This document shows positions 1-64,000 of a stretch of DNA of 64,000 bases, piece after piece. The position numbers and the translations under genes were made by a program. The stretch lies in NCBI RefSeq assembly GCF_044647545.1, contig NZ_CP172818.1; one strand, 5' to 3'. Position 1 is the stretch's first letter, and the number at the start of each line of letters is the position of its first letter. Below the pieces are notes generated by a model. It had not been told where the DNA came from and did not search any database. It saw only the letters and a program-made list of their open reading frames with translations. The stretch is from Escherichia coli (GTDB taxonomy: Bacteria; Pseudomonadota; Gammaproteobacteria; Enterobacterales; Enterobacteriaceae).

Positions 1-154
1 GGAGGATCATACTATGAATGCATTTTTGCGTTTTCTGGATGCAGATATCCAGAACAACCCGCAAAAAACTCGTCCATTCAACATTCAACAAGGAAAGAAA
101 CTTGTCGCTGGCATGGACGTCAACATTGATGATGAGATTGGCGACGACGAATAA
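1..154 (+). CDS. prlF: PrlF (SohA) antitoxin, 3' portion only (5' end lies outside the window)
   Basis: In-frame translation ends ...MNAFLRFLDADIQNNPQKTRPFNIQQGKKLVAGMDVNIDDEIGDDE, stop TAA at 152-154 overlapping the yhaV ATG by 1 nt; recognised as the PrlF C-terminus. Confidence 0.8.
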   Translation, partial: EDHTMNAFLRFLDADIQNNPQKTRPFNIQQGKKLVAGMDVNIDDEIGDDE

Positions 155-618
155 TGGATTTTCCACAAAGGGTTAATGGTTGGGCGCTATATGCTCATCC
201 CTGTTTTCAGGAAACCTACGACGCTTTAGTTGCCGAAGTCGAGACATTAAAGGGAAAAGATCCTGAAAATTATCAGAGAAAAGCCGCCACAAAGTTATTG
301 GCGGTAGTCCATAAAGTGATTGAGGAGCATATCACGGTCAATCCATCATCACCGGCATTCCGTCATGGCAAGTCGTTAGGCTCTGGGAAAAATAAAGACT
401 GGTCACGGGTAAAATTTGGTGCTGGTCGTTATCGTCTCTTCTTTCGTTACAGCGAAAAAGAGAAAGTCATCATTCTGGGATGGATGAACGATGAAAACAC
501 GCTGCGCACCTACGGTAAAAAAACAGATGCCTATACCGTATTCAGCAAAATGTTAAAAAGAGGACATCCTCCTGCCGACTGGGAAACCCTCACCCGAGAG
601 ACAGAAGAAACCCATTGA
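154..618 (+). CDS. yhaV: YhaV ribosome-dependent mRNA interferase toxin (PrlF-YhaV TA system)
   Basis: 154-aa ORF in track; sequence recognised as YhaV; immediately downstream of and overlapping prlF. Confidence 0.9.
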   Translation: MDFPQRVNGWALYAHPCFQETYDALVAEVETLKGKDPENYQRKAATKLLAVVHKVIEEHITVNPSSPAFRHGKSLGSGKNKDWSRVKFGAGRYRLFFRYSEKEKVIILGWMNDENTLRTYGKKTDAYTVFSKMLKRGHPPADWETLTRETEETH

Positions 619-672
619 TGGTATTCACAATGCCCGCCGAACGCATTCGTGTTGACCAGCGGGCACCCTTTC

Positions 673-1482
673 TCACTCCCCGACCAGAATCACTTCAACC
701 CCAGCCTTTCGCAGTCCTTCCAGACTATCCGCAGGAATGCCTTCATCAACAATGATCATGTCGATACGTTGAGTATCAATGATCTTATGTAAACTGGAAC
801 GGTTGAACTTACTGGAATCGGTGACCACGATGATCCGTTCCGCAACTTCGCACATCCGACGGTTTAAACGGGCTTCATCTTCATTATGCGTGCTGACGCC
901 GCGCTCCAGATCGATCGCATCTACACCAAGAAACAGCATATCGAAGTGGTAATTTTGCAGCGATTGCTCAGCCTGATCACCGTAAAAAGATTGCGACTGA
1001 CGGCGCAAATGCCCCCCGGTCATCAGCAGCTCAACGCCTTCCGCTTCCAGCAACGCATTAGCCACGTTCATACCGTTGGTCATCGCAATTACGTCGGTGT
1101 GCTTGCGCATCAGACGAGCAATCTCAAAAGTGGTGGTCCCGGAGTCGAGGATCACCCGATGACCAGGCTGAATCAACTCAACGGCAGCTTTCGCAACGCT
1201 GCGTTTCATTGCGGTGTTCAGCGCGCTTTTATCTTCCACTGATGGCTCGACTGACGGCGTCGTGCTATCGCAGATCAACGCGCCGCCATAGGCACGCACA
1301 GCGATCCCCTGCTTTTCCAGAAACGCCAGATCGTTGCGGATCGTCACAGTAGATACACCATACAACGCCGATAGATCATTAACTTGCACACTCCCTTGCT
1401 GGCGCAGGCGTTGAATGATCTGCTCTCGTCGCTCACTGGTGCCTGTCACTCGCTTCTCGCCTGAAGCGTCGGTATTACTCAT
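673..1482 (-). CDS. agaR: AgaR, DeoR-family transcriptional repressor of the aga cluster
   Basis: 269-aa ORF; N-terminal HTH plus DeoR sugar-binding domain; divergent from kbaZ. Confidence 0.92.
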
Positions 1483-1487
1483 AGTAA

Positions 1488-1700
1488 GTCCTTTCGTAAA
1501 ACTTTCGTTTCATTTCGTTTTGCCTATTAACGCCTTTCTATTAAGCAAATGCAAGCCCACCTTACCCATTGGCGCAAGCTACTCTCGTTTCAGTGGCTTT
1601 CATTATGTTTCTTTTGTGAATCAGATCAGAAAACTATTATCTTTCGTTTTATTTTTATCTCACCATGGCGCAGTATCAACTGAAACAAAACGAAAGATTA
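1488..1700. promoter_or_regulatory. agaR-kbaZ divergent promoter region with repeated TTTCRTTT/CTTTC motifs (putative AgaR operators)
   Basis: Multiple direct and inverted copies of ctttcgttt, tttcatttcgtttt, gaaacaaaacgaaag in a 250-bp AT-rich intergenic region; AgaR operators are known to be CTTTC-rich. Confidence 0.5.
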
Positions 1701-1730
1701 ATATCGCAGTAATCTGAACTGGAGAGGAAA

Positions 1731-3011
1731 GTGAAACATCTGACAGAAATGGTGAGACAGCACAAAGAGGGCAAAACAAATGGGATTTATGCCGTTTGTT
1801 CCGCACATCCGCTGGTGCTGGAAGCTGCAATCCGCTACGCCAGTGCAAACCAAACGCCGTTACTGATTGAAGCAACCTCCAATCAGGTGGACCAGTTCGG
1901 CGGTTATACCGGAATGACGCCCGCCGATTTTCGCGGCTTTGTTTGTCAGCTCGCCGACTCGTTGAATTTCCCACAGGATGCGTTGATTCTGGGTGGCGAC
2001 CATCTGGGGCCAAACCGCTGGCAAAACCTGCCTGCCGCTCAGGCAATGGCCAATGCCGATGATTTGATTAAAAGCTACGTGGCGGCAGGATTCAAAAAAA
2101 TTCACCTTGATTGCAGCATGTCCTGTCAGGACGATCCGATTCCCTTAACTGATGACATCGTGGCCGAACGCGCCGCTCGTCTGGCGAAAGTGGCGGAAGA
2201 AACCTGCCGTGAACATTTTGGCGCGGCCGATCTGGAGTATGTCATTGGTACCGAAGTACCGGTACCTGGCGGCGCGCATGAAACCTTAAGCGAGCTGGCG
2301 GTCACCACGCCGGATGCCGCCCGCGCCACACTGGAAGCCCATCGCCACGCCTTTGAAAAGCAGGGCCTGAATGCCATCTGGCCACGCATTATTGCCCTGG
2401 TGGTTCAACCCGGCGTCGAATTCGATCACACCAACGTTATTGATTATCAGCCAGCTAAAGCGACCGCATTAAGCCAGATGGTCGAAAACTACGAAACGCT
2501 GATTTTCGAAGCGCACTCTACCGATTACCAAACGCCGCAATCGTTGCGCCAGCTGGTGATTGACCACTTTGCCATTCTGAAAGTTGGCCCGGCGCTGACC
2601 TTCGCCCTGCGTGAAGCTCTGTTCTCTCTGGCGGCGATTGAAGAAGAACTGGTGCCAGCAAAAGCCTGTTCTGGTCTGCGTCAGGTGCTGGAAAACGTGA
2701 TGCTCGACCGCCCGGAATACTGGCAAAGCCACTACCACGGTGACGGCAACGCGCGTCGTCTGGCGCGTGGTTATAGCTACTCGGATCGCGTGCGCTATTA
2801 CTGGCCGGACAGCCAGATTGATGACGCTTTCGCTCATCTGGTTCGTAATCTGGCGGATTCACCAATTCCGCTACCGCTCATCAGCCAGTATTTGCCGCTG
2901 CAATACGTGAAAGTTCGCTCCGGCGAGCTGCAGCCAACACCACGGGAACTCATTATCAACCATATTCAGGACATCCTGGCGCAGTACCACACAGCCTGTG
3001 AAGGCCAATAA
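1731..3011 (+). CDS. kbaZ: KbaZ (AgaZ) tagatose-bisphosphate aldolase non-catalytic subunit
   Basis: 426-aa ORF beginning GTG at 1731; recognised sequence. Confidence 0.9.
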
Positions 3012-3033
3012 GCAAAACAAAGAGGAACACGCT

Positions 3034-3507
3034 ATGCCAAATATTGTTTTAAGCCGGATTGATGAGCGTTTGATTCACGGTCAGGTCGGCGTTCAGTGGG
3101 TCGGATTTGCGGGGGCAAATCTGGTGCTGGTAGCCAACGATGAGGTTGCCGAAGATCCGGTACAACAAAACCTGATGGAAATGGTACTGGCAGAAGGGAT
3201 CGCCGTACGTTTCTGGACGCTGCAAAAAGTCATCGACAACATTCATCGCGCCGCCGATCGACAGAAAATCCTGCTGGTTTGTAAAACACCTGCCGATTTC
3301 CTGACGCTGGTGAAAGGTGGCGTTCCGGTGAATCGCATTAACGTTGGCAATATGCACTACGCCAATGGCAAGCAACAAATCGCCAAAACGGTTTCTGTGG
3401 ATGCGGGTGATATCGCAGCATTTAACGACCTGAAAGCCGCTGGGGTGGAATGCTTCGTTCAGGGCGTCCCGACAGAGCCTGCTGTGGACCTCTTTAAATT
3501 ACTTTGA
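3034..3507 (+). CDS. agaV: AgaV, PTS N-acetylgalactosamine-specific EIIB component
   Basis: ATG at 3034 (MPNIVLSRIDERLIHGQVG...), 157 aa; the track ORF begins 12 codons upstream. Confidence 0.9.
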   Translation: MPNIVLSRIDERLIHGQVGVQWVGFAGANLVLVANDEVAEDPVQQNLMEMVLAEGIAVRFWTLQKVIDNIHRAADRQKILLVCKTPADFLTLVKGGVPVNRINVGNMHYANGKQQIAKTVSVDAGDIAAFNDLKAAGVECFVQGVPTEPAVDLFKLL

Positions 3508-3517
3508 GGGATTCATC

Positions 3518-3919
3518 ATGGAAATCAGTCTGTTGCAGGCATTCGCGTTGGGCATTATCGCCTTTATCGCTGGCCTGGATATGTTTAACGGCCTAACCCA
3601 TATGCACCGCCCGGTGGTCCTCGGCCCGTTGGTCGGGCTGGTACTTGGCGATCTGCATACCGGTATTTTAACCGGCGGTACGCTGGAACTGGTGTGGATG
3701 GGGCTGGCCCCGCTGGCGGGCGCACAGCCGCCTAACGTGATTATCGGTACTATCGTCGGCACGGCGTTTGCCATTACTACTGGCGTGAAACCCGATGTCG
3801 CGGTCGGTGTCGCCGTACCTTTCGCTGTCGCAGTACAGATGGGGATTACCTTCCTGTTCTCGGTGATGTCCGGCGTGATGTCCCGCGGCGACCTGGCAAC
3901 AAACCCGTGCCGCGTTTGA
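3518..3919 (+). pseudogene. agaW: agaW' fragment of PTS EIIC component (N-terminal part only)
   Basis: 133-aa ORF with IIC-like transmembrane N-terminus that terminates prematurely; matches the truncated agaW of K-12, where agaE/agaF are missing. Confidence 0.8.
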
Positions 3920-3938
3920 CGCTGGTGCCGACGGCCTG

Positions 3939-4442
3939 GTGCATTGCTATAACGGGATGACAGGTTTACATCACCGCGAACCGGGAATGGTTGGCGCGGG
4001 ATTAACGGACAAGCGCGCCTGGCTGGAACTGATAGCCGATGGTCATCATGTACATCCGGCGGCGATGTCGCTGTGTTGTTGCTGTGCGAAAGAGAGAATC
4101 GTGCTGATCACCGACGCGATGCAGGCAGCCGGGATGCCGGATGGTCGCTATACGTTATGTGGTGAAGAAGTGCAGATGCACGATGGCGTTGTCCGTACCG
4201 CGTCCGGTGGGCTGGCGGGCAGTACGCTGTCTGTCGATGCGGCAGTGCGCAACATGGTCGAGTTGACGGGCGTAACGCCTGCGGAAGCCATCCATATGGC
4301 ATCGCTGCATCCGGCGCGTATGCTGGGTGTTGATGGTGTTCTGGGATCGCTTAAACCGGGCAAACGCGCCAGCGTCGTTGCGCTGGATAGCGGGCTGCAT
4401 GTGCAACAAATCTGGATTCAGGGTCAATTAGCTTCGTTTTGA
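3939..4442 (+). pseudogene. agaA: agaA' fragment of N-acetylgalactosamine-6-phosphate deacetylase (C-terminal part only)
   Basis: 167-aa ORF corresponding to the C-terminal region of a NagA-like amidohydrolase; no N-terminal metal-binding region. Confidence 0.8.
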
Positions 4443-4518
4443 TGGTTTGCTCCTTTATTGGGCCTTCACTTCCCCCGTAAGGCCTTTCTTTTTCTTTCTT
4501 TTTGATCTGTGCAGCGGT

Positions 4519-4575
4519 GTCGGATGCGACGCTGACGCGTCTTCTTCGACCTACGGTACGCCGCATCCGGCAATC
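4519..4575. repeat. REP-like palindromic element
   Basis: gtcggatgcgacgctgacgcgtcttcttcgacctacggtacgccgcatccggca; reverse complement begins GCCGGATGCGGCGTA, typical of REP. Confidence 0.5.
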
Positions 4576-4599
4576 GGTGAACATAGCGACGTTATCACG

Positions 4600-4755
4600 C
4601 AATCCTTTAATCTTCCCTTGTCTTTTCTTTCAATGATCACAAATTTCGTTTTATTTCTTTTTTCTCCATTGAACTTTCAGTTTCTTTTCTATAGATTTTA
4701 ATCAACGAAAGACATCACCAAGTGAAATGAAACGAAAGGTAAGCGAAAGCGACAA
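4600..4755. promoter_or_regulatory. agaS promoter region with CTTTC/TTTCRTTT repeats (putative AgaR operators)
   Basis: Clustered motifs cttttctttc, tttcgttttatttc, tttcagtttcttttc, gaaatgaaacgaaag directly upstream of agaS. Confidence 0.5.
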
Positions 4756-4792
4756 CGCCCGACGCCAAGTTCATCAGACTAAGGATTGAGTT

Positions 4793-5947
4793 ATGCCAGA
4801 AAATTACACCCCTGCTGCCGCTGCAACCGGTACATGGACTGAAGAAGAGATCCGCCATCAGCCTCGCGCATGGATCCGTTCACTCACCAACATCGACGCG
4901 CTACGTTCCGCGCTCAATAACTTCCTTGAACCGTTACTGCGCAAAGAGAATCTGCGGGTAATCCTGACCGGAGCCGGAACCTCGGCATTTATCGGTGATA
5001 TCATCGCGCCGTGGCTCGCCAGCCATACCGGTAAAAACTTCAGCGCCGTACCGACCACCGATCTGGTCACTAATCCGATGGACTACCTGAATCCAGCTCA
5101 TCCGCTACTGTTGATCTCCTTCGGTCGATCCGGCAACAGCCCGGAAAGCGTCGCCGCCGTGGAACTGGCGAATCAGTTTGTACCGGAATGCTATCACCTG
5201 CCGATCACCTGCAACGAAGCGGGCGCTCTTTACCAAAACGCGATCAACAGCGACAACGCGTTTGCCCTGCTGATGCCCGCAGAAACGCACGATCGCGGCT
5301 TTGCGATGACCAGCAGCATTACCACCATGATGGCCAGCTGCCTCGCGGTTTTCGCACCTGAGACGATCAACAGCCAAACCTTCCGCGATGTGGCAGATCG
5401 TTGCCAGGAAATCCTGACCTCACTGGGCGATTTCAGCGAAGGTGTGTTTGGTTACGCACCGTGGAAACGGATCGTTTATCTCGGCAGCGGTGGCTTACAG
5501 GGCGCAGCACGCGAGTCGGCGCTGAAAGTACTGGAACTGACAGCGGGTAAACTGGCGGCCTTTTATGATTCCCCGACCGGATTCCGTCATGGCCCGAAAT
5601 CGCTGGTCGATAACGAAACGCTGGTGGTGGTGTTTGTCTCCAGCCACCCTTACACCCGTCAGTATGATCTTGATCTGCTGGCAGAACTCCGCCGCGATAA
5701 CCAGGCATTGCGCGTAATCGCCATCGCCGCGGAAAGCAACGACGTTATTACCGCCGGTCCACATATCATCCTGCCGCCGTCCCGTCACTTTATCGACGTT
5801 GAGCAGGCATTTTGCTTCCTGATGTACGCCCAGACGTTTGCACTGATGCAGTCGCTGCACATGGGTAATACGCCGGATACCCCATCAGCCAGTGGCACCG
5901 TTAACCGCGTGGTGCAAGGCGTAATCATTCATCCGTGGCAGGCATAA
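4793..5947 (+). CDS. agaS: AgaS, SIS-domain sugar isomerase/deaminase (putative galactosamine-6-phosphate deaminase)
   Basis: 384-aa ORF; recognised sequence. Confidence 0.92.
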   Translation: MPENYTPAAAATGTWTEEEIRHQPRAWIRSLTNIDALRSALNNFLEPLLRKENLRVILTGAGTSAFIGDIIAPWLASHTGKNFSAVPTTDLVTNPMDYLNPAHPLLLISFGRSGNSPESVAAVELANQFVPECYHLPITCNEAGALYQNAINSDNAFALLMPAETHDRGFAMTSSITTMMASCLAVFAPETINSQTFRDVADRCQEILTSLGDFSEGVFGYAPWKRIVYLGSGGLQGAARESALKVLELTAGKLAAFYDSPTGFRHGPKSLVDNETLVVVFVSSHPYTRQYDLDLLAELRRDNQALRVIAIAAESNDVITAGPHIILPPSRHFIDVEQAFCFLMYAQTFALMQSLHMGNTPDTPSASGTVNRVVQGVIIHPWQA

Positions 5948-6820
<873 letters not shown>

Positions 6821-6986
6821 TCATTAGTTTTTTATGATTTATCCCAATGTACTTCCCGATTAATATCGGGGAGTGCCTTAATGGAAAAGGAGATGACTAA
6901 ACCTTAATAAATACATAAGTACAATATCGCAACAATAATATATTTAAAAAAATTATATTATTCAACTTTATGGTGAGGATTACACA

Positions 6987-7463
6987 ATGAGCAGTCCAAA
7001 TATTCTCTTAACCCGTATTGATAACCGTCTGGTTCACGGTCAGGTTGGCGTGACCTGGACATCCACCATCGGTGCGAATCTGTTGGTAGTCGTGGATGAT
7101 GTTGTCGCTAACGATGATATTCAACAGAAATTAATGGGTATTACCGCAGAAACCTACGGCTTTGGCATTCGTTTCTTTACTATCGAAAAAACCATTAACG
7201 TCATCGGCAAAGCTGCACCGCATCAGAAGATCTTCCTGATTTGCCGTACGCCACAAACGGTACGTAAATTGGTAGAAGGTGGTATTGACCTGAAAGATGT
7301 CAACGTCGGCAATATGCATTTCTCGGAAGGGAAAAAGCAAATCAGCAGTAAAGTTTATGTCGATGACCAGGATCTCACGGACTTACATTTTATTAAACAA
7401 CGTGGCGTGAATGTTTTCATTCAGGACGTCCCTGGCGATCAAAAAGAACAAATCCCTGACTAA
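6987..7463 (+). CDS. agaB: AgaB, PTS galactosamine-specific EIIB component
   Basis: 158-aa ORF; paralogous to AgaV (RIDNRLVHGQVG motif). Confidence 0.92.
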   Translation: MSSPNILLTRIDNRLVHGQVGVTWTSTIGANLLVVVDDVVANDDIQQKLMGITAETYGFGIRFFTIEKTINVIGKAAPHQKIFLICRTPQTVRKLVEGGIDLKDVNVGNMHFSEGKKQISSKVYVDDQDLTDLHFIKQRGVNVFIQDVPGDQKEQIPD

Positions 7464-7501
7464 ATCTAAAATCGCCTTAATATTGGTTTGAGGTAATAAA
7501 A

Positions 7502-8305
7502 ATGCATGAAATAACCCTACTCCAGGGATTATCCCTGGCGGCGTTAGTTTTCTTTCTGGGGATTGATTTTTGGCTGGAAGCCTTATTTTTATTCCGCCCG
7601 ATAATCGTTTGTACCCTTACAGGTGCTATTCTCGGTGATATTCAGACTGGCTTAATTACCGGTGGCCTGACAGAGTTGGCTTTCGCCGGATTAACCCCTG
7701 CAGGTGGTGTTCAGCCGCCCAACCCTATTATGGCGGGTCTGATGACCACTGTCATTGCATGGTCTACGGGCGTTGATGCCAAAACGGCAATTGGTCTTGG
7801 CCTGCCGTTTAGTTTGTTAATGCAGTACGTCATTCTGTTCTTCTATTCCGCTTTCTCATTATTTATGACCAAAGCCGATAAATGCGCAAAAGAGGCGGAT
7901 ACGGCAGCATTTTCCCGACTTAACTGGACAACGATGCTCATCGTCGCTTCAGCGTATGCGGTGATTGCTTTCCTCTGTACTTACCTGGCACAAGGGGCGA
8001 TGCAGGCGCTGGTGAAAGCGATGCCCGCTTGGCTGACCCACGGCTTTGAAGTGGCTGGCGGTATTCTGCCTGCCGTTGGTTTTGGCTTGCTGCTGCGCGT
8101 GATGTTCAAAGCGCAATATATCCCTTACCTGATCGCCGGTTTCCTGTTCGTTTGCTACATCCAGGTCAGCAACCTGTTGCCGGTTGCCGTGCTGGGTGCA
8201 GGCTTTGCGGTGTATGAGTTTTTCAATGCGAAATCCCGGCAGCAAGCGCAACCGCAGTCCGTTGTCAGTAATAATGAAGAAGAGGACTACAGCAATGGGA
8301 TCTGA
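7502..8305 (+). CDS. agaC: AgaC, PTS galactosamine-specific EIIC component
   Basis: 267-aa hydrophobic ORF. Confidence 0.92.
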   Translation: MHEITLLQGLSLAALVFFLGIDFWLEALFLFRPIIVCTLTGAILGDIQTGLITGGLTELAFAGLTPAGGVQPPNPIMAGLMTTVIAWSTGVDAKTAIGLGLPFSLLMQYVILFFYSAFSLFMTKADKCAKEADTAAFSRLNWTTMLIVASAYAVIAFLCTYLAQGAMQALVKAMPAWLTHGFEVAGGILPAVGFGLLLRVMFKAQYIPYLIAGFLFVCYIQVSNLLPVAVLGAGFAVYEFFNAKSRQQAQPQSVVSNNEEEDYSNGI

Positions 8306-9086
8306 AATCAGTAAAAAAGATATCACCCGTCTGGGCTTTCGTTCGTCACTGCTGCAAGCGAGCTTTAACTACGAAAGGATGCAGGCGGGCGGTTTTACCT
8401 GGGCGATGTTGCCGATCCTGAAAAAGATTTATAAGGACGACAAACCGGGCCTAAGCGCGGCGATGAAAGATAACCTCGAATTTATTAATACCCACCCGAA
8501 TCTGGTCGGATTCCTGATGGGGTTATTAATTTCGATGGAAGAAAAAGGAGAAAACCGCGACACCATTAAAGGCCTCAAAGTGGCACTGTTTGGCCCAATC
8601 GCCGGGATTGGCGATGCGATTTTCTGGTTTACCTTATTGCCGATTATGGCGGGAATTTGCTCATCATTTGCCAGCCAGGGAAACTTGCTGGGGCCGATTC
8701 TATTTTTCGCCGTTTACCTGCTTATCTTCTTCCTGCGCGTCGGCTGGACCCACGTCGGTTATTCAGTCGGCGTGAAGGCTATTGATAAAGTGCGAGAGAA
8801 CTCGCAGATGATTGCTCGTTCGGCAACCATCCTCGGGATCACGGTAATCGGCGGGCTGATCGCTTCGTATGTGCATATTAACGTGGTGACATCGTTTGCC
8901 ATCGACAGTACCCACAGCGTCGCACTGCAGCAGGATTTCTTCGATAAAGTCTTCCCGAACATTTTACCGATGGCCTACACCCTGCTGATGTATTACTTCC
9001 TGCGGGTGAAAAAAGCGCATCCGGTGCTGTTAATCGGCGTGACTTTTGTGCTCTCTATTGTTTGTTCCGCATTCGGCATTTTGTAA
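8295..9086 (+). CDS. agaD: AgaD, PTS galactosamine-specific EIID component
   Basis: ATG at 8295 (MGSEISKKDITRLGF...), 263 aa, overlapping the agaC 3' end by 11 nt; the track ORF begins 37 codons upstream. Confidence 0.9.
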   Translation: MGSEISKKDITRLGFRSSLLQASFNYERMQAGGFTWAMLPILKKIYKDDKPGLSAAMKDNLEFINTHPNLVGFLMGLLISMEEKGENRDTIKGLKVALFGPIAGIGDAIFWFTLLPIMAGICSSFASQGNLLGPILFFAVYLLIFFLRVGWTHVGYSVGVKAIDKVRENSQMIARSATILGITVIGGLIASYVHINVVTSFAIDSTHSVALQQDFFDKVFPNILPMAYTLLMYYFLRVKKAHPVLLIGVTFVLSIVCSAFGIL

Positions 9087-9953
9087 ATGGAACGAGGCAC
9101 TGCGTCTGGCGGTGCCTCTTTACTTAAGGAATTTCATCCTGTGCAAACCCTTCAACAAGTTGAAAACTATACGGCGTTAAGTGAACGTGCCAGCGAATAT
9201 TTATTGGCCGTGATCCGTAGTAAACCGGATGCCGTGATTTGCCTGGCGACCGGAGCCACGCCATTACTGACGTATCATTATCTGGTAGAAAAAATCCACC
9301 AGCAGCAGGTTGATGTCAGCCAGCTCACCTTCGTGAAGCTCGACGAATGGGTGGATCTGCCATTAACAATGCCTGGCACCTGCGAAACTTTCCTACAACA
9401 GCATATCGTGCAGCCGCTGGGGCTGCGTGAAGACCAGCTCATCAGCTTTCGCTCTGAAGAGATAAATGAGACAGAGTGCGAACGGGTAACGAACCTGATT
9501 GCGCGCAAAGGCGGTCTGGATTTATGCGTTCTCGGATTGGGGAAAAACGGTCATCTTGGGCTGAACGAACCGGGAGAAAGCCTGCAACCGGCCTGCCATA
9601 TCAGTCAACTTGATGCCAGAACACAGCAACATGAGATGTTAAAAACCGCGGGCCGTCCCGTGACTCGTGGGATCACCTTAGGCCTGAAGGATATTCTCAA
9701 TACCCGCGAAGTTTTGCTACTGGTGACTGGCGAAGGAAAGCAGGATGCGACAGAACGTTTTCTCACGGCTAAAGTCTCTACCGCTATCCCGGCTTCTTGG
9801 GGCAACGCCCACACTCTCCCCCTGCTGCTCCAGTGCATACTTATACAGCGCATTTTTCTTCACGCCGTGAATTTCTGCTGCCAGCGCCGCCGCTTTTTTC
9901 AGTGGCAGTTCTGCCTGCAACAGCGCCAGCGTGCGCAGGGCATCGGCGGGTAA
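9087..9953 (+). CDS. agaI: AgaI-like galactosamine-6-phosphate isomerase/deaminase (NagB family) with altered 3' end: after about codon 238 the ORF is translation of antisense rsmI
   Basis: NagB-family ORF, ATG at 9087. Reference AgaI is recalled as 251 aa; here the frame stays open to 9953 (288 aa) and the tail ...[36 protein letters not shown]... is not NagB-like. Confidence 0.7.
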
Positions 9954-10676
9954 GTCTTCTTCCTGTGCTTTATGGCCTTCGACAATCAGTACCATTTCGC
10001 CTTTGCGACGGTTTTCATCTTCTTTGACCCACGCCAGCAGCTCGCCAACGGGCGCGCCGTGAATGGTTTCCCAGGTTTTGGTCAGCTCACGCGCCAGAAC
10101 GACGTAGCGGGATTCGCCTAATACCGCAACGATATCTTCCAGGCTATCTAACAGACGGTGGGTAGATTCATAAAAAATCAGCGTGCGCGGCTCCGCTTCA
10201 ATGGCTTTTAGCGCATCACGGCGGCCTTTTGATTTGGCAGGTAAAAAGCCTTCATAACAAAAACGATCGGATGGTAAACCCGCGGCGCTTAACGCAGTGA
10301 TAGCAGCACACGGCCCGGGTAGCGGCACCACGCGAATCCCCGCTTCACGGCAGGTACGCACCAGATGGTAGCCAGGATCGTTAATTAGCGGCGTTCCGGC
10401 ATCGGAAACCAGCGCAATGTTTTGCCCCTCTTGCAGCTTCGCCAGCAGCGTTTCGGCTTTTTGTTGTTCGTTATGGTCGTGCAGCGCAAACAACCGAGCA
10501 TTAATCCCAAAATGTTGCAGCAATAAACCGGTGTGACGCGTATCCTCGGCGGCAATCAGATCAACGGCCTGTAATACCTCCAACGCACGCTGGGTGATAT
10601 CCGCCAGATTGCCGATTGGCGTCGGTACAATGTAAAGCTGGCCCTGAGAATTATCCGCCGATTGGTGTTGTTTCAT
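9717..10676 (-). CDS. rsmI: RsmI 16S rRNA 2'-O-ribose C1402 methyltransferase, with a C-terminal read-through tail into antisense agaI
   Basis: 319-aa ORF versus a recalled 286 aa for RsmI; N-terminus [35 protein letters not shown]... recognised; the tail after ...KYALEQQGE is antisense of agaI. Confidence 0.8.
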
Positions 10677-10740
10677 TGTGTCGTCCGTATTGCCGATTTA
10701 ATATTGAGCATTGCGTAAAAAAAATATCACTGGATACATT

Positions 10741-12777
10741 ATGGTACCCTCAACATTTTCTCGTTTGAAAGCCGCGCGTTGTCTGCCTGTTGTTCTGGCA
10801 GCCCTGATTTTCGCCGGTTGTGGCACCCATACTCCCGATCAGTCCACTGCTTATATGCAGGGCACGGCGCAGGCTGATTCTGCCTTTTACCTGCAACAGA
10901 TGCAGCAAAGTTCTGATGATACCAGGATCAACTGGCAATTACTCGCCATTCGTGCACTGGTGAAAGAAGGTAAAACCGGACAGGCGGTGGAGTTGTTTAA
11001 CCAACTACCGCAAGAACTGAACGATTCTCAGCGTCGCGAGAAAACACTGCTGGCGGCAGAGATTAAACTGGCGCAGAAAGATTTTGCTGGCGCGCAAAAC
11101 TTGCTGGCGAAAATCACACCTGCAGATTTAGAACAAAACCAGCAAGCGCGTTACTGGCAGGCAAAAATCGATGCCAGCCAGGGGCGTCCTTCCATTGATT
11201 TACTGCGCGCGTTAATTGCTCAGGAACCGCTGCTCGGCGCGAAAGAAAAGCAGCAGAATATTGACGTCACCTGGCAGGCGCTCTCCTCCATGACTCAGGA
11301 ACAGGCGAATACGCTGGTGATCAATGCCGACGAAAATATTCTGCAAGGCTGGTTGGATCTGCAGCGCATCTGGTTTGATAACCGTAACGATCCCGACATG
11401 ATGAAAGCCGGGATCGCCGACTGGCAGAAACGTTATCCGAACAACCCGGGCGCGAAAATGCTGCCAACGCAGTTGGTTAACGTAAAAGCGTTTAAACCAG
11501 CATCGACCAACAAAATCGCCCTGCTGTTGCCACTGAATGGCCAGGCAGCGGTATTTGGTCGCACTATTCAGCAAGGCTTTGAAGCGGCGAAAAATATCGG
11601 CACTCAGCCAGTGGCGGCCCAGGTAGCTGCCGCACCTGCCGCAGACGTAGCAGAACAACCTCAGCCGCAAACCGTGGATGGCGTTGCCAGCCCGGCACAA
11701 GCCTCGGTTAGCGATCTGACCGGTGAACAACCTGCGGCCCAGCCGGTGCCTGTAAGCGCCCCGGTGGCAACCACCGCAGCGGTAAGCGCACCCGCGAATC
11801 CATCCGCAGAGCTGAAAATCTACGATACATCATCACAACCACTTAGCCAGATCCTCAACCAGGTTCAACAGGATGGTGCGAGTATTGTGGTCGGTCCGTT
11901 GCTGAAAAATAACGTTGAAGAGTTGCTGAAGAGCAACACTCCGCTGAACGTGCTGGCACTGAACCAGCCGGAGAATATCGAAAACCGCGTCAATATTTGT
12001 TACTTCGCGCTTTCACCGGAAGACGAAGCGCGCGATGCAGCGCGTCATATTCGTGACCAGGGTAAACAAGCGCCGCTGGTGCTGATCCCACGCAGTTCAT
12101 TGGGCGATCGCGTAGCCAATGCGTTTGCGCAAGAGTGGCAGAAACTGGGTGGCAGCACCGTTCTGCAACAAAAATTTGGTTCCACCAGCGAATTACGCGC
12201 GGGTGTTAACGGCGGTTCTGGTATTGCTTTAACGGGTAGCCCGATTACTCCCAGAGCGACAACCGACTCCGGCATGACGACCAACAATCCAACGCTGCAA
12301 ACCACGCCAACCGATGACCAGTTCACCAATAATGGCGGTCGTGTCGATGCGGTGTACATTGTGGCAACGCCGGGTGAAATCGCTTTTATCAAACCAATGA
12401 TCGCCATGCGTAACGGTAGCCAGAGCGGTGCAACGCTGTACGCCAGCTCCCGCAGTGCGCAAGGGACCGCGGGCCCGGATTTCCGCCTGGAGATGGAAGG
12501 CTTGCAGTACAGCGAAATCCCGATGCTGGCAGGCGGTAATCTGCCGTTAATGCAGCAGGCGCTCAGCGCGGTGAACAACGATTATTCGCTGGCTCGCATG
12601 TATGCGATGGGCGTCGATGCCTGGTCGTTGGCAAATCATTTCTCACAAATGCGCCAGGTTCAGGGTTTTGAAATCAACGGTAATACCGGAAGTCTGACGG
12701 CTAACCCGGATTGCGTAATTAACAGGAAGTTATCATGGCTACAGTACCAACAAGGTCAGGTAGTCCCCGCCAGTTAA
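10741..12777 (+). CDS. lpoA: LpoA outer-membrane lipoprotein activator of PBP1A
   Basis: ATG at 10741 ([27 protein letters not shown] lipoprotein signal), 678 aa; the track ORF begins 10 codons upstream. Confidence 0.9.
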
Positions 12778-13130
12778 CCACTAAACAGACCGGCGATGCG
12801 TGGGAAGCACAAGCGCGTCGCTGGCTGGAGAGCAAAGGACTGCGGTTTGTCGCCGCTAACGTGAACGAGCGTGGCGGCGAGATCGATCTGATAATGCGTG
12901 AAGGCCGGACCACCGTTTTTGTCGAGGTGCGTTACCGCCGCTCTGCGCTTTATGGCGGCGCGGCAGCCAGTGTGACCCGCAGCAAACAACACAAATTATT
13001 ACAGACTGCCCGCTTGTGGCTCGCGCGTCATAATGGGAGTTTTGATACTGTGGATTGCCGGTTCGATGTGGTAGCCTTCACCGGGAATGAGGTTGAGTGG
13101 ATTAAGGATGCCTTTAATGACCACTCATAA
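12735..13130 (+). CDS. yraN: YraN, UPF0102 family protein (putative endonuclease-like)
   Basis: 131-aa ORF overlapping the lpoA 3' end. Confidence 0.85.
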
Positions 13131-13149
13131 TTAAGGTTTAAGGATTAGC

Positions 13150-13740
13150 GTGCAAGAAAGAATTAAAGCTTGCTTCACTGAAAGCATTCAAACTCAAATT
13201 GCGGCGGCAGAGGCGCTTCCGGATGCCATCTCGCGTGCAGCTATGACGCTGGTTCAGTCTCTGCTCAATGGCAACAAAATCCTCTGTTGTGGTAATGGAA
13301 CTTCCGCTGCCAATGCACAGCATTTTGCTGCCAGCATGATCAACCGTTTCGAAACGGAGCGGCCCAGCTTACCTGCCATTGCACTAAATACTGATAATGT
13401 TGTCTTAACGGCAATTGCCAACGATCGCTTACATGATGAAGTGTATGCAAAACAGGTGCGGGCGCTGGGTCATGCGGGAGATGTATTGTTAGCCATTTCC
13501 ACCCGTGGCAACAGCCGCGATATTGTAAAAGCGGTAGAAGCTGCCGTTACGCGTGATATGACCATTGTGGCATTAACCGGCTATGACGGCGGTGAACTTG
13601 CAGGTTTGTTAGGGCCACAGGATGTGGAGATCCGCATTCCTTCGCATCGTAGTGCTCGCATTCAGGAGATGCATATGCTGACGGTAAATTGCCTGTGCGA
13701 TCTGATCGATAACACGCTTTTCCCTCACCAGGATGTTTAA
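13150..13740 (+). CDS. diaA: DiaA DnaA initiator-associating protein (SIS domain)
   Basis: 196-aa ORF, GTG start. Confidence 0.9.
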
Positions 13741-13749
13741 GGAGAATAC

Positions 13750-14325
13750 ATGAAGGCATTATCGCCAATCGCAGTCCTTATTTCCGCGCTGCTGTTGCAA
13801 GGTTGTGTTGCCGCTGCCGTAGTGGGTACTGCTGCTGTGGGTACCAAAGCCGCAACTGACCCACGCAGTGTCGGCACCCAGGTGGACGATGGTACCCTGG
13901 AAGTGCGCGTGAACAGCGCATTGTCGAAAGACGAACAAATTAAGAAAGAAGCGCGCATTAATGTAACGGCCTATCAGGGCAAAGTGCTGCTAGTTGGGCA
14001 GTCACCAAACGCTGAACTTTCGGCTCGCGCTAAACAAATTGCGATGGGCGTAGACGGTGCCAACGAAGTGTATAACGAGATTCGTCAGGGCCAGCCGATT
14101 GGTCTGGGCGAAGCGTCTAACGATACGTGGATCACCACCAAAGTGCGTTCGCAGCTCTTAACCAGCGATCTGGTGAAATCGTCCAACGTGAAAGTGACCA
14201 CCGAAAACGGTGAAGTGTTCCTGATGGGGCTGGTGACTGAACGTGAAGCGAAAGCGGCGGCAGATATTGCCAGCCGGGTAAGCGGCGTGAAGCGGGTAAC
14301 CACGGCGTTTACGTTTATTAAATAA
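13750..14325 (+). CDS. dolP: DolP (YraP) dual-BON-domain outer-membrane lipoprotein
   Basis: 191-aa ORF with lipoprotein signal LLLQGC. Confidence 0.9.
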   Translation: MKALSPIAVLISALLLQGCVAAAVVGTAAVGTKAATDPRSVGTQVDDGTLEVRVNSALSKDEQIKKEARINVTAYQGKVLLVGQSPNAELSARAKQIAMGVDGANEVYNEIRQGQPIGLGEASNDTWITTKVRSQLLTSDLVKSSNVKVTTENGEVFLMGLVTEREAKAAADIASRVSGVKRVTTAFTFIK

Positions 14326-14440
14326 GCCATTGATCGGTCGTTGAAGTAAATATTCACACCTTAGCCGACCTGTTCCCCTCACCCTAACCCTCCCCAAACC
14401 GAAAGGGGACAGATCAGGCTGTATTCAGGAGCATCCAACA

Positions 14441-15481
14441 TCAGGCCAACAGCGCCAACCCGCCGACAATCACACCAGACACTGCCACCATCGCCCCTGT
14501 CAGCCATAAGGCTTTCGCCGGGAACGCTTTGCGCAGCATAATCAGTGACGGCAAACTCACCGCCGGGAGCGTCATCAACAATGCCAGCGCCGGAGCGGTT
14601 CCCATGCCTGCCAGCATCATCGTTTGTACAATCGGAATTTCTGCTGCCGTGGGAATGACAAACAAGCATCCTGCCACCGCCATCGCCACCACCCACATCA
14701 GGCTGTTATCGACAGCACCATCGGCATGGGGGAATAACCAGACGCGAGCGGCACCCAACACCAGTACTGCAAGGATGTAAACCGGGATCGTACTCCAGAA
14801 AAGCGTCCATAGCGCCCTGCCCCAGCGGCTAAAAAATCCTCCCTGTGCTTCCGGTATGTCAATTTCGACCGGTGCCTGCGTTTGCGGTGTTTCACGCACC
14901 CATTTTTGCACCAGCGTCGCAATCAGCAACACCATCACCAGCCCCGCCACCAGACGAATCGCGGCAAAGCCCCAGCCAAGGACAAATCCCATGAATACCA
15001 GCGTCGCCGGGTTTAACAACGGATTCCCCATCCAGAATGCCAGCGCGCCCCCCATCGATACCTGTTGACGCCGCATTCCCGCCGCGACCGGAGCCGCACA
15101 GCAGGTACACATCATGCCCGGCAGCGAAAACAGCGTTCCCAGCAGCGTGCCGCGAAAGCGCGATTGCCCAAGCGTACGCAATAACCAGTCACGCGGGATC
15201 AGCACCTGAATCAACGACCCGAGCAGTACGCCCAGCACCGCCGCTTTCCATACCGCGAGGAAATAGATCATCGCGTAATCCAACGCCGCCTGCCACGGAT
15301 TAGCATCCGCCTGCGCAAGGATAGATTTACCGATACTGTGGGTTTCGGCAGCAGTAAACGCTTTGCCGTAGTAAGGTTGCCATTTCACATACCAGAGACC
15401 AGCAATGACAACGAGAAAGAAAAGCGCGGGTTTCCACCACTGAATGGGCGTTGCCGCCTGAGATGAAGACTGACCAGTCAT
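14441..15481 (-). CDS. yraQ: YraQ putative permease
   Basis: 346-aa hydrophobic ORF. Confidence 0.88.
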   Translation of the reverse strand: MTGQSSSQAATPIQWWKPALFFLVVIAGLWYVKWQPYYGKAFTAAETHSIGKSILAQADANPWQAALDYAMIYFLAVWKAAVLGVLLGSLIQVLIPRDWLLRTLGQSRFRGTLLGTLFSLPGMMCTCCAAPVAAGMRRQQVSMGGALAFWMGNPLLNPATLVFMGFVLGWGFAAIRLVAGLVMVLLIATLVQKWVRETPQTQAPVEIDIPEAQGGFFSRWGRALWTLFWSTIPVYILAVLVLGAARVWLFPHADGAVDNSLMWVVAMAVAGCLFVIPTAAEIPIVQTMMLAGMGTAPALALLMTLPAVSLPSLIMLRKAFPAKALWLTGAMVAVSGVIVGGLALLA

Positions 15482-15553
15482 AGCATTCCCCAGGAATAAG
15501 ATATGATAATTGAGCGCGTGAATATTACGCTCACTATCATTTCTTGGGAATAA

Positions 15554-16199
<646 letters not shown>

Positions 16200-16226
16200 T
16201 TACAGAATTGTCTGCCTTGCGCTCCC

Positions 16227-16303
<77 letters not shown>

Positions 16304-16304
16304 T

Positions 16305-16814
<510 letters not shown>

Positions 16815-16835
<21 letters not shown>

Positions 16836-17258
16836 GTTACGTAGCCAGATCATTTTTTTACCAAAGCCCAGCGTGTTGTCGGTGAATTTGATTTCATCAA
16901 GCCGGATTTCCCACACCGGTGCCGACAGCATTCTGGCAACCGGAAAGCGACGATTGTACGCCTGGCGCGCAAGGTCGCTTTCCTCACCTTCAAGCCTGCG
17001 GATCTCGCCTTTAAATTGCACGCCGCGAATTAACGCTACCGTTTTCGGCTGACCGTTTACCGTTCCGGCAACTGCCGCCTGCGGCCCACTCATCTGCGCG
17101 TGGCGCGTTTTTTCTTCCGTCAAAATGTAGAAGGCGACTTTCTGTGTATCAAAAAGATAAAAGGCATTAGCGCACCAGAGTTCCCCTTCCTGCTGTACAC
17201 ACCAGGTGACAACATGTTGTTTTTCCAGCCAACGGCTGATGGCGGTGAGTGTTTCCAT
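16815..17258 (-). CDS. yhbP: YhbP, UPF0306 family protein
   Basis: 147-aa ORF; convergent with yhbO, 3' ends overlap by 21 nt. Confidence 0.88.
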
Positions 17259-17308
17259 TGCTGTTCTCTTTTATACTGTGGGCCTGACCTTAACATGCGA
17301 CGCAGACG

Positions 17309-17611
17309 ATGACACCCTGGTTTCTTTACTTGATCCGTACCGCCGACAATAAGCTTTATACCGGGATCACCACAGATGTCGAACGCCGCTATCAGCAGCA
17401 CCAAAGCGGCAAAGGGGCGAAAGCACTGCGCGGGAAAGGAGAACTAACGCTGGCGTTTTCCGCGCCAGTAGGCGATCGTTCGCTGGCACTACGGGCGGAA
17501 TATCGCGTTAAGCAACTGACCAAACGGCAAAAAGAGCGTCTGGTAGCGGAAGGCACAGGGTTTGCAGAACTGTTGAGCAGCCTGCAAACCCCAAAGATTA
17601 AAAGCGATTGA
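17309..17611 (+). CDS. yhbQ: YhbQ, GIY-YIG domain protein
   Basis: 100-aa ORF. Confidence 0.88.
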
Positions 17612-18101
17612 AGTGCTCGTGATACTCAACCAGACCAGTTACACCGTTCAGCGCGTCATCCGCTAAACGATGTACCTGGAAGGCACTTTCAGTGCCCGGC
17701 CAGCGGCAACGCAGATCGTGATGTGCCGCCAGTTCAAAGCCGAAACGGCTGTACAGCGCCGGATCGCCCAGCGTCACCACTGCGGCATAGCCGAACTCAT
17801 TAAGCGAATCGAGTCCTTCATAGACCAGTTGGCGTGCCAGCCCCTGTCCACGGTATTTTTCATCTACCGCCAGCGGTGCCATGCCGACCCATTGCAGGTC
17901 TTCGCCCTGCACATCAACCGGACTAAATGCCACATAGCCAATGACCTGACCTTCGTCATCTGTCGCCACCAGCCCCAGCGTCAGAAAGCCATCTTCACGC
18001 AGATCGTGAACCAGCTTCGCTTCCGCATCACTTTCGAATGAACGACGCAGCAGGGCATCAATACCCGGCGCATCAATGGGAATTTCTACTCGAATTAGCA
18101 T
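17598..18101 (-). CDS. yhbS: YhbS, GNAT-family N-acetyltransferase
   Basis: 167-aa ORF. Confidence 0.88.
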
Positions 18102-18619
18102 GGTTCACCTACCGATGTCTGTTTGGTTTCAGGCGCGGTTTTCATTCCCGCCTCAACAAAATCCGCCAGTTGCAGCAGCATCATGCGTAAGGCTTTCGGC
18201 ATTTGCTCCAGTTCAATGGCGTCCATCAGGTTTTTCACATACAGCCCCAGCTCCGTATCGCCTTCAATTACCAGCCGACGCTGGAAGAAGAGCGTATCCG
18301 GATCTTGTTTACGCGCCGCAATCATCAGCAGATCGCTGGCGTCGGCACTAAAACTCACATCAGCTTGCGCGTTCTGGCTAACGACCAGTTTGCCATTCAC
18401 CACCGAGGTAAACCATTGCAGGTCAATATCACGCACATGAATACTTAACCAGCGGCCTTCAAGAAACTCCAGCTCGCCATCATCCAACGCCTGGCGGAAT
18501 TGCCAGCTTAAGACCTGCTCAAGAACCTGGCGTTTTAGCGCAAATGGCGTCAGTTTTACCGGTACACTCAACAGAGATGGCCCCAAATGCACAATACGGG
18601 AACGCAGTTTATCCAACAC
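18095..18619 (-). CDS. ubiT: UbiT (YhbT), SCP2-domain protein of O2-independent ubiquinone biosynthesis
   Basis: 174 aa from GTG at 18619; the track ORF begins 8 codons upstream. Confidence 0.85.
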   Translation of the reverse strand: MLDKLRSRIVHLGPSLLSVPVKLTPFALKRQVLEQVLSWQFRQALDDGELEFLEGRWLSIHVRDIDLQWFTSVVNGKLVVSQNAQADVSFSADASDLLMIAARKQDPDTLFFQRRLVIEGDTELGLYVKNLMDAIELEQMPKALRMMLLQLADFVEAGMKTAPETKQTSVGEPC

Positions 18620-18827
18620 GAGTTTTACTCCCTGTTTCAACAATCATCCTATTTTGCCATATCAGAAAAATAACATAGCGGTATAAATCAACAATTCCAT
18701 ATGAAATTGCTGCTACCACCAATACAACTTTAACTGCCTTAAATCAAAAATTGTCGCAGCAAGGTTAACTAAAATCCCAGTTCGTTAACATTTTTGCGCT
18801 TTGATAGCGCAACCTTCAGGAAAAATT

Positions 18828-19823
18828 ATGGAGCTGCTCTGCCCTGCCGGAAATCTCCCGGCGCTTAAGGCGGCCATCGAAAACGGCGCAGATGCTGTTT
18901 ATATCGGGCTAAAAGATGATACCAATGCCCGTCACTTCGCCGGCCTTAACTTTACCGAGAAAAAATTGCAGGAAGCGGTGAGTTTTGTCCATCAACATCG
19001 CCGCAAACTTCACATCGCGATTAACACTTTTGCGCATCCGGACGGTTACGCCCGCTGGCAGCGCGCCGTGGATATGGCGGCGCAGCTGGGTGCCGACGCG
19101 CTGATCCTCGCCGACCTCGCCATGCTGGAGTACGCCGCCGAGCGTTACCCGCATATTGAGCGTCATGTGTCAGTGCAGGCTTCGGCGACCAATGAAGAGG
19201 CGATTAACTTTTATCATCGCCATTTTGACGTTGCCCGCGTGGTGCTGCCGCGCGTGTTGTCGATTCATCAGGTGAAACAACTGGCACGGGTCACACCTAT
19301 CCCGCTGGAAGTGTTTGCTTTCGGCAGCCTGTGCATTATGTCGGAAGGCCGTTGCTATCTGTCGTCGTATCTGACGGGTGAGTCGCCCAACACTGTGGGT
19401 GCGTGTTCTCCGGCCCGTTTCGTGCGCTGGCAACAAACGCCGCAGGGGCTGGAATCCCGCCTGAACGAAGTGCTGATCGACCGTTATCAGGACGGCGAAA
19501 ACGCAGGTTATCCGACGCTGTGTAAAGGGCGTTATCTGGTGGACGGCGAGCGCTATCACGCGCTGGAAGAACCCACCAGTCTCAATACCCTGGAACTGCT
19601 GCCGGAGTTAATGGCAGCGAATATTGCTTCGGTGAAAATTGAAGGCCGCCAGCGTAGCCCGGCGTATGTCAGCCAGGTGGCGAAAGTCTGGCGTCAGGCT
19701 ATCGACCGTTGTAAGGCCGATCCGCAAAACTTCGTACCGCAAAGCGCGTGGATGGAGACGCTCGGGTCGATGTCCGAAGGCACGCAGACCACCCTTGGCG
19801 CGTATCACCGTAAATGGCAGTGA
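18828..19823 (+). CDS. ubiU: UbiU (YhbU), U32 peptidase-family protein of anaerobic ubiquinone biosynthesis
   Basis: ATG at 18828 (MELLCPAGNLPALKAAIENGADAVYIGL), 331 aa. Confidence 0.9.
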   Translation: MELLCPAGNLPALKAAIENGADAVYIGLKDDTNARHFAGLNFTEKKLQEAVSFVHQHRRKLHIAINTFAHPDGYARWQRAVDMAAQLGADALILADLAMLEYAAERYPHIERHVSVQASATNEEAINFYHRHFDVARVVLPRVLSIHQVKQLARVTPIPLEVFAFGSLCIMSEGRCYLSSYLTGESPNTVGACSPARFVRWQQTPQGLESRLNEVLIDRYQDGENAGYPTLCKGRYLVDGERYHALEEPTSLNTLELLPELMAANIASVKIEGRQRSPAYVSQVAKVWRQAIDRCKADPQNFVPQSAWMETLGSMSEGTQTTLGAYHRKWQ

Positions 19824-19831
19824 GAAGAGCA

Positions 19832-20710
19832 ATGAAATATTCCTTAGGGCCAGTGCTGTGGTACTGGCCAAAAGAGACGCTGGAAGAATTTTATCAGCAG
19901 GCCGCCGCCAGCAGCGCCGACGTGATTTATCTTGGTGAAGCGGTCTGTAGCAAACGCCGGGCAACCAAAGTTGGCGACTGGCTGGAGATGGCAAAATCGC
20001 TCGCCGGAAGTGGCAAGCAGATTGTGCTCTCCACGCTGGCACTGGTGCAGGCATCCTCCGAACTGGGCGAACTGAAACGCTATGTTGAGAACGGTGAGTT
20101 TCTGATTGAAGCCAGCGATCTCGGCGTGGTGAATATGTGCGCTGAACGCAAACTGCCGTTCGTCGCCGGGCACGCGCTGAACTGCTACAACGCGGTGACG
20201 CTGAAAATATTGCTCAAACAGGGCATGATGCGCTGGTGTATGCCGGTGGAGCTTTCCCGCGACTGGTTGGTGAATCTGCTTAATCAGTGCGATGAGCTGG
20301 GCATTCGCAACCAGTTTGAAGTGGAAGTCCTGAGCTACGGTCATCTGCCGCTGGCCTACTCCGCCCGCTGCTTTACCGCGCGTTCGGAAGACCGCCCAAA
20401 AGATGAGTGTGAAACCTGCTGCATTAAGTATCCGAACGGGCGCAACGTGCTGTCGCAGGAAAACCAACAAGTGTTTGTACTCAATGGCATTCAGACCATG
20501 AGCGGCTACGTTTACAACCTCGGTAACGAGCTGGCATCCATGCAGGGGCTGGTCGATGTGGTCCGCCTGTCACCGCAGGGTACTGACACTTTCGCAATGC
20601 TCGACGCCTTCCGCGCTAATGAAAATGGCGCTGCGCCACTACCGCTGACGGCAAACAGCGACTGTAACGGCTACTGGCGGCGGCTGGCAGGACTGGAGCT
20701 GCAAGCCTAA
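19832..20710 (+). CDS. ubiV: UbiV (YhbV), U32 peptidase-family protein of anaerobic ubiquinone biosynthesis
   Basis: ATG at 19832 (MKYSLGPVLWYW), 292 aa, overlapping the ubiU 3' end. Confidence 0.9.
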   Translation: MKYSLGPVLWYWPKETLEEFYQQAAASSADVIYLGEAVCSKRRATKVGDWLEMAKSLAGSGKQIVLSTLALVQASSELGELKRYVENGEFLIEASDLGVVNMCAERKLPFVAGHALNCYNAVTLKILLKQGMMRWCMPVELSRDWLVNLLNQCDELGIRNQFEVEVLSYGHLPLAYSARCFTARSEDRPKDECETCCIKYPNGRNVLSQENQQVFVLNGIQTMSGYVYNLGNELASMQGLVDVVRLSPQGTDTFAMLDAFRANENGAAPLPLTANSDCNGYWRRLAGLELQA

Positions 20711-20790
20711 GCAAATAGCTCACTTTGTTAACAACTTTAACTACTCTTTAATGCAGTATTAAAGATTAATCGGTAACAAAGTGAGCTGTT

Positions 20791-21798
20791 ATGACTGATA
20801 AAACCATTCCGTTTTCGCTACTCGATCTGGCCCCTATTCCCGAAGGTTCTTCAGCGCGAGAAGCGTTCTCCCACTCTCTCGACCTCGCCCGTCTGGCTGA
20901 AAAGCGCGGCTATCATCGCTACTGGCTGGCTGAACACCACAATATGACCGGTATTGCCAGTGCTGCAACATCAGTTTTGATTGGCTATCTGGCGGCGAAT
21001 ACCACTACGCTGCATCTGGGGTCTGGCGGTGTGATGTTGCCTAATCACTCACCATTGGTGATCGCCGAACAGTTCGGCACGCTTAATACGTTCTATCCGG
21101 GGCGAATCGATTTGGGGCTGGGTCGCGCGCCGGGTAGTGACCAGCGAACCATGATGGCTCTACGTCGTCATATGAGCGGCGATATTGATAATTTTCCCCG
21201 CGATGTCGCGGAGCTGGTGGACTGGTTTGACGCCCGCGATCCCAATCCGCATGTGCGCCCGGTACCAGGCTATGGCGAGAAAATCCCCGTGTGGTTGTTA
21301 GGCTCCAGCCTTTACAGCGCGCAACTGGCGGCGCAGCTTGGTCTGCCGTTTGCGTTTGCCTCACACTTCGCGCCGGATATGTTGTTCCAGGCGCTGCATC
21401 TTTATCGCAGCAACTTCAAACCGTCGGCACGGTTGGAGAAACCGTATGCGATGGTGTGCATCAATATTATCGCCGCCGACAGCAACCGCGACGCTGAATT
21501 TCTGTTTACCTCGATGCAGCAAGCCTTTGTGAAGCTGCGCCGTGGCGAAACCGGGCAACTGCCGCCGCCGATTCAAAATATGGATCAGTTCTGGTCACCG
21601 TCCGAGCAGTATGGCGTGCAGCAGGCGCTGAGTATGTCGCTGGTGGGTGATAAAGCGAAAGTGCGTCATGGTTTGCAGTCGATCCTGCGCGAAACCGACG
21701 CCGATGAGATTATGGTTAACGGGCAGATTTTCGACCACCAGGCGCGCCTGCATTCGTTTGAGCTGGTGATGGATGTGAAGGAAGAATTATTGGGGTAG
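20791..21798 (+). CDS. yhbW: YhbW, luciferase-like monooxygenase family protein
   Basis: 335-aa ORF. Confidence 0.88.
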
Positions 21799-21811
21799 TG
21801 TGTTTTAACGT

Positions 21812-21912
21812 AGGAAGCCTTATCCGAGATGGTAACGCTGTCCTACACAATGCCTGATAAGCGAAGCGCATCAGGCATTGTGTAGGCAGCAGAAATGTCG
21901 GATAAGGCACCG
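21812..21912. repeat. REP element cluster
   Basis: cctacacaatgcctgataagcgaagcgcatcaggcattgtgtagg palindrome plus flanking gccttatccg and cggataaggc units. Confidence 0.7.
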
Positions 21913-21916
21913 CTGA

Positions 21917-23161
21917 TTACTGATACACCGGCAGCAAATTAAAGCTCGATAAGATATGGACCAGTGCGTTGCCAACGCCAAATACCAGAATCAGCATAAT
22001 CATCGGCTTGCCGCCCCAGACGCGGAATTTCGGGCTACCAAAGCGTTTACGCGATGCGCGGGCCAACAGCGCCGGAACAATTGCCGCCCAGATGGTAGCC
22101 GCTAAGCCAGCATAACCAATGGCGTACAGGAATCCGTTAGGAAACAGCAGGCCACCCACAACAGGCGGGGCAAAGGTCAGCAACGCTGTTTTCAAACGGC
22201 CCATAGCCGAGTCGTCGAAACCAAACAGATCTGCCAGATAGTCAAACAAACCCAGCGTTACGCCAAGGAACGAACTCGCTACCGCAAAGTTTGAGAATAC
22301 GACCAGCAGAAGATCCAGGCTACGGCTGTTCAGCACGCCGCTTAACGCCTGTACCAGCACATCAATATTACCGCCCTTCTCGGCGATGCCGATAAACTCC
22401 GGACGAGGGATGTTGCCCATCGTCGCCAGCAACCAGATGGTATACAGCGCCAGCGCCATCAGCGTACCGTACACCAGGCATTTCACGATGGTTTTCGGAT
22501 CTTTGCCGTAATACTTCATCAGGCTCGGCACGTTACCGTGATAACCAAACGATGCCAGACAGAATGGCAGTGTCATCAGCAGATACGGCGCATAAGACGC
22601 ATTGCTTTCGGCGACGTTGAACAATGTCGCAGGCTGTACATGCCCCAGTAGGCTACCGAAGGTGAGGAAGAAGGTAATGACTTTCGCACCCAGCACAATC
22701 GCCGTCATCCGGCTGACCGCTTTGGTGCTCAACCACACCACAAACGCCACCAGCAGTGCAAAACCAAAACCCGCTGCCCGTGCCGGGACGTTCAATGACA
22801 TCTCTGCGAAGGTATGATGCAGAATCGAACCGCTGGCAGAAATATAGGCATAGGTCAGGATATAGAGCACAAAGGCAATGGAAATGCCGTTGACCACGTT
22901 CCAGCCTTTGCCCAGCAAATCTTTGGTGATGGTGTCAAAGCTAGAACCGATTCGGTAATTCAGGTTAGCTTCCAGAATCATCAAGCCGGAATGCAGCATA
23001 CAGAACCAGGTAAAGATCAGCGCCGCCATTGACCAGAAGAACCACGCCCCGGACATGACCACAGGCAGAGAAAACATCCCTGCGCCAATAATGGTGCCGC
23101 CGATAATCACCACGCCGCCAAGCAGCGACGGTGACGTTTGGGTGGTGGTTAGTGTTGCCAT
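21917..23161 (-). CDS. mtr: Mtr, high-affinity tryptophan permease
   Basis: 414-aa hydrophobic ORF. Confidence 0.92.
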
Positions 23162-23206
23162 GAGGGCTTCTCTCCAGTGAAAAATAGTGCGACTGCGTTG
23201 TTATGC

Positions 23207-23290
23207 ATTGCACTGTACCAGTACATGAGTACAAAAGACAGAAAAAAAGCCCCGATTGTTAAAATCGGGGCTGTATATATTATTTTACAG
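23207..23290 (-). promoter_or_regulatory. mtr promoter/operator region (TrpR-type operator and TyrR-box-like palindrome)
   Basis: Minus strand reads tgtactcatgtactggtacagtg (GTACT repeats typical of TrpR operators); palindrome ctgtatatattattttacag resembles TGTAAA-N6-TTTACA. Confidence 0.45.
23242..23271 (-). terminator. Rho-independent terminator downstream of deaD
   Basis: Minus strand agccccgattttaacaatcggggc hairpin followed by a T7 run. Confidence 0.6.
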
Positions 23291-23314
23291 ACTGTATTCG
23301 CTGTTCAGCGATGA

Positions 23315-25204
23315 TTACGCATCGCCACCGAAACGACGACGACCGGTAGAGTCATCACGACGCGGTGCGCGGCCTTCACGACGTTCGCCGCTAAAACGAC
23401 GACCATCACCACGGCCACCTTCACGGCGTTCACCGCTGAAGTTACGACCGCCTTCACGACGTTCGCCACCGAAACCACGACCACCGCCACGACGCTCACC
23501 GCCAGTATGCGGCTGTGCATCGCCCAGTAACTGCATATTCATCGGCTTGTTGAGAATGCGAGTACGCGTAAAGTGTTGCAGCACTTCACCCGGCATACCT
23601 TTCGGCAGTTCGATGGTGGAGTGAGAAGCAAACAGCTTGATGTTACCGATGTAACGGCTGCTGATGTCGCCTTCGTTAGCAATCGCACCAACGATATGAC
23701 GAACTTCAACACCATCATCGCGGCCCACTTCAATGCGGTACAGCTGCATATCGCCAACATCACGACGTTCACGACGCGGACGATCTTCACGGTCACCACG
23801 CGGGCCACGGTCGTTACGATCGCGCGGACCACGGTCATCACGGTCACGGAATTCACGTTTCGGACGCATCGGCGCATCTGGCGGAACAATCAGAGTACGT
23901 TCACCCTGTGCCATTTTCAGCAGTGCGGCGGCCAGAGTTTCGAGATCCAGCTCTTCACCTTCTGCCGTCGGCTGAATTTTGCTCAGCAGTGCACGGTATT
24001 GATCCAGATCGCTGCTTTCCAGCTGCTGCTGTACTTTAGCGGCGAATTTTTCCAGACGACGTTTGCCCAGCAGTTCTGCGTTCGGCAGTTCAACTTCCGG
24101 AATGGTCAGCTTCATGGTGCGTTCAATGTTACGCAGCAGACGACGCTCACGGTTCTCAACGAACAGCAGCGCACGGCCAGCACGGCCCGCACGACCAGTA
24201 CGACCGATACGGTGAACGTAAGACTCAGAATCCATCGGGATATCGTAGTTAACTACCAGGCTGATACGCTCAACGTCCAGGCCACGGGCCGCAACGTCGG
24301 TCGCAATCAGGATGTCCAGACGACCATCTTTCAGTCGTTCCAGTGTCTGCTCACGCAGCGCCTGGTTCATGTCACCGTTCAGCGCGGCGCTGTTGTAGCC
24401 GTTACGCTCAAGGGCTTCTGCCACTTCCAGAGTCGCGTTTTTGGTACGAACGAAGATAATCGCCGCATCAAAATCTTCCGCTTCCAGGAAACGTACCAGT
24501 GCTTCGTTTTTACGCATACCCCAGACAGTCCAGTAGCTCTGGCTGATGTCAGGACGGGTAGTCACGCTGGACTGAATGCGCACTTCCTGCGGCTCTTTCA
24601 TAAAGCGGCGGGTAATGCGACGAATCGCTTCCGGCATGGTTGCAGAGAACAGAGCGGTCTGATGACCTTCCGGGATCTGCGCCATAATAGTTTCAACGTC
24701 TTCGATGAAGCCCATGCGCAGCATTTCGTCAGCTTCATCCAGAACCAGACCGCTCAGTTTAGAGAGGTCCAGAGTGCCACGTTTCAGGTGGTCCAGCAGA
24801 CGGCCCGGAGTACCGACAACGATCTGCGGCCCCTGACGCAGGGCGCGTAATTGCACGTCATAACGCTGGCCGCCGTACAGGGCAACCACATTTACGCCGC
24901 GCATGTGTTTAGAGAAATCCGTCATTGCCTCAGCAACCTGTACCGCCAGTTCGCGGGTCGGTGCCAACACCAGAATCTGTGGTGCTTTCAGCTCAGGATC
25001 AAGATTCTGCAGCAGAGGTAAAGAGAATGCTGCAGTTTTTCCGCTCCCCGTCTGGGCCATACCCAGGACGTCGCGGCCATTCAGCAGATGTGGAATACAC
25101 TCTGCCTGAATTGGAGATGGTTTTTCGTAACCCAGATCGTTAAGGGCTTCAAGGATAGGAGCCTTCAGGCCCAGATCTGCAAAAGTGGTTTCGAATTCAG
25201 CCAT
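23315..25204 (-). CDS. deaD: DeaD (CsdA) cold-shock DEAD-box RNA helicase
   Basis: ATG at 25204 ([33 protein letters not shown]), 629 aa, DEAD box present; the track ORF begins 22 codons upstream. Confidence 0.92.
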
Positions 25205-25277
25205 GTAGTACGTGTGCCTCAAAATTAATGGCGGCCAGTCTACATAACTCATCATGAAATTGATCAGCAATTTTCAT
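25197..25277 (-). CDS. yrbN: YrbN, 26-aa small protein encoded in the deaD leader
   Basis: ATG at 25277, translation [26 protein letters not shown], stop overlapping the deaD start codon; matches the recalled 26-aa size of yrbN. Confidence 0.65.
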
Positions 25278-25383
25278 TGAAAAGTGTGAACCGGCTCAAA
25301 GTAGGTGTATTAACGAACAACAACGCCCTCACCCGTTAAGGTGATGGCAATCAAAAAAGATTACGGGCTGATGTGTACGTCAG

Positions 25384-26268
25384 CTATTGCTGGTCCGATT
25401 CTGCCAGGTCATCTTGGTCCTGGCCCAGGAGCGATAATTCCAACAATGCGTATCGGTGCTCAACAAAGTTATGAACGTTGTTGGCAACCGCCAGTTTGAA
25501 CAGTGCCGTGGCGCTGTCCAAATCCCCCAGACTTAGGTAGTACTTACCTAAATAGAAGTTGGTTTCACTGAGATGCTCAGCGAGCGAGGTGTTATCCGTT
25601 GCGTCCGCCTTGAGCCTTTCCATTAACGTTTGTTCGCTAATGTTGCCCAGGTAGAACTCGACAATGTTCCATCCCCACTGTTCCTTATCCGATTTTTCGA
25701 AGTGCTGTTTCAACACTTCTTTAGCCTGCTTCTCATCGAGCTTCTGCTCGGCGAGATAAAGCCACAGACTACGGAAAGGATCATTAGGATCGTCTTGATA
25801 AAACGCCAGCAGATCATCTTGCGCTAACTTGTCACGACCGCCGTAATATAATGCGATCCCGCGATTCAAGTGCGCGTAGTTGTAAGTTGGATCAAGCTCA
25901 AGTACAGAATCAAACGCTTCATAGGCAGCATCAAAATTGCCTGCCTGCGTTAAATATATGCCTAAGTAATTGAATACTTCAGGCATATCCGGTCGGATTG
26001 CCAGCGCTTGCGAAAAATCGTTACGCGCTAATGCCCTCAGACCGAGACTATCATACAACACTCCGCGCTCATATAAAAGCTGTGCGCGTTCGTCATCGGT
26101 TAAAGCCCGACTGGCAAGGATTTGTTCCATACGTGCCAGAATCACTTCCTGCTGTAAAGTCGGTTGCAATGGTACCGCGAGGACTTCACTTTTACGCCAG
26201 GAAGTATTACTGCATCCTGCAAGCGTAAGTGCTGTCGCAACGAAACACCAGCGCAAAAAAGGCTTCAT
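25384..26268 (-). CDS. nlpI: NlpI, TPR-repeat outer-membrane lipoprotein
   Basis: 294-aa ORF with lipoprotein signal LTLAGC. Confidence 0.92.
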
Positions 26269-26339
26269 TTCCCACTCCCGAAGACCACGGTTGAATGAAC
26301 GTCCTGTTCCCGGTTGCTAACAAGGCGTCCTGCCCGGTT

Positions 26340-26370
26340 AAAAGCCCCCCGCCGCAGCGGAGGGCAAATG
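26340..26370 (-). terminator. GC-rich hairpin downstream of pnp (pnp terminator / nlpI promoter region)
   Basis: ccccccgccgcagcggaggg region with a T-run on the minus strand. Confidence 0.35.
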
Positions 26371-26376
26371 GCAACC

Positions 26377-28512
26377 TTACTCGCCCTGTTCAGCAGCCGG
26401 AGCTTCCGGTGCTGCAGCAGGTTGAGACTGCTCAGTCGCTTCTTTAATGCTCAGACGGATACGGCCCTGGCGATCAACTTCCAGAACTTTCACCGGTACT
26501 TCCTGACCCATCTGCAGGTAATCGGTCACTTTCTCAACGCGTTTGTCAGCGATCTGAGAGATGTGTACCAGACCTTCTTTACCGCCGCCGATGGCAACAA
26601 ATGCGCCAAAGTCAACGATACGGGTCACTTTACCATTGTAGACGCGGCCCACTTCGATTTCTGCAGTGATCTCTTCGATACGACGAATAGCATGTTTCGC
26701 TTTCTCGCCGTCGGTCGCTGCGATTTTCACAGTACCGTCATCTTCGATTTCGATGGTGGTGCCAGTTTCTTCGGTCAGAGCACGGATAACAGAACCGCCT
26801 TTACCGATAACGTCTTTGATCTTGTCCGGGTTGATCTTGATGGTATGGATACGCGGAGCGAACTCAGAGATATCGCCGCGCGGCGCGTTGATCGCCTGTT
26901 CCATTACGCCCAGGATATGCAGACGCGCACCTTTAGCCTGGTTCAGTGCAACCTGCATGATCTCTTTGGTGATACCTTCAATTTTGATATCCATCTGCAA
27001 TGCAGAGATACCGTCGCGGGAACCCGCAACTTTGAAGTCCATATCGCCCAGGTGATCTTCGTCGCCCAAAATGTCAGACAGTACAACGTAGTTGTCGCCT
27101 TCTTTCACCAGACCCATTGCGATACCCGCAACAGCAGCTTTGATCGGCACACCTGCGTCCATCAGCGCCAGAGACGCGCCGCACACGGAAGCCATAGAAG
27201 AAGAACCGTTGGATTCGGTGATTTCAGACACCACACGTACGGTGTACGGGAATTTGTCCATATCCGGCATGACTGCCAGCACGCCGCGCTTCGCCAGACG
27301 ACCGTGACCAATTTCACGACGCTTCGGAGAACCGACCATGCCGGTTTCGCCTACGGAGTACGGAGGGAAGTTGTAGTGGAACAGGAAGGTGTCAGTACGT
27401 TCGCCCATCAGTTCATCAAGAACTTGCGCGTCACGTGCAGTACCCAGCGTTGCGGTAACCAGCGCCTGAGTTTCACCACGGGTGAAAAGCGCAGAACCGT
27501 GAGTACGCGGCAGCACGCCAGTACGCACATCCAGACCACGAATCATATCTTTTTCACGACCGTCGATACGCGGTTCGCCTGCCAGTACGCGGCTACGAAC
27601 AACGTTTTTCTCGATAGCGTGCAGAATTTCACCCAGTTCGTTTTCGTCCAGGGTTTCATCTTCAGCAAGCAGCGTCGCGATGGTTTCAGATTTGATGACA
27701 TCAACCTGCGCATAACGCTCTTGTTTGTCGGTGATGCGGTAAGCATCGCTCAGACGAGCTTCAGCCAGTGCAGCAACGCGCGCGTTCAGCGCTTCGTTTA
27801 CCGGCTCCGGCTGCCAGTCCCAACGCGGTTTACCGGCTTCTTTCACCAGTTCATTGATGTTCTGAATAACAACCTGCTGTTGTTCATGACCGAACACTAC
27901 TGCGCCCAGCATCTGGTCTTCGCTCAGCAGTTCAGCTTCAGATTCAACCATCAGTACAGCTGCTTCAGTACCCGCAACAACCAGATCCAGTTTGCTCTCT
28001 TTCAGCTCGTCCTGAGTCGGGTTCAGTACGTACTGGTCATTGATGTAACCTACGCGGGCAGCACCAATCGGACCATTGAACGGAATACCAGACAGAGACA
28101 GTGCTGCGGAAGCACCAATCATCGCGACGATATCCGGGTTAACTTGCGGGTTAACAGAAACCACGGTGGCGATAACCTGAACTTCGTTGACGAAGCCTTC
28201 CGGGAACAGCGGGCGAATCGGGCGGTCAATCAGACGCGCGATCAGGGTTTCGCCTTCGCTTGGGCGGCCTTCACGACGGAAGAAGCTACCCGGGATACGA
28301 CCAGCAGCGTAGGTACGCTCCTGATAGTTAACGGTCAGTGGGAAGAAGTCCTGACCTGGTTTGGCTTTTTTCTGGCCAACAACGGTAACGAATACCGCGG
28401 TGTCATCCATGCTAACCATAACAGCGGCAGTAGCCTGACGAGCCATCATGCCGGTTTCCAGAGTCACGGTGTGTTGGCCGTACTGGAATTTACGAACGAT
28501 CGGATTAAGCAA
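26377..28512 (-). CDS. pnp: Polynucleotide phosphorylase (PNPase)
   Basis: 711 aa from the UUG start (ttgcttaatccg = M-L-N-P); the track ORF begins 29 codons upstream. Confidence 0.92.
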
Positions 28513-28559
28513 TGTAATATCCTTTCTCTTTCTTAGACAGTACCTTACGGCACTGGTGT

Positions 28560-28745
28560 TAATACCCGATCTTCTGCGCATCCTCGCGACTAATGACAAC
28601 CCTAACCCAGCCCAATGTGGGTAAAGCCTCTCATTAGCCGCGCGAACCTCTGCAACGGAAGATCATTCATAGCAACAATACATTAGTTTCCAGTGAATTG
28701 CTGCCGTCAGCTTGAAAAAAGGGGCCACTCAGGCCCCCTTTTCTG
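28560..28745 (+). ncRNA. psrO: PsrO (SraG) small RNA, approximate boundaries
   Basis: Recalled position of SraG in the rpsO-pnp intergenic region, opposite strand to both genes; no independent sequence signature verified. Confidence 0.35.
28713..28745 (-). terminator. rpsO Rho-independent terminator
   Basis: gaaaaaaggggccactcaggccccctttt hairpin 14 nt downstream of the rpsO stop. Confidence 0.7.
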
Positions 28746-28758
28746 AAACTCGCAAGAA

Positions 28759-29124
<366 letters not shown>

Positions 29125-29176
29125 TTAAGCGGCAGTATTCTACTCGTAGCGACCTGTTATCGCAAGACGGTTAACA

Positions 29177-30121
29177 TTACGCCGGGTATTCAACCACCAG
29201 GCGACGAGGCGCGACGCGGCCTTCATCGTCAATTTCGCCCATACCGATAAACTTGCCGTTCTCACCCTCTGTAACGCGAACCAGTCCTTCCAGCGGCGCA
29301 CCGGATGTACGAACCGGGTTACCATTTTTGAAGTAAACAGAAGACGTTAACGGAAGATTCACCACCGGGTAGTCCGAAGCTGGACTGTCCATTGGCATCA
29401 GTAATGGATCAAGTAACTCCGCAGCCGGAATATCCTGCTGTTCGGCTTGCTCAACCAGTTCACGCAGATGTTCCAGGGTCACCATCCGTTCAACCGGATA
29501 TTTACTTACCGCCAGACGACGCAAGTAAATAACATGCGCGCCACAACCGAGTTTTTCGCCGAGATCGTCAATGATAGTGCGGATATAAGTGCCTTTTGAG
29601 CAGTGAATTTCCAGCTCCAGCTCATTGCCTTCATGGCGAATAAACAGCAATTCATAAACGGTAATCGGGCGCGCTTCACGTGGAACTTCAATGCCCTGAC
29701 GCGCGTATTCGTACAGTTTTTTGCCCTGATATTTCAGTGCTGAATACATCGAAGGGATCTGTTCGATATCGCCACGGAAGGTATCCAGCGCCGCCGCCAG
29801 TTGCTCTGCACTAAAGGTTACCGGACGTTCTTCAACGATTTGTCCGTCGGCATCAGAAGTATCGGTACGCTGCCCAAGACGCGCAATGACCCGATAGCGT
29901 TTGTCGGAGTCCAGCAGATACTGGGAAAACTTCGTCGCTTCCCCGAGGCAAATTGGCAACATGCCGGTCGCCAGCGGGTCCAGCGCACCGGTATGCCCGG
30001 CACGGTTGGCGTTATAAATCCGTTTCACTTTTTGCAGCGCATCGTTGCTGGACATCCCCTGCGGTTTATCCAGCAACAAAACGCCGTTAATGTCGCGACC
30101 GCGACGACGAGGACGACTCAT
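29177..30121 (-). CDS. truB: TruB tRNA pseudouridine-55 synthase
   Basis: 314-aa ORF. Confidence 0.93.
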
Positions 30122-30522
30122 TAGTCCTCCTTGCTGTCGTCCGGGTTAACACGACGTTCTTCGTCATGTTTGACCACGCTGGTCACCAGGTTTGACATGC
30201 GCATCCCTTCAACCAGAGAGTTGTCGTAGAAGAAGGTCAGTTCCGGCACGATACGCAGGCGCATCGCTTTCCCCAGCAGGCTGCGGATGAAACCAGAAGC
30301 TTCCTGCAACGCTTTGATGCCCGCTTTAACCGCGTCTTCATCTTTGTCGTTGAGGAACGTCACATATACTTTGGCATACGCCAGGTCGCGAGACATTTCG
30401 ACACCGGAAACGGTGGTCATCATGCCCAGACGAGGATCTTTAATTTCACGCTGCAGGATGAGAGCGATCTCTTTTTGCATTTCCTGCGCTACGCGCTGCG
30501 GGCGACCAAATTCTTTCGCCAT
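30121..30522 (-). CDS. rbfA: RbfA ribosome-binding factor A
   Basis: ATG at 30522 ([20 protein letters not shown]), 133 aa; stop overlaps the truB start by 1 nt. Confidence 0.93.
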
Positions 30523-30597
30523 AATAAATTCTCCTGACAAAAAAGGGGCTGTTAGCCCCTTTTTAAAATTAATTTCAGGTGGAAGGGCTGTTCACGT

Positions 30598-30672
30598 TGG
30601 CCTGATAAGACGCGCCAGCGTCGCATCAGGCAATCCATGCCGGATGCGGCGTAAACGCCTTATCCCGCATGG
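30598..30672. repeat. REP elements in the infB-rbfA spacer
   Basis: gcctgataagacgcgccagcgtcgcatcaggc and gccggatgcggcgtaaacgccttatcccgcatgg. Confidence 0.7.
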
Positions 30673-30685
30673 AACCCTAAAAACC

Positions 30686-33358
30686 TTAAGCGATGGTACG
30701 TTGGATTTCGATGATTTCGAATACTTCGATCACATCGCCAGTGCGGACATCGTTGTAGTTCTTAACGCCGATACCACATTCCATACCGTTACGGACTTCG
30801 TTAACGTCATCTTTGAAGCGGCGCAGGGACTCCAGCTCGCCTTCGTAGATAACCACGTTGTCGCGCAGAACGCGGATCGGGTTGTGACGTTTAACCACAC
30901 CTTCGGTAACCATACAACCTGCGATGGCACCAAATTTCGGTGATTTGAATACGTCACGAACTTCCGCCAGACCGATAATCTGTTGTTTCAGTTCCGGAGA
31001 CAGCATACCGCTCATTGCCGCTTTCACTTCGTCGATCAGGTTATAGATGACGGAGTAGTAACGCAGATCCAGGCTTTCCGCTTCAATTACTTTACGTGCA
31101 GAGGCATCAGCACGTACGTTGAAGCCAACCAGGATGGCGTTGGACGCCGCAGCCAGGGTAGCGTCGGTTTCGGTGATACCACCTACGCCAGAACCGATGA
31201 TCTTCACTTTAACTTCGTCAGTAGACAGTTTCAGCAAGGAGTCGGAGATAGCTTCCACAGAACCCTGTACGTCTGCCTTCAGGACGATATTCACTTCGTG
31301 AACTTCGCCTTCGGTCATGTTGGCGAACATGTTCTCGAGTTTAGATTTCTGCTGACGCGCCAGTTTAACTTCGCGGAATTTACCCTGACGATAGAGTGCA
31401 ACTTCACGCGCTTTCTTCTCGTCACGTACAACGGTAACTTCATCACCCGCAGCCGGAACGCCGGACAGGCCGAGGATTTCCACCGGAATGGACGGACCCG
31501 CTTCCAGCACTTCCTGACCCAGTTCGTTACGCATCGCACGAACACGACCGTATTCGAAGCCACACAGAACGATATCGCCCTTGTGCAGAGTACCTTCACG
31601 TACCAGAACGGTAGCAACCGGACCACGACCTTTATCGAGGAAGGATTCGATAACCGCACCGCTCGCCATGCCTTTACGTACCGCTTTCAGTTCCAGAACT
31701 TCCGCCTGCAGCAGGATAGCGTCCAGCAGCTCATCGATACCAGTACCCGCTTTCGCAGACACATGTACGAACTGGCTTTCACCGCCCCACTCTTCCGGCA
31801 GGATGCCGTACTGGGAGAGTTCGTTCTTAACGCGATCCGGATCGGCTTCTGGTTTATCGATCTTGTTCACTGCAACGACCACCGGAACCTGCGCCGCTTT
31901 CGCGTGCTGGATTGCTTCGATGGTCTGCGGCATTACGCCGTCGTCGGCAGCAACAACCAGGACTACGATGTCCGTTGCCTGCGCACCACGAGCACGCATT
32001 GAAGTAAACGCGGCGTGCCCCGGGGTGTCCAGGAAGGTGATCATGCCGTTTTCAGTTTCAACGTGGTATGCACCAATGTGCTGGGTAATGCCGCCCGCTT
32101 CGCCAGAGGCCACTTTCGTTGAACGAATGTAGTCCAGCAGAGAGGTTTTACCGTGGTCAACGTGACCCATGATGGTCACAACCGGCGCGCGCGGTTCAGC
32201 CGCTGCACCCGTGTCACGGTCGCTCATTACCGCTTCTTCCAGCTCGTTTTCACGACGCAGAATAACTTTGTGGCCCATCTCTTCAGCAACCAGCTGTGCG
32301 GTTTCCTGATCGATAACCTGGTTGATGGTTGCCATTGCGCCCAGTTTCATCATCGCTTTGATGACCTGAGAGCCTTTAACCGCCATCTTGTTCGCCAGTT
32401 CGCCAACGGTGATGGTTTCACCGATCACAACGTCACGGTTAACGGCCTGAGCAGGCTTCTGGAAGCCTTGCTGCAGCGAAGAACCTTTACGTTTTCCGCC
32501 TTTACCGCCACGTACTGCTGCGCGTGCTTCTTCACGATCAGCTTTTGATTCAGCGTGTTTGTTGCCTTTCTTCGGACGCGCAGCTTTCGCGTTACGACCA
32601 CGGCCACGGCCGCCTTCGACTTCACGATCGCTTTCGTCTTCTGCCTGGCGAGCATGTTGAGAAGTAGTGACGTGATAATCGCTGGAATCTTCAGTCGGTT
32701 CCGCGTTATCAGTCCATTTGTTTTCTTCCGCCATACGACGTGCTTCTTCAGCAACGCGACGTGCTTCTTCTTCGAGTTTACGACGCGCTTCTTCTTCGGC
32801 TTTACGCTTGAGCTCTGCAGCTTCCTGCTCACGGCGGGCTTTTTCAGCCTGGGCGTTTTTAGTCATATCGTCTTGTTGATTGCTCACTTTGTCTTTTTCC
32901 GCAGCTTCACGTTTCGCTTGTTCAGCAGCTTCGCGCTTAGCTTGTTCTGCGGCCTCACGTTCAGCTTTTTGTTGCGCCTCACATTTGGCCGATTCTTCTG
33001 CCTCACGACGGGCTTGCTCTTCCGCTTCACGCTGCGCTTGCTCTTCCGCAGCAAGGCGTTCAGCCTCTTGCGGATCGCGTTTCACAAAGGTGCGTTTCTT
33101 GCGGACTTCGATTTGTACCGATTTGCTTTTTCCACCGGTACCAGGAATGTTAAGGGTGCTGCGTGTTTTACGTTGCAGCGTCAATTTGTCCGGGCCTGAA
33201 TTTTTCTGATTCAGGTGGTCAATCAAAGTCTGTTTCTCTTGTGCAGACACAGAGTCGTCAGCAGACTTCCGGATACCTGCATCAGCAAATTGCTGTACCA
33301 GGCGTTCCACGGAGGTCTGTCGCTCTGCGGCCAGCGTTTTAATCGTTACATCTGTCAT
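30686..33358 (-). CDS. infB: Translation initiation factor IF-2
   Basis: 890-aa ORF with GTPase motifs. Confidence 0.95.
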
Positions 33359-33382
33359 GCTGTTCCTTCCTGCTACAGTTTA

Positions 33383-34870
<1,488 letters not shown>

Positions 34871-34897
34871 CGCGGGCTTTTCACCTCATCCAGACTA

Positions 34898-35350
34898 TTA
34901 AAAGTGGGGAACCAGGTTCGCCTTCTGGATATTACTCAGCGCGAACACTTCATCTTTACCTTCGACGGTAACTGTGATCATTTCACCGTCTACCGCTTTG
35001 ATAACGCCCTGCCATTTACGACGGTTTTGTACCGCCATGCGGAGAACCAGAGTCACCTCTTCTCCGACGAAACGGGCGTAGTGTTCAGCCGTGAACAGTG
35101 GGCGATCGAGACCCGGTGAGGAGACTTCCAGGTTATAAGCAACGGTGATGGGATCTTCAACATCCAGCACAGCACTTACCTGGTGGCTCACATCAGCACA
35201 ATCATCAACATTGATGCCATCTTCACTATCAATATAGATGCGCAGTGTGGATGTGCGACCGCGAATAAATTCGATGCCAACCAGTTCAAAACCCAGGGCC
35301 TCAACTGGCGCAGTAATCATCTCTGTTAATTTTTGCTCTAATGTGGACAA
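34898..35350 (-). CDS. rimP: RimP ribosome maturation factor
   Basis: 150 aa from the TTG start ([28 protein letters not shown]); the track ORF begins 4 codons upstream. Confidence 0.85.
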
Positions 35351-35410
35351 GCCCACCCCCAAGACATAAAAAAAGGGCCTAAAGCCCAGTTATTCTGTAG
35401 TCAGATAACA

Positions 35411-35434
35411 AAAAACCCCGATAAATCGGGGCTT
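35411..35434 (-). terminator. Hairpin with T-run between metY and rimP (attenuator/terminator)
   Basis: Minus strand agccccgatttatcggggtttttt. Confidence 0.55.
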
Positions 35435-35556
35435 TATATAACTGAACCCTATAACCGCAACTGCGGTCTGGAGCACTTTCCAGAAGGATTTTTTCAAATC
35501 CCACTACGAAGGCCGAAGTCTTCACAGTATATTTGAAAAAGGACTCTAAGGGAAAG

Positions 35557-35633
<77 letters not shown>

Positions 35634-35965
35634 CCTGAAACGTGGCAAATTCTACTCGTTTTGGGTAAAAAATGCAAATACTGCTGGGATTTGGTGTACC
35701 GAGACGGGACGTAAAATCTGCAGGCATTATAGTGATCCATGCCACATTTTGTCAACGTTTATTGCTAATCACGTGAATGAATATCCAGTTCACTTTCATT
35801 TGTTGAATACTTTTGCCTTCTCCTGCTCTCCCTTAAGCGCATTATTTTACAAAAAACACACTAAACTCTTCCTGTCTCCGATAAAAGATGATTAAATGAA
35901 AACTCATTTATTTTGCATAAAAATTCAGTGAGAGCGGAAATCTAGGCTCATCATCAGTTAATTAA

Positions 35966-37324
<1,359 letters not shown>

Positions 37325-37331
37325 TTCGACA

Positions 37332-38957
37332 TCAACCCTGCCCTTCAGGGGTGGGGTTACCTTGCTTATCCTCAGTAAACTCCTTTCTTAGCATCACAAA
37401 ATCGAAAACATCATGGTTTGCATCTACAACCCGTGAGTCTCCTTTATAGTGTGCAATCACTTCCTCAAGCGTTTGCGGCTGTTCCGGCTTTGTTACCCCC
37501 ATCCACGCATTAATAAGGTAATTATTGTACGCAGTGGAAAAGATATCGTTTTCCGTTGTGCGATCCACGCCATCCCCAAGAACGGGGCTATACCAGATAA
37601 ACATCGGGACATGATATGCCTGCTGGCTGGCCTCCCTGCCTCCATGAAAATAGACGTTCTTCTTCGTAGGGTCGCGTTCCAGGCCGTGGTCGGCAAAATA
37701 CATGACCGAGGCGCGGCGATCTTTTAATAATTCAAAAACCTGACCTAGCAAACTATCTGTGTAATGAATGGAGTTGTCATAGCAGGCATCCTGATCGTCC
37801 TGCGGTTGAAACACGGCGCTGGATTGCGGATAGGCGCTACAAGCCGGTTCATGGCTTCCATTTAAATGAAGAACAATCAGTTTCTTTTGCTGCGTCTTTT
37901 GCTGTAACGCTTGCGATAAATGCGGCAACAACAATTCATCAAATCCTCTGACATAGACTGTTTCCATGGCGCGCATGGCGATACTGGTAACTGCTGTACC
38001 ATTCTGCCGAAAAGCGGATTGCGAGCTTAGCCAGAAAGTCTGAAATCCTGCTTGATTAGCCATATTAATAATGTTGTCCGGGTAATTATGAATGTCATGA
38101 CTCAAAACAGAATCAGCAGTTAAAGAAAGGGGAACCGACAGCGCAGTGTAAGGTGCACCGCTTATTGCTTGATTAAACAGTTTGATCTGTTTTCTTTGTG
38201 CTTCGACTTGCGGTGTCGTAGAGCGTGTGTATCCATACAAAGACATATTGTCGACACGTACAGACTCCCCCACAATCAACACGTAGGTATCAATACCTGT
38301 ATCCCTGACTGATAATTGAAAATACGGCACCGTGTTTGCAATTGAGAGTAATCTTTGATGCTCTTTCGCTGCTAAAGCAAAATAATTGAGATTGAAAAAC
38401 GGTGTATAGGTAGCAAATCGCGACGCTAGTATATATGGACTGAACGCTTTTTTATTTTTTGCATCTTTATAAGCAAATTGACAAGCGGAAAATAAACTGC
38501 CCGAAATGACAATCAGCAATAATATTCCTGTCACTTTTTTTGTCGGCAAGGAAACATCATATTTTATTATTACTGCCAAAAAAAGAAGGGATAAAAAAGC
38601 AAAAGCACATAGATAAGGGATATACATCCCCAGCATTTTCACAACTTCATCCGGATCACTCTGCAGCACACTAATCGCAAATCCATCATTGAAAGTTGTA
38701 CCAAAGGTACACCATGAATAGAGGCTAATACTCATGTCTGCCGCAGTCAGTAACACAAATGGTGCGGCAACAAGCAGGCGAAGCGGAAGGGATGATATAC
38801 GTTTAACAACCAGGATGGTCAGAACGAAAAACAGCAATCGCTGAACCATATGCGCTCCGGAAGAGGCGACTAAGTTCGTAATACCAAAAACAATAACACA
38901 AAGATACAACAACCAATGAGATTTAAAACTTCTAACAAATTTGTTGAATACTGTCAT
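37332..38957 (-). CDS. yhbX: YhbX, putative phosphoethanolamine transferase-like inner-membrane protein
   Basis: ATG at 38957, about 541 aa, sulfatase-like domain; the track ORF begins 11 codons upstream. Confidence 0.85.
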   Translation of the reverse strand: MTVFNKFVRSFKSHWLLYLCVIVFGITNLVASSGAHMVQRLLFFVLTILVVKRISSLPLRLLVAAPFVLLTAADMSISLYSWCTFGTTFNDGFAISVLQSDPDEVVKMLGMYIPYLCAFAFLSLLFLAVIIKYDVSLPTKKVTGILLLIVISGSLFSACQFAYKDAKNKKAFSPYILASRFATYTPFFNLNYFALAAKEHQRLLSIANTVPYFQLSVRDTGIDTYVLIVGESVRVDNMSLYGYTRSTTPQVEAQRKQIKLFNQAISGAPYTALSVPLSLTADSVLSHDIHNYPDNIINMANQAGFQTFWLSSQSAFRQNGTAVTSIAMRAMETVYVRGFDELLLPHLSQALQQKTQQKKLIVLHLNGSHEPACSAYPQSSAVFQPQDDQDACYDNSIHYTDSLLGQVFELLKDRRASVMYFADHGLERDPTKKNVYFHGGREASQQAYHVPMFIWYSPVLGDGVDRTTENDIFSTAYNNYLINAWMGVTKPEQPQTLEEVIAHYKGDSRVVDANHDVFDFVMLRKEFTEDKQGNPTPEGQG

Positions 38958-39376
38958 CCAGAAATCCAAGTTCACAACCAATATAAACAATTATCAACAA
39001 TGTTCAATTTTATATCAGACATGTTTTTCAACTCTGATCCATATCAGACCGAAACACTGTTAGTTTTTTCTTTTTAAATGATGCGGCCATTGTTCTCAGT
39101 AATTAAATAACATTATCAATGCGTCTCTAAACATTACGCAGAACGTAGCCATCAGTAGTTATACTGACAGGAGCAGGATGGTTTATCGAGAAGTAAACAT
39201 ATCCGTATTCGTACCGGAACTGGAGTTGACACAATAAAGTGCCAATTATGTCAGCAGAAGGGAAAAGTTTATAACTAAGGCGTACCGGCACCATCGTTTC
39301 AAGGTACCAGCTACGAGTAAAGCAACTGGACGAGATACAGATACCTGACAACCATTCCTCAGACCAGGACCAAAAC

Positions 39377-39405
39377 GAAAAGAGACGCTTTTCAGCGTCT
39401 CTTTT
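39377..39405 (-). terminator. Rho-independent terminator downstream of leuU
   Basis: aaaagagacgcttttcagcgtctctttt perfect hairpin with flanking T-run. Confidence 0.7.
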
Positions 39406-39413
39406 CTGGAATT

Positions 39414-39500
39414 TGGTACCGAGGACGGGACTTGAACCCGTAAGCCCTATTGGGCACTACCACCTCAAGGTAGCGTGTCTACCAATTCCACCACCTCGGC
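39414..39500 (-). tRNA. leuU: tRNA-Leu (anticodon GAG)
   Basis: Minus-strand 87-nt sequence gccgaggtggtggaattggtagacacgctaccttgaggtggtagtgcccaatagggcttacgggttcaagtcccgtcctcggtacca. Confidence 0.95.
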
Positions 39501-39514
39501 ACGGATACTACTTT

Positions 39515-39847
39515 TTAGTTCGGGATATCGCTGGTCGGCTTAGCCGGAGCAGCTGGCTGAGTTTGTTCGGTTTTCGCCGGCGCACTCAGGTTTTCCCATT
39601 CGCTACCTTTATTGGTTTTATTGCTATTGATGTTACCCAGCACCAGACTGATGATGAAGAATAACGTTGCCAGCAGCGCCGTCATGCGGGTCATGAAGTT
39701 ACCAGAACCACTTGAACCAAACAGCGTAGCGGAAGCGCCTGCTCCGAAGGAGGCTCCCATATCAGCGCCTTTACCTTGCTGCAGCATGATCAGACCAACA
39801 AGGCCAATTGCCACAATAAGGAAAACTACTAAAAGAGCTTCGTACAT
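39515..39847 (-). CDS. secG: SecG preprotein translocase subunit
   Basis: ATG at 39847 (MYEALLVVFLIVAIGLVGLIMLQQGKG), 110 aa; the track ORF begins 16 codons upstream. Confidence 0.93.
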   Translation of the reverse strand: MYEALLVVFLIVAIGLVGLIMLQQGKGADMGASFGAGASATLFGSSGSGNFMTRMTALLATLFFIISLVLGNINSNKTNKGSEWENLSAPAKTEQTQPAAPAKPTSDIPN

Positions 39848-40029
39848 AATCAACCTGTTCCTTGCGGAGTTGCCGCGTACCAATGCTTCAACCAATAAAG
39901 CGGGAGTTTTTAATCTTTCCCACTGAAGCGGGTGTGAATACTAACCAAAGCGAATGACCTTCGCAAGGGCAATTTTATCGCATTGTATCAACTGCGGAAA
40001 AAAACAGCAAAACCGATGTATTCGCCGAG

Positions 40030-40056
40030 AAAAAAGGCGACAATCGCCGCCTTTTT
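40030..40056 (-). terminator. Rho-independent terminator downstream of glmM
   Basis: aaaaaaggcgacaatcgccgccttttt hairpin. Confidence 0.6.
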
Positions 40057-40074
40057 AGCCAGTTATCTAACGCT

Positions 40075-41412
40075 TTAAACGGCTTTTACTGCATCGGCGA
40101 TGCGGTGTGCAAATTCAGTCACCTGCGCTTCGTCTTCGCCTTCCACCATCACGCGAATTAACGGTTCGGTGCCGGATTTACGCAACAGCACACGTCCACG
40201 GCTACCCAGCGCCGCTTCAACTTCTGCAGTCACAGCTTTGACTGATTCATGCTCCAGCGGATCGCCGCTACCTGCGGTGTAACGCACGTTTACCAGGATT
40301 TGCGGGAACATTTTCATGCCGCTGCAAAGGTCGTGCAGGCTCATATGGTTACGCGCCATCGCCGCCAGCACCTGCAAACCAGCAACGATGCCGTCACCGG
40401 TAGTGGTTTTATCCAGCAGGATCACATGACCGGAGTTCTCTGCACCGATACGCCAGCCTTTCTCCTGCATTTTTTCCAGTACGTAGCGGTCACCCACTTT
40501 CGCGCGCGCAAATGGAATACCTAACTGTTTCAGCGCCAGTTCAAGCCCCATGTTGCTCATCAATGTACCCACAGCACCTCCACGCAGCTGGCCCTGACGA
40601 AGACCCTCACGCGCGATGATATACATGATCTGATCGCCATCGACTTTATTGCCTTCATGGTCAACCATAATCACGCGATCGCCGTCGCCGTCGAAGGCAA
40701 TACCGAGATCCGCTTTTTCAGCCAGCACACGAGCCTGGAGCGCGCGAACGTCGGTAGCCCCCACTTCGGCATTGATGTTTACACCGTTTGGCTCACAACC
40801 GATAGCGATAACGTTCGCCCCCAGTTCACGCAGCACGTTCGGCGCGATGTGGTAAGTCGCACCGTTTGCACAATCCACCACAATCTTCAGTTCACTGAGG
40901 CTAAGTTCGTTCGGGAACGTGGCTTTGCAAAACTCGATATAGCGACCCGCAGCATCAACGATACGGCTGGCTTTACCCAGTTCTGCCGAATCAACACAGC
41001 TGATCTCTTTTTCCATTTCCGCTTCGATGGCCTCTTCTACTGCATCCGGTAGTTTGGTGCCGTCGATAGAGAAAAATTTAATGCCATTATCGTAGAACGG
41101 GTTATGCGATGCAGATATCACAATTCCGGCCTCTGCGCGGAAGGTACGCGTCAGATAAGCCACGGCCGGTGTTGGCATCGGACCAGTGAAGAGTGCGGAA
41201 AGGCCCGCAGCCGCCAGACCCGCTTCCAGTGCTGACTCCAGCATATAGCCAGAAATACGCGTGTCTTTACCAATAATGATCTTACGGGAGCCGTGGCGCG
41301 CCAGCACTTTACCCGCGGCCCAACCCAGCTTAAGCACAAAATCAGGTGTGATCGGCGCATCCCCTACACGACCACGAATCCCATCGGTACCGAAATATTT
41401 ACGATTACTCAT
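40075..41412 (-). CDS. glmM: Phosphoglucosamine mutase
   Basis: 445-aa ORF. Confidence 0.95.
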
Positions 41413-42253
41413 AGCGTTTGTTTTCCTTTGCAGACAGAGTGGCTTCCACCACCCGCATCGCTTCTACGGTTTCTTTGACGTCATGAACACGAATGATGTG
41501 CGCGCCTTGCATTGCGGCAATGACCGCACAGGCCAGACTACCGCTCAGGCGCTCGGACGGCCCCACGTTCAGCAGCTGCCCAATCATCGATTTTCGTGAC
41601 ATACCCACCAACAGCGGCAGGTTGAAATGGTGAAATTCAGCCAGGCGCGCCAGTAATGAATAGTTATGGGAGAGATTTTTACCGAAACCGAATCCGGGGT
41701 CGAGCAACAATTTCTCTTTTGCGATACCCGCCTGCTCGCAACGTGCTATTTGCTCAATAAAGTAGCGATTCACTTCTGCAAAGACATCGTCATACTTCGG
41801 CGCTTCCTGCATGGTTTTTGGATTTCCCTGCATATGCATCAGACAAACCGGTAAACCGGTTTCTGCAGCCGCCTCCAGAGCGCCAGGTTCGGAAAGGGAG
41901 CGGATATCGTTAATAATGTGAGCGCCAACTTTCGCTGACTCACGGATGACTTCTGGTTTGGATGTATCTACCGAGATCCAGACTTCGAAGCGTTGAGCAA
42001 TTGCCTCAACCACAGGAATAACACGTTGCAACTCTTCTTCAACGCTAACTTCCGCCGCTCCTGGGCGCGTGGACTCGCCACCAACGTCAATGATCGTCGC
42101 GCCAGCGTTGATCATCAGATTCGCATGTTTCACCGCATCTATCAGCGAGTTATGCGTGCCGCCATCCGAAAAGGAATCAGGCGTGACGTTGAGGATCCCC
42201 ATTACGTGAGGATGGCTAAGGTCCAGTGAAGTGCCCTGGGCAAAGAGTTTCAT
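41405..42253 (-). CDS. folP: Dihydropteroate synthase
   Basis: ATG at 42253 ([32 protein letters not shown]), 282 aa; overlaps the glmM start by 8 nt. Confidence 0.93.
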
Positions 42254-42342
42254 GGTGTTATCCCTGGTATGAATTGATAAGAAAAAACCCCGGAGCACGC
42301 CCCGGGGTTTTCGGTACAAATACAGTCATCTGATGCGGGAAC

Positions 42343-44277
42343 TTACTTGTCGCCTAACTGCTCTGACATGGTGTTACCCGGGTTCGGCGTACGCGGTTCA
42401 TCAACCGGACGTGGAGCCTTTGGACTACCATTGTCGCCAGAATTGTTAGAAGCGCCTGGTTCTTCCCAGCCCGCTGGCGGACGTACATCGCGACGTGCCA
42501 TCAGGTCATCAATCTGCGGTGCGTCGATAGTCTCATATTTCATGAGAGCATCTTTCATCGCATGCAGAATATCCATATTGTCGGTCAGAAGCTGACGCGC
42601 ACGATTATAGTTACGCTCAATCAGTGCTTTCACTTCCTGGTCGATGATACGTGCAGTTTCATCGGACATATGTTTCGCTTTCGCTACGCTACGGCCGAGG
42701 AACACTTCACCTTCTTCTTCCGCGTACAGCAGTGGACCCAATTTCTCAGAGAAGCCCCACTGAGTCACCATGTTACGTGCCAGGTTGGTCGCAACTTTAA
42801 TATCGTTGGACGCACCGGTAGAAACATGTTCCGGCCCGTAGATGATCTCTTCTGCCAGACGACCACCGTACAGCGTAGAAATCTGGCTTTCCAGTTTCTG
42901 ACGGCTGGCGCTGATTGCGTCGCCCTCAGGCAAGAAGAAAGTCACACCCAGCGCACGACCGCGTGGGATAATCGTCACTTTGTGCACCGGATCGTGTTCC
43001 GGCACCAGGCGACCGATAATCGCGTGACCCGCTTCGTGGTAAGCCGTCGATTCTTTCTGCGCTTCCGTCATCACCATGGAGCGACGTTCCGCACCCATCA
43101 TGATTTTGTCTTTCGCTTTCTCGAACTCAACCATCGACACAACGCGTTTGTTGCCACGAGCAGCGAACAGTGCCGCTTCGTTTACCAGGTTCGCCAGGTC
43201 AGCACCGGAGAAACCAGGAGTACCACGGGCAATGATTGCCGCGTCGATATCGGGTGCCAAAGGTACGCGACGCATGTGAACTTTCAGGATCTGCTCACGA
43301 CCACGAACATCTGGCAAGCCAACCACAACCTGACGGTCGAAACGGCCTGGACGCAGCAGGGCCGGGTCAAGAACGTCCGGACGGTTAGTCGCGGCGATAA
43401 CGATGATACCTTCGTTACCTTCGAAGCCATCCATCTCAACCAGCATCTGGTTCAAAGTCTGTTCACGTTCATCGTGACCACCGCCCAGACCTGCGCCACG
43501 CTGGCGGCCTACGGCGTCGATTTCATCGATAAAGATGATGCACGGTGCCGCTTTCTTCGCCTGTTCGAACATATCACGAACACGGGATGCACCCACACCG
43601 ACGAACATTTCTACGAAGTCAGAACCGGAGATAGTAAAGAACGGAACTTTTGCTTCGCCTGCAATCGCTTTCGCCAGCAGCGTTTTACCGGTACCCGGAG
43701 GACCGACCATCAGGACGCCTTTCGGGATCTTACCGCCGAGTTTCTGGAAGCGGCTCGGCTCGCGCAGATACTCAACCAGTTCAGCAACTTCTTCTTTTGC
43801 TTCGTCGCAGCCCGCAACGTCAGCAAAGGTCGTTTTGATCTGATCTTCCGTCAGCATGCGCGCTTTGCTCTTACCAAACGACATGGCACCTTTGCCACCG
43901 CCGCCCTGCATTTGACGCATGAAGAAGATCCAGACACCAATCAGCAACAGCATCGGGAACCAGGAGATGAAGATAGAAGCCAGCAGACTTGGTTCTTCAG
44001 GCGGTTCACCGACAACCTTGACGTTCTTGGTCAACAGGTTATCCAGTAATTTCGGATCCTGAACCGGAATGTAAGTGGTATAACGGTTACTATCTTTCTT
44101 GGTAACGTTGATTTCACGTCCGTTGATACGCGCTTCACGAACCTGGTCGTTATTGACCTCTTGTAGGAAGGTAGAGTAATCCACCTTACGGCCATTAGAC
44201 TCGCTGGGCCCAAAGCTCTGGAATACTGACATCAGCACAACGGCAATGACCAGCCAGAGTATTAGGTTTTTCGCCAT
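42343..44277 (-). CDS. ftsH: FtsH ATP-dependent zinc metalloprotease
   Basis: ATG at 44277 ([16 protein letters not shown]), 644 aa. Confidence 0.95.
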
Positions 44278-44376
44278 GTCACTCAAGGGATTAACCTCTT
44301 ATTACAACTGTGTTAAAAACAGCGTCAGGATACTCTATATCCAGCATCTTTCAAACTTTCGTCTGAAATCTCCCGG

Positions 44377-45006
44377 TTAGGGTTTACGCCCGGTCGCTAC
44401 AATATACACTTCCCGCGAACGTGCACGAGAAGAGTCCGGCTTACGAACTTTGACCTTCGTAAACAGGGAGCGAATTTCCCTTAGATACTCATCGAAACCT
44501 TCGCCCTGGAACACCTTCACAACAAAACTGCCACCTGGAGCTAATACATCACGACACATTTCTAGCGCCAGTTCCACCAGATACATGGCACGGGGGATAT
44601 CCACCGCCGGTGTTCCGCTCATGTTTGGTGCCATATCGGACATGACAACCTGGACTTTGCTGTCGCCAACGCGCTCCAGCAGTGCTTTCATCACCAGTTC
44701 ATCACGAAAATCGCCCTGAAGAAAGTCCACACCAACGATAGGATCCATAGGTAAAAGATCGCAAGCGATGATGCGGCCTTTGCCGCCAATTTGGGTGACC
44801 ACATATTGTGACCAACCACCCGGAGCAGCACCAAGGTCGACAACCGTCATTCCCGGTTTAAAGAGTTTGTCACTTTGCTGTATTTCATCAAGTTTAAACC
44901 AGGCACGGGAACGTAACCCCTTTTTCTGTGCCTGTTGAACATATTTATCGCTAAAGTGTTCCTGAAGCCAGCGGCTGGAGCTGGCAGAACGCTTCTTACC
45001 TGTCAT
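44377..45006 (-). CDS. rlmE: RlmE (RrmJ/FtsJ) 23S rRNA U2552 2'-O-methyltransferase
   Basis: 209-aa ORF. Confidence 0.95.
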
Positions 45007-45072
45007 TTAACTTTCCCATTGGGATAACTCATCGTAACCAATTGCGTAAATTTTTACGCGCCTATTTGGTGA

Positions 45073-45108
45073 TATATGGGAGATGGCGGTAGAATGACCC
45101 GTTTTCAA
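45073..45108 (-). promoter_or_regulatory. Putative sigma32 heat-shock promoter of rlmE-ftsH
   Basis: Minus strand ttgaaaacgggtcattctaccgccatctcccatata resembles CTTGAAA-N(13-17)-CCCCATNT. Confidence 0.45.
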
Positions 45109-45131
45109 TCCCAACGTAAGCAAAAAATACG

Positions 45132-45425
45132 ATGAATCTGAGTACTAAACAAAAACAGCACCTGAAAGGTCTGGCACATCCGCTCAAGCCAGTTGTTCTG
45201 CTTGGCAGTAATGGTTTGACCGAAGGGGTGCTGGCCGAGATTGAACAAGCGTTAGAGCACCATGAACTCATCAAGGTGAAAATCGCCACCGAAGATCGCG
45301 AAACTAAAACCTTGATCGTGGAAGCTATCGTGCGCGAAACCGGCGCCTGTAATGTACAGGTCATCGGTAAAACGCTGGTGCTTTATCGCCCAACTAAAGA
45401 ACGTAAAATCTCGCTGCCACGCTAA
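45132..45425 (+). CDS. yhbY: YhbY, CRS1/YhbY-domain RNA-binding protein
   Basis: 97-aa ORF. Confidence 0.92.
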   Translation: MNLSTKQKQHLKGLAHPLKPVVLLGSNGLTEGVLAEIEQALEHHELIKVKIATEDRETKTLIVEAIVRETGACNVQVIGKTLVLYRPTKERKISLPR

Positions 45426-45503
45426 GATTATCCTAAAGTTACACACATTTGCTGTGTAAAACGAGGGGTTTTCCGCAGGCAGGAGAGCAAAATGCCACGC
45501 TCT

Positions 45504-45527
45504 GTTCGTTGATAAAAGGCCGCATAG
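45504..45527. terminator. Bidirectional terminator hairpin between convergent yhbY and greA
   Basis: aaaaggccgcatagcggcctttttcc. Confidence 0.6.
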
Positions 45528-45580
45528 CGGCCTTTTTCCTTTCTTTACAATACATCAACATCTTGAGTATTGGGTAATTC

Positions 45581-46057
<477 letters not shown>

Positions 46058-46305
46058 TTGTTATACCTCTTGAATATTCCTGATGGGGCAAGTCTTCACC
46101 CACCCCGGCTGTTCGGCCTGCCCGGCATAACTCCTCACCGGGACCAGAAGCAAAAAAAATACCGACCCGGGTACAGGTCCCAGGTCAGCTACAATTCACA
46201 TTTTGATAGTCATTTTACCCTGAAGTTCCCGAAGGGTCATCGTTTACTTTATAGGGCGTTGCGCCGTAGTATGACGGCTCGATTCCAGGTTGTTAGCGCG
46301 AGATT

Positions 46306-47739
46306 ATGCGATTTTCCAGATTTATCATCGGATTGACCAGCTGTATAGCGTTCAGTGTTCAGGCCGCAAATGTTGATGAGTACATTACTCAACTCCCCGC
46401 TGGTGCCAACCTTGCCCTGATGGTGCAAAAAGTCGGCGCGTCGGCCCCCGCTATTGATTACCACAGTCAGCAGATGGCGCTGCCCGCCAGTACGCAGAAA
46501 GTGATTACTGCGCTGGCGGCGTTGATTCAACTCGGCCCCGATTTTCGTTTTACCACGACGCTTGAAACCAAAGGTAATGTGGAAAACGGTGTACTTAAGG
46601 GTGACTTAGTAGCGCGATTTGGTGCCGATCCGACGTTAAAACGTCAGGATATTCGCAATATGGTCGCGACTTTGAAAAAATCTGGCGTCAACCAAATCGA
46701 TGGCAATGTGTTGATAGATACCTCCATTTTCGCCAGCCACGATAAAGCCCCCGGCTGGCCATGGAATGACATGACACAATGCTTTAGCGCTCCGCCTGCC
46801 GCCGCCATAGTTGACCGCAACTGTTTCTCCGTCTCGCTCTATAGTGCCCCAAAACCTGGTGATATGGCTTTTATACGCGTGGCATCTTATTACCCCGTTA
46901 CGATGTTCAGCCAGGTACGCACCCTCCCCCGTGGTTCTGCCGAAGCGCAATACTGCGAGCTGGATGTGGTGCCAGGCGACCTGAACCGCTTTACGCTGAC
47001 CGGATGCCTGCCACAACGTTCTGAGCCGCTCCCGTTGGCTTTTGCCGTGCAGGATGGTGCCAGCTATGCTGGGGCAATTCTGAAAGATGAGTTAAAACAG
47101 GCAGGTATCACCTGGAGCGGAACACTGCTACGCCAGACTCAGGTTAACGAACCTGGAACGGTAGTTGCCAGTAAACAGTCGGCCCCGCTGCACGATCTGC
47201 TTAAGATTATGCTGAAAAAGTCGGACAACATGATTGCCGATACGGTTTTCCGCATGATCGGCCATGCGCGCTTCAATGTGCCTGGAACATGGCGGGCCGG
47301 GTCGGACGCCGTGCGTCAGATCCTGCGCCAGCAAGCCGGTGTCGATATTGGTAACACCATTATTGCCGATGGTTCAGGGCTTTCGCGGCATAACCTGATT
47401 GCCCCCGCCACCATGATGCAGGTGCTGCAATACATTGCCCAACACGACAATGAACTTAACTTTATCTCTATGCTGCCGCTGGCGGGCTATGACGGCTCTT
47501 TGCAGTACCGTGCAGGTCTGCATCAGGCGGGCGTGGATGGCAAAGTCTCAGCGAAAACCGGCTCGTTGCAGGGGGTATATAACCTGGCGGGATTCATTAC
47601 CACGGCGAGCGGGCAACGAATGGCGTTTGTGCAATATCTTTCTGGCTATGCAGTAGAACCGGCGGATCAGCGTAATCGCCGTATTCCGTTAGTGCGTTTT
47701 GAAAGCCGTTTGTATAAAGATATTTATCAGAACAATTAG
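46306..47739 (+). CDS. dacB: DacB D-alanyl-D-alanine carboxypeptidase/endopeptidase (PBP4)
   Basis: 477-aa ORF with signal peptide. Confidence 0.93.
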   Translation: MRFSRFIIGLTSCIAFSVQAANVDEYITQLPAGANLALMVQKVGASAPAIDYHSQQMALPASTQKVITALAALIQLGPDFRFTTTLETKGNVENGVLKGDLVARFGADPTLKRQDIRNMVATLKKSGVNQIDGNVLIDTSIFASHDKAPGWPWNDMTQCFSAPPAAAIVDRNCFSVSLYSAPKPGDMAFIRVASYYPVTMFSQVRTLPRGSAEAQYCELDVVPGDLNRFTLTGCLPQRSEPLPLAFAVQDGASYAGAILKDELKQAGITWSGTLLRQTQVNEPGTVVASKQSAPLHDLLKIMLKKSDNMIADTVFRMIGHARFNVPGTWRAGSDAVRQILRQQAGVDIGNTIIADGSGLSRHNLIAPATMMQVLQYIAQHDNELNFISMLPLAGYDGSLQYRAGLHQAGVDGKVSAKTGSLQGVYNLAGFITTASGQRMAFVQYLSGYAVEPADQRNRRIPLVRFESRLYKDIYQNN

Positions 47740-47749
47740 TCAAAAAGAA

Positions 47750-47770
47750 ACCCCGGCACATGGCCGGGGT
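47750..47770. terminator. Bidirectional terminator hairpin between convergent dacB and obgE
   Basis: aaaccccggcacatggccggggtg. Confidence 0.55.
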
Positions 47771-47772
47771 GA

Positions 47773-48960
<1,188 letters not shown>

Positions 48961-49926
48961 TCATTCGCCTGCGCGGGGTTGCGATACCACCGTTGTATGC
49001 TTACGTAATCCGCCCCAAATACGATGACCAATGGCGGAATACATCGCGCCCGCAACCACGACAAACGCACCGAGATAACCTAAAAGGTTTAACATCGGTC
49101 TGGCGAAGAAATCGGGCCAGGCCAGTGACAAAAGATCTGAAAAAAACAGCGTAAACAGTGGGGTGAGCGTGATGATCGCGCTCACCTGCGCTGCCTGCCA
49201 GCGAGCCATCGCTTCCGCCAGGGCGCCATATCCTACCAAGGTATTCAGTCCGCAAAAAATTAAACATGCGAGCTGCCAGTGGCTAAGCTGCGCTATCACT
49301 CCAGGCTTTGCCAGAGGGAAGAGCGCAATTGTACATAAAGTGTACAGTAAAAACAGGATCTGCGGTGAGGCCAGCCGACGCAATAAAACCTTTTGCGCCA
49401 CGCCATAACTCACCCACACCGTCGCCGCACCGACCCCAAAGATTACTCCCCAGGTGTAATCGGTGAGCTTTGTAAATATCTCGACCAGACTGGTGTTAAA
49501 AAACATCACCAGGCCGCTCAGGAGCATCAATGCCCCTACAACCTGAGTGCTGCGCATTTTCTCTTTCAGGATAAATACGCTGGCAACCATCATGCCAACT
49601 GGCGAGAGTTGCCCAATCACCTGCGAAGCGGTCGGACTCAGGTATTGCAAGGATGAGCTGAACAGGATGAAGTTCCCAAACAGCCCGGCGGTCGCCACTG
49701 CCAACAAAATCAACCAGCGTGGCTTACGAAACACGCGTAATGGCGGCAACCTCTTCTTCACCGCAAGAATGGCACCAAGGCCAATACTCGCCATCAAGAA
49801 ACGGTAAAACACGATTGTCGGAGGTTCCATCACCTCCAGCACCTGCTTCATTGCGATTGGCAACGCCCCCCAGCAAATTGCTGTGGTGAGCGCCAAAAGA
49901 ATGCCAATGCCTGCCTGCTGCTTCAT
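48961..49926 (-). CDS. yhbE: YhbE, EamA/DMT-family inner-membrane transporter
   Basis: 321-aa hydrophobic ORF. Confidence 0.9.
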   Translation of the reverse strand: MKQQAGIGILLALTTAICWGALPIAMKQVLEVMEPPTIVFYRFLMASIGLGAILAVKKRLPPLRVFRKPRWLILLAVATAGLFGNFILFSSSLQYLSPTASQVIGQLSPVGMMVASVFILKEKMRSTQVVGALMLLSGLVMFFNTSLVEIFTKLTDYTWGVIFGVGAATVWVSYGVAQKVLLRRLASPQILFLLYTLCTIALFPLAKPGVIAQLSHWQLACLIFCGLNTLVGYGALAEAMARWQAAQVSAIITLTPLFTLFFSDLLSLAWPDFFARPMLNLLGYLGAFVVVAGAMYSAIGHRIWGGLRKHTTVVSQPRAGE

Positions 49927-49997
49927 ACCGTATTCCCTGCAAAGCGCATTTGCGGATTAACGTCGCACCATGCGCATTTTTACCGGTTATCGAATGT

Positions 49998-50027
49998 AAA
50001 AAGCCCCGCAACGTGTTGCGGGGCTTT
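49998..50027 (-). terminator. Rho-independent terminator downstream of rpmA
   Basis: Minus strand gaaagccccgcaacacgttgcggggcttttt. Confidence 0.6.
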
Positions 50028-50052
50028 CATCCGTTACCGGGACGCGAAAAAC

Positions 50053-50678
<626 letters not shown>

Positions 50679-50900
50679 TCAGAGTGCGCTATAAATATTC
50701 ACAATAGGGCGCGAATATTACGCAAAACGCACGCCTTTGACAAGTGCTACAGTCAATACACGAAGAAAAAAAACACAACTTGTACGGTAACGTTTATCTG
50801 TGCCATTTTTTCAGTACAATCACCCTATATTCCTAACCATAAACCCTAAGTTGCCTTTGTTCACAGTAAGGTAATCGGGGCGAAAAGCCCGGCTTTTGCG

Positions 50901-51872
50901 ATGAATTTAGAAAAAATCAATGAGTTAACCGCGCAAGATATGGCGGGTGTTAATGCGGCAATCCTTGAGCAGCTTAATTCCGACGTCCAACTGATCAATC
51001 AGTTAGGCTATTACATCGTCAGCGGCGGCGGTAAACGTATTCGTCCGATGATTGCTGTACTGGCTGCACGAGCTGTTGGCTATGAGGGAAATGCGCATGT
51101 CACCATTGCTGCCCTGATCGAGTTTATCCACACGGCGACTCTGCTGCACGACGACGTTGTGGATGAATCAGATATGCGCAGGGGTAAAGCTACCGCCAAC
51201 GCCGCATTTGGCAATGCCGCCAGCGTGCTGGTAGGCGATTTTATTTATACCCGCGCGTTCCAGATGATGACCAGCCTCGGCTCGCTCAAAGTGCTGGAAG
51301 TCATGTCAGAAGCCGTAAACGTCATCGCAGAAGGTGAAGTTCTGCAACTGATGAACGTTAACGATCCGGACATCACTGAAGAAAACTACATGCGCGTTAT
51401 CTATAGCAAAACCGCGCGTCTGTTTGAGGCTGCCGCGCAGTGTTCCGGGATTCTGGCTGGCTGTACGCCGGAGGAGGAGAAAGGCCTGCAGGATTATGGG
51501 CGCTATCTCGGCACTGCTTTCCAGTTGATCGACGATTTACTCGATTACAATGCCGATGGCGAACAGTTAGGTAAAAACGTCGGCGACGATCTGAACGAAG
51601 GTAAACCGACGCTGCCGCTGCTGCATGCAATGCATCATGGCACACCAGAACAGGCACAGATGATTCGTACCGCCATCGAACAGGGTAACGGTCGCCATCT
51701 TCTGGAACCGGTTCTGGAAGCAATGAACGCTTGTGGATCTCTTGAATGGACGCGTCAGCGTGCCGAGGAAGAAGCAGACAAAGCCATCGCAGCGTTACAG
51801 GTGCTCCCGGACACCCCTTGGCGAGAAGCACTCATCGGCCTCGCGCACATCGCTGTTCAACGCGATCGTTAA
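50901..51872 (+). CDS. ispB: Octaprenyl diphosphate synthase
   Basis: 323-aa ORF with DDxxD motifs. Confidence 0.93.
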   Translation: MNLEKINELTAQDMAGVNAAILEQLNSDVQLINQLGYYIVSGGGKRIRPMIAVLAARAVGYEGNAHVTIAALIEFIHTATLLHDDVVDESDMRRGKATANAAFGNAASVLVGDFIYTRAFQMMTSLGSLKVLEVMSEAVNVIAEGEVLQLMNVNDPDITEENYMRVIYSKTARLFEAAAQCSGILAGCTPEEEKGLQDYGRYLGTAFQLIDDLLDYNADGEQLGKNVGDDLNEGKPTLPLLHAMHHGTPEQAQMIRTAIEQGNGRHLLEPVLEAMNACGSLEWTRQRAEEEADKAIAALQVLPDTPWREALIGLAHIAVQRDR

Positions 51873-52100
51873 TCCCCTCCCCCTCATCCCGCGCAGCGCG
51901 CGGGATGATTCCAGTAAATTCCATAAAAACACTTATTCAGCTCTATAAAACCTGAAAAATAGGGCTGTACATCTTTATATATTCTGAATATTCACACTCT
52001 TTACAGGAACTTTTTAGAGCAATAGGCCATCAGGAGTATAGTGATGCTCGACAGAAGAAGTGTTCTGAATGAAAGCGACTAACTTAAGGAGTGAGGAAAG

Positions 52101-52379
52101 ATGGAAAGTAATTTCATTGACTGGCATCCCGCTGACATCATTGCGGGTTTGCGCAAGAAGGGAACGTCAATGGCGGCGGAATCTCGCAGAAATGGTTTGA
52201 GTTCCTCAACGCTGGCGAACGCATTATCGCGCCCCTGGCCGAAAGGAGAGATGATTATTGCGAAAGCCCTGGGAACTGACCCCTGGATTATCTGGCCATC
52301 TCGCTACCATGATCCGCAGACCCATGAGTTTATCGACAGAACGCAGTTGATGCGTAGCTACACTAAACCGAAAAAATGA
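52101..52379 (+). CDS. sfsB: SfsB (Nlp) sugar fermentation stimulation protein B, Ner-like DNA-binding protein
   Basis: 92-aa ORF. Confidence 0.9.
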   Translation: MESNFIDWHPADIIAGLRKKGTSMAAESRRNGLSSSTLANALSRPWPKGEMIIAKALGTDPWIIWPSRYHDPQTHEFIDRTQLMRSYTKPKK

Positions 52380-52393
52380 GTGGTCTGGCGGTA

Positions 52394-52410
52394 GCCCCGC
52401 GAACGGGGCT
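52394..52410. terminator. Bidirectional terminator hairpin between convergent sfsB and murA
   Basis: gccccgcgaacggggc. Confidence 0.5.
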
Positions 52411-52426
52411 GCCAGCTCTCAGACAA

Positions 52427-53686
<1,260 letters not shown>

Positions 53687-53740
53687 TTAGTTTGTTCTCA
53701 GTTAACAATTCATATCCGCTACCGGCGAATCGCCCATAGC

Positions 53741-53995
53741 TCAAAAGCCGTTCAGTTTGCGATCGCGCGCCCACTCCGCAGGGGTATACGCTTTGATCGA
53801 CACAGCATGAATGCGGTTATCCGCAATATATTCCATCAGCGGGCCATAGACCGTCTGCTGTTTTTTAACCCGACTCATGCCGTCAAACAACTCACCCACG
53901 GCAATAACCTGAAAGTGGCTGCCATCGCCGGAAACGTGGACTTCCTGGAGGGAGAGAGCGTTCATCAACACGCTCTGAATTTCATTATTTTCCAT
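53741..53995 (-). CDS. ibaG: IbaG (YrbA), BolA-family acid-stress protein
   Basis: ATG at 53995 ([28 protein letters not shown]), 84 aa. Confidence 0.9.
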
Positions 53996-54154
53996 GGGAT
54001 CTTCAATCATCAGTTAATAAATCAGCGAAACATCTTAGAGCAAAGTTGCGCTGGCATAAATAAGCAAAAAGCCTCGCTGATAAATCAGACAAGGCTCGAC
54101 TTGCAGGCAGGTTTGCCGGACAGGCGGTTAACGCCATATCCGGCCTGAAAAAAT

Positions 54155-54447
54155 TTAACGAGGCAGAACATCAGCAGGCAAATTATACAATTTCGCCAGG
54201 GTATACACTTTGTCGTTTACCCCCTGAAGCGTCACATTGTTGCCCTGCTTTTTCGCCAGATCGATAAGATGGAGCAGCAGTGCCAGTCCACCCGTATCCA
54301 CGCGAGACACACGGCTAAGATCGATGCTGGTAATCCCCTTCACCGCTTCCTCACGTATTTCCCAAAGCGGTAGCAGAACGTCCTGATCCAGCTCTCCGGA
54401 TAACGCCAGCGTGTCACCCGTCTGCATCCAGCTCAGTGACTCGCTCA

Positions 54448-54448
<1 letters not shown>
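54155..54448 (-). CDS. mlaB: MlaB, STAS-domain component of the Mla phospholipid ABC transporter
   Basis: ATG at 54448 (MSESLSWMQTGDTLALSGELDQDVL), 97 aa; start overlaps the mlaC stop by 1 nt. Confidence 0.9.
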
Positions 54449-55101
<653 letters not shown>

Positions 55102-55653
55102 TTATTTCGTTGTACCCACAGGTTCAGTGGTTTCATTATTACCTGGCGCAGCAGCTGGCGCATCGCCACTATTCTTATTGTCATCGCCTTTACTACCGTA
55201 AAGGAACTGACCAATGAGATCTTCCAGCACCATCGCAGACTTGGTGTCCTGAATTGTATCGCCATCCTTCAGGATAGCAGTCCCCAGTTCCGGGTCTTCA
55301 AAACCGACGTTTAATGCCAGATATTGTTCCCCCAGCAGGCCGGAAGTACGAATGCTCAGCGAACTGGTATCAGGAATGTGGTTATAACGTTGTTCAATTT
55401 CCAGCGTTACGCGCGGCAGATAGGTTTTCGGGTCCAGCGTAATATCCGCCACCCGGCCCACAACAACGCCACCAATGCTGACCGGAGAGCGCGCTTTCAG
55501 GCCGCCAATGTTATCGAACGTCGCATAAAGCGTATAGGTCGGTTCAGTACGTATGGACGTCACGTTCGCCGCCTTCAGGCAAACAAACAGCGCCGCCAGT
55601 AGTGCTGCTAATAAAAAGATACCCACCCAAATTTCATTTTTTTTCGTTTGCAT
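55102..55653 (-). CDS. mlaD: MlaD, MCE-domain substrate-binding protein
   Basis: ATG at 55653 (MQTKKNEIWVGIFLL), 183 aa. Confidence 0.93.
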   Translation of the reverse strand: MQTKKNEIWVGIFLLAALLAALFVCLKAANVTSIRTEPTYTLYATFDNIGGLKARSPVSIGGVVVGRVADITLDPKTYLPRVTLEIEQRYNHIPDTSSLSIRTSGLLGEQYLALNVGFEDPELGTAILKDGDTIQDTKSAMVLEDLIGQFLYGSKGDDNKNSGDAPAAAPGNNETTEPVGTTK

Positions 55654-55657
55654 GAAC

Positions 55658-57257
<1,600 letters not shown>

Positions 57258-57466
57258 AATTCACCCTTCGTCTTGCGTTGATTTTCTAAGCATGGCGCTC
57301 AATTTAACCTTGAACCCAACATATTTACAGAATATTACCCGCCGTGGTTAGCGAAAGCTGGCATTTGTTTTACTTTTTAGCCGCATAAAGTCAAAATTAA
57401 GAATCCGTTACGGCTTTCTGAAAATCTTCAGCGGACCGGCGAGTATACCTGAAGAAAGGACGTTAG

Positions 57467-58444
57467 ATGCTTTTAGCTACGGCACTGTTAATTGTTGGTT
57501 TACTTTTGGTCGTTTACAGTGCCGACCGCCTGGTTTTTGCCGCGTCTATTCTTTGCCGAACCTTTGGCATCCCGCCGCTAATCATCGGCATGACGGTGGT
57601 CAGTATTGGTACATCGTTACCAGAAATCATCGTCTCGCTTGCCGCGTCTTTGCACGAACAACGCGATTTAGCCGTTGGTACAGCCCTCGGCTCAAACATT
57701 ATCAATATATTGCTGATCCTCGGTCTTGCTGCGCTGGTTCGTCCTTTTACCGTCCATTCTGATGTTCTACGCCGTGAATTACCCTTAATGTTGTTGGTCA
57801 GCGTGGTGGCCGGTTCCGTACTCTATGACGGACAACTTAGTCGCAGCGATGGTATCTTTCTCCTCTTTCTGGCTGTGCTATGGCTGCTGTTCATTGTTAA
57901 ACTTGCACGTCAGGCTGAACGTCAGGGGACTGACAGCCTGACCAGAGAGCAGCTTGCAGAGTTGCCGCGTGACGGTGGATTGCCCGTCGCGTTTTTATGG
58001 CTCGGCATTGCGCTTATCATCATGCCAGTGGCCACGCGGATGGTGGTTGATAACGCCACGGTGCTGGCGAATTACTTTGCCATCAGCGAGTTGACGATGG
58101 GTCTGACGGCAATTGCTATCGGAACCAGCCTGCCGGAACTGGCAACCGCAATAGCGGGGGTTCGCAAAGGTGAAAACGACATTGCTGTCGGAAATATCAT
58201 TGGCGCAAACATTTTTAATATTGTCATCGTGTTGGGTTTACCCGCGCTGATAACGCCAGGAAAGATTGATCCACTGGCGTACAGTCGTGACTACAGCGTG
58301 ATGTTGCTGGTGAGCATTATTTTTGCGTTGCTGTGCTGGCGGCGCTCCCCGCAATCGGGCCGTGGTGTAGGGGTATTATTAACTGGCGGATTTATCGTAT
58401 GGCTGGCGATGTTGTACTGGTTATCGCCAATACTCGTTGAATAA
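57467..58444 (+). CDS. yrbG: YrbG, Na+/Ca2+ exchanger-family inner-membrane protein
   Basis: 325-aa hydrophobic ORF. Confidence 0.9.
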   Translation: MLLATALLIVGLLLVVYSADRLVFAASILCRTFGIPPLIIGMTVVSIGTSLPEIIVSLAASLHEQRDLAVGTALGSNIINILLILGLAALVRPFTVHSDVLRRELPLMLLVSVVAGSVLYDGQLSRSDGIFLLFLAVLWLLFIVKLARQAERQGTDSLTREQLAELPRDGGLPVAFLWLGIALIIMPVATRMVVDNATVLANYFAISELTMGLTAIAIGTSLPELATAIAGVRKGENDIAVGNIIGANIFNIVIVLGLPALITPGKIDPLAYSRDYSVMLLVSIIFALLCWRRSPQSGRGVGVLLTGGFIVWLAMLYWLSPILVE

Positions 58445-58457
58445 CTGGAAACGCATT

Positions 58458-59444
58458 ATGTCGCACGTAGAGTTACAACCGGGTTTTGACTTTCAGCAAG
58501 CAGGTAAAGAAGTCCTGGCGATTGAACGTGAATGCCTGGCGGAGCTTGATCAATACATCAATCAGAATTTCACGCTTGCCTGTGAAAAGATGTTCTGGTG
58601 TAAAGGGAAAGTTGTCGTCATGGGGATGGGGAAATCGGGGCACATCGGGCGCAAAATGGCGGCAACGTTTGCCAGCACTGGTACACCTTCATTTTTCGTC
58701 CATCCTGGTGAAGCCGCGCATGGTGATTTAGGCATGGTCACCCCACAGGATGTGGTGATTGCTATCTCTAACTCAGGTGAATCCAGCGAAATCACGGCCT
58801 TAATTCCAGTGCTTAAGCGTCTTCACGTACCGTTAATCTGCATCACCGGTCGCCCGGAGAGCAGCATGGCGCGCGCCGCAGATGTGCATCTGTGTGTTAA
58901 AGTAGCGAAAGAAGCCTGTCCGTTAGGGCTGGCACCGACCAGCAGCACCACCGCCACGCTGGTTATGGGCGATGCCCTCGCTGTCGCGCTGTTAAAAGCA
59001 CGCGGCTTTACTGCTGAAGATTTTGCGCTCTCACACCCAGGCGGCGCACTGGGTCGTAAACTTCTGCTGCGCGTAAACGATATTATGCATACGGGCGATG
59101 AGATCCCGCATGTTAAGAAAACGGCCAGTCTGCGTGACGCATTGCTGGAAGTTACCCGCAAAAATCTTGGTATGACTGTCATTTGCGATGACAATATGAT
59201 GATTGAAGGCATCTTTACCGACGGTGATTTACGCCGTGTCTTCGATATGGGCGTGGATGTTCGTCAGTTAAGTATTGCCGATGTGATGACGCCGGGGGGA
59301 ATACGTGTGCGCCCTGGCATTCTGGCCGTTGAGGCACTGAACTTAATGCAGTCCCGCCATATCACCTCCGTGATGGTTGCCGATGGCGACCATTTACTCG
59401 GTGTGTTACATATGCATGATTTACTGCGTGCAGGCGTAGTGTAA
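58458..59444 (+). CDS. kdsD: KdsD D-arabinose-5-phosphate isomerase
   Basis: ATG at 58458 (MSHVELQPGFDFQQAGKEVLAIEREC), 328 aa, SIS plus CBS domains. Confidence 0.93.
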   Translation: MSHVELQPGFDFQQAGKEVLAIERECLAELDQYINQNFTLACEKMFWCKGKVVVMGMGKSGHIGRKMAATFASTGTPSFFVHPGEAAHGDLGMVTPQDVVIAISNSGESSEITALIPVLKRLHVPLICITGRPESSMARAADVHLCVKVAKEACPLGLAPTSSTTATLVMGDALAVALLKARGFTAEDFALSHPGGALGRKLLLRVNDIMHTGDEIPHVKKTASLRDALLEVTRKNLGMTVICDDNMMIEGIFTDGDLRRVFDMGVDVRQLSIADVMTPGGIRVRPGILAVEALNLMQSRHITSVMVADGDHLLGVLHMHDLLRAGVV

Positions 59445-59464
59445 AGATTCAAGGATAAACAACA

Positions 59465-60031
59465 ATGAGCAAAGCAGGTGCGTCGCTTGCGACCTGTTAC
59501 GGCCCTGTCAGCGCCGACGTTATGGCAAAAGCAGAGAACATTCGTCTGCTGATCCTCGATGTCGATGGCGTACTGTCAGATGGCCTGATTTATATGGGCA
59601 ATAATGGCGAAGAGCTGAAAGCGTTCAATGTTCGTGACGGTTATGGCATTCGTTGTGCGCTCACCTCTGATATTGAAGTCGCTATCATTACCGGGCGAAA
59701 GGCTAAACTGGTAGAAGATCGTTGTGCCACATTGGGGATCACTCACTTGTATCAGGGGCAGTCAAACAAACTGATCGCCTTTAGCGATCTGCTGGAAAAA
59801 CTGGCGATTGCCCCGGAAAATGTGGCTTATGTCGGCGATGATCTCATCGACTGGCCGGTAATGGAAAAAGTGGGGTTAAGCGTCGCCGTGGCCGATGCGC
59901 ATCCATTGTTGATCCCGCGCGCCGATTACGTGACGCGCATTGCTGGCGGTCGTGGCGCAGTGCGAGAAGTTTGCGACTTATTACTCCTGGCGCAGGGCAA
60001 ACTGGATGAAGCCAAAGGGCAATCGATATGA
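59465..60031 (+). CDS. kdsC: KdsC 3-deoxy-D-manno-octulosonate-8-phosphate phosphatase
   Basis: 188-aa ORF. Confidence 0.93.
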   Translation: MSKAGASLATCYGPVSADVMAKAENIRLLILDVDGVLSDGLIYMGNNGEELKAFNVRDGYGIRCALTSDIEVAIITGRKAKLVEDRCATLGITHLYQGQSNKLIAFSDLLEKLAIAPENVAYVGDDLIDWPVMEKVGLSVAVADAHPLLIPRADYVTRIAGGRGAVREVCDLLLLAQGKLDEAKGQSI

Positions 60032-60603
60032 GTAAAGCCAGACGTTGGGTTATCATTGTGCTATCACTGGCGGTTCTGGTGATGATCGGCATTAATATGG
60101 CCGAAAAAGACGATACCGCCCAGGTGGTCGTCAACAACAATGATCCCACCTATAAAAGCGAGCATACGGACACGCTCGTCTATAACCCAGAAGGGGCACT
60201 AAGCTATCGATTGATTGCTCAACATGTTGAATATTATTCCGATCAGGCCGTTTCGTGGTTTACGCAGCCGGTACTTACCACGTTTGATAAGGATAAAATC
60301 CCGACATGGTCAGTAAAAGCAGATAAAGCCAAGCTGACCAATGACCGGATGCTCTATTTATATGGACACGTTGAAGTCAACGCACTTGTGCCGGACTCTC
60401 AACTTCGCAGAATCACGACGGATAACGCGCAGATCAATCTGGTGACGCAGGATGTTACCTCTGAAGACCTCGTCACGTTATACGGAACAACATTTAACTC
60501 CAGCGGTCTGAAAATGCGCGGCAACTTACGCAGCAAGAACGCCGAGCTGATTGAAAAGGTTAGAACATCCTATGAAATTCAAAACAAACAAACTCAGCCT
60601 TAA
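60028..60603 (+). CDS. lptC: LptC lipopolysaccharide export protein
   Basis: 191-aa ORF overlapping the kdsC stop by 4 nt. Confidence 0.93.
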   Translation: MSKARRWVIIVLSLAVLVMIGINMAEKDDTAQVVVNNNDPTYKSEHTDTLVYNPEGALSYRLIAQHVEYYSDQAVSWFTQPVLTTFDKDKIPTWSVKADKAKLTNDRMLYLYGHVEVNALVPDSQLRRITTDNAQINLVTQDVTSEDLVTLYGTTFNSSGLKMRGNLRSKNAELIEKVRTSYEIQNKQTQP

Positions 60604-61129
60604 TCTTGTGCTTGCCAGCTCACTTCTGGCCGCCAGCATTCCGGCATTTGCTGTAACCGGAGACACTGATCAGCCGATCCACATTGAATCGGACCAGCAA
60701 TCTCTTGATATGCAAGGCAACGTGGTTACCTTTACCGGTAATGTCATCGTCACCCAGGGCACCATCAAAATTAATGCCGACAAAGTGGTCGTTACCCGTC
60801 CGGGCGGCGAACAAGGTAAAGAAGTGATTGACGGCTACGGTAAACCGGCAACGTTCTACCAGATGCAGGACAATGGTAAACCCGTTGAAGGTCACGCTTC
60901 CCAGATGCACTACGAACTGGCAAAAGATTTTGTCGTTCTGACGGGTAATGCTTATCTGCAGCAGGTCGATAGCAACATTAAGGGCGATAAGATCACTTAC
61001 CTGGTGAAAGAGCAGAAAATGCAGGCTTTCAGCGACAAAGGTAAGCGCGTAACCACCGTTCTGGTGCCGTCGCAGCTGCAAGACAAAAACAACAAAGGCC
61101 AGACCCCGGCACAGAAGAAGGGTAATTAA
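60572..61129 (+). CDS. lptA: LptA periplasmic lipopolysaccharide transport protein
   Basis: ATG at 60572 (MKFKTNKLSLNLVLASSLLAASIPAFA), 185 aa. Confidence 0.93.
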   Translation: MKFKTNKLSLNLVLASSLLAASIPAFAVTGDTDQPIHIESDQQSLDMQGNVVTFTGNVIVTQGTIKINADKVVVTRPGGEQGKEVIDGYGKPATFYQMQDNGKPVEGHASQMHYELAKDFVVLTGNAYLQQVDSNIKGDKITYLVKEQKMQAFSDKGKRVTTVLVPSQLQDKNNKGQTPAQKKGN

Positions 61130-61135
61130 TTCGTT

Positions 61136-61861
61136 ATGGCAACATTAACTGCAAAGAACCTTGCAAAAGCCTATAAAGGCCGTCGCGTGGTAGAAGACGT
61201 CAGCCTGACCGTCAACTCCGGGGAAATTGTCGGTCTGCTGGGGCCAAACGGTGCCGGTAAGACCACCACTTTCTACATGGTTGTAGGCATTGTGCCGCGC
61301 GATGCGGGCAACATCATTATTGATGATGACGATATCAGTCTGCTGCCTCTGCATGCACGCGCGCGCCGCGGTATCGGCTATCTGCCACAGGAAGCCTCCA
61401 TTTTCCGTCGCCTCAGCGTTTACGATAACCTGATGGCGGTACTGCAAATTCGTGACGACTTGTCTGCTGAACAACGTGAAGACCGCGCGAACGAGCTGAT
61501 GGAAGAGTTTCACATTGAGCACCTGCGTGACAGCATGGGGCAGTCACTCTCCGGGGGTGAACGTCGCCGTGTAGAAATTGCCCGCGCACTGGCTGCGAAT
61601 CCGAAATTTATTCTGCTCGACGAACCGTTTGCCGGGGTTGACCCGATCTCGGTTATCGACATTAAACGCATCATTGAACACCTGCGCGACAGCGGCCTGG
61701 GCGTACTGATCACTGACCACAACGTGCGTGAAACACTGGCGGTTTGTGAACGCGCTTATATCGTCAGTCAGGGGCATTTGATCGCCCACGGCACGCCTAC
61801 AGAAATCTTACAAGACGAACACGTTAAGCGTGTATACCTTGGGGAAGACTTCAGACTCTGA
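61136..61861 (+). CDS. lptB: LptB lipopolysaccharide export ABC transporter ATPase
   Basis: 241-aa ORF with Walker [10 protein letters not shown]. Confidence 0.95.
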
Positions 61862-61908
61862 TAGGGTAGAAGTTTGCGACGTTTTAGCAGGAGAGTACGA
61901 TTCTGAAC

Positions 61909-63342
61909 ATGAAGCAAGGTTTGCAACTCAGGCTTAGCCAACAACTGGCGATGACGCCACAGCTCCAACAGGCAATTCGTCTGTTGCAGTTGTCGACGCT
62001 GGAACTTCAGCAGGAGCTACAGCAGGCGCTGGAGAGTAATCCGCTGCTTGAGCAAATCGACACTCATGAAGAAATCGACACCCGCGAAACGCAAGACAGT
62101 GAAACACTGGACACCGCCGACGCGCTCGAACAAAAAGAGATGCCGGAAGAGCTGCCGCTCGATGCCAGTTGGGACACCATTTACACCGCTGGTACACCAT
62201 CCGGCACCAGCGGTGACTACATTGACGACGAGCTGCCGGTCTATCAGGGCGAAACGACGCAGACCTTGCAGGATTACCTGATGTGGCAGGTCGAGTTGAC
62301 ACCGTTTTCCGACACTGACCGCGCTATTGCTACCTCTATCGTCGATGCCGTTGATGACACTGGTTATCTGACTGTCCCGCTGGAAGATATTCTCGAAAGT
62401 ATGGGCGATGAAGAGATTGACATCGACGAAGTTGAAGCCGTCCTTAAGCGGATCCAACGGTTTGATCCGGTCGGTGTGGCGGCAAAAGATCTGCGTGACT
62501 GCCTGCTGATCCAACTCTCCCAATTCGATAAAACCACGCCGTGGCTGGAAGAGGCCAGACTGATTATTAGCGATCATCTCGATCTGTTAGCCAATCACGA
62601 CTTCCGCACTTTAATGCGCGTCACGCGTCTGAAAGAAGATGTGCTGAAAGAAGCCGTCAATCTGATCCAGTCGCTCGATCCGCGCCCCGGGCAGTCGATC
62701 CAGACTGGCGAACCTGAGTATGTCATTCCAGATGTGCTGGTGCGTAAGCATAACGGTCACTGGACGGTAGAACTCAACAGTGACAGCATTCCGCGTCTGC
62801 AAATCAACCAGCACTACGCCTCGATGTGCAATAACGCGCGCAACGATGGTGACAGCCAGTTTATCCGCAGCAATCTGCAGGATGCCAAATGGTTGATCAA
62901 GAGTCTGGAAAGCCGTAACGATACGCTACTGCGCGTGAGTCGCTGTATCGTTGAACAGCAGCAAGCCTTCTTTGAGCAAGGTGAAGAATATATGAAACCG
63001 ATGGTACTGGCCGATATCGCCCAGGCTGTCGAAATGCATGAATCGACGATATCTCGCGTGACCACGCAAAAATACCTGCATAGTCCACGAGGCATTTTTG
63101 AACTGAAGTATTTCTTTTCCAGTCACGTCAATACCGAGGGCGGCGGCGAAGCTTCCTCCACGGCGATTCGTGCGCTGGTGAAGAAATTAATCGCGGCGGA
63201 AAACCCAGCGAAACCGTTGAGCGACAGCAAGTTAACCTCTTTGCTGTCGGAACAAGGTATCATGGTGGCACGCCGCACTGTTGCGAAGTACCGAGAGTCT
63301 TTATCCATTCCGCCGTCAAACCAGCGTAAACAGCTCGTTTGA
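61909..63342 (+). CDS. rpoN: RNA polymerase sigma-54 factor
   Basis: 477-aa ORF with the RpoN box near the C-terminus. Confidence 0.95.
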
Positions 63343-63364
63343 CCCAACCGATAAGGAAGACACT

Positions 63365-63652
63365 ATGCAGCTCAACATTACCGGAAATAACGTCGAGATC
63401 ACCGAGGCACTGCGCGAATTTGTTACAGCCAAATTTGCCAAACTTGAGCAATATTTTGACCGAATCAACCAGGTCTATGTTGTTCTGAAAGTGGAGAAAG
63501 TCACCCACACCTCAGATGCAACACTGCATGTAAACGGTGGTGAAATTCATGCCAGCGCGGAAGGTCAGGACATGTACGCTGCCATTGATGGCTTAATTGA
63601 TAAGCTGGCACGCCAGTTGACCAAACATAAAGATAAACTGAAACAACACTAA
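63365..63652 (+). CDS. hpf: Hpf ribosome hibernation promoting factor
   Basis: ATG at 63365 (MQLNITGNNVEITEALREFVTAKF), 95 aa; the track ORF begins 28 codons upstream. Confidence 0.93.
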   Translation: MQLNITGNNVEITEALREFVTAKFAKLEQYFDRINQVYVVLKVEKVTHTSDATLHVNGGEIHASAEGQDMYAAIDGLIDKLARQLTKHKDKLKQH

Positions 63653-63769
63653 TTGTCCGGGCAATTAGCATGTGCATGGCGGCCTGTTGTGCGGCACAAC
63701 GGGCCATTTGTACGGTTAATGCTCCGAGCCTGTTCCACTGTTTGAGTGGGCAGGTTCTTAGGTGAAATT

Positions 63770-64000
63770 ATGACAAATAATGATACAACTCTACAGCTTA
63801 GCAGTGTTCTTAACAGGGAATGTACGCGAAGCCGCGTCCACTGTCAGAGCAAAAAACGCGCCCTGGAAATCATCAGCGAGCTGGCGGCGAAACAACTTAG
63901 CCTGCCGCCTCAGGTGGTTTTTGAAGCTATCCTGACGCGGGAAAAAATGGGCAGTACCGGTATCGGCAATGGTATTGCCATTCCGCATGGCAAACTGGAA
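63770..64000 (+). CDS. ptsN: PtsN nitrogen-related PTS EIIA(Ntr), 5' portion (3' end outside the window)
   Basis: ATG at 63770, translation MTNNDTTLQLSSVLNRECTRSRVHCQSKKRALEIISELAAKQLSLPPQVVFEAIL... runs to the window edge. Confidence 0.9.
   Translation, partial: MTNNDTTLQLSSVLNRECTRSRVHCQSKKRALEIISELAAKQLSLPPQVVFEAILTREKMGSTGIGNGIAIPHGKLE

Follow-up and report, generated by a model that had tools for sequence, protein, structure and literature searches.

Background

Promoters read by sigma-32 RNA polymerase follow the consensus CTTGAAA-N(11-15)-CCCCATNT (PMC6699477). In dnaK P1, the scaffold of the sigma-32 open-complex structure, the arrangement is CTTGAA-N14-CCCCATTTA, with CTTGAA occupying positions -35 to -30 and the T of CAT standing at -10 (PMC10216364). 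The ftsJ-hflB operon of Escherichia coli is described as being under a heat-shock promoter, and RlmE, the product of ftsJ (rrmJ), as a heat-shock protein (PMC9927249; PMC11925731); for the promoter, Herman 1995 (PNAS 92:3516) and Nonaka 2006 (Genes Dev 20:1776) are cited in PMC9927249, PMC5493296 and PMC11925731. The second gene of the operon encodes FtsH, a protease that breaks sigma-32 down (Herman 1995 and Tomoyasu 1995, cited in PMC6629908); a negative feedback loop of the heat-shock response is therefore closed at this promoter.

Binding of both sigma factors to the DNA in front of this operon has been published. In genomic SELEX, RpoH holoenzyme on its own produced a 14.1-fold peak at the rrmJ/yhbY spacer, among the highest of that screen (Shimada 2017, PMC5493296), and ChIP-chip placed a sigma-32 region (SigH_324) and a sigma-70 region (SigD_1318) over the rlmE/yhbY spacer in vivo (Cho 2014, PMC3923258 supplement). 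Both methods resolve 100 bp or worse, a scale at which two -10 candidates 7 bp apart are not separable. The SELEX peak and the sigma-32 ChIP-chip region, together with the description of the operon in PMC9927249, bear out the known heat-shock regulation to which a first-pass annotation of the present DNA had appealed.

The site analysed here and the ftsJ(rrmJ)-hflB heat-shock promoter of Herman 1995 and Nonaka 2006 are alike in gene pair, organism and regulatory statement. It is this already described promoter and not a new one; the new part is a correction of its -10 element, and the published mapped start and -10 presumably coincide with the start at 45073 and the element CCGCCATCT proposed below.

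Results

The window, by which we mean the whole stretch of 64,000 nucleotides analysed, is E. coli DNA; the 251 bp around the site have a match of at least 99% identity in 5425 of the 5426 complete E. coli genomes. Adding 3,282,658 to a window coordinate gives the coordinate in MG1655 (NC_000913.3). The minus strand carries rlmE (ftsJ/rrmJ; CDS 44377..45006) as the first gene of the operon and ftsH (hflB; CDS 42343..44277) as the second. The longest ftsH open-reading frame opens at a TTG at 44286 on the minus strand, three codons upstream of the RefSeq start, ATG 44277. The divergent neighbour yhbY occupies 45132..45425 on the plus strand, with its ATG at 45132, followed by greA (45581..46057) on the minus strand. 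The site falls inside the 125-bp spacer between rlmE-ftsH and yhbY, where the first-pass annotation had correctly put it.

That annotation had read a sigma-32 promoter from TTGAAA (45108..45103) as the -35 and CCCATATA (45080..45073) as the -10, and both strings do occur on the minus strand at exactly those limits. The stretch from 45108 to 45073 reads TTGAAAACGGGTCATTCTACCGCCATCTCCCATATA, and the minus-strand sequence across the site is GGGATTGAAAACGGGTCATTCTACCGCCATCTCCCATATATCACCAAATAGG. The locus and the -35 element of the earlier reading stand, but its -10 lies 7 bp too far downstream, leaving a spacer of 21 from CTTGAAA (22 from TTGAA) where 11-15 is allowed, and the two strings taken as a pair do not match the sigma-32 consensus. 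Adjoining CCCATATA on its upstream side is CCGCCATCT (45089..45081, minus strand; consensus CCCCATNT), which is most likely the real sigma-32 -10 region. Its core CGCCATCT (45088..45081) agrees with the consensus at six of seven positions, with a spacer of 15 from TTGAA, and TCCCATAT within the first-read box also agrees at six of seven. The -35 element is ATTGAAA (45109..45103, minus strand; consensus CTTGAAA), agreeing with TTGAA at all five positions, and the promoter spacer comprises 45102..45090. In the proposed mechanism, sigma-32 RNA polymerase would read ATTGAAA as the -35, and CCGCCATCT would serve as the extended plus core -10.

With its TTGAAA -35 and a CCAT-core -10 followed by NT, the rlmE promoter is built like those of dnaK P1, groSL, htpG, lon, hslVU and ybeD; its spacer of 15, counted from TTGAA, is that of groS, htpG and clpP, and, like other E. 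coli sigma-32 promoters, it lies 60-130 nt ahead of the first gene. The traits of the sigma-32 class, namely the -35, the -10, the spacer length and conservation in orthologues, are thus all found at rlmE. Unlike consensus sigma-32 promoters, it has A in place of C before TTGAAA, and a G in place of the second C of CCCC (about -14). This extended -10 base, G45087 of the minus strand, recurs in 77 of 78 orthologues; an overlap with the candidate yhbY promoter may hold it in place, or the G may serve to tune the strength of the promoter.

The spacing of known heat-shock promoters was surveyed in 13 canonical MG1655 regions by taking the best pair of TTGAA and CCCCATNT in the 300 nt upstream, with the spacer left free between 5 and 30. 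A convincing sigma-32 site was found in 12 of them, hslR being the one region that yielded no convincing pair under these settings. The spacer was 14 in eight promoters (dnaK, lon, clpB, grpE, ibpA, hslV, fxsA and ybeD), 15 in three (clpP, htpG and groS) and 12 in one (htpX); for dnaK and htpX, long-spacer hits of 27 and 30 tied in score with the sites taken. For rlmE, the top score of 11/12 is shared by two pairs, TTGAA-N15-CGCCATCT and TTGAA-N22-TCCCATAT, and only the former falls in the canonical range of 12-15. Upstream of the CCCATATA box, no TTGAA-like -35 is present at a distance of 12-15 nt, and the 300 nt upstream of rlmE hold no further TTGAA/CCCCAT pair at canonical spacing.

When representative genomes were scanned for RlmE, 80 loci of Enterobacterales were recovered, ranging from Escherichia to Proteus, Budvicia, Edwardsiella and Zophobihabitans; 78 non-redundant upstream sequences were aligned. 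On the minus strand, identity was 0.94-1.00 across GGATTGAAAACGG (45111..45099), 0.87-1.00 across CATTCTACCGCCATCTC (45096..45080) and 0.87-1.00 across TATCACCAA (45074..45066), with the exception of A45070 at 0.54; the bases of the -35 element ATTGAAA were each conserved at 0.96-1.00 and those of CCGCCATCT at 0.94-1.00. The C, C and A of CCCAT in the CCCATATA box (45079, 45078 and 45077) reached 0.41, 0.27 and 0.32. NTTGAAA is retained in 77 of the 78 orthologues and CGCCATCT in 76, the two exceptions being CACCATCT and CGCCATAT, and the CCAT core of the 45088..45081 box is present in every sequence (78/78, identity 0.99-1.00). TCCCATAT, and with it a CCAT core at the first-read position, occurs in only 10/78, belonging to Escherichia, Citrobacter, Pseudocitrobacter, Superficieibacter and one Enterobacter, which speaks against CCCATATA as the -10. 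No insertion or deletion was seen among the 78 orthologues in the 44-bp block 45109..45066. These counts indicate that selection has preserved TTGAAA, CGCCATCT and their separation, and that it has not preserved the CCCATATA box. In principle, the invariance of CGCCATCT could stem from another function, since it lies inside the putative yhbY promoter described below.

A position weight matrix (PWM) was made from the 12 canonical MG1655 promoters, rlmE being left out. The rlmE -35 scored 7.82 bits; as a -10 alone, CGCCATCTCC scored 5.74 bits against 9.67 bits for TCCCATATAT of the first-read box. The corrected site totals a moderate 13.57 bits and ranks third in the 64-kb window at spacers of 12-16. 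Of sites that score 11/12 or better against the consensus, the window holds one at spacers of 12-15, where dinucleotide shuffles give 1.17, and two at spacers of 20-24, where shuffles give 1.3; for the exact pattern TTGAA-N(12-15)-CNCCATNT the expected number is 0.15. The 14-base string pair of the first reading is unique in the window with an expectation near 0, but this is a post-hoc exact match. We rejected motif rarity as evidence for a promoter, since consensus matching does not exceed chance (1 vs 1.17), and what supports the site is instead its spacing, its position, its conservation and the published binding. When the spacer was left unconstrained, the top PWM hit in the window was CTTGAAAAAAGGGGCCACTCAGGCCCCCTTTTCT (28711..28744, plus strand; spacer 17-18), which looks like an intrinsic terminator hairpin, a false positive of the motif-only scan rather than a sigma-32 promoter.

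Setting the T of CAT (45083) to -10, as in dnaK P1, predicts a +1 at A45073 (MG1655 3,327,731), within 2 nt either way and 67 nt upstream of the rlmE ATG, so that transcription of rlmE-ftsH would begin at about this base. T45074 and A45073 are conserved at 0.96 and 1.00 and form a pyrimidine-purine start context. A start 7 nt past CCCATATA, as the first reading implies, would fall at about 45066 (MG1655 3,327,724), whereas the corrected geometry brings it to about 45073, inside the box. On this sequence reading CCCATATA (45080..45073, minus strand), which is poorly conserved at 45079..45077, is most likely the discriminator plus start site and not a -10. The published transcription start site supplements that were searched contain no mapped nucleotide-resolution sigma-32 start for rlmE; those of Kim 2012, Ettwiller 2016 and the Salmonella ChIP-exo work have no entry for the rlmE promoter locus, and a full-text literature search with the promoter sequence gave no match.

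The rlmE leader has a predicted stem-loop, GCGUAAAAAUUUACGC, at 45043..45060 and 45036..45070 on the minus strand, near the 5′ end, and the conserved 5′ ACCAA of the leader can pair with a UUGGU further down. The palindromes found here in other genera differ, and most orthologues can form some stem. Some of the changes look compensatory (GCGUAA/UUACGC vs GUGUAG/UUACAC). Support for the structure is weak, the median z-score over the 78 sequences being only -1.1, and a conserved 5′-leader hairpin was set aside as support for the start site.

On the opposite strand, the same block carries a candidate sigma-70 promoter for yhbY. Its -10, TAGAAT (45090..45095, plus strand), fits TAnnnT and lies within the sigma-32 spacer, and its -35, TTGGTG (45066..45071, plus strand), lies 18 bp upstream. 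TAGAAT is found in 74 of the 78 orthologues, the others having TACAAT (3) or TATAAT (1), and variation confined to the third position of the hexamer is the pattern that would be expected from a working sigma-70 -10. At the -35 position TTGG(C/T)G predominates among the 78 orthologues. A generic sigma-70 scan of both strands of 44900..45250, which is unsuited to sigma-32, called no promoter; it missed TTGGTG-N18-TAGAAT because this -35 shares only three of six bases with TTGACA, at an 18-bp spacer.

If TTGGTG-N18-TAGAAT is the yhbY promoter, the two promoters would be interlocked, the sigma-32 -10 lying within the yhbY spacer and the yhbY -10 within the sigma-32 spacer, with the -35 of each just past the predicted start of the other. 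The minus-strand start predicted near 45073 and the plus-strand start predicted near 45101 are about 28-29 bp apart, so that the transcripts would diverge without overlap. Such interlocking would also account for the almost invariant, indel-free 44-bp block and for the conservation of the non-consensus G45087.

In symmetric bidirectional promoters, the -10 hexamers of opposite strands overlap and the starts lie about 18 bp apart. Bidirectional or divergent overlapping promoters of bacteria were reportedly treated by Warman et al. in 2021 in Nat Microbiol. The proposed rlmE/yhbY arrangement resembles them in placing two divergent promoters on one short stretch of DNA, where polymerases would compete. 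It differs from the symmetric kind in that its -10 elements are adjacent (45081..45089 and 45090..45095) and not superimposed, its predicted starts are further apart, and different sigma factors would be used. Polymerase competition between the rlmE and the candidate yhbY promoters would be a reasonable expectation.

Several further features surround the promoter. A 100-codon open-reading frame antisense to yhbY (45062..45364, minus strand; MTCTLQAPVS...) contains the whole sigma-32 promoter in its 3′ end. This frame is the counterpart of oloz4542, for which expression as an overlapping gene of E. coli O157:H7 and cotranscription with ftsJ-hflB have been claimed, with full-length copies said to be confined to Escherichia and Shigella (PMC9927249). 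A distal, apparently constitutive rlmE-ftsH start lies at about 45420..45460 on the minus strand, just past the greA terminator, and would be read antisense through yhbY: Mendoza-Vargas 2009 gives only a distal rrmJ start at -416 (about 45422), and Cappable-seq of EHEC gives a start 64 nt upstream of the ATG of the antisense frame (about 45428). The region of this distal start shows TTTACA...TAGGATAAT, and a consensus scan of it called no sigma-70 promoter. Between the convergent yhbY and greA, a strong GC-rich hairpin, AAAAGGCCGCATAGCGGCCTTTT (45514..45536), with T-runs on both strands, looks like a bidirectional intrinsic terminator common to both genes.

Discussion

Taken together, we consider it likely, with a probability of roughly 85%, that the site is the rlmE-ftsH sigma-32 promoter with its -10 corrected to CCGCCATCT and an expected start near 45073. 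The reading from which we depart, with TTGAAA (45108..45103) and CCCATATA (45080..45073) as the promoter pair and a start at about 45066, draws on the fit of both strings to the consensus, on the PWM score of its -10, which is the better of the two, and on the uniqueness of the pair in the window. We nevertheless give it the slimmest of chances: a spacer of 22 lies outside both the 12-15 of the 12 canonical promoters and the 11-15 of the literature, the sigma factor cannot touch both elements over 7 extra bp, no TTGAA-like -35 stands 12-15 nt upstream of the box to replace TTGAAA, and the CCAT core of the box is missing from most orthologues, in contrast to an otherwise invariant promoter. The lack of a -35 at a usable distance also counts against a pair of overlapping -10 elements, in which the extra CCCAT of Escherichia and its close relatives would provide a second, lineage-specific start, or would modulate open-complex formation or start selection. 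The restriction of TCCCATAT to those few genera and a similar CCCCATCTCTCCCACAT arrangement downstream of the htpG -10 favour such a role, but the poor conservation is in line with a discriminator that drifts neutrally, no experiment hints at a second start, and we regard this reading as highly improbable.

It could also be argued that the block is chiefly the yhbY sigma-70 promoter together with the site of an unknown regulator, that the sigma-32-like elements within it are coincidental, and that rlmE is driven from elsewhere or indirectly. The conserved TAGAAT and TTGG(C/T)G on the plus strand and the sigma-70 ChIP region over the spacer are in keeping with this, and chance sigma-32 matches of equal quality arise about once per 64 kb. 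Yet the spacer DNA of sigma-70 promoters is normally not invariant, while 45081..45089 is conserved at 0.94-1.00; the TTGAAAACGG block is invariant too, despite being downstream of where yhbY transcription is predicted to start; and the two blocks stand at canonical sigma-32 spacing. Moreover, sigma-32 holoenzyme alone selects the spacer in vitro, among its strongest targets in the genome, and within 300 nt upstream of rlmE there is no other canonically spaced TTGAA/CCCCAT pair. We regard a coincidental origin of the sigma-32 elements as very unlikely.

Conclusions

The practical value of the result is small, in that it confirms a textbook link by which sigma-32 drives the operon of its own protease, FtsH. 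For the reading of promoters from sequence alone, it illustrates that two good consensus strings make a promoter only if their spacing fits; here, the better-looking -10 string sits 7 bp out of register, adjoining the conserved one.

The interlocked candidate promoter of yhbY offers a modest lead on how ribosome-assembly genes might be coordinated in heat shock. One tentative idea, which we hold to be possible though unlikely, is that the interlocked promoters form a sigma-competition switch, in which sigma-32 holoenzyme bound at 45109..45073 would exclude sigma-70 polymerase from yhbY and the reverse would apply at normal temperature. If true, the invariant 44-bp block and the conserved G45087 would reflect joint optimisation of both promoters, and the switch would couple induction of an operon for an rRNA methyltransferase and a protease to repression of a 50S assembly factor.
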